Below are positions 1 to 64,000 of a stretch of 64,000 bases of DNA, piece after piece. The stretch is taken from positions 65,348,001 to 65,412,000 of the forward strand of contig JBNRSN020000014.1 in assembly GCA_051313645.2 (NCBI GenBank), in the 5' to 3' direction. Position numbers and translations under genes: made by a program. The stretch's first letter is position 1, and each line of letters opens with the position of its first letter. Source of the DNA: Centroscyllium fabricii. Lineage: Eukaryota. Under the pieces are notes generated by a model that saw only the letters and a list, made by a program, of their open reading frames with translations, was not told the origin of the DNA and did no database searches.

Positions 1-51
1 CAGGATTTTGACAGCTAAGTATTCTCACCGACAGAATACCAATCCCTCCCC

Positions 52-765
52 GTGTCAGCCGTAGCTCAGTTGGTAGCACTCTTGCCCCCGAGTGAGAAGG
101 TTGTGGGTTCAAATCCCACTCCAGAGACTTGAGCACTGTGGTAAACCACTCTTTGTATATATATATATATATGTATATTACTGTAACCTACTGTAATCAC
201 CTTTTCCATGTTGTATAATAGTTCTCTGTGTGTGGTCACCTGGACATGCCCATGCTGGCTCCGCCTGTGACTCCTCCCTCCCAGGACCAGGTACATAAGC
301 GTCCATCTCCCTTCCCCCGGCCATTCCTGGGGACGGTCGACTAGCTGGTGCATGTCCACCTTTAGCTAATAAAAGCCGATTGTTTCACCTCTTAATATCT
401 CGTCTCCGAGGTCGTTAATTCGGTAACAAGCACAACAATCTAGGTTGATTCTCCAGTGCAGTACTCAAGGGATGTGCTGTCTTTCAGATGCGATGTTAAA
501 CTGAGGCCCTACCTGCTCTCTCAGGTGGATGTGAAAGATCCCAGGGCACCATTTCGAAGAAGGGTAGGGGAGTTATCCCTGGTGTCCTGGCCAATATTTA
601 TCCCTCAATCAACATCACAATAACAGATTATTTGTGGGACCTTGCTGTGCGCAAATTGTGCTGCAATATTTCCTACCTTACAACAGTGACTACGCTTCAA
701 AAGTACTTAATTGGCTGTAAAACGCTTTGGGACCCTGAGATCGTGAAAGACACCATATAAATTTG
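52..765 (+). mobile_element. tRNA-derived DeuSINE (SacSINE1/AmnSINE-like), split by a solo LTR
   Basis: A/B-box head GTAGCTCAGTTGGTAG...GGTTCAAATCCC (61-118); Deu-domain-like GTCTTTCAGATG...TCTCTCAGGTGGA...AAGATCCC...GGTGTCCTGGCCAATATTTATCCCTCAATCAACATCAC at ~479-618. Confidence 0.8.
137..428 (+). mobile_element. Solo LTR (Gypsy)
   Basis: TGTGGTAA...GGTAACA ends, AATAAA near 368, 5-bp TSD AGCAC (132-136/429-433). Confidence 0.85.
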
Positions 766-1284
766 TGTGTTTAACGCTGCATGTTCAGAGCTCTACCGTC
801 AGCTGATGGTAGTTCCAGCGCCACATGCCATATCCGGCTTGCTGGTAGTGCTGCTGGTAAACTCGATCGCCATGGAGATCATGACATCAGTGAGTGTGCA
901 ATGCTCACTTGACACCCAATCTCCCAACATCATTTTGGCCGTTAAACGTATCGGCTGGAGAAAGCAACGACAGGTTGAGGTGACGTGCAGCAGCAAATAG
1001 CCAGCTCCAGCAATGCTATTTAAAGGGTTTCTCACCAATCACTCGGACCTGACAGGCTGTGTGCTACTTCCTGCTACTGGTAGAGTTTTCTTTATTCATT
1101 TCAAGGTTCTTTGGCATCAGGGAGTGTTGCAGCAAGTACAAAACTCCATAATTATTTCTGAAAAGCTCCAACTTACAACACTTGCTAAATGTCATGGGGG
1201 CTGTACTGGCAGTAGACCTTGCCCTCCAGGATCTACGGCAGAGGGAGCAGAAGCAATGAGACAATCAGCCTTCTGGATGGGCTG

Positions 1285-1500
1285 TGATGTAATAAACGAG
1301 TCTTATACATCAATAACTTTAAAGTAAAGTTTTAATCCACTATATTGTCACTATTTACAAAGGTGGGTTTTACCATACTTCCAGATGAAGCATTCCCCCA
1401 TACTGAGCAGCTCCAGTATTTATACTATCTGGGCACAGGAAGTGACATGTACAGAGTTCACCATTCAACCTTCCCCCAGAAGTTGTTCGATATCACCACA
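1285..1500 (-). mobile_element. Solo LTR (Gypsy)
   Basis: TG...CA ends, starts TGTGGTGATA on minus strand; 5-bp TSD GGCTG (1280-1284/1501-1505). Confidence 0.75.
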
Positions 1501-1709
1501 GGCTGTACGTAACCAGCTCATCAGAATCCAATTTGCATGAATGAAACCCCAGATCACCGTAGTTCACCACATCCCCATCATACAATCCCTGTCTCCTGGT
1601 GTATCACAGGGTTCTCCTGGGCACCAAGGTGAAATGAGAGAGACTACAAAATATTCCAAACACAATTAATAACTTTATCTATAAACATATCATACATATC
1701 ACATGAATT

Positions 1710-2120
1710 CTAATAACTGATGACCCTTGTGCCTGCCATAGTTGAATAGCTGTCATTGTGTGCAAGTGTGAGATGTGGGTGTGAGTGTTGTGAGGTAGAA
1801 ATTGTTGGTGGGTGAGTACTGGTGGTGTGGTGCATTGAGCAGTGGTGGTATTTGCATTTGTTGAAGCCTTCACTCGCCATAACCATCCGTGTGAGCTCAT
1901 TAAACTTCTTCCCGCACTGCGTGTGGGTCATGGGGGCCACAGTGCTACTCGTGATGTGGTGTGCCACCTCCCTCCACATAGTCCAGTAGACTTGTGGTGA
2001 CGGCCTCCTGCCAGTTGGTGGGTACAGGACTGCCCACCTTCTCTCCACCGTTAAAACCAATGTCTTCGAAGCCTCATTGGAAAACCTCTGGGCTGTCTCC
2101 CTGGGGCGGCAAACTGCCAT
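1710..2120 (-). pseudogene. Harbinger Myb/SANT-like DNA-binding protein fragment (exon 1)
   Basis: RFSNEASKTLV...WREVA...QCGKKFNELTR, homologous to the Myb exons at 16200, 24790 and 60141. Confidence 0.75.
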
Positions 2121-4008
2121 CAGGGTTTGTTAATAACTGATCATTCTCCTTGTCATTCTTCTTAGGATTGTTGGGGCAGCTACACACCCAACAATGCTGT
2201 GAATGAGGTGCTGCAGCATCAATGAACCACCCATTTAATTAGTGAAAAAAGCCTGTGGCAGTCATTACTTGCAATTAGACTTCCCCGATATTGGTCCATC
2301 TTTTCAGTGTAATGCCAATGAGTTTGGGCTTTTCGATGAGAATCATGACTGCAATCATTTTAATGAGGACGAATTTTGCATCCAGCCTAGACAATTTTCA
2401 GGTGGCGCTACTTAACCATTTTTAGTCTAAACACTGTCTATTTCTTGGCTATAATGAATTTTTAGCTCCTTTCTAACAAATATCAAATCGTTTTGACAGA
2501 ATGAAGTGAGCACTGGTAGAATACGGGGCTCTTATTAAAATTGTAATATTTCAGTCAAGAAACTGAACAGGCGTTTATAATTTATTGGCTGTTTTGCTGG
2601 TTGTCAAACAGTCATCCTCATAAAAATAAGTGACTGTCACTCTGTGGTTTTAATTTCCAACAGATGAATGAACAGTCTAATTCTGTACAGCAACCTGTGA
2701 TGAAAAATCAGAATTGATGCCACAACCGCTCGCAAAATCACTTTATTTTTGGGACAAATGTGCCCATCACCTCTAACAGGTTCTTCCCAAAGTTCATTTT
2801 TCATAACTTGCTTAAGAATTCAGCTGTTGTGTTTCAGTGCTCATCTTGAATTCCTGCGAGACATGGCTCTGATCGTGTCCGGTATCAATTGCACTGTGAT
2901 AAACAATGCTGAAATGACAGATTTATGGCCTAAATGAAATTGTGTTCTATAAACTGTGAAACAAAGACTCATGACTCACCTCAGCTCCATACATTTTAAC
3001 CAGAGTTATGTTTCATGCTCTGATCTACACTGTATCATTTTGCTGAGTGGCCTCATGCGTGATATCAATCAAAGCTCTTGTTGCAAGATGTAAAATAAAG
3101 GACCATATAAAATCTTGGTATACAAACTGTGCATCCATTTATCTGCTATAATGACAAATAGAAATCGTTCCATTGGCCAGTTTCAATCTCGATTGATTAC
3201 AGCTAAATGTGTCTTGAAAACTCTGGCGGATACAGTTATATTATGATAAAGACAGGTTTCGTAATAAGTCCTGCTGAATATTTGCACCTTCAGCAATTTG
3301 CCAAAATATTACAGAGGTTTACATAAACTTGTAAAAATATTTTTGACTGAACAATGATTCCATTTGAATATTAATAAGTCACTGTAGCATTCCACCTCCC
3401 GTTTTACTTATGAAATAATGCTGTATTGCTACTGGATGCAAAATTTCGAAAGGATAACTCCATGGTATTTGTGGTTGTGGATAGTGTGAAGGATGGTTTG
3501 TTACCCTGAAGTCTGTGTATGCTGATGTACATAGCACATGTGCAGCAAAGAACTGAGAGTTCAGAAGAAGGATGTTGAAAAGATTGTGCCAAAATGTCAG
3601 CAGCATGTTAATGATTATAATGTGATAGTGTTGTGTAGGTTAATATAGTCTTATATTGTATCAAAATTTATCATGAGGTAGTTTGACATTTCGGGCACCC
3701 ATCATTGATTTTGTGTAAGGATACGGACTGATGATAGTTCATGCTAATCGGATCTGAACAGATGCATTTATCAATGAAAAACTTCAAGTCAACATTACTC
3801 ATGAATTAAAAAAGGATGGTCCCTCAGTATTCTGGTACACTGTAAAGGTGTTAACTGCTGTCCTGGCTAGAGAGATGCTCAGTGCAAGCTGACAATCATC
3901 AGACGAGTCTAGAAGTATCATGATGTTAAAGGAAAATATTCGCAGAGCTAAGAATCTAAAATAAAAGAACATATTATAAGGTCTTTAAGTATTTCTTTAT
4001 GACATTGC

Positions 4009-4371
4009 TGTTACGTCTATGTTATTAGGAGGACGAATAACGACAGACGCAGGTTAAGGTTCTAAACTGGGTGATGTTTACTGTGTATGGTAAAATCACA
4101 ACGAACCCATGTAGCGCTTCTCGCGCTAACATATTTACATGTAGCTCACACAGAGTCAAGTAGAGGACTGAACAGAAACTACACACACAAGCTTATATAC
4201 ACGACAGTGGCTGGTAAGGGTACTGCAGCCTGGTGGCATCACATGATACAGTGCCCAGCACCATCCTTAAAGGCACAGGCAATCGGATAGCACCGGGGTG
4301 ATATAGAGAGGTGATGCCGAGGTAGAGTCTAGCATCATCAGTACATAGGTGTATGTTGTCCATACACCACA
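4009..4371 (-). mobile_element. Probable solo LTR
   Basis: TGTTAC...ACCACA ends; flanks ATTGC/TTTGC (TSD with 1 mismatch); minus-strand TATATAA near 4193-4199. Confidence 0.6.
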
Positions 4372-4619
4372 TTTGCAGATTCAGAACCCTCAAGCACTAT
4401 AGATCGTCGGCTCCTGGCTCCACAGCACAATGAGGCCTACCAGCTCTCACACATTTGGTGGGAAACTGTGATCTCTGGCCTCCCACCTTAGGCCCACAGT
4501 CTAGGGTGTGCATGCACAGTGACACCATTTCCCTTACATTCCTTTTGTAGAGAACGGGGCTCCCTGATGGCTCAGTTAATAAATACAATAAGTGGGGCGC
4601 TACCGAGTCCCACAAAAGA

Positions 4620-5100
4620 GGAAAGTTCCAAATTTAATCCTGATCTGTGCTGGCATAGCTGATCGAAGTTAGGTTGGCAGCCGGGTTCTACAATTGGCAT
4701 TGGTGTCCCCAGATCGCGGGCAATATTTAAAAAAATGCTTTATAGATGTATTTAGCAGGACTGAAGGGCAACTTATGTGTGCTTTACAAAAAGGGATAAA
4801 CAAGCTTTTAATGGCTAAACATGCTCACCAGAATTATACTAAATGCCTCCTCCAACAAACATCAAATTCAGTTGACAGAATGAGCAGTGAGCATAGCTGC
4901 TTCTTCTTGCTATCCCGTGGCCCTAGAAGTGCAAGCATATGGCTGTCAGGTCAGGACAGGGTCAGGCTCAGCTGTGATAACCCCTATGATTGAATAACCT
5001 TTTGACATTCTGTAGTGGTTGACATGTGAAGGATGACCACTTGACTGCGGTCTAAACCAGCTGCTGCCACCTTTGGGATTACATCCTAGCCTGAGTCATT
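4620..5100 (+). mobile_element. Degraded LF-SINE-like element
   Basis: TCTGTGCTGGCATAGCTGATC...CTACAATTGGC and GGTCAGGCTCAGCTGTGAT...CATGTGAAGGATGACCACTTG resemble the LF-SINE body (recalled consensus, not aligned). Confidence 0.5.
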
Positions 5101-5749
5101 GGCTTCTGGATTTGAGGGTTAAGGAAAGAAAATGAAGGAGATTTTTTAAAAAAACACAGCAACTAAACTGGAAAAGAACAACTGATCCTAAGCTGACCAG
5201 CGAGTAGTACCTTCCTTTGCACCTCTTCAGTCCCCGCTAAGCAATAGCCCGTGCCCTACCGACCTCAATAACTGACAGCTCATGTCCGATCTGCCATTGT
5301 GCGATCTCAGGTTGAGAGGAAAGGGAACTCAAATGTCCATAACAGAGATTTAATGCTAAAAGCATTGATTGCGTTGTGAAACAATATATTTCATAGCTTC
5401 ACCTTTACATCTGTAAATGTGTCAAAAACCATCAGTTGTGTCACAGGAGTAGTTGATGGTTTTCTTTCCACGATTGTTGATTGATTACTGGTCTTTGGGA
5501 GAAGTAGTGCAGCCAGTGTCTGGGGAAAAATAAGGACACACATCAGTAGCAGATGTGACATGAGCTATCACTCAGCCTTCTAGGTGCTTCTAGATGGTAC
5601 TTGACACAATGGTAAATGGAGATGGAGGAATGCAAAGAAAAAATATCGCAGTCTGGATTGACTGGGACCAGCTATCCTTTTCTAGTTATTTGTAATCTAC
5701 TGAACAAAGCTGATGTCAAATTGTCGGCAGGAATTGGCTTTGTGAGGTA

Positions 5750-6180
5750 CAGGTTGAGCAGCGGTAATCCGGCACGGGTGGGACCAGGCCCGTGCCGGGA
5801 AAGTGAAAAAACCGGTAGAACGAAGTCGGTCAGTGCGCATGCGCGCACCATTCAAAATGGCCACGGGACGTCCTTGCTGAGTCTCAGCTGTGGTTTGTAC
5901 CTCCTGATGACGGCCTGCAGGCTGCTCCGGGGAACCACGTGTTTCACCATGGCGGGTGCTCAGGACTTGCACATTGAAAACGCGGCGCGGAAGGCCCGGC
6001 TCGTCCGGCGGCCGTTTTGAATGACCTGCGCATGCACTCGCCATCCGGCGGCGCATGCGCAGATCATTCGCCGAAGCCTCGATCGCGGCTGCCATTTTGT
6101 GCATGCGCAGGGCAGTCGGGGCGATTTATACCACTGAAGTTGCCGGCGTTTCAGGTAACGGATTACCGGTGCTCAACCTG
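5750..6180. mobile_element. Tc1/mariner (Tigger/pogo-type) MITE
   Basis: 22-bp TIR CAGGTTGAGCA(G/C)CGGTAATCCG, TA on both sides. Confidence 0.9.
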
Positions 6181-6290
6181 TATTGGTGTAAAGCTGGTTC
6201 AGCTTCATTTCCTTCATTGTGTCTAGAACATTCCACCTTTCTAATTCCTTTATCAGTCAGGAACTATTGCTCACTGTAGTTAGCTATTCC

Positions 6291-6985
6291 GGGGTAGAGT
6301 TTGCACTTTGGGTGCATTCGGGGAAATTGCGATGGTGAGGTTACAGTTCAGGTTTCCGCTAAAATTCATTTGCATAATCACAAAGGTAAAATCTCCCATC
6401 AACCAACACAATTGGGCAGCGTAATTGCATGTAATCGTTTCTTATTTGATAATCCTTGATGTATTTAAGAGGGGTAACCTGGTGCAGTTTTATTAATTCA
6501 GCTGAAAATGGGGCAATCACCAAAAATAAGCATTTTTAATAAAGGTCCTCTGCCTGTGAGTAACCTGATCTAAAATCACTCAAAATGACTTCAAAAAACT
6601 ATACTGAGCCATTTAATAGTTTCATTGATGTACACTAGTCAGTTTCTTAGTAAATTAAATACATTTTTGACATGGAAAACTTTTAAAAACGTGCCTACTA
6701 GTGCCTGCGCGCCTAAGAAAACAAGTGCAATTTGAAGAGTCTTCCCGGACCAGAGCAATTGGTGGAATCTGACAATTTTGACCTGGGAGCATTGCCAGTT
6801 TGTGGGCAGGACCTGATTTGGGCGAATTGAATCTTGAACAGTGTAAAAATTGTGGAAAAACACAAATGTAAGTCTTTTGGGTGTAACTCACTTAGGTTTA
6901 ATATTCCCAATCTTTTGTGCTGGTTTCACCGTTTGCGCTGAAATCTGGGCGCAAAACTAATGGAAACAAATGCAAACACTGCCCC
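6291..6985. mobile_element. PIF/Harbinger-type MITE
   Basis: TIR GGGGTAGAGTTTGCA / GGGGCAGTGTTTGCA, 3-bp TSD TCC. Confidence 0.7.
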
Positions 6986-7179
6986 TCCATGGTTTGCGAC
7001 TTATAAAGTCAACTGGGAGATTGACAGGAGGAAGAGTATGGAATTGATGAAAGCTGGGAGCAGGTCTCCTGGATTCACCATAGAAATCTGCAGGTTTTTA
7101 CATTTTTTATGTTTGTTAAATATCTAATTTTTCAAAACCCTTTTGAGTATGAACTACACTTTACAGCTTTTCAACTTTA

Positions 7180-7805
7180 CTGAACCAGCCACATAAATAC
7201 CATGGCAACAAGAGCAGGTCAGAGGCTAGGTATTCTGCGGTGAATGTCTCACCTCCTGACCTCCCAAAGCTTTTCCACCATCTACAAGACACAAGTGAGG
7301 AGTGTGATGGAATACTCTCCACTTGCCTGGATGAGTGCAGCTCCCAAACACTCAGAAAAGCTCGACACCATCCAGGACAAAGCAGCCTGCTTGATTGGCA
7401 TCCCATCCACCACCTTAAACATTCACTCCCTTCACGACCAGCGTACCGTGGCTGCATTGTGTACCATCTACAAGATGCACTGCAGCAACTCACCATGGCT
7501 TCTTTGGCAGCACCTGCCAAACCCACAAACTCTTCCACCTAGAAGGACAAGGGCAGCAGGTGCATGGGAACACCACCACCTCCAAGTTCCCCTCCAAGTC
7601 ACACATCATCATGACTTGGAAGTATATCGCTGATCCTTCATTGTTGCTGGGTCAAAATCCTGGAACTACCTCCCTAGCAGCACTGTGGGAGCACCTTCAC
7701 CACATGGAATGCAGGGGTTCAAGAAGGCGGCTCACCACAATATTCTCAAGGTCTGGCCTTGCCTCGCCAGCGACTCCCACATCCCACGAACGAATAAAAG
7801 AAAAA
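7180..7805 (+). mobile_element. 3' fragment of a CR1/L2-group non-LTR retrotransposon
   Basis: IYKTQVRSVMEYSPLAW...KLDTIQDKAACLIG C-terminal ORF2 motif; AATAAA and A-rich end near 7793-7805. Confidence 0.75.
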
Positions 7806-8647
7806 CTAATGGATTTCAACTATACAAATACATTCGTCACTCAGCATGTAGCAAGGAATTTAACTGAGCTCGGTGCAGTTTTCTGTGGGCTGCTGATGTA
7901 TTTACTCATCTGATTGCAGCCTCTCATGTTTTCATTTGCTTTTGCATGCCAGAGATTGAAATGTCACCATGTCAATTTTGTTTGGGGAGTTTTTTTTTGG
8001 CGCTGCAAATCCAAATAGGAAGAATTACCGTATCTTTTAAACTGCATTTAAAATTTTTATATTAATTGCGTAAGATTAATATTATTAGTAATAAAGCTAC
8101 TCCTGGCATAATTTGATGGTTTGTCTCAGTGTCACAGAGACTAGTTGTAGGTGGCAGTCATTTGCCTGGGCCTCCCAAATGTCAGAGGATTAAAATCGGT
8201 ATTCTTTATCAATGATTATTGGGTTGCTGCATATGTCTTCTGTAATAAAACATGTGCAGCAATCATTTCTGTATGTTTTGAGTAATCTGATTTCTAAAAA
8301 ATTATACATACAGTCTCTGTAACACAAATTTTCCACATTAAAAAAATCTTCCTCATAAAAGTCAGGAAAATAAATAAATATATTGTAGCGCTTACAGGAC
8401 CCAAGAACCACGTGGGAGCCAGATAGACAGAAAAACACTAGTTTATTACATTACAGTAAGGAAGGAAGAGGAGCAGGTTTATTTAAACGGCCCGCTTTAG
8501 TGACCTCATCACGCCGAGAGATGTGGTGATGTCATCACGTCACCTGATGGGCGGGGCTATGCCCCGCAGCTCCCGAGGCGGATTCGTTAGTCTTGTGGTG
8601 CCGCCACACAGCTCCCCCCCAGAATCCGTCCGAGAGGATAAAAGAGT

Positions 8648-11283
8648 CTATGTGTAGCGTTGTGGTGGCCGTAATGTGCGGCCGGCATGTGTCGAGCGTT
8701 GTTCCTTGTTCTGCGGTGGAGTGTGGGCGGGTGTTGGTGTGGGAGGGCGTCCGCGTTGAGGTGGTTGGGCGGGGACTGTTGCATCACCCGCTATCACGTG
8801 TGCCGGTTTTAGCCGGTCTATAGAGACAGTTTCTGTCCTGTTGCCCAGCTGTAATTGAAAAGCTTTAGTTCCCGCCCGAAGCACTCTGTAGGGACCGTCG
8901 TAGGTTGGTTGCAGTGGCGAGCGATGGGCATCGTGGCGGACGAACACGTACTTGGCGTTTTTAATGCCGTCCGGTACACGTGCTGCCAGCTCTCCGTGCC
9001 GGGCCACCGGTACGGGTTTGAACGCTCGTGCCGGGTTGGCGAAGTCTTTTAGGAACTGGTCGGCCGACCAGGGAGCATTTGGCTCGGCGAGGAATTCGCC
9101 CGGCACTGTTAAAGTTTGGCCGTAGACGAGTTCTGCTGCCGAGGCGTTTAGGTCTTCTTTGACTGCCGAGCGCAGCCCGAGCAGTACCCACAGGAGACGG
9201 TCGGTCCATGACGCGTCTTTGAGGCTGGCCCGCAGGGATGCTTTCATGGAGCGGTGGAACCGTTCGCAGAGCCCGTTAGATTGTGGGTGGTATGCGGTGG
9301 TTCGGTGTAGGATTACCCCGAGGTCACGGGCGATGGCCGCCCATAGTGCTGACGTAAACTGGGGTCCTCTGTCCGACGTGATGTCGGTGGGCACGCCGAA
9401 ACGGGCGACCCAGGTGGCGATGAACGCCCTGGCCAAATCCGTGGTGCTGGTAGCAACGAGGGGGACTGCTTCTGGCCAACGAGTGTTGCGGTCGACCATG
9501 GTCATGACGTGTGTGTGGCCCCGGGATGGCGGTAGTGGCCCGACGAGATCGACATGGACGTGGTCGAAGCATCTGGCCGGCACGGTGAAGGTTTCCAGCG
9601 GTGCCCTGATGTGCTTGTGCACCTTGGCGCGCTGGCAGGCAATGCAGGAGTTGGTCCAGGCGCGGACGTCTTTGCGCAGGCAATGCAGGAGTTGGTCCAG
9701 GCGCGGACGTCTTTGCGCAGGCCGCGCCATACGAACCGGGCCGAAATTAGTTTGATGGAAGCGCGGGTGCCGGGGTGGGACAGGCCATGGAGGGTCTCAA
9801 AAATGTGTCGCCTCCATGCGTGGGGGACGACGGGTCTGGGCTGCGGTAGGGAAACGTCACAGCAGACTACGGTGGCCGCGGGGCCGTGTGCGATTTTGGC
9901 CAAGTGTAGGCCAGGGAGGTTTCCTGCTGGGTCGAGCAGGTCTGGGTCGGCCAGCTGGTCTGCTGCCAGCTTGGCGTAATCGACCGCCATTTGGGCGGCG
10001 TTGATTGCGGGACGTGACAGGCAGTCAGCAACCACGTTGTCGCGGCCGGAGATATGCTGGATGTCGGTAGTGAACTCCGACATGGCCGCGAGTTGCCGCT
10101 GCTGCCAGGCCGACCAGGGTTCGGCAATCTTAGCCATTGCAAAAATGAGCGGCTTGTGATCGACGAAAGCTGTGAAGGGACGGCCCTCCAGGAGGAAGCG
10201 AAAATGGCGCACTGCGAGGTAGAGAGCGAGGAGCTCCCTGTCGAAGGCGCTGTACTTAACCTCTGGGGGCCGAAGTTGTCGGCTGAAGAAGGCCAGGGGC
10301 TGCCAAGAGTTGCCGGTCCACTGTTCAAAAACGGCCCCGACAGCGTGGTCGGAGGCGTCAGTGGTGAGGGCCACTCTGGCGTTGGGCCTGGGGTGGGCTA
10401 GGAGGGTGGCGTTGGCTAGGGCGGTTTTGGTTGCGGTGAAGGTGGTGGCGGCGTCGGCTGTCCACTCGACCACAGTTTTGCCGGACTGCCCGTGTGTGGC
10501 CTGATATAGGGGGGCCATGAGAGCGGCTGCTCCTGGGATGAAGCGGTTATAAAAATTAACCATCCCGAGGAATTCCTGCAGCCCCTTAATGGAGTGCGGG
10601 CGGGGGAATTCCTGAACTGCCTGCACCTTGGAGGGCAGGGGTATGGCCCCGGTTTCGGAAATGCGGTGGCCGAGGAAATCTATGGTCTCGAGGCCGAATT
10701 TGCATTTTGAGGGGCTTAATATGAGGCCGTGTTCGACCAGGCGCTGGAACAGGGTCCTGAGGTGCAGGAGGTGCTCCTGGGGGGAGGTGCTGGCCACGAG
10801 GATGCCGTCCAAGTAGACGAAAATGAACTTCAAGTCCCGTAGGACCAAGTCCATTAGGCGCTGAAAGGCCTGGGCCGCATTTTTAAGTCCGAAGGGCATC
10901 CTAAGGAACTCGAAGAGGCCAAAGGGGGTAATTACGGCTGTTTTGGCGATGTCCGCCGGGTGCACCGGGACCTGGTGGTAGCCACGCACCAGGTCGATCT
11001 TAGAGAAGATCATGCAGCCTGCTAGTCTGGCTGAGAAATCCTGGATGTGGGGTACGGGGTACCTATCCGGGGTGGTGGCGTTGTTTAGGCGGCGGTAGTC
11101 GCCGCAGGGGTGCCAACTCCTGCCCGGCTTGGGGGCGATGTGGAGGGGAGAGGCCCAGAGGCTGTTGGAGCGGCGGATTATGCCGAGTTGCTCCATGGTG
11201 CGGAACTCGGTGCGCGTGATCTCCAGTTTGGCCGGGTCCAGCCTGCGGGCGTGGGCATGCGCGGGAGGGCCGGAGGTGGTAAT
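8648..11283 (-). pseudogene. pol: pol (RT, RNase H, integrase) of the CsRn1-type Gypsy, frameshifted
   Basis: CGDYRRLN, RMPFGLKNA, YLDG (YLDD variant), TTDASD, HVHVDLVGP, TSDRG, GLCERFH; 41-bp tandem duplication 9635-9716 shifts the frame. Confidence 0.92.
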
Positions 11284-13828
11284 CATAGAATCATAGAATC
11301 ATAGAAGATAGGAGCAGGAGTAGGCCATTCGGCCCTTAGAGCCTGCTCCGCCATTCAACGAGATCATGGCTGATCTTACACGTTCAGTACCCAGTCCCTG
11401 CCTTCTCCCCATATCCCTTAATCCCTTTAGCCTGAAGAAATATATCTAGTTCCCTCTTGAATATATTCAATGAACCGGCCTCCACCGCCCTCTGTGGTAA
11501 GGAATTCCACAGGTTCACCACTCTCTGTGTGAAGTATTTCCTCCTCATCTCAGTCCTACAAGGCTTACCCCTTATCCTTAGACTATGCCCCCTGGTTCTT
11601 GACTCCCCGGCCATCGGAAACATCCTTTCTGCATCTAACCTGTCCACGCCTGACAGAATTTTATAAGTCTCGATGAGATCCCCTCTTAATCTTCTAAACT
11701 CCAGCGAGTATAAGCCCAGACTACACAATCTCTCCTCATAAGTCATTCCTGCCATCCCAGGTATCAGCCTGGTGAATCGTCGCTGTACTCCCTCCATGGC
11801 AAGAACATCCTTCCTCAGATGCGGCGACCAAAACTGCACACAATACTCAAGGTGTGGCCTCACCAAGACCCTGTACAGCTGCAGCAAGACATCCCTATTC
11901 CTATACTCAAACCCTCTTGATATAAAGGCCAACATACCATTTGCCTTTTTAACCGCCTGCTGCACCTGCATGCTCACCTTCAGTGACTGGTGCACAAGAA
12001 CACCCAGATCTCTTTGCACTTCCCCATCTCCCAATCTATTGCCGTTCAAATAATATTCTGCCTTTCTGTTTTTGCTACCAAAGTGGATAACCTCACATTT
12101 ATCCACATTATAGTGCATTTGCCATGTGTTCGCCCAATCCCCCAATCTGTCCAGGTCGCTCTGGAGCTTCCCGACATCCTCCTCAGGGCATACTCCCCCT
12201 CCAAGCTTAGTGTCATCTGCGAATTTGGAGATGTTACATCCAATTCCCTCATCCAGGTCATTAATATATATTGTGAACAGCTGGGGTCCCAGTACCGACC
12301 CCTGTGGTACCCCACTAGTCACTGCCCGCCAATCAGAAAACGACCCGTTTATCCCAACTCTCTGTTTTCTATCTGCCAACCAGTTCTCTATCCATGCCAA
12401 TACCTTGCCCCCAATCCCATGAGCCTTAATTTTGCCTGCCAATCTCCTATGAGGGACCTTGTCAAAGGCTTTCTGTGTAACGGATTGCTGTAGCGGATTG
12501 TGGGCGGGGCCCAAATGCAGAGACACTGAAACGTCCTTTAAAAGCAAAACTCCTTTAATATATATATATAACAAAAACCACATAAATAGCATTCACATAC
12601 ACAAATCTAGTAAACATCTTAAACAAGTCTTAGCTGAAGACTGACACAGAACTTCCCAAAGTTGTGAGAAATGAGTAGAGGAATGCTACGCAGCCAAGCG
12701 CATCATTTACCCGAGGAATTCATGTCCAAACTTCTGTATAACAGGCATCAATGTCCATCTTAAACAAGTCTTCCTCTGTGAGCAGGACATCACAATACAA
12801 CCGCATCATCAGAGAACAGAACAAGTTTTCCTCTGCGAGCAGGACATCACAATACAACTGCCTCATCAGAGAATTTAGGAACAGCTTCTGTATAACAGGC
12901 ATCAATGTCCAAACCTGAGTTCGGGTGATAATGAACCAAATGTCCAAGTAGTAGATTCTGAACTCTCTTCCGAGTCCGCCCTGCTGGTCGAGACTCACTC
13001 CGGCTGAGTCTTCAGAGGAAGAGAATACCTGATCCACAAGCAGGGGAACGCCCTTACTCGACAGATGAATGTCCAAGCCTGAGCTTCCGATAGCAGAGTG
13101 CAATGTCAAGGCTGAGTGATATGAGCTCCAAACCCCATTGCCTCTGTCAGCAGCTCAGCCTGAACTGCAGAATAGCAGAGTGCAATGTCAAGGCTGAGTG
13201 ATACGAACTCCAAACCCCATCGCCTCTCCCACAGCTCAGCACAGAAGCAGTAACCACTTCTTCCAGTGGTTTGTAGAATGTCTTAATGAAATCCAGCTAA
13301 TTCAATGATCCCGCACCTGCCACATGCAAGACCTCCAGCTTATGAGCAAAACCGGCAAATAGATCATTTGGGTTTAACCAACCAGCTGCAGGCACTGACA
13401 TAAAGCACACACAGGAATGAGAGCACCTAATTGAGGTAATTTAACAATACAAGCTAACACAACAGGATACAAAGATGGATACCTTAAAGGGGTATACACC
13501 TTAAAAAGGTATGCCAACTGTGACATTCTGGAAGTCCAGATAAACCACATCTACTGGCTCTCCCCTATCTATTTTATCGGTTACATCCTCGAAGAATTCC
13601 AATAGATTAGTCAAGCACGATTTACCTTTTGTAAATCCATGTTGACTGTGTCCGATCCCGTCACTCTTAGTCAAGTGATCTGCTATTACGTCCTTAATAA
13701 TGGACTCTAGCATTTTGCCCACAACCGATGTAAGGCTTACCGGTCTATAATTCCCCGCCTTCTCTTTACCCCCCTTTTTGAATAGTGGGGTAACATTAGC
13801 TACCCTCCAATCCCTGGGCACCATTCCA
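11284..13828 (-). mobile_element. 5'-truncated CR1 LINE inserted in the Gypsy
   Basis: GNYRPVSLTS, GVPQGSVLGP, FADD, RPHLEYC; (TTCTATGA)n 3' tail; flanking GTAAT duplication (11279-11283/13829-13833). Confidence 0.93.
12476..13525 (-). mobile_element. 1.05-kb solo LTR inserted in the CR1 RT
   Basis: TGTAAC...GTGACA ends; 5-bp TSD TTCTG; splits DFQ|KAFDKV; internal direct repeats (~12770-12880, ~13090-13245); strand uncertain. Confidence 0.8.
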
Positions 13829-15063
13829 GTAATAAAATGTTCCACCCCGTGTTTGGCCGTGCGGGTGGTGAACGTGGGGTTGGTGAGGGTGGGGAACTCT
13901 GCGAGGAGCGTGCCATATGCGTCAGAGTTCCGGGAGCGACATTGTGCCGCCGCGTGGGCCAGGAGTGCGGGCCCTGTGGAGCATGGGATGGTCGACATGT
14001 TGTGGATGTCGACCAGGCGGCGCCGGGTCATGTCGACCAGGAGGTCGTGGGCGCAGAGGAAATCTGCCCCGAGGAGGGGTGAAGTGACCTGGGCCGTGAC
14101 AAAGTCCCAGTGATACATGTGGCCGGCGAGCTTGATAGTGAGCTTGCGGGTGCCGTACGTCTTTACATCAGAGCCGTTGGCCGCTGCGAGTGGCGGGCCC
14201 CGGGTGCCTTGTTTGGCTTCTGCTGGGGAGGCTGGCACGATGCTGTGCTGTGCGCCTGTGTCGCAGAGGAACCGGAGGCCTGTGCTGCTGTCTGTGACAA
14301 AGAGCAGTGCTCCTGTGTGTCCTACAGACATAGTGGGGGCTGGGCCGGGCCGTGGCTTAAATGTGCAGGGCTGTACGCAGCGGTGCGCTTTGTTTTCGAA
14401 CCGCGTGTGGTAGTAGCACCAGCCAGTGCTTGATGGATGCGGTTGCCTGGGTGGGCGCGGGGCCCTGCGTTCAGGTGTTGGGTTGGACCTGGGGGGCGAG
14501 TGGTTGTGCTCGATGGATGCGGCGTTAGGGTCGCACGTGGTGGAGCGGGTGCGCTCGGCCACCATGAGCCTGTCGGTTTCCTCGGCTAGCTCGTCCCCGC
14601 TCCGGTGGCAGAGGGCCGCCAGTGCCGGTGTGATGGAGCGGGGTAGTTTGAGGAGGAATATGGTGCGGAACAGGGAGGCGGGATCGGCGGTGAGCGCTTG
14701 CATTTGACCCCAAAGGTCCGATGGGTCTGCGTCCCCGAGTTCAGGGAGGTTAAGGAGCTGGCAGTCGCGCTCGAATTGGGAGGGGGTAAATTTTTTTAAA
14801 AGCGCGGCCTTGAGGAACTCATACCTGCCTGCTGTGGGCACACGCTGTAGCTTCGACCACATCCGATCGATCGTCGATTGCGGTAGGGCCGAAAAGACCA
14901 GGTCGTAGCGGTCATCCCCCTGGATGCCGTGTGTGCGGCAGCTGGTTTCTATGCACATAAACCAGGCCGCTGGGCGTTGCTCCCAGAACTCCGGTAGGGT
15001 ACGTCTGTGCCCGAAGTTCTGGCCAAGTCCTTGTGTTCGAGAAGCTTGGTTCCTTGAAGACAT
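13829..15063 (-). pseudogene. gag: gag and aspartic protease of the CsRn1-type Gypsy
   Basis: LPEFW..PAAWF, CYYHTRF...HRCVQPC knuckle, FLCDTGA protease motif; ORF runs into CR1 sequence after HGVEHFIT. Confidence 0.9.
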
Positions 15064-15639
15064 GTTTTTCTTTTAAAGTGTCCTGAGGCTGCTTGATCTT
15101 TAATCCTGTAGTTGCTTTTTCTCCTTGGAAGTCGTTCCAAGTCGGGGTCACTGTAGCGCTTACAGGACCCAAGAACCACGCGGGAGCCAGATAGATAGAA
15201 AAACACTAGTTTAATACATTACTGTAAGGAAGGACGAGACTGAAACATGAGGAGCAGGCTTATTTAAATGGCCCGCTTTAGTGACCTCATCATGCCGAGA
15301 GATGTGGTGACGTCATCACGTCACCCGATGGGCGGGGCTATGCCCCGCAGCTCCCGAGGCGGATTCGTTAGTCTTGGTGTGCCGCCACAATATTGTATAA
15401 AATTCCATATGTATCAAAATGGGGAATATGCAGCAGAAATACCACATGAAGCCAGTTACTGTCCATGATAACAAAGTAGAAAGGAAGAGGAAAACAACAG
15501 ACATCTTTATTTTCCTAATAAGGATATCTATTACAAAGTGGATAAAACAGTATATTCCAGAGAAGGTAGCTTTGTAAAAGTTGAACATTGTAAATTGGGT
15601 TCTGGATTCTATTAATTGCTTCTGCTCTACTCTGTAATG

Positions 15640-15892
15640 AGTCCAAAGATGTGCGGGTTAGGTTGATTGGCCATGATAAATTGATCTTTAGTGTTAGGGG
15701 GATTGAATATGTGGGGTTACAGGGATAGGGTGGGATATGTGTCGGTGCAGGCTCGATAGGGATCGAGGGATATGGGGACAAGGCAGGGACAGGGTACTGG
15801 GTTTGGATGATCAGCCATGATCTCATTGAATGGCGGAGCAGGCTCGAAGGGCCGAATGGCCTACTCCTGCTCCTATCTTCTATGTTTCTATG
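15640..15892 (+). mobile_element. SINE fragment with CR1-derived 3' tail (HE1/V-SINE-like)
   Basis: GTCCAAAGATGTGCGGGTTAGGTTGATTGGCCATG followed by the tail GATCAGCCATGATCTC...CCTACTCCTGCTCCTATCTTCTATG shared with the CR1 at 11284. Confidence 0.7.
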
Positions 15893-15944
15893 TAATTGGA
15901 ATGCAATACTTCATTACTGTGCCACCCTCTCAAACATCCTCATT

Positions 15945-18934
15945 GGGGTCAATGTTCCTCAAGGTATGGGGAATTGGTGGGTTTTCCGTGGGTCACGTTT
16001 TCTTCCCATTTTCTAAAGGGTCTGAGAGATCCATGCAATTTTGGCTAAATTGGCCAATTCATTTCCAGCATATGGGGACCCTTGCTAATTGACTATTTCC
16101 AGTCAGAAAGTCCCACAGCATGATGTCATCATTGCCAGTGGTTTTAAGGCAGCCAGAAAGCCTTCCTTACTCTGCAGGTTTCCAACAGCTTCCCAGAAGA
16201 TGGAACAGGAACCTGCAGCAGCTGTGGCCAGAGGGAGGGCCGGACCCTCTCGAAAATATGATGATGCTGCATTCCAGGCATTGGTAGATGGGACTAGGGC
16301 CCACATGGAGGTCCTGTTCCCTGCCCCAGGGAGGAAGAGACCTGCCAATCAAACCAAAGCTGCTTGGCTGGAGGTGGCTGAGGATGTGAATGCCCTGGCC
16401 CTCACACCTCGTACGTGGCTCCAGTGCCGGAAAAGATTCCAGGACCTACGTCGAACAGGAAAAGTAAGTATGAGGTATCCATCACCCTCAATCTGATCCC
16501 CATTGCCTTTCCTCACCAGCACTTAGCTTTAGCAATCTCTTCTTCCACATCCCACTTGACACTCACATCCATGCACCCTTACCCATTCACTTTCTCTCTA
16601 TGATCGCATTCACATAACTATTCCACTATGCAGCTCTCACACTCCCTATCACTCTGATGCTATGAAAACAACTGACAACACACAGGGAGGGTCCTTGGTC
16701 TTGCAACCTCACTCAATCTTTGTCTCCCTCTAAGTATCTATGCTATGCAATCTCTACACTCACTCCTTCATTCTCACTCAAACTCCACTTGTCTCCCTCA
16801 TTGCAGGAAAAGAGAGCTCACAATAAGTGAGAAAGAATGAGGACAGGAGGAGGGCCACCCTCAATAGCAGACCTCACCCCCTGGGAGGAAGGAGCAATGG
16901 AAATTACCGGGGATAATGCTGCTCCAGAATTTGGGCCAGGAGAGGCAGGAGCATCCTCTGAAGCTGGTGACAGAATAGTTTTCCATCTCTCTCATTGACA
17001 TCGCATGACTCGCAGATAATAATTCTGAAGCTACATCATATGGACTTATGATCATCTGCAAAATGCAATGTGCATGTAACCTTGGCATCACATCTCTAAC
17101 TCTTTCCATTACTTCCCCACAGGACCCGCGAGAGCCCCTGGCCCCACTCTGGAGGAGGAAGAGGCTGAGCAGCCAGACTCCTCAGAGGAAGCTCCAACCT
17201 CTGAGGGCACAGAATCAGCAGAATTAAGCACACCCAGCACCAGCGCAGACACTCACACCTTGGTGGGACCTTCGGGACATAGAGTAGTGTTGTCACCTGG
17301 TGTATCACAGCTCACAAGTGAGCATCAGCAGATTGTGGAGACAGGGACAGCAGTGGAACATCCTAGTCGGAGGGGGCATGACTCTGCCAGCTCATCTCAG
17401 CTGCATGTCGACCCTCAGCATCTGGATCCATCCGTTAGTTCAGGGGTAATGTGACTCCATGAACAGGTGCAGGAGTCTCTGTCAGGTTTTGTCTCCAGGG
17501 TCGCTGCGAGTGTGGAGCGAAAGCAGGAGTCTGTAGCAAACATGAGCAGAGCCTTTGTGGAGTCAGTGGTGCATGAATGCATCACCATGGAAAGGATGGC
17601 AACCTCCGTGGAAAGGATGGCTACAGTAGATGAGAGGATGGCTATGGCCATGCAGGTGCTAAGTTGCCAGGGAATGGAAAACATGGTGAGTGTTCAGAAT
17701 AGAATGGCATCTCTTGAGGAGAGATGGGTATCTATTGAACAGAGAAACCAGACCTTCATGTAAGTTCTTCTGAGTAGGACTGCCATTGCAGATATGGGTC
17801 CCTGTGGCCTCCCTGATGTGCAGCAAGGTGCTCTCCAGCCACTTGCAGGCACTGAGGGGGACCTGACCCATGAGAGGGAGGTTGCTGGCAGACCTCAAGG
17901 AAGTGGGGGCTCCTCTCCAAGCACTCACACTTCCATGCCACTGCAGAGCCCTCGGTCAGAGCCCCGCCGGAGTCCACACCCAGGTGAGATAGACGTCTCC
18001 ACTCCTGCACAGCTGCAGGAGCAGCAGACTGCTGATGAGCCATCACAGGCTCACCACCCCAGAGGATGCCCACCAAAGGCGTTGAGACAGGAGCAGCAGG
18101 AAAGTGAGCAAGGGGCCTCCACATCTGCTGAAGCCACAGGGGAACCACTACGTAGGAGCACGTGTAAGAGAAAGAAACTGCACAAATAGTCACAAGGGTA
18201 GTCACTTAGGTGATATTTGATGCTTAATGTGTGAAAGCCATCATATGAATCAGGTACATAAAAAATCTGATGGCAACTGCTGCAGTTGAGGCGTCTCTCA
18301 TTTCGCGAATGGGGCTTTCACTTTGAGGGCTTAGGATTACTTGCAGTTGTCAGGCTGCTGGTCAACTAGCTAGGAATCCGCAGGGTTCGGCCATTGTCGA
18401 TGCTCAGGGAAGAAGCAGCGAGGCTAAAGTGTTTGATGTACAAGGCTAAGCAAATCTGGCCAGGATAATAGTGTTCCTTGCATCCCGGCCAGCAATGTTC
18501 TCGCGTACAGGTCTGGTTAAGATTGGAACAAGTTACCCCAGGCCTGAAACAGCTAAGTCCTGCCACCTGCAAATGATGCCTGTTTAAAAATCTTCTTTTT
18601 TGATTGACCTGCTGCTGACAGTCAGCAAGCCAATAGTGTCCCCGCCAGGTTTTAACGCCATGGTTCCCACCAGGCATGTTTAACGTGGGAAAAGGCTCCA
18701 ATTAGAAAGGGGCCCTTAAAATAGCATTATAGATGCCAATCATTGCTCATTAAGGAGCCTAACGACCATCCCCACCGGTGGTGGGTGGGACTGAAGCGGG
18801 CCGATCGGACCCGCCGGGCTGAAATTAACAAGCTGGCGGGAAACCGGCGGGAGGGGTCGCGACCCCCCGTTTCCTCAATTTTGCCTCCTCGGCTGCCGAA
18901 AAAGCCGCCTGTCAGCTCAATGAAAATTGAGGCC
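15945..18934 (+). mobile_element. Non-autonomous Harbinger transposon carrying only the spliced Myb/SANT gene
   Basis: TIR GGGGTCAATGTTC / GGCCTCAATTTTC, TSD ATT; no nuclease ORF seen. Confidence 0.75.
16200..18189 (+). pseudogene. Harbinger Myb/SANT-like protein, 3 exons (16200-16463, 16807-16966, 17123-18189)
   Basis: AWLEVAEDVNA...RTWLQCRKRFQDL; GT-AG introns phase 0 and 1; EKRAHN...RTGGG in exon 2; basic C-terminus RRSTCKRKK; in-frame stops. Confidence 0.85.
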
Positions 18935-18974
18935 ATTATGTCCAAACTGAGAGATCCTGCTGACTTATAATGGG

Positions 18975-20280
18975 GAGACCGTGCCCATCTCTCCTTTCAT
19001 TCCCAGTTTGAAACCTTTCAGTCTGGATTTTGCCCTGCTCAAAGCACTCAAATGGCCACTAGCCAAGGTCATGAATGATATTCTCTCTGCCTCTGGTCAC
19101 GGTGATTATCCCTCCTTGATCTTCCTGGAGTACTCAATACAGTTGATGATAGTATTCTCCTCCAACAGATCTCCTCCATATTCCCAGTCCCTGGAATTGT
19201 CCTTGCATGGCTCCAGTCCTACCTATCTTATCCTACCAGAGCACCCCAGCTTCTATTTCTCCCTGCTCACCAGCATCTCCAAGGTGCTCCAGAGCTCTAT
19301 CGTGGTCCCTTGCTCTTTGTTATGACAGGCTGCTCCTTGGTGTCAGACTGGCGTGGCTCAGGTTGCACATATATGCTGATGCTATCCAGATTTACCTCTT
19401 GATCTCTCAACTGCTTCTGTGCTGTCAGACTGCTTGTCCAATATAAAGCTTTGCATGAGCCGCAACTTTCTGTAGCTCAATATTGGGAAGACCAAAGCCA
19501 TTACCTTCAACCATCTACCACAAATTCTGCTCCCTCAGCACTGACAACAAGTCTCCTCCTGGCCATGCTCTTTGTCTCAATCACATCATTCTCAGTCTTC
19601 ATGTCCTATTCAGCCCTCAATTGAGCTTTACAGCCCGCATCCTATCTATCACCGAGGATATTTACTTTCACCTCCTGCTCGTATTTCAGCTCCTGCATTG
19701 TTGATATTCTTAACTTGCCTGTACTAATATTTTCCTTGCTTGTTGCTCATCCTCCATCTTTCATAAACTCCAATTCATCCAAGCCTCTGCAGCACATATC
19801 CTATCCTGCACTAAGTCCATCTTTCTCATCACCCATTGGTGATTTACACTAGCTTCCTATCCACCAATGCATCAAATTTCAAGTCCATGTCCTTGTCTAT
19901 AAATCGCTTCATGATTTTGCCCCACTTTGAAATCTCCTCCAGCTATATTTCCCTACTCAAAAGCTTTTTCCATTGACTCTGGCCTCTTTTGACTCTCTGC
20001 ACCACCAATGGTGGCAGAGCATTCAGGCACCTCAGTCCTACTCTCTCTGGCATTCCCTCCCTAAACTCCTTCACCTCCCCCATCTCCTGCTATCTCTAGA
20101 ATCCTGCTTAAAGCCCATCTTTTTGACCAAGCTTTCAGTCAACCTTCCTATCTCCACCTTCCTGACTTGGTTTCCATTTTGTTATGCCTGTTTGTGAGGT
20201 GCTTTGGGAAATGTCTTTACAGTAAAGGTGCTATATGTAAAGACAAGTTGTTGTTGCTCTTGTTGTTGTTGCTGTGTTGT
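18975..20280 (+). mobile_element. Old L2-type LINE 3' portion
   Basis: Degenerate LAKVMNDIL, HIYADAIQIYL (YADD) and QLNIGKTK motifs; tail AAAGGTGCTATATGTAAA...(TTG)n. Confidence 0.7.
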
Positions 20281-20465
20281 GAACAATGGTCCTTGAGCAG
20301 TGATGGGCAAATTACTCTGCCTCTAGGGGAAATCCGACTGAAAAAATCAGGATTCAGACACAGGTGTCCTTCCTGGGAGTCTAACACTTGGCTGCTGTAG
20401 TTATTGGACCAAAATATATTCAATTTTACTGTATTAATGCTACCTTTTAGATTGCATTTTTATTA

Positions 20466-21077
20466 CAGGTTGAAGTTCGTTAATCCGGCACCCGAAAAAC
20501 CGGCAGCTTCAGTCATTCGGCACAGATTTTCCTGACTGCCCGGCGCATGTGGAGACAATTCAAAATGGCCACCGTCGGGGCTGAGCTTCCCTTTCACCTA
20601 ATATATACTCACTGGATCCCGGCTTAGTGACCACCCCGATGCCGATGGTGAATCCCAGGCCCAGAAGATGAGCTGTTGTGCCAGCCGCCTTTCGCAGGAT
20701 GCGATACAGGCAATTCTCGGTGCCCATCACTGCCGGAGGCTCCTGCCTGGCTGCGTGCTGATGTCACCGCGTTCCGAAGCTGGCGTGCGGTGGCATCACG
20801 TGAGCCGGGCTTGAGCCGCGCATTGGGCCTCAGGCCCGCTGGAGCCATGCAGCCCGCTCCCTGATCCGCAGCAGAATTGAGTGCGAGTTCCACCCGACCC
20901 TTGGGCCGAAAATCAACTTCCAGGTACCGGCGAGCATATGCGCAGAGCATTGAAAATTTCGCGGTGACCATTTTGAATGTTCTGCGCATGCGCCGCCGTG
21001 GCTTCAATAATTCGCCGTTTTCAACAATCCAGCAGGGTGCTGGTCCCGACCCTGCCGGATTAACGAACTTCAACCTG
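20466..21077. mobile_element. Tc1/mariner (Tigger/pogo-type) MITE
   Basis: Perfect 25-bp TIR CAGGTTGAAGTTCGTTAATCCGGCA, TA on both sides. Confidence 0.92.
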
Positions 21078-22139
21078 TATTGATATCATGAAATTTAGTT
21101 TTTACAGCATCAGCAATGTTTGAGGCATCATGGACAGATGCTTGATTGAGAGATTTTTTATTTCTTTAAATTCTACTTATTCATCATGGATTATCAAATT
21201 CTTGTTTTTGAGGACTTTAGATGTGTTAAGGTGACAAGCTGTGATTGCCACAGCTCAGTTCTGATTGGCTGAGTTAAATTCCTAAGAGAGTGGCATGACA
21301 CTGCCTTTGACGGGAAAGTGCTGTGTTTCTGCAAGGTTGGAAGTTTTGTTTGTTCGCACAAAAAAAAATATCTTCCATGAAAGGCCCTAGGAAATGATGC
21401 CTGGAAATGCACTCTATTATTATCTTCAATTGCTCCAATATAGCTGTTGGAACAAGTTTGATTAGATTGTAGAGTTGTCTGCGGTAACATTTCTAAATAA
21501 AGGGTCAGAAATCATCAGCTGATTTTGTTCTCATTTCCATACATTTAGTTTGCCTTGATTATTTCATAAATTGTAACCAGGCATGCCAAATGTACAAATA
21601 ACATTGAGCTAGATGTAACTGCCAGTGAGGTGCAATTTCTGATATGTGATTGTGGCTTGAGTTGTGAAATAGAGAAGCTTTTATTATAGAAGGTTTATTA
21701 GCCAGATTTGATTGCTTCAGATATTTTGGAGCAAGGACATTAGTAAAATTATTAATATTTAAATTTCAAACTTGCTGTTATTGAAACTACAATACCATTG
21801 TTCAAGATTTCTGAAAGCAATTACTTTGGAATACAACAGAATGGAATAGATTATCAGTGACCAGAATCTTAAAATTTGGTCTATCTACAACAGGGTTTGT
21901 TTATAGTAAATAGAAAGAAAGAACTTGCATTTATATAGACGTTTTATGACCTCAGGACGCCCCAAAGCTCTTACAGGAAACTCTTGATTTACCGGCACCT
22001 AAATAACCGGAAATTTCTATTAACCGGCAAAATTCAGGAGCAGGTTCAGGTAAGTTTTACTTCATATTAGTGGCCGTTCCTGGATCTGTGGCCATGTAAC
22101 CGGAGTTCCTATACTTGTTGCTATGCAACAGGGACACCT

Positions 22140-23382
22140 GGATCTGTGTCCGGGGTTCCTGCACTTGAGGCTCGACCAGGGGCTTTGCTGTGGTGCTCCT
22201 GGCGGGCGCTAGGTCCCTGATGGAAACTGGGTCCTCGCGCCCGTCCGGCGTACTGCGGGTTGGCGTGCAGCAGCTGCACCTTTTCCACCAGGGGGTCGGT
22301 CTTATGGCCGCGGACATGTTTTCTAAGTAAGACCGGCCCCGGCATCGTGAGCCACGGTGGGAGTGCTGTCCCCGAAGTCGACTTCCTGGGGAATGAAAAG
22401 AGCAATTCGTGAGGTGTGGCGTTGGTAGCTGTACACAGCAGAGAGCGGATGGAATGGAGCGCGTCTGGGAGGACTGCCTGCCAACGGGACACTGGAAGGC
22501 CTCTGGACTTCAGAGCCAGGCTGAACGCCTTCCAGATGATCCCGTTCTCCCTTTCTACTTGGCCATTGCCCCGGGGGTTGTAACTGGTCGTTCTGCTTGA
22601 GGCAACCCCTTTCTGAAGCAGAAACTGACACAGTTCGTCGCTCATGAACGACGACCCCCGGTCGCTATGGATGTAGCTGGGGAGACCGAAAATGGCGAAC
22701 AGCGTGGTGAAGTGTTTGATCACCGTTGCGCTCGTCATATCTGGGCAGGGGAAGGCAAAGGGGAAGCGGGAGAACTCGTCTACGACCGTGAGGAAGTACG
22801 AGTTGCGGTCGGTGGAGGGGAGGGGGCCTTTGAAGTCCACGCTTAGACGTTCAAAGGGGCGGGTGGCCTTGATGAGGTGTGCCGTGTCTGGCCTGTAAAA
22901 TTGGGGTTTGCACTCGGTGCAAACAGGGCACTCTTGGGTCATAGCCTTGATCTCCGTGATGGAGTAGGGGAGTGTGGTAACTGTTCTGTTCCACTGTATT
23001 CCACAGTTGTTCCTATGTATTGCCATGACTGATTGTGGGCTGTGCTGATGTTAGGCACAGCCCTGTTTTACTGTGATCTTGTTGGGAGCCAGATCAGCCA
23101 CACCCCGACTCCTCCCCTTGTGGGGCTCTATATAGGTGTGGTCTGACCGGGGCTCCACCCAGTTCTGTTATGATTGTTGCTTGGAGTGTAGCTCCATTAT
23201 TTAGTAATTAAAAGCCTTATTGTTCGGTACAAACTCGTAGCCTCTTTAATTGGGTTCACTACAGGGAGGCTACGAGATTTAACAAAATGGGCAAGTCTGG
23301 TGATACCCAGGTGGCAGAGGCGATCGTGGAGTTCCTTCAGCCGGTCTAGCTGGGCACTGGCGCACGTTCCCCTGGACAGTGC
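22140..23382 (-). pseudogene. Integrase fragment of the Mag-type Gypsy family, no own LTRs
   Basis: LHDRLCHLG...CPVCTEC, FERLSVDFKGP, IHSDRG, NGQVERENG; near identical to 33860-34800. Confidence 0.9.
22973..23263 (+). mobile_element. Solo LTR inserted in the integrase fragment
   Basis: TGTGGTAAC...CACTACA, TATATA, ATTAAA, 5-bp TSD GGGAG. Confidence 0.9.
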
Positions 23383-23384
23383 GT

Positions 23385-24003
23385 ACGAGTTGCGTCATCT
23401 TGACAAATCGTAGCCATCTCCGGGAAAAGGGCATCTGCGGGCGGAGAGTTGGGATTTGCCCGTGAAATTCTTATGCCTGGTAAAAGCTGGTGTAAGGCCT
23501 GCTTTTACCAGCGTAAGAGTTTTAAAAAACATAAAAATATATTTCTTTCATTTAAGCATTAAAACACACGTTCAATAAGGTAAGGTTATTTTTAACCCCT
23601 TTAAAACATTTAAATTTACCTTTCAAAAAATGAAATTTTTGTTTTAAATATTTAATTATAGTGTATTATAATTAATTTTAAATGTGATTTTTTAACATTT
23701 ATTTGTAATGTTAAATGTATTTTTTGTCATCCCCATTCATGCTTATGGAGGTTCCATACATACGGAATCCCTATAAGCATGAATAGGAATCCACTTTCTG
23801 ATTGGTTGGGCCGGCCCACGTGATCCCAGGGCGCTTACAAACCGCGTGGGCCCCTGGAATACGTGGGCCTCTACTTAAGGCCGATGTATAGAGGCCCAGG
23901 AGAGCGAGTCACCATGGATCCTGAGGCAGAAGGTAAGTTCGTAGAGTTTTTGCTGGTTGGAGGCATCAGGCTGCGGGAAGCCTCCGATCGCAAATTCAGC
24001 CCC
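23385..24003. mobile_element. Right part of a Harbinger-type MITE
   Basis: Ends GCGGGAAGCCTCC...AAATTCAGCCC, similar to the end of MITE 50146-50897; AT-rich core; left end missing. Confidence 0.65.
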
Positions 24004-25142
24004 ATTATTATCTTAACCACATTTGCCATAGTTATTGGAGTTGAGATGTCAGTTAATAAATGTGTACCATTTAAGATGTGAAATCAGGCCATCTGTTCAA
24101 AACAATCAACAGCGTACTTTTCAATATAGAGAAACAACAGGAGGTACTTCATTCCATGAGGTCGTTCTAAAATTTGGCCCATTAATTCAAAATAACCTAA
24201 AGATAACGCTGTTACCTTCAGTTGTATCCTGTTCAAAAAAAATCCCACCAGCAGTAAACAGTATTGTCAAATCAGTTTGCTATATCAGTGACAAAGAAGT
24301 TGCAGAATTTGTTGACACTTTAAATACAGTGAGCTAGAAATTCATTATAGCTAAGGATTGGGCGGTGTCAATAGAAAAACTGAAGAATTAGGCACAAATG
24401 CTTTAGACTGCACGCAAAATTCGCCCTCACTGCTCAATAAAATGATTGGGGGGAAAAATTCGATGGCGCACGTTTTTGGGCGGTAAAGTGGGCGCAGCGC
24501 TAAAATTAGCTGCGCCCGGTTCCACACTATTCAGTTTGTACGCCCTGGTAGCAGATTGCAGTGCTAAATCAGGCATTGCACGGCACTCTTAAGGCGTAAA
24601 GGCCGAGAACTCAGGCACTAGCGGCGAGCGCGGGCGCAGCACTTCATCTGTCACTCACCGGCTGACCAGACATGCTGGCGCCGGCCACCATTTAAAGGGG
24701 GATGGTCGTCCTCTGTTTCGAACCGCACCCTCCTCATTGATTCGTGGACTGCTGCACTGGACACACTTGAGCCCCAACGTTCAAAGCTATGAACAGGCGC
24801 CCTAGGGAGCGAGCGCAGAGGTTTAGCGACAGTGTCTTGCAGGCCCTGGTCGCTGGAATGGAGACTCGCAGAGCAGTTTTGTTTTCTGACAGTGGCAGGA
24901 GACCTCTGCCACGAGAGTGCAGGTGACTGTGGAGGGAGGTGGCTCGGCTGGTCAGCAGTCACAGCATGGTGCCCAGGAGCATGTTCCAATACAGGAAGAA
25001 GTTCAACGACCTGACTAGGGGCGTCAGGGTGAGTGGCTTTTTGTAAATCTCTCCATCCCTCCATCTCAACCTAACTGTATGGCCAGAGGGTTCTAAACCC
25101 CCAATGCAGAACACTCAGCCAGAACCTAATACCCCTCAGCTT

Positions 25143-25990
25143 CAGGGTCTTTGCACAGCCTTCTGTTTCAGGGTCTTTGCACAGCCTTCTGTTTCAGGGG
25201 GCATAATCTGAGAATAAGGGGCTGCCCTTTCAAAACTGAGATGAGAAGAAACTTCTTCACTCAGAGGGTGGTAGGTCTGTGGAATTTGCTGTCCCAGAGA
25301 GCTGTGGAAGCTACTACTTTGAATAGATTTAAAACCGAGATAGACGGTGTCTTAGAAGTAAAGGGAATTAGGGGTTACGGTGAGCGGGCAGGTAAGTGGA
25401 TGTGAGGCTAGGTTCAGATCGGCCAAGTGATCTCCTGGACAACTTTCGATCGCCTAGATGGGTCGGAGAGGAATTTCCCAGATTTTTTCTCCCAAATTGG
25501 CCACTGGGTTTTTGCCTGGTTTTTCGCCTCTCCCGGGAGATCACATGTGTTCGGGCGGGATGGAGAGTGAAAGTAGATTTGAGGTTGGAATCAGATCAGC
25601 CATGATCTTATTGAATGGTGGAGCAGGCTCGAGGGGCCGATTGGCCTACTCCTGCTCCTATTTCTTATGTTCTTATGTTTGCATAGCCTTCTGTTTCAGG
25701 TTGTTTGCATAGGCTTCTGTTCCAGGGTCTTTGCACAGCCTGTTGTTCCAGGGTGTTTGCACAGCCTTCTGTTTCAGGGTCTTTGCATAGGCTTCTGTTC
25801 CAGGGTCTTTGCATAGGCTTCTGTTCCAGGGTCTTTGCATAGGCTTCTGTTCCAGGGTATTTGCATGGGCTTTTGCTGAAACACAGTTTGCATGTCGGAA
25901 GGGCTATTCAGCCATGGCTCCAGGGTGTTTGCATGGGATTTTGCTGAGACACAATTTGCATGCAGGAAGGGCTATTCAGCCATGGCAGGC
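25143..25990 (+). repeat. 26-bp minisatellite in Myb intron 1, interrupted by CR1
   Basis: Unit CAGGGTCTTTGCACAGCCTTCTGTTT at 25143-25197 and 25679-~25990. Confidence 0.85.
25197..25678 (+). mobile_element. CR1 3' end
   Basis: GHNLRIRG...RRNFFTQRVV; 3' UTR ending (TTCTTATG)n; same subfamily as 55105-55490. Confidence 0.85.
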
Positions 25991-27439
25991 TCTTCAGGTG
26001 AAATAGTTGCTGTCTTGTAACTCCGATGCTGTCCTTTTCCTTCTAGGTGAAACTGGCTCACAATCACTGTGAGCAGGACCGGACGGGTGGCGGTCCACCT
26101 GATCTGCTGCCCCTGAGTGAACTGGAGCTGCACGTCCAGCGCATTATGGGCAACCGGCTCAGTGCTCCTGTGGCCACAGGAGATGCCGACCCTGTTGTGG
26201 GCAGCAGTGGTGAGTTCATGACCTTCCTCTCCTCTCTCCTTCCTCTTGGTTCTCACAACAGCAGCCTTTGGCACTTTCAATCCAAATAAGTCGTTGCCTG
26301 CACTCATTGCTCCCTTGCTGCCACCTTGTCCTCACGCTAAACCCACTCTTGTACCTCCGTCCTTTCAGATGGTGAATCATCAGCTGAGGAGGCGGCCCCG
26401 CAACCTTCGCGGGAGATGGAGTCTGAAGGGCAGGAGGAGGAAGAGGAAGAAGCACAAGGCCGCCCACCCTCTGCCGATGAAGGCCATGGTGACAGGGGGA
26501 GCCCGCCTTCCCTGGAGGGGAGCGAGGAGTGGTGGTGGCATGTGGAGGGTGCTCCAGGTCCCAGCGGGGTGCGGCAATGCAAGGGGGGAGGGCAGCTCAA
26601 AAGCGTGTTGCGTGGAGGGAGAGTGGGTCATCGACCCCTGATGGCCTGACCGCAGAGGACGAGCAGGTCCTCTCCCAAATGAGAGCCGAGGCGGGGCAGC
26701 GGCACAACGAGCTCATGCAAGTGGTGGGGAGGTTGCCCAAAGCCATGCAGGAAATGGCACGAAGTATGGAGCACTTTGCAGCAGTGCAGGTGGACGCCGT
26801 GCAGATGCCCACTGCTGCAGTGCAGTCAGTGGGTGCTGCCGTGCATCCACTTATTTCTGCACTTCAGTCAGTGGGTCCTGCTGTACAGCCGCTCACTGAC
26901 GCCATGCATCAGTTGACTGGTGCCGTCCTGTCCACTTCGGGCACCATTACCCTGGGCTCTGAATGCGCCACAGCAAGCCAGCAATTGGTGCTCCAGCAGA
27001 TTGCTGGGGAAGATGAGGCGCGGGCCCCTGGGTGTGACACTGTATTGGTGGAACAGGGAGGTGGTAGCCTCTCTCACCAGAGCAGCATTGCTGCTGCCAG
27101 CAGTGACACTTCTCTGCTGCTCTTGGGCCTGCCCGTACGACAGACTGCTACCGCCCGTGCAGAGGTGGAGCAGTCTGCAGCTGGGCTCTCCAGGCCCAGA
27201 GCTGGTCGAGGCCGCCCTTCAAAGGCTTCGGCAGTGTCAAGTTCGGACACTCCGCAGCCTTCCACCAGCATTGCTGCAGCCACTGGGGTCCCATTAAGGA
27301 GGAGTATTAGGGTGGGAAGGGGGAAACTGCAGAATGGAAGGAGATCACCACCGGAGGCTAAGAAGTAGCAGCTTTATTTCACAATGAACAGCACTGACAT
27401 CTTTTTTAAAATGCCAAGGTTCGTGCCCAGTTACTGGTT

Positions 27440-27565
27440 ATTGTTTTGGGGGGTTGTTGTTGGCTTTGACAGCCACTTATGTTTATCATTGTTTTGGAGG
27501 GTTGTTGTTGGCTTTGACAGCCACTTATGTTTATGATTGTTTTGGGGGGTTGTTGTTGGGTTTAT
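27440..27565. repeat. ~48-bp tandem repeat (2.5 copies) between the convergent Harbinger genes
   Basis: TTGTTTTGGGGGGTTGTTGTTGGCTTTGACAGCCACTTATGTTTATCA repeated. Confidence 0.75.
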
Positions 27566-27730
27566 TGTGTCATGTAGAAAGCTGGCGGATTTTGTACAAT
27601 AAAGAGTTTTTTTAATGAAAATGTTCATGGTTCCTGTTTGCCATCATTGTTGCCTTGAGTGGCTTAAGGATAGGGGGTTGGTCTCAGTCAGGTTATTCTT
27701 AAGGGCAGAGCTCTTTTCATGAGCAGGGGC

Positions 27731-28640
27731 CTAGAAGCAGCTGTCTATGAGCTTCTGATGGACAGCCCCTCCACTTTCCACATGCCTCCTGCATTGGGGC
27801 TGCTGCTGATGCTCCTCATCTTCCTGCTCCTCCTCCTCCTCCTTTTTCTCCTCCCCCTCCTCTTCCTCCTCTGGTGCTGCAACAATGTCTGGCAGTAGTG
27901 GCTGGGTCCTGAGGATTGTCAGGTTATGCAGCATGCAGCAGACAACGATGAAGTGGGAGACTTGCTCAGGCGAGTACTGGAGGGCTCCTCTGGAATGGTC
28001 CAGACAGTGGAACCGTTGTTTGAGCACGCCGATTGTCTGCTCAATGATGTTCCTAGTCGCCTGATGGCTCTCGTATCGCAGCTCAGCAGGGGTTTGGGGC
28101 ACATGGAGCGGGGTCATCAGCCAGGAGCTCAGAGCATATCCCTTGTCCCCAAGAAGCCATCCACCTGGGTGATTTGGTGCCTGAAAGAAGTCTGCCACAG
28201 TAGTCTGGCACAGTATGAAGGCATCGTGGGTGCTGCCTGGATAGTGGGCATTCACAGCGAGGATCAGCTGTCGGTGGTCACACACTAGCTGGAAGTTTAG
28301 GAAATGGAAGCCCTTTTTATTGCGTTAATCCTCAGCATTGCGATACAGCGCCCGCAAAGCCACATGCGTGCAGTCAATGGCACCCTGCACCATGGGGAAG
28401 CCCTGCACATTGGCAAACCCCATATGGCATTCCTGTATGCTTGTCCGGGATCATGGGGAACGAGATATACTGTCGCCTCCTGTATAGGGCTGCTGTGACC
28501 TGACGGATGGAGCAATGTGCCGCAAACTGCGAGATGTTAGCTATGTCCCCCAGCACCTGCCTGAAATGAGCCAGTGGCATATAAGTTGAGAGCCACAGTA
28601 ACCTTGACTGCCACGGACAGAGATGTCCAGGCCTCACGCA
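27731..28640 (-). pseudogene. Harbinger DDE nuclease (HARBI1-like transposase)
   Basis: VAVKVTVALNLYATGSFQ, GAIDCTHV, YPGSTHDAFIL, LLGDKGY, RNIIEQTIGVLKQRF, CCMLHN. Confidence 0.9.
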
Positions 28641-28641
28641 A

Positions 28642-29990
28642 TGATCACCCGTGAGTGGTTCGACCCACTCGCCCTTACAGTTCTGCACACTGGACTTAGG
28701 TGCAGGAAGGAGTAATTCAGAGAAAAGACTCAATCAGACTTGGTTTGGACAAAAGTTTAAATGGATCTTTATTGCGCTGCGATCATCATAATAAAATGCA
28801 TCATCATACTAAAAATACACGTTTTGTACCCAAAACGGCAATACCATAAATATAAATATCTATAAAACTATTTCTCCGCAAACGGGGAACACACGACACA
28901 TCGAAAAGGGGCAATACATTATAGATTACCCTATTAAAAACCACCCTCCCCTCTAATGCCTAAACTCTGTCCAGATGTGTAGGATCGGGAAACATGCTCA
29001 CCACTCGGCTAAACTCGGGGTTTTAAAGCGAGGTTCGTAACTTTCCGTTGCAGCCCTGGCTGTCACGTGGCTGTGGAAGCTTCGGGACCTCACTTGTTTA
29101 CTTCTTCTTCGCAGCGGCGGCTGAACCTGCTCGGGCTGGCCCCGAGACATGTCTCCATGAGATGGCTGGAACCTGCTCTCCACGGAGGGGCCGATAAAAT
29201 TCTAAGAAGAGTCGTCCTGTGCTAACCGACCCCCTTCCTCTATCTTCCTCCTCCGGTCTCCGAAACGGCGGTGAGATGACCGGACCGTTCTGAAGGGACT
29301 GCCCGCATGGCTTAACTGGACTGCCGTGTGCCGGGCTGCCTCCGATCTCCACTTCTCTGCCTCTCTCGGGAGCTCAACTGCCTGCCGTGTGTCACGCTGG
29401 ACTGCGCTGTCTTCCTCGCTGAACTGGGCTCTGTGTCGAGCCGATCTTCACCCTCACGAGCTGAACACTCGTCTCGAGCTGCACTGTGTGTCGAGCTGAT
29501 CTGCCCTGCCTGGACTCTGTAGTCTTATTATATTATTGAAATATGGGCTTATCTCTCGCCCAAATCACGGTATATCTTTGTTAAAGTGATGGCTCTGAAA
29601 CCTCCTTTTGTCCTTTAACTCGTTTCGGGGTCACCCGAAATGGTCCCAACTACCTGTGAAGTGTTTTCCCTTTGTTGGGCAGTTATGCTAATGGTATACT
29701 GATGGGGCCGGATGGCCTTGCTGTAGAAAACAGTGATACTCCATTGTCTGGCTAACCGGGCCAGACAATCGGTTTCGGGCAGTGCTTTATTTAATCTTGT
29801 TAAAAATGTCTTTCCTCAGCGCCTACATGTCTGGGCGCTGGTGGGTTTTCGCGGGCTTTTGCAAAGCCAATACATAATTCTGTCTGAGCGGCGGTTACTG
29901 GAATTTGAGAAATGTACTGGAAAGTTCTGGTCGGTTGGTCACGAGGTCTGGCGGCCATCTTAGAGGCCCCTCTCTCTCTCTCCTTTCAAA
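28642..29990 (-). mobile_element. Unclassified LTR-like insertion truncating the nuclease
   Basis: Abrupt junction; CpG-rich; minus-strand TATA (~29527-29533) and AATAAA (~28768-28773); no TSD found. Confidence 0.4.
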
Positions 29991-30904
29991 GAGCCGCAGC
30001 CCTTTTCTGTGTTGCAGCCATTTTGTCTAATAAAATGTTCAATTAAACTGGCTTCTTCTGTGGTTATTGAATCGCGGTAATTGCGAATTTTACAAATAAT
30101 ATTAGTGGAATAAGAGAAAACATTTGTGTTTATAGCACTTTATTCATTTGGGTACAGAAGCATCACTGGAGAACTTAAAGGGCTGTAGGGAAGGAACCGC
30201 AGGCACTATAGTAAGAAGTATGCACATAGACGTATGTCGGCTAATCATAGCATGTTTTGAATGCATTTTAATCAAAAAGGATCTCAAGCAAAATCTGAAC
30301 AAATAAAATCCCTTTCTAATATTTCAAAGCTGCAGAATCCATATTCTTAAGTCTGTTCCAGCTTTTGTTTTGAAAATGAAAGTACATTTGAATTTCTAGC
30401 AATGTTACAATAATGAAGCCAGCTAATTCTCAATTTCTAAAACCAGTGTTAAACCCATATTTTTGTTCTATTTCAAGACACCTATTTTTGCATCTTTCGA
30501 ATTACTTTTGCAGTTTTCAGGAAATCCTGCATCAATGATGATAAGATTCAACTCAGTTATTTTTACCACCTCTCATATTTAAAGTACAGGTACACAATGT
30601 GGTAATCATATTACCATTGTATATAGTTGGGTTACACTACAGACCAGCATGTATAGTGGCTGAGTGCATTGTATATAGTTTTGTATAACGACACTGTCGC
30701 GAGGTCAGGTCAGCCACACCCCTAACTCCTCCCCTCAGGTGAGAGCCTTATAGGTGAGGTCTGACCTGCCCCCATTTATTCTGTACTTAATGTTCGACTG
30801 GAGACTAGCTCCATTCTAAAGTGATTAAAAGCCTATAGTTAAGGTAACTACTCGTCTTTGTCTTATTGACGATACGTCAATTTTAATCACTTTAAATTTT
30901 CGAA

Positions 30905-33900
30905 ATGGAGAGCGGCGCTGTGAAACCCGAAAAACTGGATATTAATCCACAGGAACCAGACGCCGCCAACACGTTTGAACATTGGTTCAGCCTTGTCGAG
31001 GCCTACATGGCGACGACCGATGAGAACAAATTACACGTTCTCTCGTCCAGGATCACCAGCCGGGTGTACTCCTTCATCCGTGGCGCCACAATGTACGAAG
31101 AGGCCGTGGAGAAACTGAAGGCATGCTGCGTGCGCCCGGTCCACTCGGTCTATGCCAGACACGTGCTGGCGACCAGACAACAACGGCTCGGTGAGCCGAA
31201 CGAACAGTATCTGTTGGCGCTTCAAGCCCTCGCCTGGGCCTGTGACTGCCAGCCACGAACGGCGCAGGAGGAGACGAATCTCCTCGTTCGAGGCGCCTAC
31301 GTGACGGGAATCAGGTCCAGCCAGGCCGGCCAGCGGTTGCTGGAAAAAGAGACTTTATCACTGGAGGAGGCGATCTCCATCTCTAACGCAGTGGATGGAG
31401 CACGCCGCAGGCTAGAGGTGTATAGCGGCCAAGGCCCACACGACACCCTCGACCCCTGGGCGGCCCCACGACAGGTCGAGAACCCCACAATGGCAGCGGC
31501 AGCTGCGAAGACGCCGTCGGACAGAAAATGTTAATTCTGCGGCCAGGGACTGCATCCGCGAGCGAAATGCCCCGCGAGGACCGCGACCTGTGAGAGATGT
31601 GGCAAAAAGGGACACTACGCCAGGGCCTGCAAATCGGCCCCAGCGCCCAGCTCCAGACACAACAGCCTGCGAGAGCTCCAACATCATCCCATGGCCTAAG
31701 GTAAGCTGCTGTTGCAGTGCGACCCAGCAGCGGTCCGGGGGTAGATTACAAGCGCCCCCGTCTCCCACCCTGATACGGCAGAGGACGGCCGCGCACACGG
31801 CACGGGCACAGCCACGCCAAAGACGGCTGCGGCCGGCCATGGGCGACCCCCCAACGCCGGCACCTCGCCCAGCACGGCCCGCTGCGTGCGAAACACGGGT
31901 GCCGCCAACTCGGCCACCACGGTCCGCCGCGTGCGAACCACGGGCACCGCCATCGCGTCCACCGCGGCCCGCCGCGTGCGAATCACGGGCGCCGCCATCT
32001 TGTCTTCAGCGGCCAGCCATGTGCGATTCCTCGGCGCCGCCATCTTGTCTTCAACGGCCAGCCATGTGCGACACCCCGGCGCCGCCATCTTGTCCACCGC
32101 GGAAGGCCGCGTGCGAACCACGGGCGCCGCCATCTTGTGCACAGCCCCAGCTAGCGGAGGGCCCCCACACACACACACACACTTCGGCCTCAGCCACTGT
32201 CGACCAGGCTAGGCCGCACACCCTATCAAATTCCATGATGGGGATTAAAGTTAACGGCCATATCACCAACTGCCTGTTCGACACCGGAAGCACAGAGAGC
32301 TTAATTCACCCCGACACAGTGCGGCGCTACGCACTGCAGACCCTGCCCACGCACTACCAAATCTCCCTTGCTTCAAAGTCCCACATGGCGGACGTCACCG
32401 GCTACTGCTCCATCACGCTCACGGTCAGGGACTGTGTGTACCGTAATTTTAAACTGTACATCCTCCAGCAGTTGTGCGCCCCAGTCTTACTGGGACTGGA
32501 TTTCCAGTGCCACCTGAAGAGCGTGACAATGGAGTTCGGCAGGACCCTGGCCCCCCTCACTGTCAGTAGCCGGGACAATCCCTTCCTAAAGCGGAGCCCG
32601 ACTTGCGGCCTATCCACCCTGAAAGTCGACCCCCCCTCGCTGTTCGCCAACCTCGACCCCAACTGCAAACCTATTGCTACCAAGAGTCGGCGTTACAGTG
32701 CGGGGGACCGGGGATTTATCAGGTCGGAGGTCGGGCGTATGCTGCAGGAGGGGATAATTGAAGCCAGCACCAGCCCCTGGCGGGCCCAGGTCGTAGTGGT
32801 TAAGACTGGCGAGAAACTGCGGATGGTGATCGATTACTGCCAGACCATTAACCGCTACACCGGGCTCGACGCCTACCCCCTTCCCCGCATCTCGGACATG
32901 GTTAACCAGATCGCCCAGTATAAGGTTTTCTCAACAATCGACCTTAAGTCGGCATATCACCAACTCCCGATCCGGAAAGCCGACCGCCAGTACACCGCCT
33001 TCGAGGCGAACGGTCGGCTCTACCACTTCCTCCGGGTCCCCTTGGGCGTGACCAACGGAGTGTCGGTATTCCAAAGGGAGATGGACCGTATGGTTGACCA
33101 GAATGGGTTGCAGGCCACTTTCCCCTACCTGGATAATGTGACCATCTGCGGCTATGACCAGCAGGAGCACGATGCCAACCTGGCCAAATTCCTCCACACG
33201 GCGAAACGGCTCGATCTCACGTACAATAAAGACAAGTGCGTCTTTAGTACAGATCGGCTCGCCATCCTCGGCCCCGACCCACAGCTTATGCGTCCCTTAC
33301 AGGAACTGCCCCTACCTCACAACCCTAGAGCCCTGAGGAGATGTCTGGGATTTTTCTCCTATTATGCGCAATGGGTTCTCCAGTTCGCGGGCAAGACCAG
33401 ACCGCTCCTCAAGGCTGACGTCTTTCCCCTCTCGGTAGAAGCCCAAAAGGCGTTCGCCCTGATTAAGGAAGATATTATCAAGGCGACCATGCACACCGTT
33501 GATGAGTCCATCCCTTTCCAGGTGGAGAGTGACGCTTCGGACTTTCCCCTTGCCGCCACCCTGAATCAGGCAGGCAGGCCCATAGCGCTTTTCTCCCGCA
33601 CCCTACAGGGACCCGAAACTCGCCACTCTGCAGTGGAAAAGGAGGCCCAGGCCATCGTGGAGGCCGTGCGCTACTGGCATCATTACCTGGCCGGTAAGCA
33701 TTTTACCCTGCTCACCGACCAACGGTCGGTCGCGTTTATGTTTAACAATAAACAAAAGGGTAAAATCAAGAATGATAAGATCCTGCGGTGGCGGATCGAG
33801 CTCTCAACTTACGAGTACGACATTCTTTACCGACCAGGCAAACTCAATGAACCCCCGGACGCACTGTCCAGGGGAACGTGCGCCAGTGCCCAGCTAGACC

Positions 33901-35048
33901 GGCTGAAGGAACTCCACGATCGCCTCTGCCACCCGGGTAGCACCAGACTTGCCCATTTCATTAAATCCCGTAGCCTCCCCTACTCCATCACGGAGATCAA
34001 GGCTATGACCCGAGAGTGCCCTGTTTACGCCCAGTGCAAACTCCAATTTTACAGGCCGGACACGGCACACCTCATTAAGGCTACCCGCCCCTTTGAACGT
34101 CTAAGTGTGGACTTCAAATGTCCCCTCCCCTCCACCGACCGCAACTCGTACTTCCTCACGGTCGTGGACGAGTTCTCCCGCTTCCCCTTCGCCTTCCCCT
34201 GCCCAGATATGACGAGCGCAATGGTGATAAGACACTTCACCAAGCTGTTCACCATTTTCGGTCTCCCCAGCTACATCCATAGCGACCGGGGGTCGTCGTT
34301 CATAAGCGACGAACTGCGTAAGTTTCTGCTTCAGAAAGGGGTTGCCTCAAGCAGAACGACCAGTTACAACCCCCGGGGGAACGGCCAGGTAGAAAGGGAG
34401 AACGGGATCATCTGGAAGGCGGTCAGCCTGGCCCTGAAGTCCAGAGGCCTTCCAGTGTCCCGTTGGCAGGCAGTCCTCCCAGACGCGCTCCACTCCATCC
34501 GCTCTCTGCTGTGTACGGCTACAAACGCCACACCTCATGATTTATTGTTTTCATTCCCCAGGAAGTCGACTTCGGGGACGGCACTCCCACCGTGGCTTAC
34601 GATGCCGGGGCCGTTCTTACTTAGGAAACATGTCCGCAGCCATAAGACCGACCCCCTGGTGGAAAAGGTGCAGCTGCTGCACGCCAACCCGCAGTACGCC
34701 TACGTGCAGTTCCCGGACGGGTGCGAGGACACAGTTTCCATCAGGGACCTAGTGCCCGCCGGGAGCAGTACAGCAGAGCTCCTGGTCGAGCCTCAGCCCG
34801 ACCAGCCACCACCTACCGAACACTGGCCTACACACCAACCACCACCTACCGAATACTGGCCTATGCACACGCACACACCGGGGCCCCCAACACTATCAGA
34901 TGAGGACCCAGGACCAGACGCCACACCGCAGGCACGGTTGCCGGAGGACCCGGCCCCGCCGCCACAACCGGCACCAGCGCCGCTACCGGAACCCCGGCGG
35001 TCCTCACGGCAGACACGACCGCCGGAGAGACTCATCGTGAACTGTTGA
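30905..35048 (+). pseudogene. gag-pol polyprotein (gag with two CCHC knuckles, PR, RT, RNase H, IN)
   Basis: C*FCGQGLHPRAKC and CERCGKKGHYARAC (nonsense at 31532-31534), LFDTGS, YLDN, ESDASD, LHDRLCHPG, IHSDRG; a frameshift between ~31650 and 31860. Confidence 0.93.
31879..32140 (+). repeat. 45-bp coding minisatellite (6 units) between gag and protease
   Basis: GTGCGA at 45-bp period; encodes PAACEPRAPPSxPPR. Confidence 0.88.
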
Positions 35049-36574
35049 TCTGGACTCATACAATTTTTTTTTTGTTGCACTAACCGGTTCTGTCCATTCA
35101 CCCCGTCGGACTCATTTTCAAAGAAGGGGTGAATGTGGTAATCATATTAGCACTGTATATAGTTGGGTTACACTACAGACCAGCATGTATAGTGGCTGAG
35201 TGCATTGTATATAGTTTTGTATAACGACACTGTCGCGAGGTCAGGTCAGCCACACCCCTAACTCCTCCCCTCAGGTGCGAGCCTTATAGGTGAGGTCTGA
35301 CCTGCCCCCATTCATTCTGTACTCAATGTTCGACTGGAGACTAGCTCCATTCTAAAGTGATTAAAAGTCTATAGTTAAGGTAACTACTCGTCTTTGTCTT
35401 ATTGACGATACGTCACACAATCCCTTATCTGCAACCCCGAAAACCGAAAAGCTCCAAAAACCGAGATCCCGAGTTGCGCCAAAATAACCATTTTGTTCTT
35501 AAATAAATTGCACGAAGTGACCAGCTGCAACAGAGAAAATATGTTTTTACCTTAACAGGTTACTGTTGATGCCGTGCTGAGTAAATAAACGGCCGATATG
35601 CCGTTCCCCGACTGCGAACTGGGCCGCAAACACGGGAATGCGCATGCGATCTGCGCATGCGCACTAGGCAAAATCCCAAAACTGAGAAATCCCGAAAACC
35701 GTGACCCGTCCGGTCCTACGAGTCTCGAATAAGGGATTGTGTACCTGTACCATAATTTAATTTTGAATCGTACTTAAAACAAACCTGAGGTCAACTAAAG
35801 ATCAGAGTATTCAACAATCATTTTCAAATTCCTTGCGATTTAGGCTAATTTTATATGGTAGATATACAAACAATAAAACACTGAGTCTTGAACGTTGGAC
35901 CTTTCAAGTTTAACACACAATCAGAGCCACACACGTTGATCATTTGGAAACCATTCATCTGTAATGTGCGGATTGCTAAAAATTGATCTTCACTAAAAAT
36001 TACTCATTGTAAATCTGAAATCAGCAGCCCAACTAATGATGATCGGTTGAAATGTTCTTTAAAAGGTTCTTGCTGCAGCATATTTATCAGCAGCATCATT
36101 TCCAAACCCTTTCCTGCTGCTTTGCTGGTTGATTTTTGAATTAATGAAATGAAAGGGCTATTTTTTCTTCTTATTAACGCTAAACTAAATCAATGAAACA
36201 ATCTATTGGAACTCAGAAAAGATACTACAGAATTACTAAGAAGTTGAGCACCATCATTAATTATGTAATCTGCTAATTCCAGCCTACTTCACGAATGCCA
36301 TGTTATAAATTTTACACCATGGTTATATTTCTAACGGATAAAAAAATTAATTGTATTAAAGAGGATTAATCTCATCTTCCTCAGAGAATATGCACTTGAT
36401 GATGCGAATAGAAAAGTTTTTAAAAATCTGTTGTTTTTTTGAATATAGTAAAGCATAAGCATTTTGTTTAAATTTCCAGTTTTTATATATAAATCATTAC
36501 AGCTAAGTTTGATTATATGCAGTACATTTGGGGTAAGATTTGAAGTACATTTTAAACACTGTTCTATAGTGTGT

Positions 36575-39500
36575 TCCCCTGCCGCATCTTCACCATCCCC
36601 TCTGACCTTCCCCTCTCTGACCCCGAACGATCAGTCCTCAGCTAGGGCCTGAGCTTCATCCCCCTTACGCCCCCACCTCAATGAATTTCGAGCTCGGCAT
36701 GATGTTGAGCTGTTTTTCCGCCGCCTTCGTCTCCGTGCCCACTTCCTTGACCAGGAGTCTTCCCCGCCCACAGCTGACCCTTTCTCCCATTTCCAAAATT
36801 CTCATTCAACTTGGACCACTCCCCCTGGCCTCTTACCCTCTCTGGATCTTTCATCGCTAACTGCCGCCACGACGTCAGCCGTCTCTATTTCTCCGCTCCC
36901 CTCACTCACTCCAACCTACCTCCCTCTGAACTTGCAGCACTTCATTCCCTCAGATCCAACCCCAACATTGTCAATAACCTGCTGACAAGGGTGGTGCTGT
37001 TGTTGTTTGGAGAACTGACCTCTACCGAGCGGAAGCTGAACGCCAACTCTCTGACACCTCCTCCTACCTCCACCTGGACCATAACCCCACCGCCGAACAT
37101 CAAACCACCGTTTCCACGACTGTCACTGACCTCATCTCCTCTGGAGATCTTTCCCCCCCACCGCGGCCACCTCGTAGTTCCCCAACCCTGCACAGCCCAC
37201 TTCTACCTCCTTCCCAAGATCCACAAACAGGGCTACCCTGGTAGACCCATCGTTTCAGCCTGTTCTTGCCCCACGGAACTTATCTCTTCCTATCTCAACT
37301 CTATCTTTTCACCCCTTGTCCAGTCTCTTTCTACCTACATCCGCGACTCTTCGGACGCCCTTCGCCACTTTAAGATTTCAGTTTCCCAGCCCCAACTGCC
37401 TCCTTTTCACTATGGACGTACAATCCCTCTACACCTCCATTCCCCACCAGGATGGCCTGAGGGCACTCCGCTTCTTCCTTGAACAGAGGCCCAACCAGTC
37501 CCCATCCACCACCAGCCTCCTCTGCCTGGCTGAACTTGTTCTCACATTGAACAACTTCACTTTTGACTCCACTTATTTCCTCCATATCAAAGGTGTTGCT
37601 ATGGGTGCCCGCATGGGTCCTAGCTATGCCTGCCTTTTCGTGGGATATGTGGAAAACTCTTTGTTCCAGTCCTACTCGGGTCCCCTCCCTCACCTCTTTT
37701 TCCGATACATTGATGACTGTATCGGTGCCGTTTCCTGCTCTCGCCCTGAACTAGATAAGTTCATTCACTTTGCCTCCAATTTCCACCCTTCTCTCACCTT
37801 CACATGGTCCATCTCCGACACTTCCCTTCCCATCCTCGACATCTCCGTCTCTGTCTCTGGGGATAGGTTATTGACCAACATTCACTACAAGCCCACTGAC
37901 TCCCACAGCTATCTGGACTACACTTCCTCCCACCCCGCCTCCTGTAAGGACTCTATTCCATTCTCCCAGTTTCTCCATCTCTGCCGCATCTGCTCCGCCG
38001 ATGCCCCCTTCCACACCAGTGCTTCCAATATGTCTTCCTTTTTTCTCAACTGAGGATTCCTCTCTACTGTGGTTGACATGGCCCTCGACCGGGTCCGTTC
38101 AATCTCCCACACTTCTGCCCTCACCTCTGCCCCTCCCTCCCGCAACCACGATAGAGTTCCCCTTGTCCTCACCTTTCACCCCACCAGCCTCCACATTCAA
38201 CGGATCATCCTCTGCCATTACCGCCATCTCCAACGTAATCTTACCACCAAACGCATCTTCCCCTCCCCTTTCAGCATTCCATAGGGACCGCTCCCTCCGA
38301 GACACCCTAGTACACTCCTCCATTACCCCCAGCATCCCCTCCCCTTCGCCCGGCACCTTTCCGTGCAAGTGCAGGAGATGCAACACCTGCCCTTACACCT
38401 CCCCACTTCCCACTGTCCAGGGCCCCAAACACCCCTTCCAGGTCAAACAGTGATTTACTTGTACTTACATAGAACATAGAACATAGAACATACAGCACTG
38501 TACAGGCCCTTGGGCCCTCAATGTAGTGCCGCCCTTAGTCCATCTCTGATTTTTCCTTTCCCCCCTACTGTTCCTTCCCCTCCATGTACCTGTCTATCAT
38601 CCTTTTAAAAGCACCCAGACTGTCCGCATCCACTATTTCAGATGGTAGCCTATTCCATTCCCCGACCACTCTCTGTGTAAAGAACCTGCCCCTGCCATCC
38701 CTTCTGAATCTTCCTCCTTGAATCTTGTGCTCTTGTCCTCTTGTTGACGTTCTTCCCGCCCGGGGAAACAGTCTTTGCACGTTTACTCTATCGATCCCCT
38801 TCATCATTTTAAACATCTCTATCAAGTCCCCCCTCTTCCTTCTCCGTTCCAGGGAGAAGAGTCCCAGCTCCCTCAACCTCTCCCCATATGACCTTCCTCC
38901 CATTCCCGGCAGCATCCTGGTGAATCTCCTCTGCACCCTCTCCAGCGCCTCCACATCTCTCCTGTAGTACGGTGCCCAGAACTGCACACAGTACTCCACG
39001 TGTGGCCTCACCAGTGACCTGTACAGCTGCAGCATGACCTCCCGGTTCTTAAACTCTATTCCCCTGTTGATGAAGGCCAATACACCATAGGCCTTTTTCA
39101 CTGCTTTGTCCACCTGGGTGGCAGCCTTCAGTGATCTGTGTACATATACTCCCAGATCCCTTTGCTCCTCTGCTTCACTCAGGATTCTACCATTGACCCT
39201 ATATTCCCTCTTCCTATTTGCCCTGCCGAAGTGCATCACCTCGCATTTCCCCGTGTTGAACTCCATTTGCCATTCTTCAGCCCAGCTCTGCATCCTGTCT
39301 ATATCCCTCTGAATCTTTCTACCTCCTTCCTCCTCATCCACTTCTCCCCCTATCTTTGTGTCGTCCGCAAACTTGCTGACCCACCCCTCAGTCCCCTCCT
39401 CCAAGTCATTGATGAAGATTACAAACAGTAGTGGCCCCAACACCGACCCCTGTGGTACCCCACTGGTGACCGGTCTCCAGCCCGAGTATTGGCCTTCTAC

Positions 39501-40287
39501 CACTACCCTCTGCTTCCTTTGAGCCAGCCAGTTCTCAATCCATCCCACCACTTTGTTGCTTACCCCGCATCTCCTTACTTTCCTCATAAGTCGATTCTTG
39601 CCATCTAGTATACTATATTCACTGCTCACGATGTGGGCTCCTCTACATTGGGGAGACCAAATGCAGATTGGGTGACTGCTTTGCGGAACACCTCCTTTCA
39701 GTCCGTAAGGGGGACCGTGAGCTCCCGGTCGCCTGTCACTTTAATTCACCACTCCACTCCCACTCTGATCTCTCTGTCCTTGGCCTATTACATTGTTCCT
39801 CGGAAGCTCAGCGAAAACTCGAGGAACAACACCTCATCTTCCGATTAGGCACTTTACAGCCCTCCGTACACAATATCGAGTTCAACAATTTCAGATCATA
39901 ACTTCGGTCCCCATTATATTTTTACCTATTTTTATCCACACCTTTTATTTGGCCTTTTTTTTCCTTCTCTCTCGCAGCAGCCCCCTCCCATTCTGCCAGT
40001 GCTTTTCATGCCTAATCTACAGCTGTCTCCTGTCCACAGCCCCATCAGCATTGAATACCTCTTAACGTCTTTTCTCTTTATTCTCTCTTCTCTTTTGTTT
40101 TCTGTTCCCTCCCAGCTCCCCCTGCCTTCCTACCTGTTTCATTTCCTGGCTTTAGTCTTGACAAAGGGATTGAACCCGAAACATCGACTCTATATTTCTC
40201 TTCACGAATGTTGCCTGACCTGCTGAGTTTTTCCAGCATTTTCTGTTGTTATTTCAGATTTCCAACATCTGCAGTATTTTGCTATCG
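36575..40287 (+). mobile_element. Penelope-like element (RT plus GIY-YIG), frameshifted, split by CR1
   Basis: FYLLPKIHK...GRPIVS, MDVQSLYTSIP, GVAMG, FRYIDD, HYKPTD; LVYYIHCSRCGLLYIGET; flanking 12-bp direct repeat TCTATAGTGTGT (36563-36574/40288-40299). Confidence 0.92.
38467..39595 (-). mobile_element. 5'-truncated CR1 LINE with open RT frame
   Basis: GVPQGSVLGP, FADD, RPHVEYC; (TTCTATG)n tail; same subfamily as 55490-55870. Confidence 0.92.
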
Positions 40288-40956
40288 TCTATAGTGTGTG
40301 TCTTTGGTACATGAGCTACAAAGTTATAAATTCAGGATCGTGTGTGCAACGAATGATGGAGGTTTCCAAAATAAGGGAGTCATTATTCAGTGTATATTAT
40401 TGTCCAGCGATGTAGCTGCAGCTATTTGCACAGAATTCCACCGGAGCAGCAAGCAAGTTATTAAATAAAAGTCTGGGTGATTGATTTTCTTTTGACATAG
40501 TTTTAGATCTTGTCACAATACACTGATAATAAATGTTTCCAGCTACCTCAATGACTTGATGGATAAATGTTCCAAGTGGTGTGGTACGGAGTTCCAGCCC
40601 TCAATTTGAGATTATTGGCAGGAGAACTGCAAACATCGCAATTCTTTACATAGCAACTTACTAAACAAAAATGTGTCCTTAATAATTTATCTTTTAATTA
40701 AGTGAGAAGTAGCATTTCAGCTAATCCAGCAGGATCACCATTGTCTAGGCAGGATGAGGGAAGTGCAACTGTGGGCTCCCAATCTCTTGACTGCAGCGCA
40801 TGATATAGTCACTGATGAAATAGGCTCACTGTCACTACAGCTGACCCAGCAACACGCCTTGTTTAAACGAGTGGGCTGACCCACTAGAAGGAAATTTGGG
40901 AATAAACTAATATTTCAGAAAGGATAGGAGAATGTTAAAACACCACTAAAAGGTGA

Positions 40957-41530
40957 GTTGTCCAAGGCCTCGTCATGGATTTTGATAATTGGGGGGCAAT
41001 ACTGTGTGGTGGGACCAGGTTGGTAAAGGACGTTTGTCTTACGGATGTTTAGTGTAAGGCCCATGCTCTCGTATGCTTCGGCGAAGATGTTGACGATGGT
41101 TTGGAGTTCGACCTCCGAGGTGCGCAGACGCAAGCATCGTCTACTCGGAGCTCCGACACGGCAAGAAAGCCCCAGGTGGTCAGATGAAATGCTTCAAGGA
41201 CACACTCAAAGCCTTCAAGAAAAAGTGCAAGATCCCCACTGACACCTGGGAATCCCTGGCCCAAGACCGCACAAAGTGGAGGAGAAGCATCCAGGAAGGC
41301 GCCAAACACCTCGAGTCTCTTTGCCGGGAGAAGGCAGAAGCCAAGCACTGGCAGCGCAAGGAGCGCGTGTCAACCCAAGCACCCCACCCACCCTCCCCTT
41401 CAACCACCATCTGCTCAACCTGTGACAGAGACTGTAGGTCCCGCATTGGACTCATCAGTCACCCGAGAACTCATTTTTAATGTGGAAGCAAGTCATCCTC
41501 GGTTCCGAGGGTCTGCTTAAGAAGCCTAAG
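40957..41530. mobile_element. RTE-clade LINE 3' end with inverted 5' segment
   Basis: Minus: ELQTIVNIFAEAYESMGLTLNIRKT; plus: GGQMKCFKDTLK...CSTCDRDCRSRIGLISH; junction ~41140. Confidence 0.82.
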
Positions 41531-42711
41531 AAGAGAAGAAAATGTGAGTTCTATATCTTGAAAGTGTCACTGGAATCTATCATCAGAGACAGAGTAATTG
41601 AGCACTTGTACAAGTATGAGCTAATCAAAGAGAGAATTAGTTACATTATTTGAGGGGGTCATTAGCATGGTGGATAGGGATGTTGTCTGCATGGATTTCC
41701 AGAAGGCATTTGATAAATTCTGCACAAGAGATTACATAGAATTACATGGAACTCACAGCTCAGAAACAGGCCATTCGGCCCAACTGGTCCACGTTGGTGT
41801 TTATGCTCCACAAGAGCCTCCTCCCACCCTTCTTCATCTCACCCTATCGGCATATTCTTCTGGTCCTTTCTCCCTCATGTACTTACCTAGCTTCCCTTGA
41901 AATGCATCTATGCTATCCGCCTTAACCACTTGTTAACTGGTAGCAAGTCCCATGTTCTAACCATTCTCTGGTTAAAAAAGTTTCTCCTGAATTGTTACTG
42001 ACAAATGAAAGCACAAAGAACTGAAGGTTAGCTCGTGATATGGGTTGGTAATTGGTTGGGAGGTAGAATCATAGAGAATCATACAATCATAAAATAGTAC
42101 AGCACAGAAGGAGGCCATTGGCCCATCGAGTCTGCGCCGACTCTTTCAAAGAGCAATCCAGTTAGTTCTACTCCCTGCTCCTTCCCCATATCCTTCAAAT
42201 ATTTACCCAATTCCCTTTTGAAGGCTACTATTGAATATGTATGCACCATGCTATCAGGCAGCGTATTCCAAATCCTAACCACTCGTTGCGTAAAAATGGT
42301 TTTCCTCATGTCGCCCCTGGTTCTTTTGCCAATCACCTTCAATCTGTGCCCTCTGGTTATCGACCCTTCAGCCATTGGAAACAGTTTCTCTTTATTTACT
42401 CTATCTACATCCTTCATGATTTTAAACACTGACGTATCGTTAATCAAGACAAGAAAGACGAGTAGTTACCTTAACTATAGGCTTTTATTAACTTATAATG
42501 GCGCTAGTCTCCAGTCGAGTTCAAGGCGAGAATCAGCGGGGGCAGGGCGGCCCTCACCTATAAGCTCCCACCTGAGGTGAGGAGTTAGAGGTGTGGCTGA
42601 CCTGGCCTTACATACAGTATACAGGTGAATACATCCATATGTGACCCCACAGTGTACAAGGCCCGCTGATGAACCCACAACTATATACAGATGGTAATGA
42701 CGGTTACCACA
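41296..42711 (+). repeat. 1.4-kb direct duplication, copy 1
   Basis: Colinear with 47791-49208 (RTE end, CR1 fragments, LTR) with few differences. Confidence 0.93.
42070..42429 (-). mobile_element. CR1 3' fragment (duplicated at 48567-48926, continuing at 49209-49460)
   Basis: VFKIMK...TRGHRLKV...FTQRVV; upstream part LYKTLVQPQLEYC resumes after the LTR at 49209. Confidence 0.85.
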
Positions 42712-43801
42712 TTCACCACTTCTTTAAAAACAAGTCCGGCGGGGTGAACGAGAGAAGAGAGCAGTAACAAAACATTTTTTTAAGTGTCCGTTTGCACTGC
42801 GCTATCAGTATCTCCGGCAGTCGTGTCTGCCTCGAGGACCGCTGGGGTTCCGGTAACGGTGCTGGTGCCGGTTGCAGTGCCGGGATCGGGCTCTCCGCCA
42901 GCGGTGCCTGCGGTGCGGTGTCCGATCCTGGGTCATTGATCGGTGTTGTCGAGGGCCCCGGTGTGTGTGTGTATGAGGGCCAGTAGTCGGTGGGTGGTGG
43001 CTGGTCGGGCTGAGGCTCGACCGGGGGTTCTGCTCTGGTGCTCCCGGCGGGCGCCAGGTCCCTGATCGAGACCGTGACCTCGCGCCCGGCCGGGAATGTC
43101 ACGTAGGCATACTGTGGGTTGGCGTGCAGCAGATGCACCCGTTCCACCAGGGGGTCGGTCTTGTGGCCGCGGACGTGTTTTCTAAGCAACACCGGCCCCT
43201 GCGCCGTGAGCCACAGCGGGAGTGCTGTCCCCGAAGTCGACTTCCTGGGGAAGGAAAATAACAAGTCGTGAGGTGTTGAATTCGTAGCGGTACACAACAG
43301 AGAGCGAATGGCATGGAGCGCGTCTGGGAGGAACTCCTCACAACGGGAAACTGGAAGGCCTCTGGACTTCAGGCCCAGGTTGACCGCCTTCCAGATAGTC
43401 CCGTTCTCCCTTTCTACCTGGCCGTTCCCCCGGGGGTTGTAACTGGTCGTTCTGCTTGAGGCAACCCCTTTCTGAAGCAGAAATTGACGCAGTTCGTCGC
43501 TCATGAACGATGACCCCCGGTCGCTATGGATGTAGCTGGGGAGACCGAAAATGGCGAACAGCGTGGTGAAGTGTTTGATCACCGTTGCGCTCATCATGTC
43601 TGGGCAGGGGAAGGCGAAGGGGAACCGTGAGAACTCGACTATGACTGTGAGGAAATACGAGTTGCGGTCAGTGGAGGGGAGGGGGCCTTTGAAGTCCACG
43701 CTCAGACATTCAAAGGGGCGGGTGGCCTTGATGATGTGCGCTGTGTCAGGCCTGTAAAATTGGTGTTTGCACTCGGCACAGACAGGGCACTCTTTGGTCA
43801 T

Positions 43802-46056
43802 TGTGGTAACCGTATTGTACATAGCTTACCACTGTAATATTGTCGCCAATATTGGCTGTGTATGTTACACTGTTTTACAACACTGTCGTGGAGCCAGGTC
43901 AGCCACACCTCTAACTCCTCCCCCAGGTGAGGCCCTTTATAGGTGAGGACTGACCAGGCTCCCTCATTCTGTTCTGGATGTTCGTTCGGAGTGTAGCTCC
44001 AAAGTTAGTTAATAAAAGCCTGTAGTTTAAGGTCACTACTCGTCGAGGTCTTTTATTAAGAGAATTGGGACAAGGCTAGACCACTCCTCAAGGCTGCCGT
44101 CTTCCCCCTCTCGGTAGAAGCCCAAACGGCATTCGCCCGGAAAAAGGAAGACATCATCAAGGCGACCATGCACGCCGTTGATGAATCCATTTCCTTCCAG
44201 GTGGAGAGTGACGCTTCGGACTTTGCCCTTGCCGCCACCCTGAATCAGGCAGGCAGGCCCGTAGCGTTTTTCTCCCGCACCTTACAGGGACCCGAAATTC
44301 GCCACTCTGCAGTGGAAAAGGAGGCCCAGGTCATCGTGGAGGCCGTGCGCTACTGGCATCATTACCTGGCCGGTAAGCGTTTTACCCTTCTCACCGACCA
44401 ACGGTCGGTGGCGTTTATGTTTAATAATAAACAGAAGGGTAAGATCAAGAATGATAAGATCCTGCGGTGGCGGATCGAGCTCTCGACTTACGAGTATGAC
44501 ATTCTTTACCGACCAGGTAAACTCAATGAACCCCCGGACGCACTGTCCAGGGGAACGTGCGCCAGTGCCCAGCTAGACCGGCTGAAGGATCTCCACGATC
44601 GCCTCTGTCACCCGGGTGTCACCAGACTCGCCCACTTCATTAGATCCCGTAGCCTCCCCTACTCCATCACGGAGATCAAGGCTATGACCCGAGAGTGCCC
44701 TGTTTGCGCCGAGTGCAAACCCCAATTTTTCCGGCCAGACACGGTGCACCTAATTAAGGCCACCCGCCCCTTTGAACATCTAAGCATGGACTTCAAAGGC
44801 CCCCTCCCCACCACCGACCGCAACTCATACTTCCTCACGGTCGTAGATGAGTTCTCCCGCTTCCCCTTCGCCTTCCCCTGCTCAGATATGACGAGCGCGA
44901 CGGTGATAAAACACTTCACCACGCTGTTCGCCATTTTCGGTCTCCCCAGCTACATCCATAGCGACCGGGGGTCATCGTTCATGAGCGATGAACTGCGTCA
45001 GTTTCTGCTCCAGAAAGGGGTTGCCTCGAGCAGAACGACCAGTTATAACCCCCGGGGGAACGGCCAGGTAGAAAGGGAGAATGGGATCATCTGGAAGGCG
45101 GTCACCCTGGCTCTGAAGTCCAGAGGACTTCCAGTGTCCCATTTGCAGGCAGTCCTCCCAGACGCGCTGCATTCGATATGCTCTCTACTGTGTACGGCCA
45201 CTAACGCCACCCCTCATGACTTGATGTTTTCCTTTCCCAGGAAGTCGACTTCGGGGACAGCCCTTCCTCCAGGGCTCACGACACTGGGGCCGGTCTTCCT
45301 TAGAAGACATGTCCGTGGCCACAAGACCGACCCCCTGGTGGACAAGGTGCAGCTCCTGCATGCGAATCCCCAATACGCCTACGTGCATTTCCCGGACGGG
45401 CGCGAGGACACCGTCTCCATCAGGGACCTGGCGCCCGCCGGAAGCACCACAGCAGAGCCCCTGGTCGGGCAGCAGCCCGCCCAGCCACAGTATTTGGAAC
45501 ACCCCCTGCATCTACAGTGGCCTCCGAGGTATCCTGAGCCCCAGCCGTGGCCAGCCCAAGACCACCGTTCCGATGGCTCGGATCAACTGAGACCACCAGC
45601 ATCCAAAATTTCGGCACCAGCGCCACTGTCACCACCACCGGACCCGAGCGGGACGGAACATAAGGAACTTTTACCAGAGCCCCAGTGGTCCTCCAGACAG
45701 ACACAACCGCCGGAGAAGCTTATAATGAACTGCTCTGTCCATTCACCCCGCCGGACTTAAATTTTCAAGAAGGGGTGAATGTGGTAACCGTATTGTACAT
45801 AGCTTACCACTGTAATATTGTCGCCAATATTGGCTGTGTATGTTACACTGTTTTACAACACTGTCGTGGAGCCAGGTCAGCCACACCTCTAACTCCTCCC
45901 CCAGGTGAGGCCCTTTATAGGTGAGGACTGACCAGGCTCCCTCATTCTGTTCTGGATGTTCGTTCGGAGTGTAGCTCCAAAGTTAGTTAATAAAAGCCTG
46001 TAGTTTAAGGTCACTACTTGTCGAGGTCTTTTATTAAGAGAATTGACAATACGTCA
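43802..46056 (+). mobile_element. Nested, internally deleted Mag-type Gypsy (subfamily D)
   Basis: LTRs 43802-~44066 (truncated) and 45780-46056 nearly identical; TSD GTCAT; open RNase H-IN frame 44168-45760. Confidence 0.92.
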
Positions 46057-47790
46057 GTCATAGCCTTAATCTCCGTGCTGGAGTAGGGGAGGCTACGGGA
46101 TTTGACGAAGTGGGCGAGTCTGGTGACACCCGGGTGGCAGAGACGATCATGGAGGGCCTTCAGCCGGTCCAGCTGGGCGCTGGCGCACGTTCCCCTGGAC
46201 AGTGCGTCCGGGGGGTGGTTGAGTTTGCCTGGACGGTAAAGAATGTCGTACTCGTAAGTCGAGAGTTCGATCTGCCACCGAAGGATCTTATCATTCTTGA
46301 TTTTACCCCGTTGTTTATTATTAAACATAAACGCTACCGACTGTTGGTCGGTGAGCAGGGTAAAATGCTTACCGGCCAGGTAATGACGTCAGTAGCGCAC
46401 TGGCTCCACGATGGCCTGGGCCTCCTTTTCCACTGCTGAGTGGCGAATTTCGGGTCCCTGTAGGGTCTGGGAGAAAAACGCTATGGGCCTGCCTGCCTAG
46501 TTCAGGGTGGCAGCAAGGGCGAAGTCCGAAGCATCACTCTCCACCTGGAAAGGGATGGACTCATCAACGGCGTGCATGGTCGCCTTGATAATGTCTTCCT
46601 TAATCTGGGAGAATGCTGTTTGGGCTTCTACCTGGAGGGGAAAGACGTCGGCCATGAGGAGAGGTCTGGCCTTATCCGCGTACTGGGGGACCAATTGCGC
46701 GTAATAAGAAAAGAACCCTAGACATCTCCTCAGGGCTTTGGGGTTGTGAGGTAAGGGCAGCTCTTGCAAGGGGTGCATACGCTGTGGGTCGGGGCCGAGG
46801 ACCCTGTTTTCCACCACGTATCCGAGGATAGCGAGCCGATCTGTACTAAAGACACACTTGTCTTTATTGTACGTGAGATCTAGCCATTTCGCCGTGTGCA
46901 GAAATTTGGCGAGGTTGGCATCGTGGTCCTGATGGTCATGGCTGCAAATGGTCACGTTGTCCAGGTAGGGGAAGGTGGTCTGCAACCCGTTTTGGTCAAC
47001 CATGCGGTCCATCTCCTTTTGGAACACTGACACTCCGTTGCTCACGCCAAACGGGTCCCAGAGGAAGTGGTAGAGCCAGCCGTTCACCTCGAAGGCGGTG
47101 TACTGGCGGTCGGATTTCCGAATGGGGAGTTGGTGATACGCTGACTTAAGGTCGATTGTTGAAAAGACCTTGTACTGGGTGATCTGGTTTACAATATCCA
47201 AGATACGGGGGATGGGGTAGGCGTCGAGCCCGGTGTAGCGGTTAATCGTCTGGCTATAGTCAATGACCATGCGCAGCTTCTCGCCCGTCTTAACCACCAT
47301 GACCTGGGCCCACCAGGGGCTGGTGCTGGCCTCAATGATCCCTTCTTTCAGCATGCGCTCGACCTCCGACATGATAAACGCCCGGTCCCCTGCACTGTAA
47401 CGCCGACTCTTAGTAGCAATGGGCTTGCATTTGGTATCAAGGTTGGTGAACAGTGAGGGGGGGTCGACTTTCAGGATGGATAGGCCGCAAGTCGAACTCC
47501 GCTTTAAGTAGGGATTGTCCCGGCTACTGACGGTGAGGGGGGCCAGGGTCCAACCGAAACCCATTGTAACGCTCTTCCGCTGACCCGCGACGAGAGGACT
47601 TGGAGTTTGTCCTCATCGCTTGTTGCCTTTGCGGCTTTCATGTAGGCCTCGACCAGGCCGAACCAGTGTTCAAAATTGTTAGCAGCATCGGGTGCCTGAG
47701 GATTTATATCGAGGCGATTCGGTTTCACTGCGTTACTCTCCATTTTAAAGATAAGTTAATAAAATTGACGTATCATCAATCAAGACAAGA

Positions 47791-49208
47791 AAGGCGCCAA
47801 ATACCTCGAGTCTCTTTGCCGGGAGAAGGCAGAAGCCAAGCGCAGGCAGCGCAAGGAGCGCATGTCAACCCAAGCACCCCACCCACCCTCCCCTTCAACC
47901 ACCATCTGCTCAACCTGTGACAGAGACTGTAGGTCTCGCACTGGACTCATCAGTCACCCGAGAACTCATTTTTAATGTGGAAGCAAGTCATCCTCGGTTC
48001 TGAAGGTCTGCTTAAGAAGCCTAAGAAGAGAAGAAAATGTGAGTTCTATATCTTGAAAGTGTCACTGGAATCTATCATCAGAGACAGAGTAATTGAGCAC
48101 TTGTACAAAAGTATGAGCTAATCAAAGAGAGAATTAGTTACATTATTTGAGGGGGTCATTAGCATGGTGGATAGGGATGTTGTCTGCATGGATTTCCAGA
48201 AGGCATTTGATAAATTCTGCACGAGAGATTACATAGAATTACATGGAACTCACAGCTCAGAAACAGGCCATTCGGCCCAACTGGTCCACGTTGGTGTTTA
48301 TGCTCCACAAGAGCCTCCTCCCACCCTTCTTCATCTCACCCTATCGGCATATTCTTCTGGTCCTTTCTCCCTCATGTACTTACCTAGCTTCCCTTGAAAT
48401 GCATCTATGCTATCCGCCTTAACCACTTGTTAACTGGTAGCAAGTCCCATGTTCTAACCATTCTCTGGTTAAAAAAGTTTCTCCTGAATTGTTACTGACA
48501 AATGAAAGCACAAAGAACTGAAGGTTAGCTCGTGACATGGGTTGGTAATTGGTTGGGAGGTAGAATCATAGAGAATCATACAATCATAAAATAGTACAGC
48601 ACAGAAGGAGGCCATTGGCCCATCGAGTCTGCGCTGACTCTTTCAAAGAGCAATCCAGTTAGTTCTACTCCCTGCTCCTTCCCCATATCCTTCAAATATT
48701 TACCCAATTCCCTTTTGAAGGCTACTATTGAATATGTATGCACCATGCTATCAGGCAGCGTATTCCAAATCCTAGCCACTCGTTGCGTAAAAATGGTTTT
48801 CCTCATGTCGCCCCTGGTTCTTTTGCCAATCACCTTCAATCTGTGTCCTCTGGTTATCGACCCTTCAGCCATTGGAAACAGTTTCTCTTTATTTACTCTG
48901 TCTAAACCCTTCATGATTTTAAACACTGACGTATCGTCAATCAAGACAAGAAAGACGAGTAGTTACCTTAACTATAGGCTTTTATTAACTTATAATGGAG
49001 CTAGTCTCCAGTCGAGTTCAAGGCGAGAATGAGCGGGGGCAGGTCGGCCCTCACCTATAAGCTCCCACTTGAGGGGAGGAGTTAGAGGTGTGGCTGACCT
49101 GGCCTTACATACAGTATACAGGTGAATACATCCATATGTGACCCCACAGTGTACAAGGCCCTCTGATGAACCCACAACTATATACAGATGGTAATGACGG
49201 TTACCACA
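47791..49208 (+). repeat. 1.4-kb direct duplication, copy 2
   Basis: Begins at AAG microhomology within the LTR stub; matches 41296-42711. Confidence 0.93.
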
Positions 49209-49487
49209 AACACCTTTATCAAATCTCCTCTTAGCCTTCTCTGCTCTAAGGAGAACATCCCCAGCTTCTCTAATCTATCCACGTATCTGTAATCCCTCAT
49301 CCCCGGAATCATTCTAGCAAATCTCCTCTGTACCCTCTCCAAAGCCTTCTCATTCTTCCTAAAGTGTGGTGCCCAGAATTGGACACAATACTCCAGCTGG
49401 GGCTGAACTAATGTTTTATATAGGTTCAGCATATCTTCCTAGCTTTGTACTGCCTCTATAAGCCCATATGCTTTATTCACTGATTCG

Positions 49488-51295
49488 TTAAGTTAGTGCG
49501 TATAAAAATAGGAGGTTGGAGCAGATGAATGCGTGGCTGGAGAGATGGTGCAGGAGGGAGGGCTTCCGATTCCTGGGGCACTGGGACTGGTTCTGGGGGA
49601 GGTGGGCCTGTACAGGCCGGATGGATTGCACCTCAACAGAGCCGGGACCAATATCCTCACAGGGGCAGGTTTGCCAGTGCTGTTGGGGAGGGTTTAAACT
49701 AATTTGACAGGGGAATGGGCACCAGGATATAGCATTAGCAAGGAGATACAAGGTGCAGAAAGGATTGGGAGAGACAGATAGCACTAGAGTCAGAAATAGT
49801 ACGGTATTAGGTGGGGTCAGCCTAAGAGAGAATACAAGAAAGTCTAAGACAGGTTTACAGTGCATGTGTGTAAATGCGTGCAGCGTGGTAAATAAGGTTA
49901 GTGAGCTGCAGGCGCAGATACCCACATGGGAATATGATGTCATGGCGATAACGGAGACCTGGCTCATAAAATGGCAGGATTGGGCACTATATATTCCTGG
50001 ATATAAGGTGTTCAGGAAAGATATGGAAGAAAAGGAAGCAAGTGGGGTGGCAGTATCGATTAAGGAGAATATTACAGTGCTGGAGAGAGAGGATGTCCTG
50101 GAGGGGTGAAGGACAGAATCTATTTGTTTAGAGTTAAGAAATAATGGCTCAGAAATTCCGGTCGCCCCGGGTGAGTACGCGCTGGGTACTCACACGTGGG
50201 CCCATCCAAAGTGCTGGTTTCTGGCATGCACAGCACATGCGCGCGAAACCGGCACTTCCAATCCCTTGAAAGAAGGGGTCAGGGGTCGGAACGCGTGTGC
50301 GTGCACGGCAGCAGGTGCGCAACGCACTTGCGATTTTTTTTACAGTTTTTAATCCGGGTAAGTATGTAGAAAGATACAGCTCCTATTTTCAAGCGCAAAG
50401 ACCCCTTTTCAGAAGGTAAGTGGTGATTTAATTCAATTTAAAAACATTTTGCCACAGGTTTTTCATTTTTAAATACTTCAAAGAAAGGTAAGTTGATTTT
50501 TAGCCCTGTTAAATACTTTAATTATTTTTTTCAAAATTTTTAATTTTTGTTTAAAATAGCTAATTTATGTAATTTAAAAAAATGTGATTTTAAAAAAATT
50601 ATTTTAATATTTACTGAGGTTTTGGGGCTTGTAGTTTTCATAAGTTTGACACGTCTTCCTGTCAAATTTATGAATGGAGCATTCTGTGCTCCAATTGGCT
50701 CTCCGTGGCCCACGTGATTCCGTGTGAAGCCTCGCACTATCTTCGCCGCTTGGATCCGGGAACGTGGCGAGCTGGCACTTCAGGAAGGCCCCGCATCAGG
50801 ATTCCATGCGGGGCCACAGCTCACCAGCCGGCGCGCTAGGTAAGTGTAGGTTGGAGGCTTGCACTCGCGGGAAGCCTCCAACCCAAATTTCTGGGCCAAT
50901 AGAGGTGCCATTACACTATTAGGTGTAGAAGAGTAAATTTGCAGGGAAATTACAGCAAGGTGCAAAAACTATAGAGCAGTGATAATGGGGGACTTCAACT
51001 ATCCTAATATAGATTTGGATATTTATAATGCAAAGGGCAAAGAGGGGGAAGAATTTATGAAGTGTGTTCAGGAGAACACTGCTGATCAGTATATTTTCGG
51101 CCCAACAAGGAACCAGGCATTGCTGGATCTGGTTCTGGGGATTGAGGTGAGCCAAGTGGAACAAGTGTCAGTAGGGGAAAATTTAGGGAACAGTGATCAT
51201 AAGGTTTAGATTAACTGTGGAAAAGAACAGGGAGCAATCTAGAGTAAAAATACTTAATTCGAAGAAGGCCAATTTCAGTGAGTTGAGAATGGATT
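49488..51295 (+). mobile_element. CR1 fragment: ORF1 esterase C-terminus and ORF2 AP endonuclease, split by a MITE
   Basis: NAWLERWCRREGFRF; CMCVNACSVVNK...AITETW; MGDFNYP; LGNSDH. Confidence 0.85.
50146..50897. mobile_element. Harbinger-type MITE
   Basis: TIR GGC(T/C)CAGAAATT, TSD AAT. Confidence 0.88.
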
Positions 51296-51299
51296 GAGT

Positions 51300-52085
51300 G
51301 ATTGGCGGAGGGGGGAGGGAGTCATGCATTGAGAAGTGTGTGAGGCTAGTGGTGCAGTTGGCAGGAGACGACTTTTGAAGATACAGTCACTGACCTTGAC
51401 CACTGGTCTGAGGTCATGAAGCTTCTTTGGGCACTGGAGCCAGGTGGTGGGGGCGACACTGCTGCCAATGATGGCCTCAGTGACTTGGTTCTACAACCTT
51501 CTTTCTAGAGTGCCTCCTGGTCCCTGTGAGTAGAGGACTTCTCTTGCAGTGTTGATCCCCTGCACAAAGCTGGTGTGTTGCGTGCAAGACCCTGGGTGCC
51601 CTTTACCTGGCTTGCTGAGCCATTTGTGTTAGTGCTGAAGTACTTTCCCCATTTTTTTATGTGCGGAAGGCAATTCAGCTTTAAGGGCTGGAGACTCCCT
51701 ATTGGGAATTCTTTTTAATGTAAATTTTTTTCAGAATGCAGTTGAGCTGTAAGGGCTAAAAACTGCCTAATTTTAAATGATTTAAAATGTTTTTCATTCA
51801 GAAGGCAGTTCCCCTTTAAGGGACCGCAGTGCTTTTTGAAATGGCAGCCTTGCTTTAAGAGAAGGCTGATCGTGCTACAATGATGCTATGGCCACGCTAC
51901 ATTGGGCTTCCTCCTGGGACTAATGGCATGACAACGGTCTGCACAGTGAGATTAGCGCTGGGCTAATGTTAATTAGCAACCATCATAAATATCCCGGTCC
52001 TGCCAGCGCCATCAATTTCGGCGGCTGTTAACTCCGGCCTGCGCTGGCACCGGCAGGTTTTTTAGCATTCTCGAATTTCTAGACC
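51300..52085 (-). mobile_element. Degraded Harbinger end with Myb exon-1 remnant
   Basis: Minus-strand KKLHDL...VVK remnant near 51395-51430; terminal AATTTCTAGACC. Confidence 0.5.
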
Positions 52086-52556
52086 AAAGTATTTCCATTT
52101 AGTTTCCAGGTAGGTAGTTACGGGCTTCAGTCAAGCAGTGGAATTAGCTGATATGTCCATTTGGTTGGTAAATGAGTTGAAAACTTTCAAACCACTGTCT
52201 AATCTGACCTAGAATCTTTTGTACTTTTGATGTCACAGGACATAATTCCATGCATATCATTTCAAAGCGAGCAGTTAAAATGCTTTACTTAGTCCAAGAT
52301 TATACTTCTAATGAAATTCGACGTTCACAGACACCTGCGTTTCAATTTGAGACTGGGATTTCACCCATATGCAGTGTAGAGATAACATTAGCACAGTCTC
52401 TGTGATGCCAGTTTCACTTGACCATTGAGCCAGAAACCAGAATCAAGGAACTGGGGTTAGTATTTCTTGCACATACCAGATAGGGGTCAGATAGGGGTCA
52501 GCTGGTGTCAACACCTTTCAAGATCTCAGCAACAGATGCAAAGTTTAGTGACTAAT

Positions 52557-53372
52557 GGGCCAGGTTTTCCTCTGTGCCGGTTAGTGCGTGCGCTAGGACC
52601 CTGTGGACACCTAATTGCACGCACCAACATCGCACAGAAGCTTCACCCTCAATTTCCTCCCCGTTCCTGCGCTGTGTGGCAGTCCAGCCACGCTAGGTGC
52701 GCAGTGTATGCCCCGCCCACAGATCCCAAATTTAAATTAAAAACGCCCCCAGATCCCTAATTTAAATTTAAAAATGCGCACAGATCCCGAGTCGGACCTT
52801 TGTGAGAGCAGACTCGGCGGGGGAGCAGCGCGGGCACAGCAGCTTCTCAGAGGAAGAAACGGAAGGTAAGTCTCCCATTTTGTCCTCTTAGATTTTTTAA
52901 TAGCTAGAGAGTTAAAAATTTCAGAAATTTAACTTTAAAAATTAGCGATTTGAAACAGGTAAATTAACTTAAAATCGGATTTGTAATAAAAAAAAAACAA
53001 CTTTAACTTAAAAATTTAACGCTACCGATCTGGCCACATTACTCCCAAAAACTGTAAAAAATTAAAATTAAAGTTAAAAAATTAACTTACCTGCTTTAGT
53101 AACTAAATCTTGTCCCTCATGCATGAGTTTACTACTGGTTTTTCTGGGTGCAGCTTGTGAGCCAGTTACACACGGAATCACTCTCCAAAAATCACCCGTT
53201 CTGACAGGAAATCGTCAGTGCAAGGTCTTCATGCGTTGGATGCTGACGGGCCTTAAAAATCAGCACAGGAAATTTCCGTTCGTGGGCATCCCCCGTGCTG
53301 CACACCCACGGGGCATTTCGGACCCCCCTTCGTGAGTGTGCAGCTCCTCTGGCGCACAGGAAAACCTGGCCC
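52557..53372. mobile_element. Harbinger-type MITE
   Basis: 15-bp perfect TIR GGGCCAGGTTTTCCT, TSD AAT. Confidence 0.9.
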
Positions 53373-53850
53373 AATATTTTCTAATTAACTTAAAAATGTC
53401 AGAAATGGATTTACAGGGCTTTGCAGCTATGATATATTTAGAATTTCTGATATTTCTCACTGGATTTCTTAACCCTCAGGACTATGACATTTTAAACTGC
53501 GGATAGCAACATTAGAAATAGTCCTGTAAGAAAACATGCCTTCATAGCTCGGTCAGGAAAATGTCTTTTGAGAACGTAATCGTTATTTATACTGCAAGAA
53601 GTATGATATCTATCCATTTTGACACCGTTGCCATAAGATCCATTATTTGTACTCATGTGACAGCTGTGGCTCAGTGGGTAGCACTCTCTAGGTGGGAGGG
53701 GCTAGGAGTGAGTAGGTGTTACTGGTTGCCTGATTGCTGCAGGGAGTTAGAGTGAGTTTGTAAAAAGTTGTTGGTGTTTTTCTTTCAGGTTTCAGGGCCG
53801 TTTTGGCCCATAAACAACAGCCTATGGCTGCTGAAGGGTCCGGAGTGACG

Positions 53851-54645
53851 GTGAGGTAATGCATTTCGGTAGATCTAACATGGCAAGGGAATACACCATG
53901 AATGGTAGGACGCTGGGGAAGGCAGAGGATCAGAGGGACCTTGGTGTGCAGGTACATCGGTCCCTGAAGGCAGCAGGACAGGTGGATAAGGTGGTTAAAA
54001 AGGCATATGGGATACTTGCCTTCATTAGCCGAGACACAGAATATAAGAGCAGGGAGGTTATGATGGAGCTGTACAAAGCGCTAGTAAGGCCACAGCTGGA
54101 GTACTGTGTGCAGTTCTGGTCGCCACACTATAGGAAGGATGTAATAGCTTTGGCGAGGGTGCAGAGGAGATTCACCAGGATGCTGCCTGGGCTGGGGAGC
54201 CTCAGCTATGAAGAGAGACTGGACAGGCTGGGGTTGTTTTCCTTGGAGCAGAGGAGGCTGAGGGGGGACCTGATTGAGGTATACAAAATTATGAGGGGAA
54301 TAGATAAGGTGGATGGAGTGGAACTTTTTCCCTTGGTTGAGGGGTCAATAACTAGGGGGCATAATTTTAGGGTAAGGGGCAGGAGGTATCGTGGGGATGT
54401 GAGGAAGAACTTTTTCACCCAGAGGGTGGTTGGAGTCTGGAACTCACTGCCTGAGAGGGTGGTAGAGGCGGGAACCCTCACAACATTCAAAAAGCATTTG
54501 GATGAGCACTTGAAATGCCACAGCATACAAGGCTACGGACCAAATGCGGGAAAATGGGACTAGTATAGACTGGGATTGATGGGCGGCACGGACGCGATGG
54601 GTCGAAGGGCCTCTTTCTGTGCTGTATTACTCTATGACTCTATGA
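53851..54645 (+). mobile_element. 5'-truncated CR1
   Basis: QRDLGVQVH, RPQLEYCVQFW, FFTQRVV; (ACTCTATG)n tail. Confidence 0.92.
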
Positions 54646-55104
54646 CATCGCTCGGAGCTGCAAGGCAGAGAGCTGTGGGGTGTGTGACAAAGGCCCCACC
54701 CGCTGTGAGTGTGAGGCAGAAGGACATTCTGTGAGTGATGAGGAGATGGGAGAAGGAGCAGGAGGTATGAGTGGAACGGCCGGAGGAGCGGAGCAGTCGG
54801 AGGACACAGCTGGTAAATTGAAGGAGAAAAGAGCACAGGAAGAGGCAGAAAATTGTGGAGCAGAGAACAGGATGGAGATGGTGGAAAACACACCAAGTAC
54901 AGTGGAAAAGAACAAAGACAGCAGAGGGCAGCAAGGGCCTCGTGCAGACTTGCACCCCAATACGGTTCAGCTCTCCCAAAAGAATCTGGTGTCCGCGGGG
55001 GGAGAGGAGGCAGGAGTTGGTTGCGTGGTAAATGTAAGTACTCCAAAGAAAGACGGGGAGTCAGATATTGAGGGAGCTGGGACTCTTGTGGGCATAATCT
55101 TAAA

Positions 55105-55870
55105 ATAAAGGGCTCCCATTTTAAAACTGAGATGAGGGGGAACTTCTTTACTCAGAGGGTGGTGCGGCTGTGGAATTTGCTACCACAGAGAGCTGTAGAA
55201 GCTACTACGTTGAATAAATTTAAAACTGAGATAGACAGTTTCCTGGAATTAAAGGGAATTAGGGGTTATGGTGAACGGGCTGGTAAGTGGACGTGAGGCT
55301 AGGTTGAGATCGGCCATGTCTGGTTTTTCATCTCTCCCAGGTGATTACATTGGTTGGGGCGGGGTAGAGAGTAAAAATAAAATTGAGGCTAGGATCAGAT
55401 CAGCCATGATCTTATTGAATGGCGGAGCAGGCTCGAAGGGCCGATTGGCCTACTCCTGCTCCTACTTCTTATGTCCTTATGTTCTTATGTTCTCTTCTCC
55501 CTGGAGCGGAGAAGGAAGAGGGGGGACTTAATAGAGATGTTCAAGATGATGAAGGGGATCGATAGAGTAAACGTGCAGAGACTGTTTCCCCGGGTGGGAA
55601 GAACGACAACAAGAGGGCACGAGCACAAGATTCAAGGAGGAAGATTCAGAAGGGATGGCAGGGGCAAGTTCTTTACACAGAGAGTGGTCGGGGAGTGGAA
55701 TAGGCTACCATCTGAAATAGTGGCTGTGGACAGTCTGGGAGCTTTTAAAAGGATGATAGATAGGTACATGGAGGGGAAGGAAGAGTAGGGGGGACAGGAA
55801 AAATCGGAGACGGACTAAGCGCGGCACTACATTGAGGGCCCAAGGGCCTGTACAGTGCTGTATGTTCTAT
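55105..55870 (+). mobile_element. Two tandem CR1 3' ends (55105-55490, 55490-55870)
   Basis: Match the CR1 subfamilies at 25197 and 38467 respectively. Confidence 0.85.
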
Positions 55871-58641
55871 CTCAGCGAGCAGGAGGGGGAAAGACAAGGA
55901 GAGGGTGCAAAGGCAGGAGCCTTAAAAGAGCAGCAGGACGGGAGCGGTGAGACAAAGACAGCAGAAGGGGGCAATATAGGTGCGCCATTGTCCCAGAGAG
56001 TGAAGGATCAGGGAGCAAAGGTCAGAGGTGGAGACGAGATCGAAGGGAGCGGCACTGTTGGAGAAACCGTAATAGCAGGAAGACTCGCTGTGCGAGATGA
56101 TGTATCTGATAGGGAGCAGGATTATGTCTCTGATGGGGAGCAGGCACAGAGGGTTACAGAAGAGCTTGAGAGTGAGGAATTAGAGGGGGACAGAGACATG
56201 GAAGTGGGGGGTGGCCATGGCATCATGTGGAAAGGGAAAGGTTAGTGAGGGGCAGAAGGAGGGAGAAAAGGCAACTCCTTGGCCCAAGCTTAATGCAAGG
56301 ATGAAGCTGAAACAGCAGGGAAGGTTCAAACAGGAGGTGAAAAAGAGTCGGAGGCTGCAAGAAAAACCACAGCTGGCCGAAAAGATGGGAAGGAGCATGA
56401 GAGGAGGGAAGGGCCAGAGATTAAATGATAGGGAGATTATCAGGCATACTTCCCTTCTTCGGAGCCATGATTACACTGGTCTCGATTAATGTGAACGGAC
56501 TGAGTGATAAGAAGAAATTGCAGCAGTTGTTGCAGGGTTTTAAAGGCACGAACTTGTTGTGTCTGCAATAAACCTTTTGGGATGAGGATATCTTAGAAAG
56601 AGTTCAGAATGTTTGGAAGGGAGAGGTGTTTGCAAGTTGTACAAACAATAACCGTAGAGGGGTGGCTGTTTTGGTGAGTGCGTCCATAAAAGAGAATGTT
56701 TCCTTGGTGGACAAGGACACTGAGGGGAGATTTTTATGGCTAAGGGTAAAAATGGAGGAATTTAATTGCGATCTCTTTAATATCTGCACCGAACGACCAT
56801 TGGAAGAGTCGCAAGTTTTTTCGGGGAAGTGACAGAGGTGGAAAATCGTTGTATAGTAGGGAATTTGATTTGAGGAAAAATCCTTTAGAATCAAATGGGT
56901 GAAGAGATTTCTTCAGAAGTAAAATACAAGTTTTTGGAAGAGTTTTGAGCATTTTTTTTAAATGAAGTGGGATAGGAGGGCAGGGGATATTGTATATGGA
57001 ATACAATAATATGTTTTTGAAATCAATTAATCTTCTCCCTGTATTGTTTTCTATGTGGATTCAACGACGACACATTGATGAAGGAGAATGTTTTTTAATC
57101 AAACGTATGTTCAAGTAACTTACTGATTTACATGAGGCTTTATCAGGGACACTCCATCTTAGAGATCAATCCTATACTGCAACTAAACTAACTTGCTTCT
57201 TGTCACATGCCCTCTGCTGGTAAGGCATAGATAATCAAACAGGCAAATATGATCACCATTTGCTGATATCATTACATCTCCCTTTCTTAAAACAAAAGTA
57301 TCTTACTTTTAACTAACCACATGTTTTCTTTGTATTACTCTGCAATTCTAACTGTAACACTTAATGAACTTACATTTTCATTCTTATTATCATTATTAAG
57401 GTTTTTTAACCTTGTTTTGTGTGTTCGCATGAAATATGTAAATACACTAGAACCTGAAGAGCGAATAAGATAACACTACTTCATTCTATAACAAGTGTCC
57501 TTAAATTTGCTCTATGAGTCTCTCAGGAGGCTTCACGTGCCTTGAAGATCTTCTGATTGATTGTCCTTGAGTCTGAGTTGTTGCCTCAGATGATGGGTTC
57601 TCAGCTGTGTAATCAGGTTGTTCAACAGTATCAGTCTTTTGACCTGCGGTGGCTGGTCCCATGAGAAGATCCCAATGATTTCTTTGAAGAACAGCACCTT
57701 CATCTGTCTGAATGGTGTATGATCTTGGTTGGACTTCACGAAGGACAGATCCCTTCTGAGTCCATGTGTTTGTTTTGGCTTTGAGCCTTACTTGGTCACC
57801 AGTGTGGAGTTCAGGTAGGTTTTGTGTTCCTCTGTCAAAGTAATACTTTTGCTTTTCTTTCTGTTGTTCTTTGAACTTCCTCACTTTCTCCCCTTCTTTT
57901 GTTTTCAGGAGGTTCTCCGGGATGGGTAGGTTTGATCTTAGCATACGTCCCATAAGGAGTTGGGCTGGTGACATACCACACTCGAGCGGCGTTGTGCGGT
58001 ATACCAGCATGCTCTGGTAGAATTCAGTTCCACTGACTTTTGCCTTGTACATCAGTCTTTTCACTGTCTGGACTGATTTTTCCACTAGTCCATTGGACTG
58101 TGGAAAATGAGGACTTGACGTTGTGTGGACAAAGTCCCACTCCTTGGCAAAGTGTCGGAAACTTGAATTGCAAAACTGTGGTCCATTGTCTGTGAAGACC
58201 TCGCTTGCCACACCATGTCTGGAGAATATGGCTTTCATACATGTTATCACAGCATCTGCAGTGGTGGTGTACAGTCTACAAACCTCTGGATACAGGGAGT
58301 AATAGTCTGTGACTACAAGATAGTCCTTCCCTTGACATACGAATAGGTCAGCGCCTACCTTCTGGTAAGGTCGGTCTGGTGCTGGGTGTGGCTTTAGTGG
58401 TTCTGCAGGATTGCTTGCTTGATATTTCCGGCATATTGTGCAGTTTGACACCTCATTTGTCACATCATGGTTGATTCGTAGCCAGTACATCACCTCTCGT
58501 GCTCTTTTCTTACACTTTTCAATTCCCAGATGACCTCCATGGATCCTTTTTAGCATCTCTTTTCTCAGACTCTTTGGGATAACTATTTTACTTCCTTTGT
58601 AGTTGATGTCTTTGACCACTGATAGTTCCAACCTGCAGTAC

Positions 58642-58908
58642 TGACGTATCGTCAATCAAACACGAAAGACAAGTAGTTACCCAAACTACAGGCTTTTATT
58701 CACTTACAGTGGAGCTAGTCTCCTGTCGAGTTCAAGGCGAGAATGAGTGGGGGCAGGGCAGTCCTCACCTATATGCTCCCACCTGAGGGGAGGAGTTAGA
58801 GGTGGGGCTGACCTGGCCTTGCATACAATGTACAGTGTCAAAGGTGAGCACATCCATATATACACTGGTAATACGGTTACTATATACACTGGTAATACGG
58901 TTACCACA
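58642..58908 (-). mobile_element. Solo LTR (subfamily C)
   Basis: TGTGGTAAC...GATACGTCA on minus; TSD AGTAC; internal 24-bp tandem duplication. Confidence 0.92.
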
Positions 58909-59082
58909 AGTACTCTGCAATGTCAGGAGAGCAGTCTTGCTTCATGTTGGGCCATCCATCCAAGATGTTTTTTCTCAGTCGTTTCAGTGTTTCATCTTTG
59001 TTTGTCTCAGTCTTTATGAGCTCCATTTTTGCATCTGCTATGGTCAGTGCACTTGTGATCATGTCTACGTAGGCGTTCACGT

Positions 59083-59349
59083 TGACGTATCGTCAATCAA
59101 ACACGAAAGACGAGTAGTTACCCAAACTACAGGCTTTTATTCACTTACAATGGAGCTAGTCTCCTGTCGAGTTCAAGGCGAGAATGAGTGGGGGCAGGGC
59201 AGCCCTCACCTATATGCTCCCACCTGAGTGGAGGAGTTAGGGGTGTGGCTGATCTGGCCTTGCATACAATGTACAGTGTCAAAGGTGAGCACATCCATAT
59301 ATACACTGGTAATACGGTTACTATATACACTGGTAATACGGTTACCACA
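59083..59349 (-). mobile_element. Solo LTR (subfamily C), second copy
   Basis: Near identical to 58642-58908; TSD CACGT/CACGC. Confidence 0.9.
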
Positions 59350-60140
59350 CACGCCTTCATCCATTTTGGTGTTTGCGGGCTCTCTTGGGTCAACAGCTCT
59401 AGACAACGTGTCTGCTGTGTACATCAGTTTACCCGGAGTGTATGCAACATTCAGTCTATAGCGTTGCAGCCTGATCATCATTCTTTGTATTCTAAGCGGA
59501 CAGACATTTAGTGTCACCCCGAGCTGGCATTTCTCTCTATTCAGTTTCAGGTTTGTTTTCCTTGTTGCTTCCAGCACTTTTTTCAGTCTCTCGTCATGCT
59601 CAGTTCTCATGGTTCCCCATACTATGATGCCATCCATTGAGGTAGCAACTCCCTCCAGGTGCTCATATGGATAGTTTTGTGATACACTTCAGGAGCTGAG
59701 GCAATGCCAAATGGTAACCTTAGGAATCTGTATCTGCCAAATGGACCATTGAATGTGCACAGTCATGAACTTACCTCGTCCAGTTTCAACTGCCAACATC
59801 CTGATGATGCATCTTACTTGCTGAAATACTTTGCATTTGCAAACTGTGACATGATTCCCTCACGTGTCGGAAGCTTGAAGTGATCTCTCTTTATTGCTCT
59901 GTTTAGATCTCTTGGAATTATCGGGTTCCCCGAATGTTGAGCTTCCCACATGAATCTAAATGGGTCTGTGAGATGGATGCAATTTTAACTCAATTGGCCA
60001 ATTGATTTCCAGCATGTGGGAACCCTTGGCAATTGAGTATTTCCAGTCAGAAAGTTGCAGAATATGATGTCAGCATTGCTGCTGCTTTTAAGGTTCACAG
60101 CAAGCCTTGCTTCTTCTGCAGGCTTCCAAGCGTACCACCT

Positions 60141-61175
60141 ATGATGGCACAGGAGCCTGCAGGAGTTATGGCCAGCGGGAGGGCAAGAGCTGCACCCAAA
60201 TTTGACGAGGCATTACTGGATGGGGCTAGGGCTCACAGGGAGGACCTGTTCCCTTCTTCAGGGAGGAAGAGGCCTCCCACTGAGACCAAGGCTGCTTGGC
60301 TACAGGTGGCTGGGGAAGTCAACTCCTTGGGCCTCACAAGGCGCACCTGGGTGCAGTGCAGGAAAAGATTCCATGACCTTCATCGCACTGGAAAAGTAAG
60401 TATGAAGTTTCCATCACCCTCAATCTGATCCCCATTGCCCTTCCTCACCAGCACTCAGCTTCAGCAATCTCTTCCTCCACATCCCACTTCACACTCACAT
60501 CCATGCACCCTTACCCATTCCCTCTCTCTATGCTCACAATCACATAACTATTCCACCATGCAGCCCTCACACTCCCTCTCACTCTGATGCTTTGAACACA
60601 ACTGACAACACACAGGGAGGGCTCTTGGTCTTGCAACCTCACTCCATCTTTGTCTCCCTCTAAGTATCTATGCTATGCAATCTCCACACTCACTCTTTCA
60701 TTCTCACTCAAACTCCACTTGTCTCCCTCATTGCAGGAAAAGAGAGCTCACAACAAAAGAGAGTGAGCCAGGACAGGAGGAGGCCCACCCTCAATAGCCC
60801 ACCTGACCCTCTGGGAGGAAGCCATCCTGGAGATAGTAGGGGCTGATGCAGCTGCGGAAGTTGGGGAAGGAGAGACAGGTGCTTCCCCGCAAGCTGGTGA
60901 CAGAATAGTTTTCCATCTCTCTCATTGACATTGCATGAGTCGCTGATAATAATTCTGAAGCTACATCATATGGACTTATGATCATCTGCAAAATGCAATG
61001 TGCATGTAACCATGGCATCACATCTCTAACTTGTTCCATTACTCCCCCACAGGACCATCGAGAGCCCCTGTCCCCACTGTGGAGGAGGAAGAGGCTGAGC
61101 AGCCAGACACCTCAGAGGAAGCTGCAACCTCTGAGGGCGCAGCGTCAGCAGAATTCAGCGCACCCAGCACCACCG
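60141..61175 (+). pseudogene. Harbinger Myb/SANT gene, second copy of the 16200 family (exons 60141-60395, 60737-60896, 61053-~61175)
   Basis: AWLQVAGEVNS...RTWVQCRKRFHDL; colinear with ~16010-17240. Confidence 0.88.
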
Positions 61176-61199
61176 CAATCATAGGTTCCGCACTCATGA

Positions 61200-61690
61200 G
61201 GATGGTCTCAACCGGGAACTTGGCTTCATGTCACACTACATGTAACCCCACCTGACGTTGGGTCATCCAGACTCAAGTCGTCGTTGGCTTGTTCTCTCTA
61301 CACAGATGTGGCTGGACCTGCTGTGATTTCCAGCAAATCATTTTTATTTCATTTTATTTTTTACTGCTTGTTTGTTTTTTGTTTTTCATATGGCATGTGC
61401 AACATTTGACCTCTTGTGATCCCACCACATTGTTCTTTGTTGGAATGTTTTGCTGACTGACCTGTTTGGACACCATTTACACCTATGATTGCGGTGATTA
61501 TCTCTCTGCCGAGGTGTGATAAAGGGCAGTTAGAAAAATTACCTGTAATCATCTAGCATTGTTCTCTGACTATATATGCTGTGCCTATGTGCATTTCTTC
61601 ACTTCACCTGATGAATGAGTAGTGCTCCAAAAGGTTGTGATTTCAAATAAAACTGTTGGACTATAACCTGGTGTTGTGTGACTTCTTACA
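61200..61690 (+). mobile_element. Penelope-related 3' repeat with degenerate hammerhead motif
   Basis: CCTGATGAATGAGTAGTGCTCCAAAAG...AATAAAACTGTTGGACTATAACCTGG at 61607-61670. Confidence 0.5.
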
Positions 61691-61699
61691 CTGATCTAT

Positions 61700-62580
61700 C
61701 CAGGCATCTGAAGCGCATCTTCAGCAAGCCGATGGTTTGCTCAATAATGGATCTGGTGGAAATGTGGCTGGAGTTGTAGCACTCCTCAGCTTCGTTGGTT
61801 GGCCTCCTCAACAGCATCATTAGTCAAGTCCTCAGGGGATATCACTTGTCTCCAAGTAGCCACGGTACTTGGCACAAACATGCAAAATCTTCTTCTTGTG
61901 GTCACACACCAGCTGAACGTTAAGGGAGTGGAAGCCCTTGCAGTTGACAAAAACACCTGGACTGCGATGGGGTGCCTAAGGGCCACATGTGTGCAGTCAA
62001 TGGCGCCCTGTACCCTTGGAAAGTCTGCCAGATTAGCTAATAATAATTCAACTTTTATTGTCGTTATACAATGTACAAGTACATGAATAACGAAATGTGA
62101 CCTTGCAAGCTCCCAAGAGTCCAGCAAAGCTGCTGCGTCTGTGCGCGCCGCCATTCCATCTTTCCATCATTCCGACAATCTTCAGCCAACCGCCCCTCCC
62201 CGGGCTCCTTTCGTGACCTTCTGCACCTGGTATTCCCCCATCCAAGTACTAACCAGGCCTGGCCCTGCTTAGCTTCCATGCCTTGCCAGTGACCCTGTCC
62301 CTAGTCCCAGGAACAGGGCTAGTCCCAGGAATAGGGATCTAACTGCTCGCACCCTCACACTTGCGCAATCCTTGATGAAGTGGATGTGATTGTGCGCGTG
62401 GGAAAAGAGGGCATCGGTTAGCTGCGTGATGCAAGTGTGTGCGGCCGCCTGGGAAATGCCGCTGATGTCTGCTGCTGATCCCTGGAATGAGCCTGAGGCA
62501 AAAAAGTTAAGTGCGGTGGTGCCTTTGATGGCCACTAGTAAGGTGTGTCCACCTGGTGCGCTGGGCTCCAGGATTTGCTG
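61700..62580 (-). pseudogene. Harbinger DDE nuclease fragment, interrupted
   Basis: ALNFFASGSFQGSAADISGISQ; FPRVQGAIDCTHVAL; region upstream of the 60141 Myb copy's convergent partner position. Confidence 0.82.
62038..62340 (-). mobile_element. Short insertion with 5S rRNA-derived internal promoter (SINE3-like)
   Basis: Minus strand 62277-62223 GGAAGCTAAGCAGGGCCAGGCCTGGTTAGTACTTGGATGGGGGAATACCAGGTGC matches the 5S internal control region; tail ACAATAAAAGTTGAA(TTA)n. Confidence 0.7.
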
Positions 62581-64000
62581 TAGCATTCCCCGTATCTACC
62601 CTATTGAACCCTTTTAAAATTTTCAACACTTTGTTCAGATCATTCCTAAACCTTCTACACTCAAGGGAATACAAGACAGGTTTATGCGATCTGTCCTCAA
62701 AGCCTTGGGATCATTCAGAAAGGATAGCTGAATACAGTGATAGCAGAAGACTGGTAAAACACTGGATTGCATATTGGTTTGTAGGTTTGAATGTTGGTCT
62801 GCACAAAGACTCAAATAGATGACCACAGCATTGTGAAACCAACACTTGATGGCTACACTACCAGGTTCCTGTGGGTAACTGCATATTTAGATCAAAGCAA
62901 CAATAATCTACTGTTACAGAAACAAGCTGGTTGTGCCAGAGGAAGAAGTATGTGCATTTATTATAAAATATACTGGAGCTCAATGATTATATTTTGAGTC
63001 AGAGACTCCCCGACTTTCTTTTATTTGCCTCAGTTATAATGAGTTTTGTTAGTTCTTGACAGAATCTTGTTCCACCTGAGGTAAAAGGGCAAGGGACAGG
63101 AGGGTCAGTAAATACTGCCCATCTATCCTCACTGCACGTGCACATCAGCTGCCATTGGATAAACATTGTTTCATTGCAATTAAATAACTGCAGAGAAATA
63201 ACATGTATTTCAATATGGCCTTGCCATGTCCGCAGGTCATCCCAAAGTGCTTGGCAACAGGACTTCGATTTACTCCACAATTATACGCAGCTGATCGCTG
63301 CCTTAAGCTGGACATATTCCTTCTGCTGGTTTCAAAAAGTAACATAACATTTAATTTTGTTGTTTAGCTATGAAAACTATATATATGTGTTGACCCATAA
63401 TTCCTTTTATAGTGTCATTTACTTTGAACTTTCGACAGTAGCATTCCCTATCTTCTACTGCACGCAAAAAGAGGCTCGCATAAATATTGAACAGCAACTT
63501 AGCAGTTTAGAATGGACACTTGTAGAGAGATTTAAAGCTACGCTTTGATGAGATTTTCAACCCCCCTGGGTAACAGACAATCTTTCTCATGTAACAGTTT
63601 AGTAGCAGCATGGTCTAATGAAGATGAAAGAATGATGCTACTTTTCTTCAAGCTCCTAAAATAAAATGCCCTTCAATTTATCACCAAAAATTAATAATTC
63701 CCTTTATTGATATGCTGGAAAAGTTTGCCGGGAAAGAATTTGCATGATGAGATTTTTTGTGTGCGCGTAACCTTTCATAGGTTGCTCACATTATTCTTGA
63801 AGCACCTGAATTTGATACTTGATCCCTTTCGAGAGCCATTCAAATACCATGCATGCAGCCATTGTTTATGGGCTATTAGAATGAGCAGCCAAAGCAATGT
63901 TTGAGATATCTGAGGGTACAGTTTAACATATTCTATTAAAGGATAAGTGTGGTTACTGCAGCCTGTCATAATCATATTATGTACAATATTACACGGGGAC

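Follow-up and report, generated by a model that had tools for sequence, protein, structure and literature searches.

Two copies of a Harbinger Myb gene lie in the window (the whole 64,000-nucleotide stretch of DNA analysed here), and because their introns are far more alike than their exons, the reverse of the normal pattern, the locus raises the question of how introns can stay so similar beside coding sequence that does not. When copy A (16200-17243) and copy B (60144-61173) were aligned segment by segment, mismatches were found at 54 of 252 aligned nt in exon 1 (78.6% identity, plus a 12-nt gap), 21 of 341 in intron 1 (93.8%), 38 of 160 in exon 2 (76.2%), 7 of 156 in intron 2 (95.5%), 12 of the first 121 nt of exon 3 (90.1%), and 39 of the 170 nt upstream (77.1%); exons 1 and 2 together (92/412) thus stand apart from the introns (28/497; Fisher p = 1e-13). 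These values reproduce the segment divergences of the original prediction. The 12-bp indel that it reported is indeed in exon 1 but is private to copy B, as the B consensus has 88 codons, and the switches that it placed at the splice sites fall there only roughly, with the last ∼35 nt of exon 1 and the first 20 nt of exon 2 still at low divergence. From their own consensus, the introns 1 of copies A and B have decayed at 10 of 343 and 6 of 341 positions, respectively, and the intron difference between the window copies is mostly post-insertion decay.

The two copies represent two subfamilies (A and B) of one Harbinger DNA transposon with thousands of copies. Their parts are given below, with the exon structure and splicing of the Myb gene predicted from GT..AG ends and the reading frame.

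15945..18934, + strand: copy A, subfamily A; internal-deletion derivative with most of the transposase missing, imperfect terminal inverted repeats (TIRs), and ATT flanking both sides as a 3-bp duplication
15945..16199, + strand: copy A left terminus with promoter and 5' UTR; lineage-specific, differing from B by 25%; A/C-type subterminal motif GCAATTTTGGC
16200..16463, + strand: copy A Myb exon 1, the Myb/SANT DNA-binding domain; lineage-specific, A-B dS 0.47, dN 0.14
16464..16806, + strand: copy A intron 1 (GT..AG); shared backbone, A-B 2.3%; contains a three-site patch also present in the distant D2/G types
16807..16966, + strand: copy A Myb exon 2; lineage-specific, A-B dS 0.51, dN 0.12; premature TGA
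16967..17122, + strand: copy A intron 2 (GT..AG); shared backbone, A-B 1.9%
17123..18189, + strand: copy A Myb exon 3, ending at the stop codon; part of the shared backbone, A-B dS 0.016, dN 0.025; two premature stops
18349..18507, - strand: copy A remnant, 3' end of the convergent transposase gene
18508..18934, + strand: copy A right terminus; lineage-specific, A-B ∼16%, near the tip up to 25%
59915..60143, + strand: copy B left end, truncated at its 5' side; carries the B-type motif GCAATTTTAAC
60144..60395, + strand: copy B Myb exon 1, with the private 12-nt deletion
60396..60736, + strand: copy B intron 1
60737..60896, + strand: copy B exon 2; premature TGA
60897..61052, + strand: copy B intron 2
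61053..61177, + strand: copy B start of exon 3, truncated
61689..62587, - strand: B-type transposase fragments collinear with copy B (pieces 61689-62042 and 62341-62587)

The match of copy A to full copies breaks at ∼18510. Copy B is truncated and interrupted, and the B-type transposase fragments differ from the B consensus at 30 of 604 positions. Once the exons are joined, both copies give a continuous Myb frame with few private stops, with both introns bounded by GT..AG, and Pfam Myb_DNA-bind_5 (PF13873) scores above cut-off in exon 1 of each. Of the 92 joints in contigs of four possible RNA runs, 15 were inspected and none of these was a GT..AG intron skip, which speaks neither for nor against splicing. 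None of the runs listed in a sequencing-run search with locus L205 was of RNA; this locus appears, from its joint (3263-4404) and depth, to carry an unrelated 1.1-kb high-copy insertion, so that words shared with it are a poor guide to the element. Because a pyrimidine tract running into CTGCAG just 5' of the ATG (16165-16180 and 60110-60125) resembles a splice acceptor, the gene may have a non-coding first exon upstream. Elsewhere in the window, direct repeats beside copy A (8384-8608 and 15152-15389, 89% alike) bracket ∼6.5 kb, and 8384-15389 is probably an LTR retrotransposon; 28110-28402 holds part of a Harbinger-like transposase that is more remote, 68% to the A/B family.

A full copy of the element is ∼4.25 kb long and consists of a TIR, the three-exon Myb gene, a convergent intron-less transposase, and a second TIR. 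The transposase is of the DDE_Tnp_4 (HARBI1-like) kind (PF13359, E = 5.6e-32 in a B-type copy, L159), TIRs of 12-16 nt with G-rich tips were found in 9 of 9 copies having both ends located, and 6 of these 9, as well as copy A, have a 3-bp target duplication. In many PIF/Harbinger families this duplication is TAA/TTA; here it is AAA, AAG, ATG, TTT, or ATT, and in none of these copies TAA/TTA. With its DDE_Tnp_4 transposase, Myb/SANT protein, TIRs, and 3-bp duplication, the element resembles Harbinger3_DR and is an ordinary PIF/Harbinger by every feature tested.

A first look at the 7.2-Gb genome returned ∼10,000 candidates for the region, and exact matches genome-wide numbered 3383 for an intron-1 27-mer and 7125 for an exon-1 22-mer. 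The sample combined the best matches to each copy with 90 of the first 100 intron-anchored and 70 of the first 100 exon-anchored matches, for a total of 235 distinct copies, of which ∼160 were hand-assigned to 20 groups from an exon-1 tree; several groups comprise only 2-5 copies, and several consensuses were built from 3-5. An outlying family, X, was sampled through 20 best matches and 14 long stretches. In the first MAFFT run and every later projection, insertions with respect to the reference are disregarded, and the L136 frame drops 6 nt of exon 2. In the exon-anchored sample, intron 1 lay less than 0.13 from the B intron in 58 of 60 copies, the other two being family X, so the pattern is no artefact of anchoring in the intron, and 29 further A-like and ∼50 B-like copies exhibit the same exon/intron contrast as the window pair.

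The A and B consensuses diverge by 18% and 17.5% in exons 1 and 2, respectively, and by 2.3% and 1.9% in introns 1 and 2; the upstream region stands at 25% and exon 3 at 0-3%. Myb exons 1-2 are 18% apart as a whole (dS ∼0.5, dN/dS ∼0.3), as against a dS of 0.035 and a dN of 0.033 in the transposase, and four-fold sites differ at 15 of 55 positions in exons 1-2, 1 of 179 in exon 3, and 6 of 164 in the transposase, beside 8 of 346 and 3 of 155 positions in the two introns. Far from being equal to or below intron divergence (∼2%), dS in exons 1-2 is more than an order of magnitude above it. The contrast is nonetheless not one of exons versus introns. The introns, exon 3, and the transposase are slow; exons 1-2 and both termini are fast (along the element, the left 520 nt, exon 2, and the right end, with the 3' UTR junction moderate). 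The claim that introns are more alike than exons thus holds family-wide for exons 1-2, but the rest of exon 3 behaves like an intron. Across 87 exon-1 codons, subfamilies A and G are separated by synonymous differences at 46 positions, beside a divergence of 4.7% in intron 1, and in general subfamily pairs with an exon-1 dS of 0.5 to saturated have introns 2-7% apart. Per-segment divergences summed over 15 neighbouring pairs, comparisons that carry no direction, were 0.102 upstream, 0.093 in exon 1, 0.023 in intron 1, 0.069 in exon 2, 0.031 in intron 2, 0.028 in exon 3, and 0.019 in the transposase. Judged by dN/dS, mostly 0.1-0.4, exons 1-2 are under purifying selection.

Both termini diverge between A and B about as much as exons 1-2 do, and their subterminal motif differs by lineage. 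The motif GCNATTTTAAC is found at both ends of B, D, G, and H1 (12 matches across 23 left ends of B, and 38 across 16 of its right ends). This is not so for A, C, and H2, which have GCAATTTTGGC at the left end and other variants at the right. Because the Myb-like protein of zebrafish Harbinger3_DR is described as binding a 9-bp subterminal motif (PMC9710019), the repeated motif is, by analogy, a candidate Myb site. H2 (L115-L117, L155, L256, and others; ∼1.55 kb) is an abundant non-autonomous chimera with a C-type left end, a G-type exon 1, a B-type intron-1 tract, a large deletion, and a C-like right end; H1 has the same kind of gene but D1-type ends, so the ends have been replaced at least twice. 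In some copies (L154, L175, L190, L198, and L202) the right tip departs from the usual form and almost perfectly mirrors the left tip of the same copy, which may reflect end-to-end copying.

The slow parts exchange patches. A nearest-site incompatibility test, which asks whether neighbouring informative sites are more compatible than permuted ones, gave p<0.001 for the backbone, 0.009 for intron 1, and <0.001 for the 5' end, versus 0.11 for exon 1 and 0.027 for exon 2, and when exon and intron trees were built separately the exon-1 tree was rejected by the intron-1 data and vice versa (AU p<0.001). At three sites of intron 1, the haplotype AAA links the two exon types that are furthest apart, being carried by 23 of 26 A-type and 9 of 13 G copies, whereas 12 of 15 C2 and 24 of 26 B copies have CTC; a four-site exon-3 haplotype is common to A and I, and B-type alleles lie within intron 1 in 14 of 17 copies of H2, which combines a G-type gene and a C-type left end. 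Type switches per kb, which are non-independent counts, came to 22/47.9 in exon 1, 59/59.7 in intron 1, 21/23.0 in exon 2, and 131/120 in exon 3. Some recombination signal is present in D1-type exons too (runs p = 0.001-0.015), and the idea that intermediate types are block mosaics of two others is partly true for D1; it was rejected for B, B2, C1, C2, and D2, and the exon changes of B and C are interspersed rather than in blocks (runs p = 0.2-0.9). The idea that short exon patches were imported along with amino-acid changes found no support either, as 51 of 193 synonymous changes were adjacent to such changes versus 47 expected (p = 0.24). Replacement of exons through cDNA was dropped because exon 3 is unaffected, the untranscribed ends are affected, and no intron-less copy was apparent in the coverage maps of the sampled copies.

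Family X supplies an outside measure. At four-fold sites of exons 1-2 it (14 copies) is 0.44-0.49 from each of five pooled groups, and the deepest ingroup split, A-FG, is of comparable depth (0.51). In the backbone, the distance from X is largest in intron 2 (0.33-0.36) and comes to 0.17-0.23 in exon 3, the transposase, and intron 1 (0.17-0.21 for the last), versus 0.01-0.12 among the ingroup; introns therefore do diverge once a lineage becomes isolated. A-FG has an exon/backbone ratio of 16 and X one of 2.5, a ratio of ratios of 6.4 (95% 2.7-15.5). As a proxy inside one genome, X agrees with exon lineages being older than intron lineages, which the opsin model would predict across species. 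X is the younger family, its best matches lying 1-2% from their own consensus, and X (L311-L322) carries ∼1.3-1.5 kb of additional sequence that separates the Myb 3' UTR from the end of the transposase. The ages of the other subfamilies overlap (0.030-0.059), so these subfamilies coexisted, and for the same reason an attempt to root the exon ladder by age failed. Over 14 subfamilies, distances in the exons correlate with those in the backbone (Spearman 0.73), the two trees form largely the same ladder, and several subfamilies sit almost on internal nodes of the ML exon tree (B tip 0.007).

We favour, with a probability of roughly 0.55, the explanation that old haplotypes of the DNA-binding exons and termini are carried on a recombining backbone, as in the L/M opsins. 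It is favoured because of the slow/fast partition, the recombination in the backbone and the patches in individual copies, family X, the overlapping ages, the end motif, and the gibbon opsin parallel. Lineages would keep swapping introns, exon 3, and transposase by recombination, whether through gene conversion or through gap repair after excision, and selection would remove exchanges that separate the Myb DNA-binding domain from its own binding sites. Exons 1-2 would then be the record of true, old splits, their synonymous differences riding along, and the end motif, if it is the Myb site as in Harbinger3_DR, would be matched to the DNA-binding exons as a set; once 15-30% divergent, the exons may also resist conversion mechanically, which would sharpen the borders. 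Mosaic exchange between subfamilies, one of the options of the original prediction, thus gains support from the patches, the incompatibility tests, and family X, as a repeated, family-wide process. An extension that we regard as tentative is that the family is a recombining population with a self-recognition locus, in which a shared pool of transposase, introns, and Myb tail serves many Myb/end specificity types, and old Myb DNA-binding alleles persist with their matching end motifs as such types. A possible driver would be non-autonomous parasites capturing the ends of successive lineages (D-type in H1 and C-type in H2, with a G-type gene).

The main rival to exchange is a single lineage in which the backbone gives the true, short time and stepwise selection at the nucleotide level has favoured change in the 5' exons and at the ends, with protein constraint driving the changes to synonymous sites; escape could be from small RNAs made by deletion derivatives that retain the 5' and 3' parts, or from host DNA-binding repressors. 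Coverage does show the 5' part and right end retained by abundant derivatives, and identical 20-mers between A and B are as few as 14 of 245 in exon 1 and 0 of 135 in exon 2. Yet exon 3 lies on the same predicted mRNA and is unaccelerated, ∼70% of its 20-mers being identical (620/878, with 615/1008 in the transposase), and its first 400 nt are present in 71-75 copies versus 78 of 98 for exon 2. The non-autonomous step from H1 to H2, which has no exon excess (12/263 versus 15/341 in the intron, part of the latter count being the swapped tract) and no synonymous change in exon 1, is as escape would have it; the four-fold sites, which put no subfamily further from X than another, the divergent untranscribed termini, and ages out of step with the ladder are not. 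In its simple form, diversification of the mature mRNA by piRNA escape, as originally suggested, is not supported, given the slow exon 3 and transposase and the divergent termini. Escape confined to the 5' exons is kept alive by the correlation and shared ladder of exons and backbone, as one lineage with faster exons would give, by short exon-tree tips that fit succession better than old coexisting lineages, and by the interspersed changes of B and C. It is also kept alive by synonymous changes unclustered beside amino-acid changes, and by the exons 1-2 of X, whose divergence is still ∼2.5-fold that of most of the X backbone. Apart from the interspersed changes, these points also weigh against exchange, as does the fact that exon 2 and D1-type exons recombine somewhat too. 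Myb moreover acts in trans, so that selection on a copy's own gene is weaker. We consider such escape unlikely overall.

The same slow exon 3 and transposase argue against functional constraint on the introns (an enhancer, RNA structure, or small RNA), another of the explanations first put forward. Introns that are 2-7% apart where exon-1 dS reaches saturation, and an intron 1 that is closer to X than the four-fold sites of exons 1-2 are, would be expected from constraint, but it would have to span ∼2.6 kb to cover exon 3 and the transposase, whose four-fold sites are equally low. Intron 1 divergence, when checked, equalled backbone synonymous divergence at all depths, intron alleles travel in patches, and the introns of X differ by 17-36%; constraint is accordingly quite improbable. 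Nor do mutational hot spots in exons 1-2, CpG decay, or sampling offer more than a very slim chance of an explanation. Exons are CpG-richer than introns, but so is slow exon 3, and because dead B copies decay alike in exons 1-2 (0.038), introns (0.032), and exon 3 plus transposase (0.050), and transversions outnumber transitions 8 to 2 among the exon-1 four-fold differences between A and B, CpG decay does not account for the contrast; the exon-anchored copies speak against sampling. Active lineages may mutate differently, since the intron differences between subfamilies are transversion-rich (ts/tv 0.56, 67/120) relative to post-insertion decay (1.08, 210/195; p = 3e-4). Adjacent double changes in the introns, over all subfamilies, are also commoner between subfamilies than in such decay, and the two excesses hint that active lineages pass through an error-prone repair step. 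That one window copy is a one-off recombinant is refuted to near certainty: mosaic copies do occur in the family, but both window copies match their own subfamily consensus in all segments, the consensuses diverge in the same way, and the contrast recurs in the A-like and B-like copies counted above.

We found no report of an intron-exon reversal in a transposon in the literature searched, coverage of which was incomplete. In venom gene families, such a pattern is usually attributed to positive selection acting on the protein ("accelerated evolution"). As there, where venom SVMP introns are given as 88-99% identical (PMC4963849), introns here are more alike than coding sequence among paralogues, but dN/dS is well below 1. 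The closest parallel is the primate L/M opsins, in which introns are reported to show more similarity than exon sites of either kind, synonymous or non-synonymous, with dN not above dS, explained in gibbons by intron conversion with selection opposing exon conversion (PMC3213168). Synonymous exon divergence here likewise exceeds intron divergence with dN not above dS, in exons 1-2 only and not in exon 3; however, the opsins as described there are two tandem host genes under organismal selection, whereas this is a dispersed selfish family of ∼20 lineages, and the contrast reaches 10-20-fold. Divergent clades of maize Mutator, also a two-gene DNA transposon, are described as exchanging TIRs, mudra, and mudrb, which uncouples TIRs from genes and yields new combinations (PMC10401008). 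The end swaps of H1 and H2 are comparable, but most subfamilies here keep ends and DNA-binding exons together with the rest homogenised, and the portion of the Mutator text available mentions no intron-exon contrast. For Harbingers, Myb proteins are reported to be more divergent than transposases, recombination among teleost sublineages is presented as rare, between families, and at the level of protein trees, and Harbinger is listed as undetected in elephant shark (PMC9179366). Unlike in that account, exchange here is repeated, fine-scale, and within one family, and divergence is limited to exons 1-2, synonymous sites included.

DNA transposon subfamilies are usually treated as clonal, with trees and ages taken from any part of the element. 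The parts of this element give ages differing 10- to 20-fold, and the transposase alone would merge lineages that the DNA-binding exons split. A misleading signal of conserved introns is thereby explained without hidden intron function, and the natural series of Myb domains and end motifs offers a testbed for the evolution of specificity despite trans-acting proteins.
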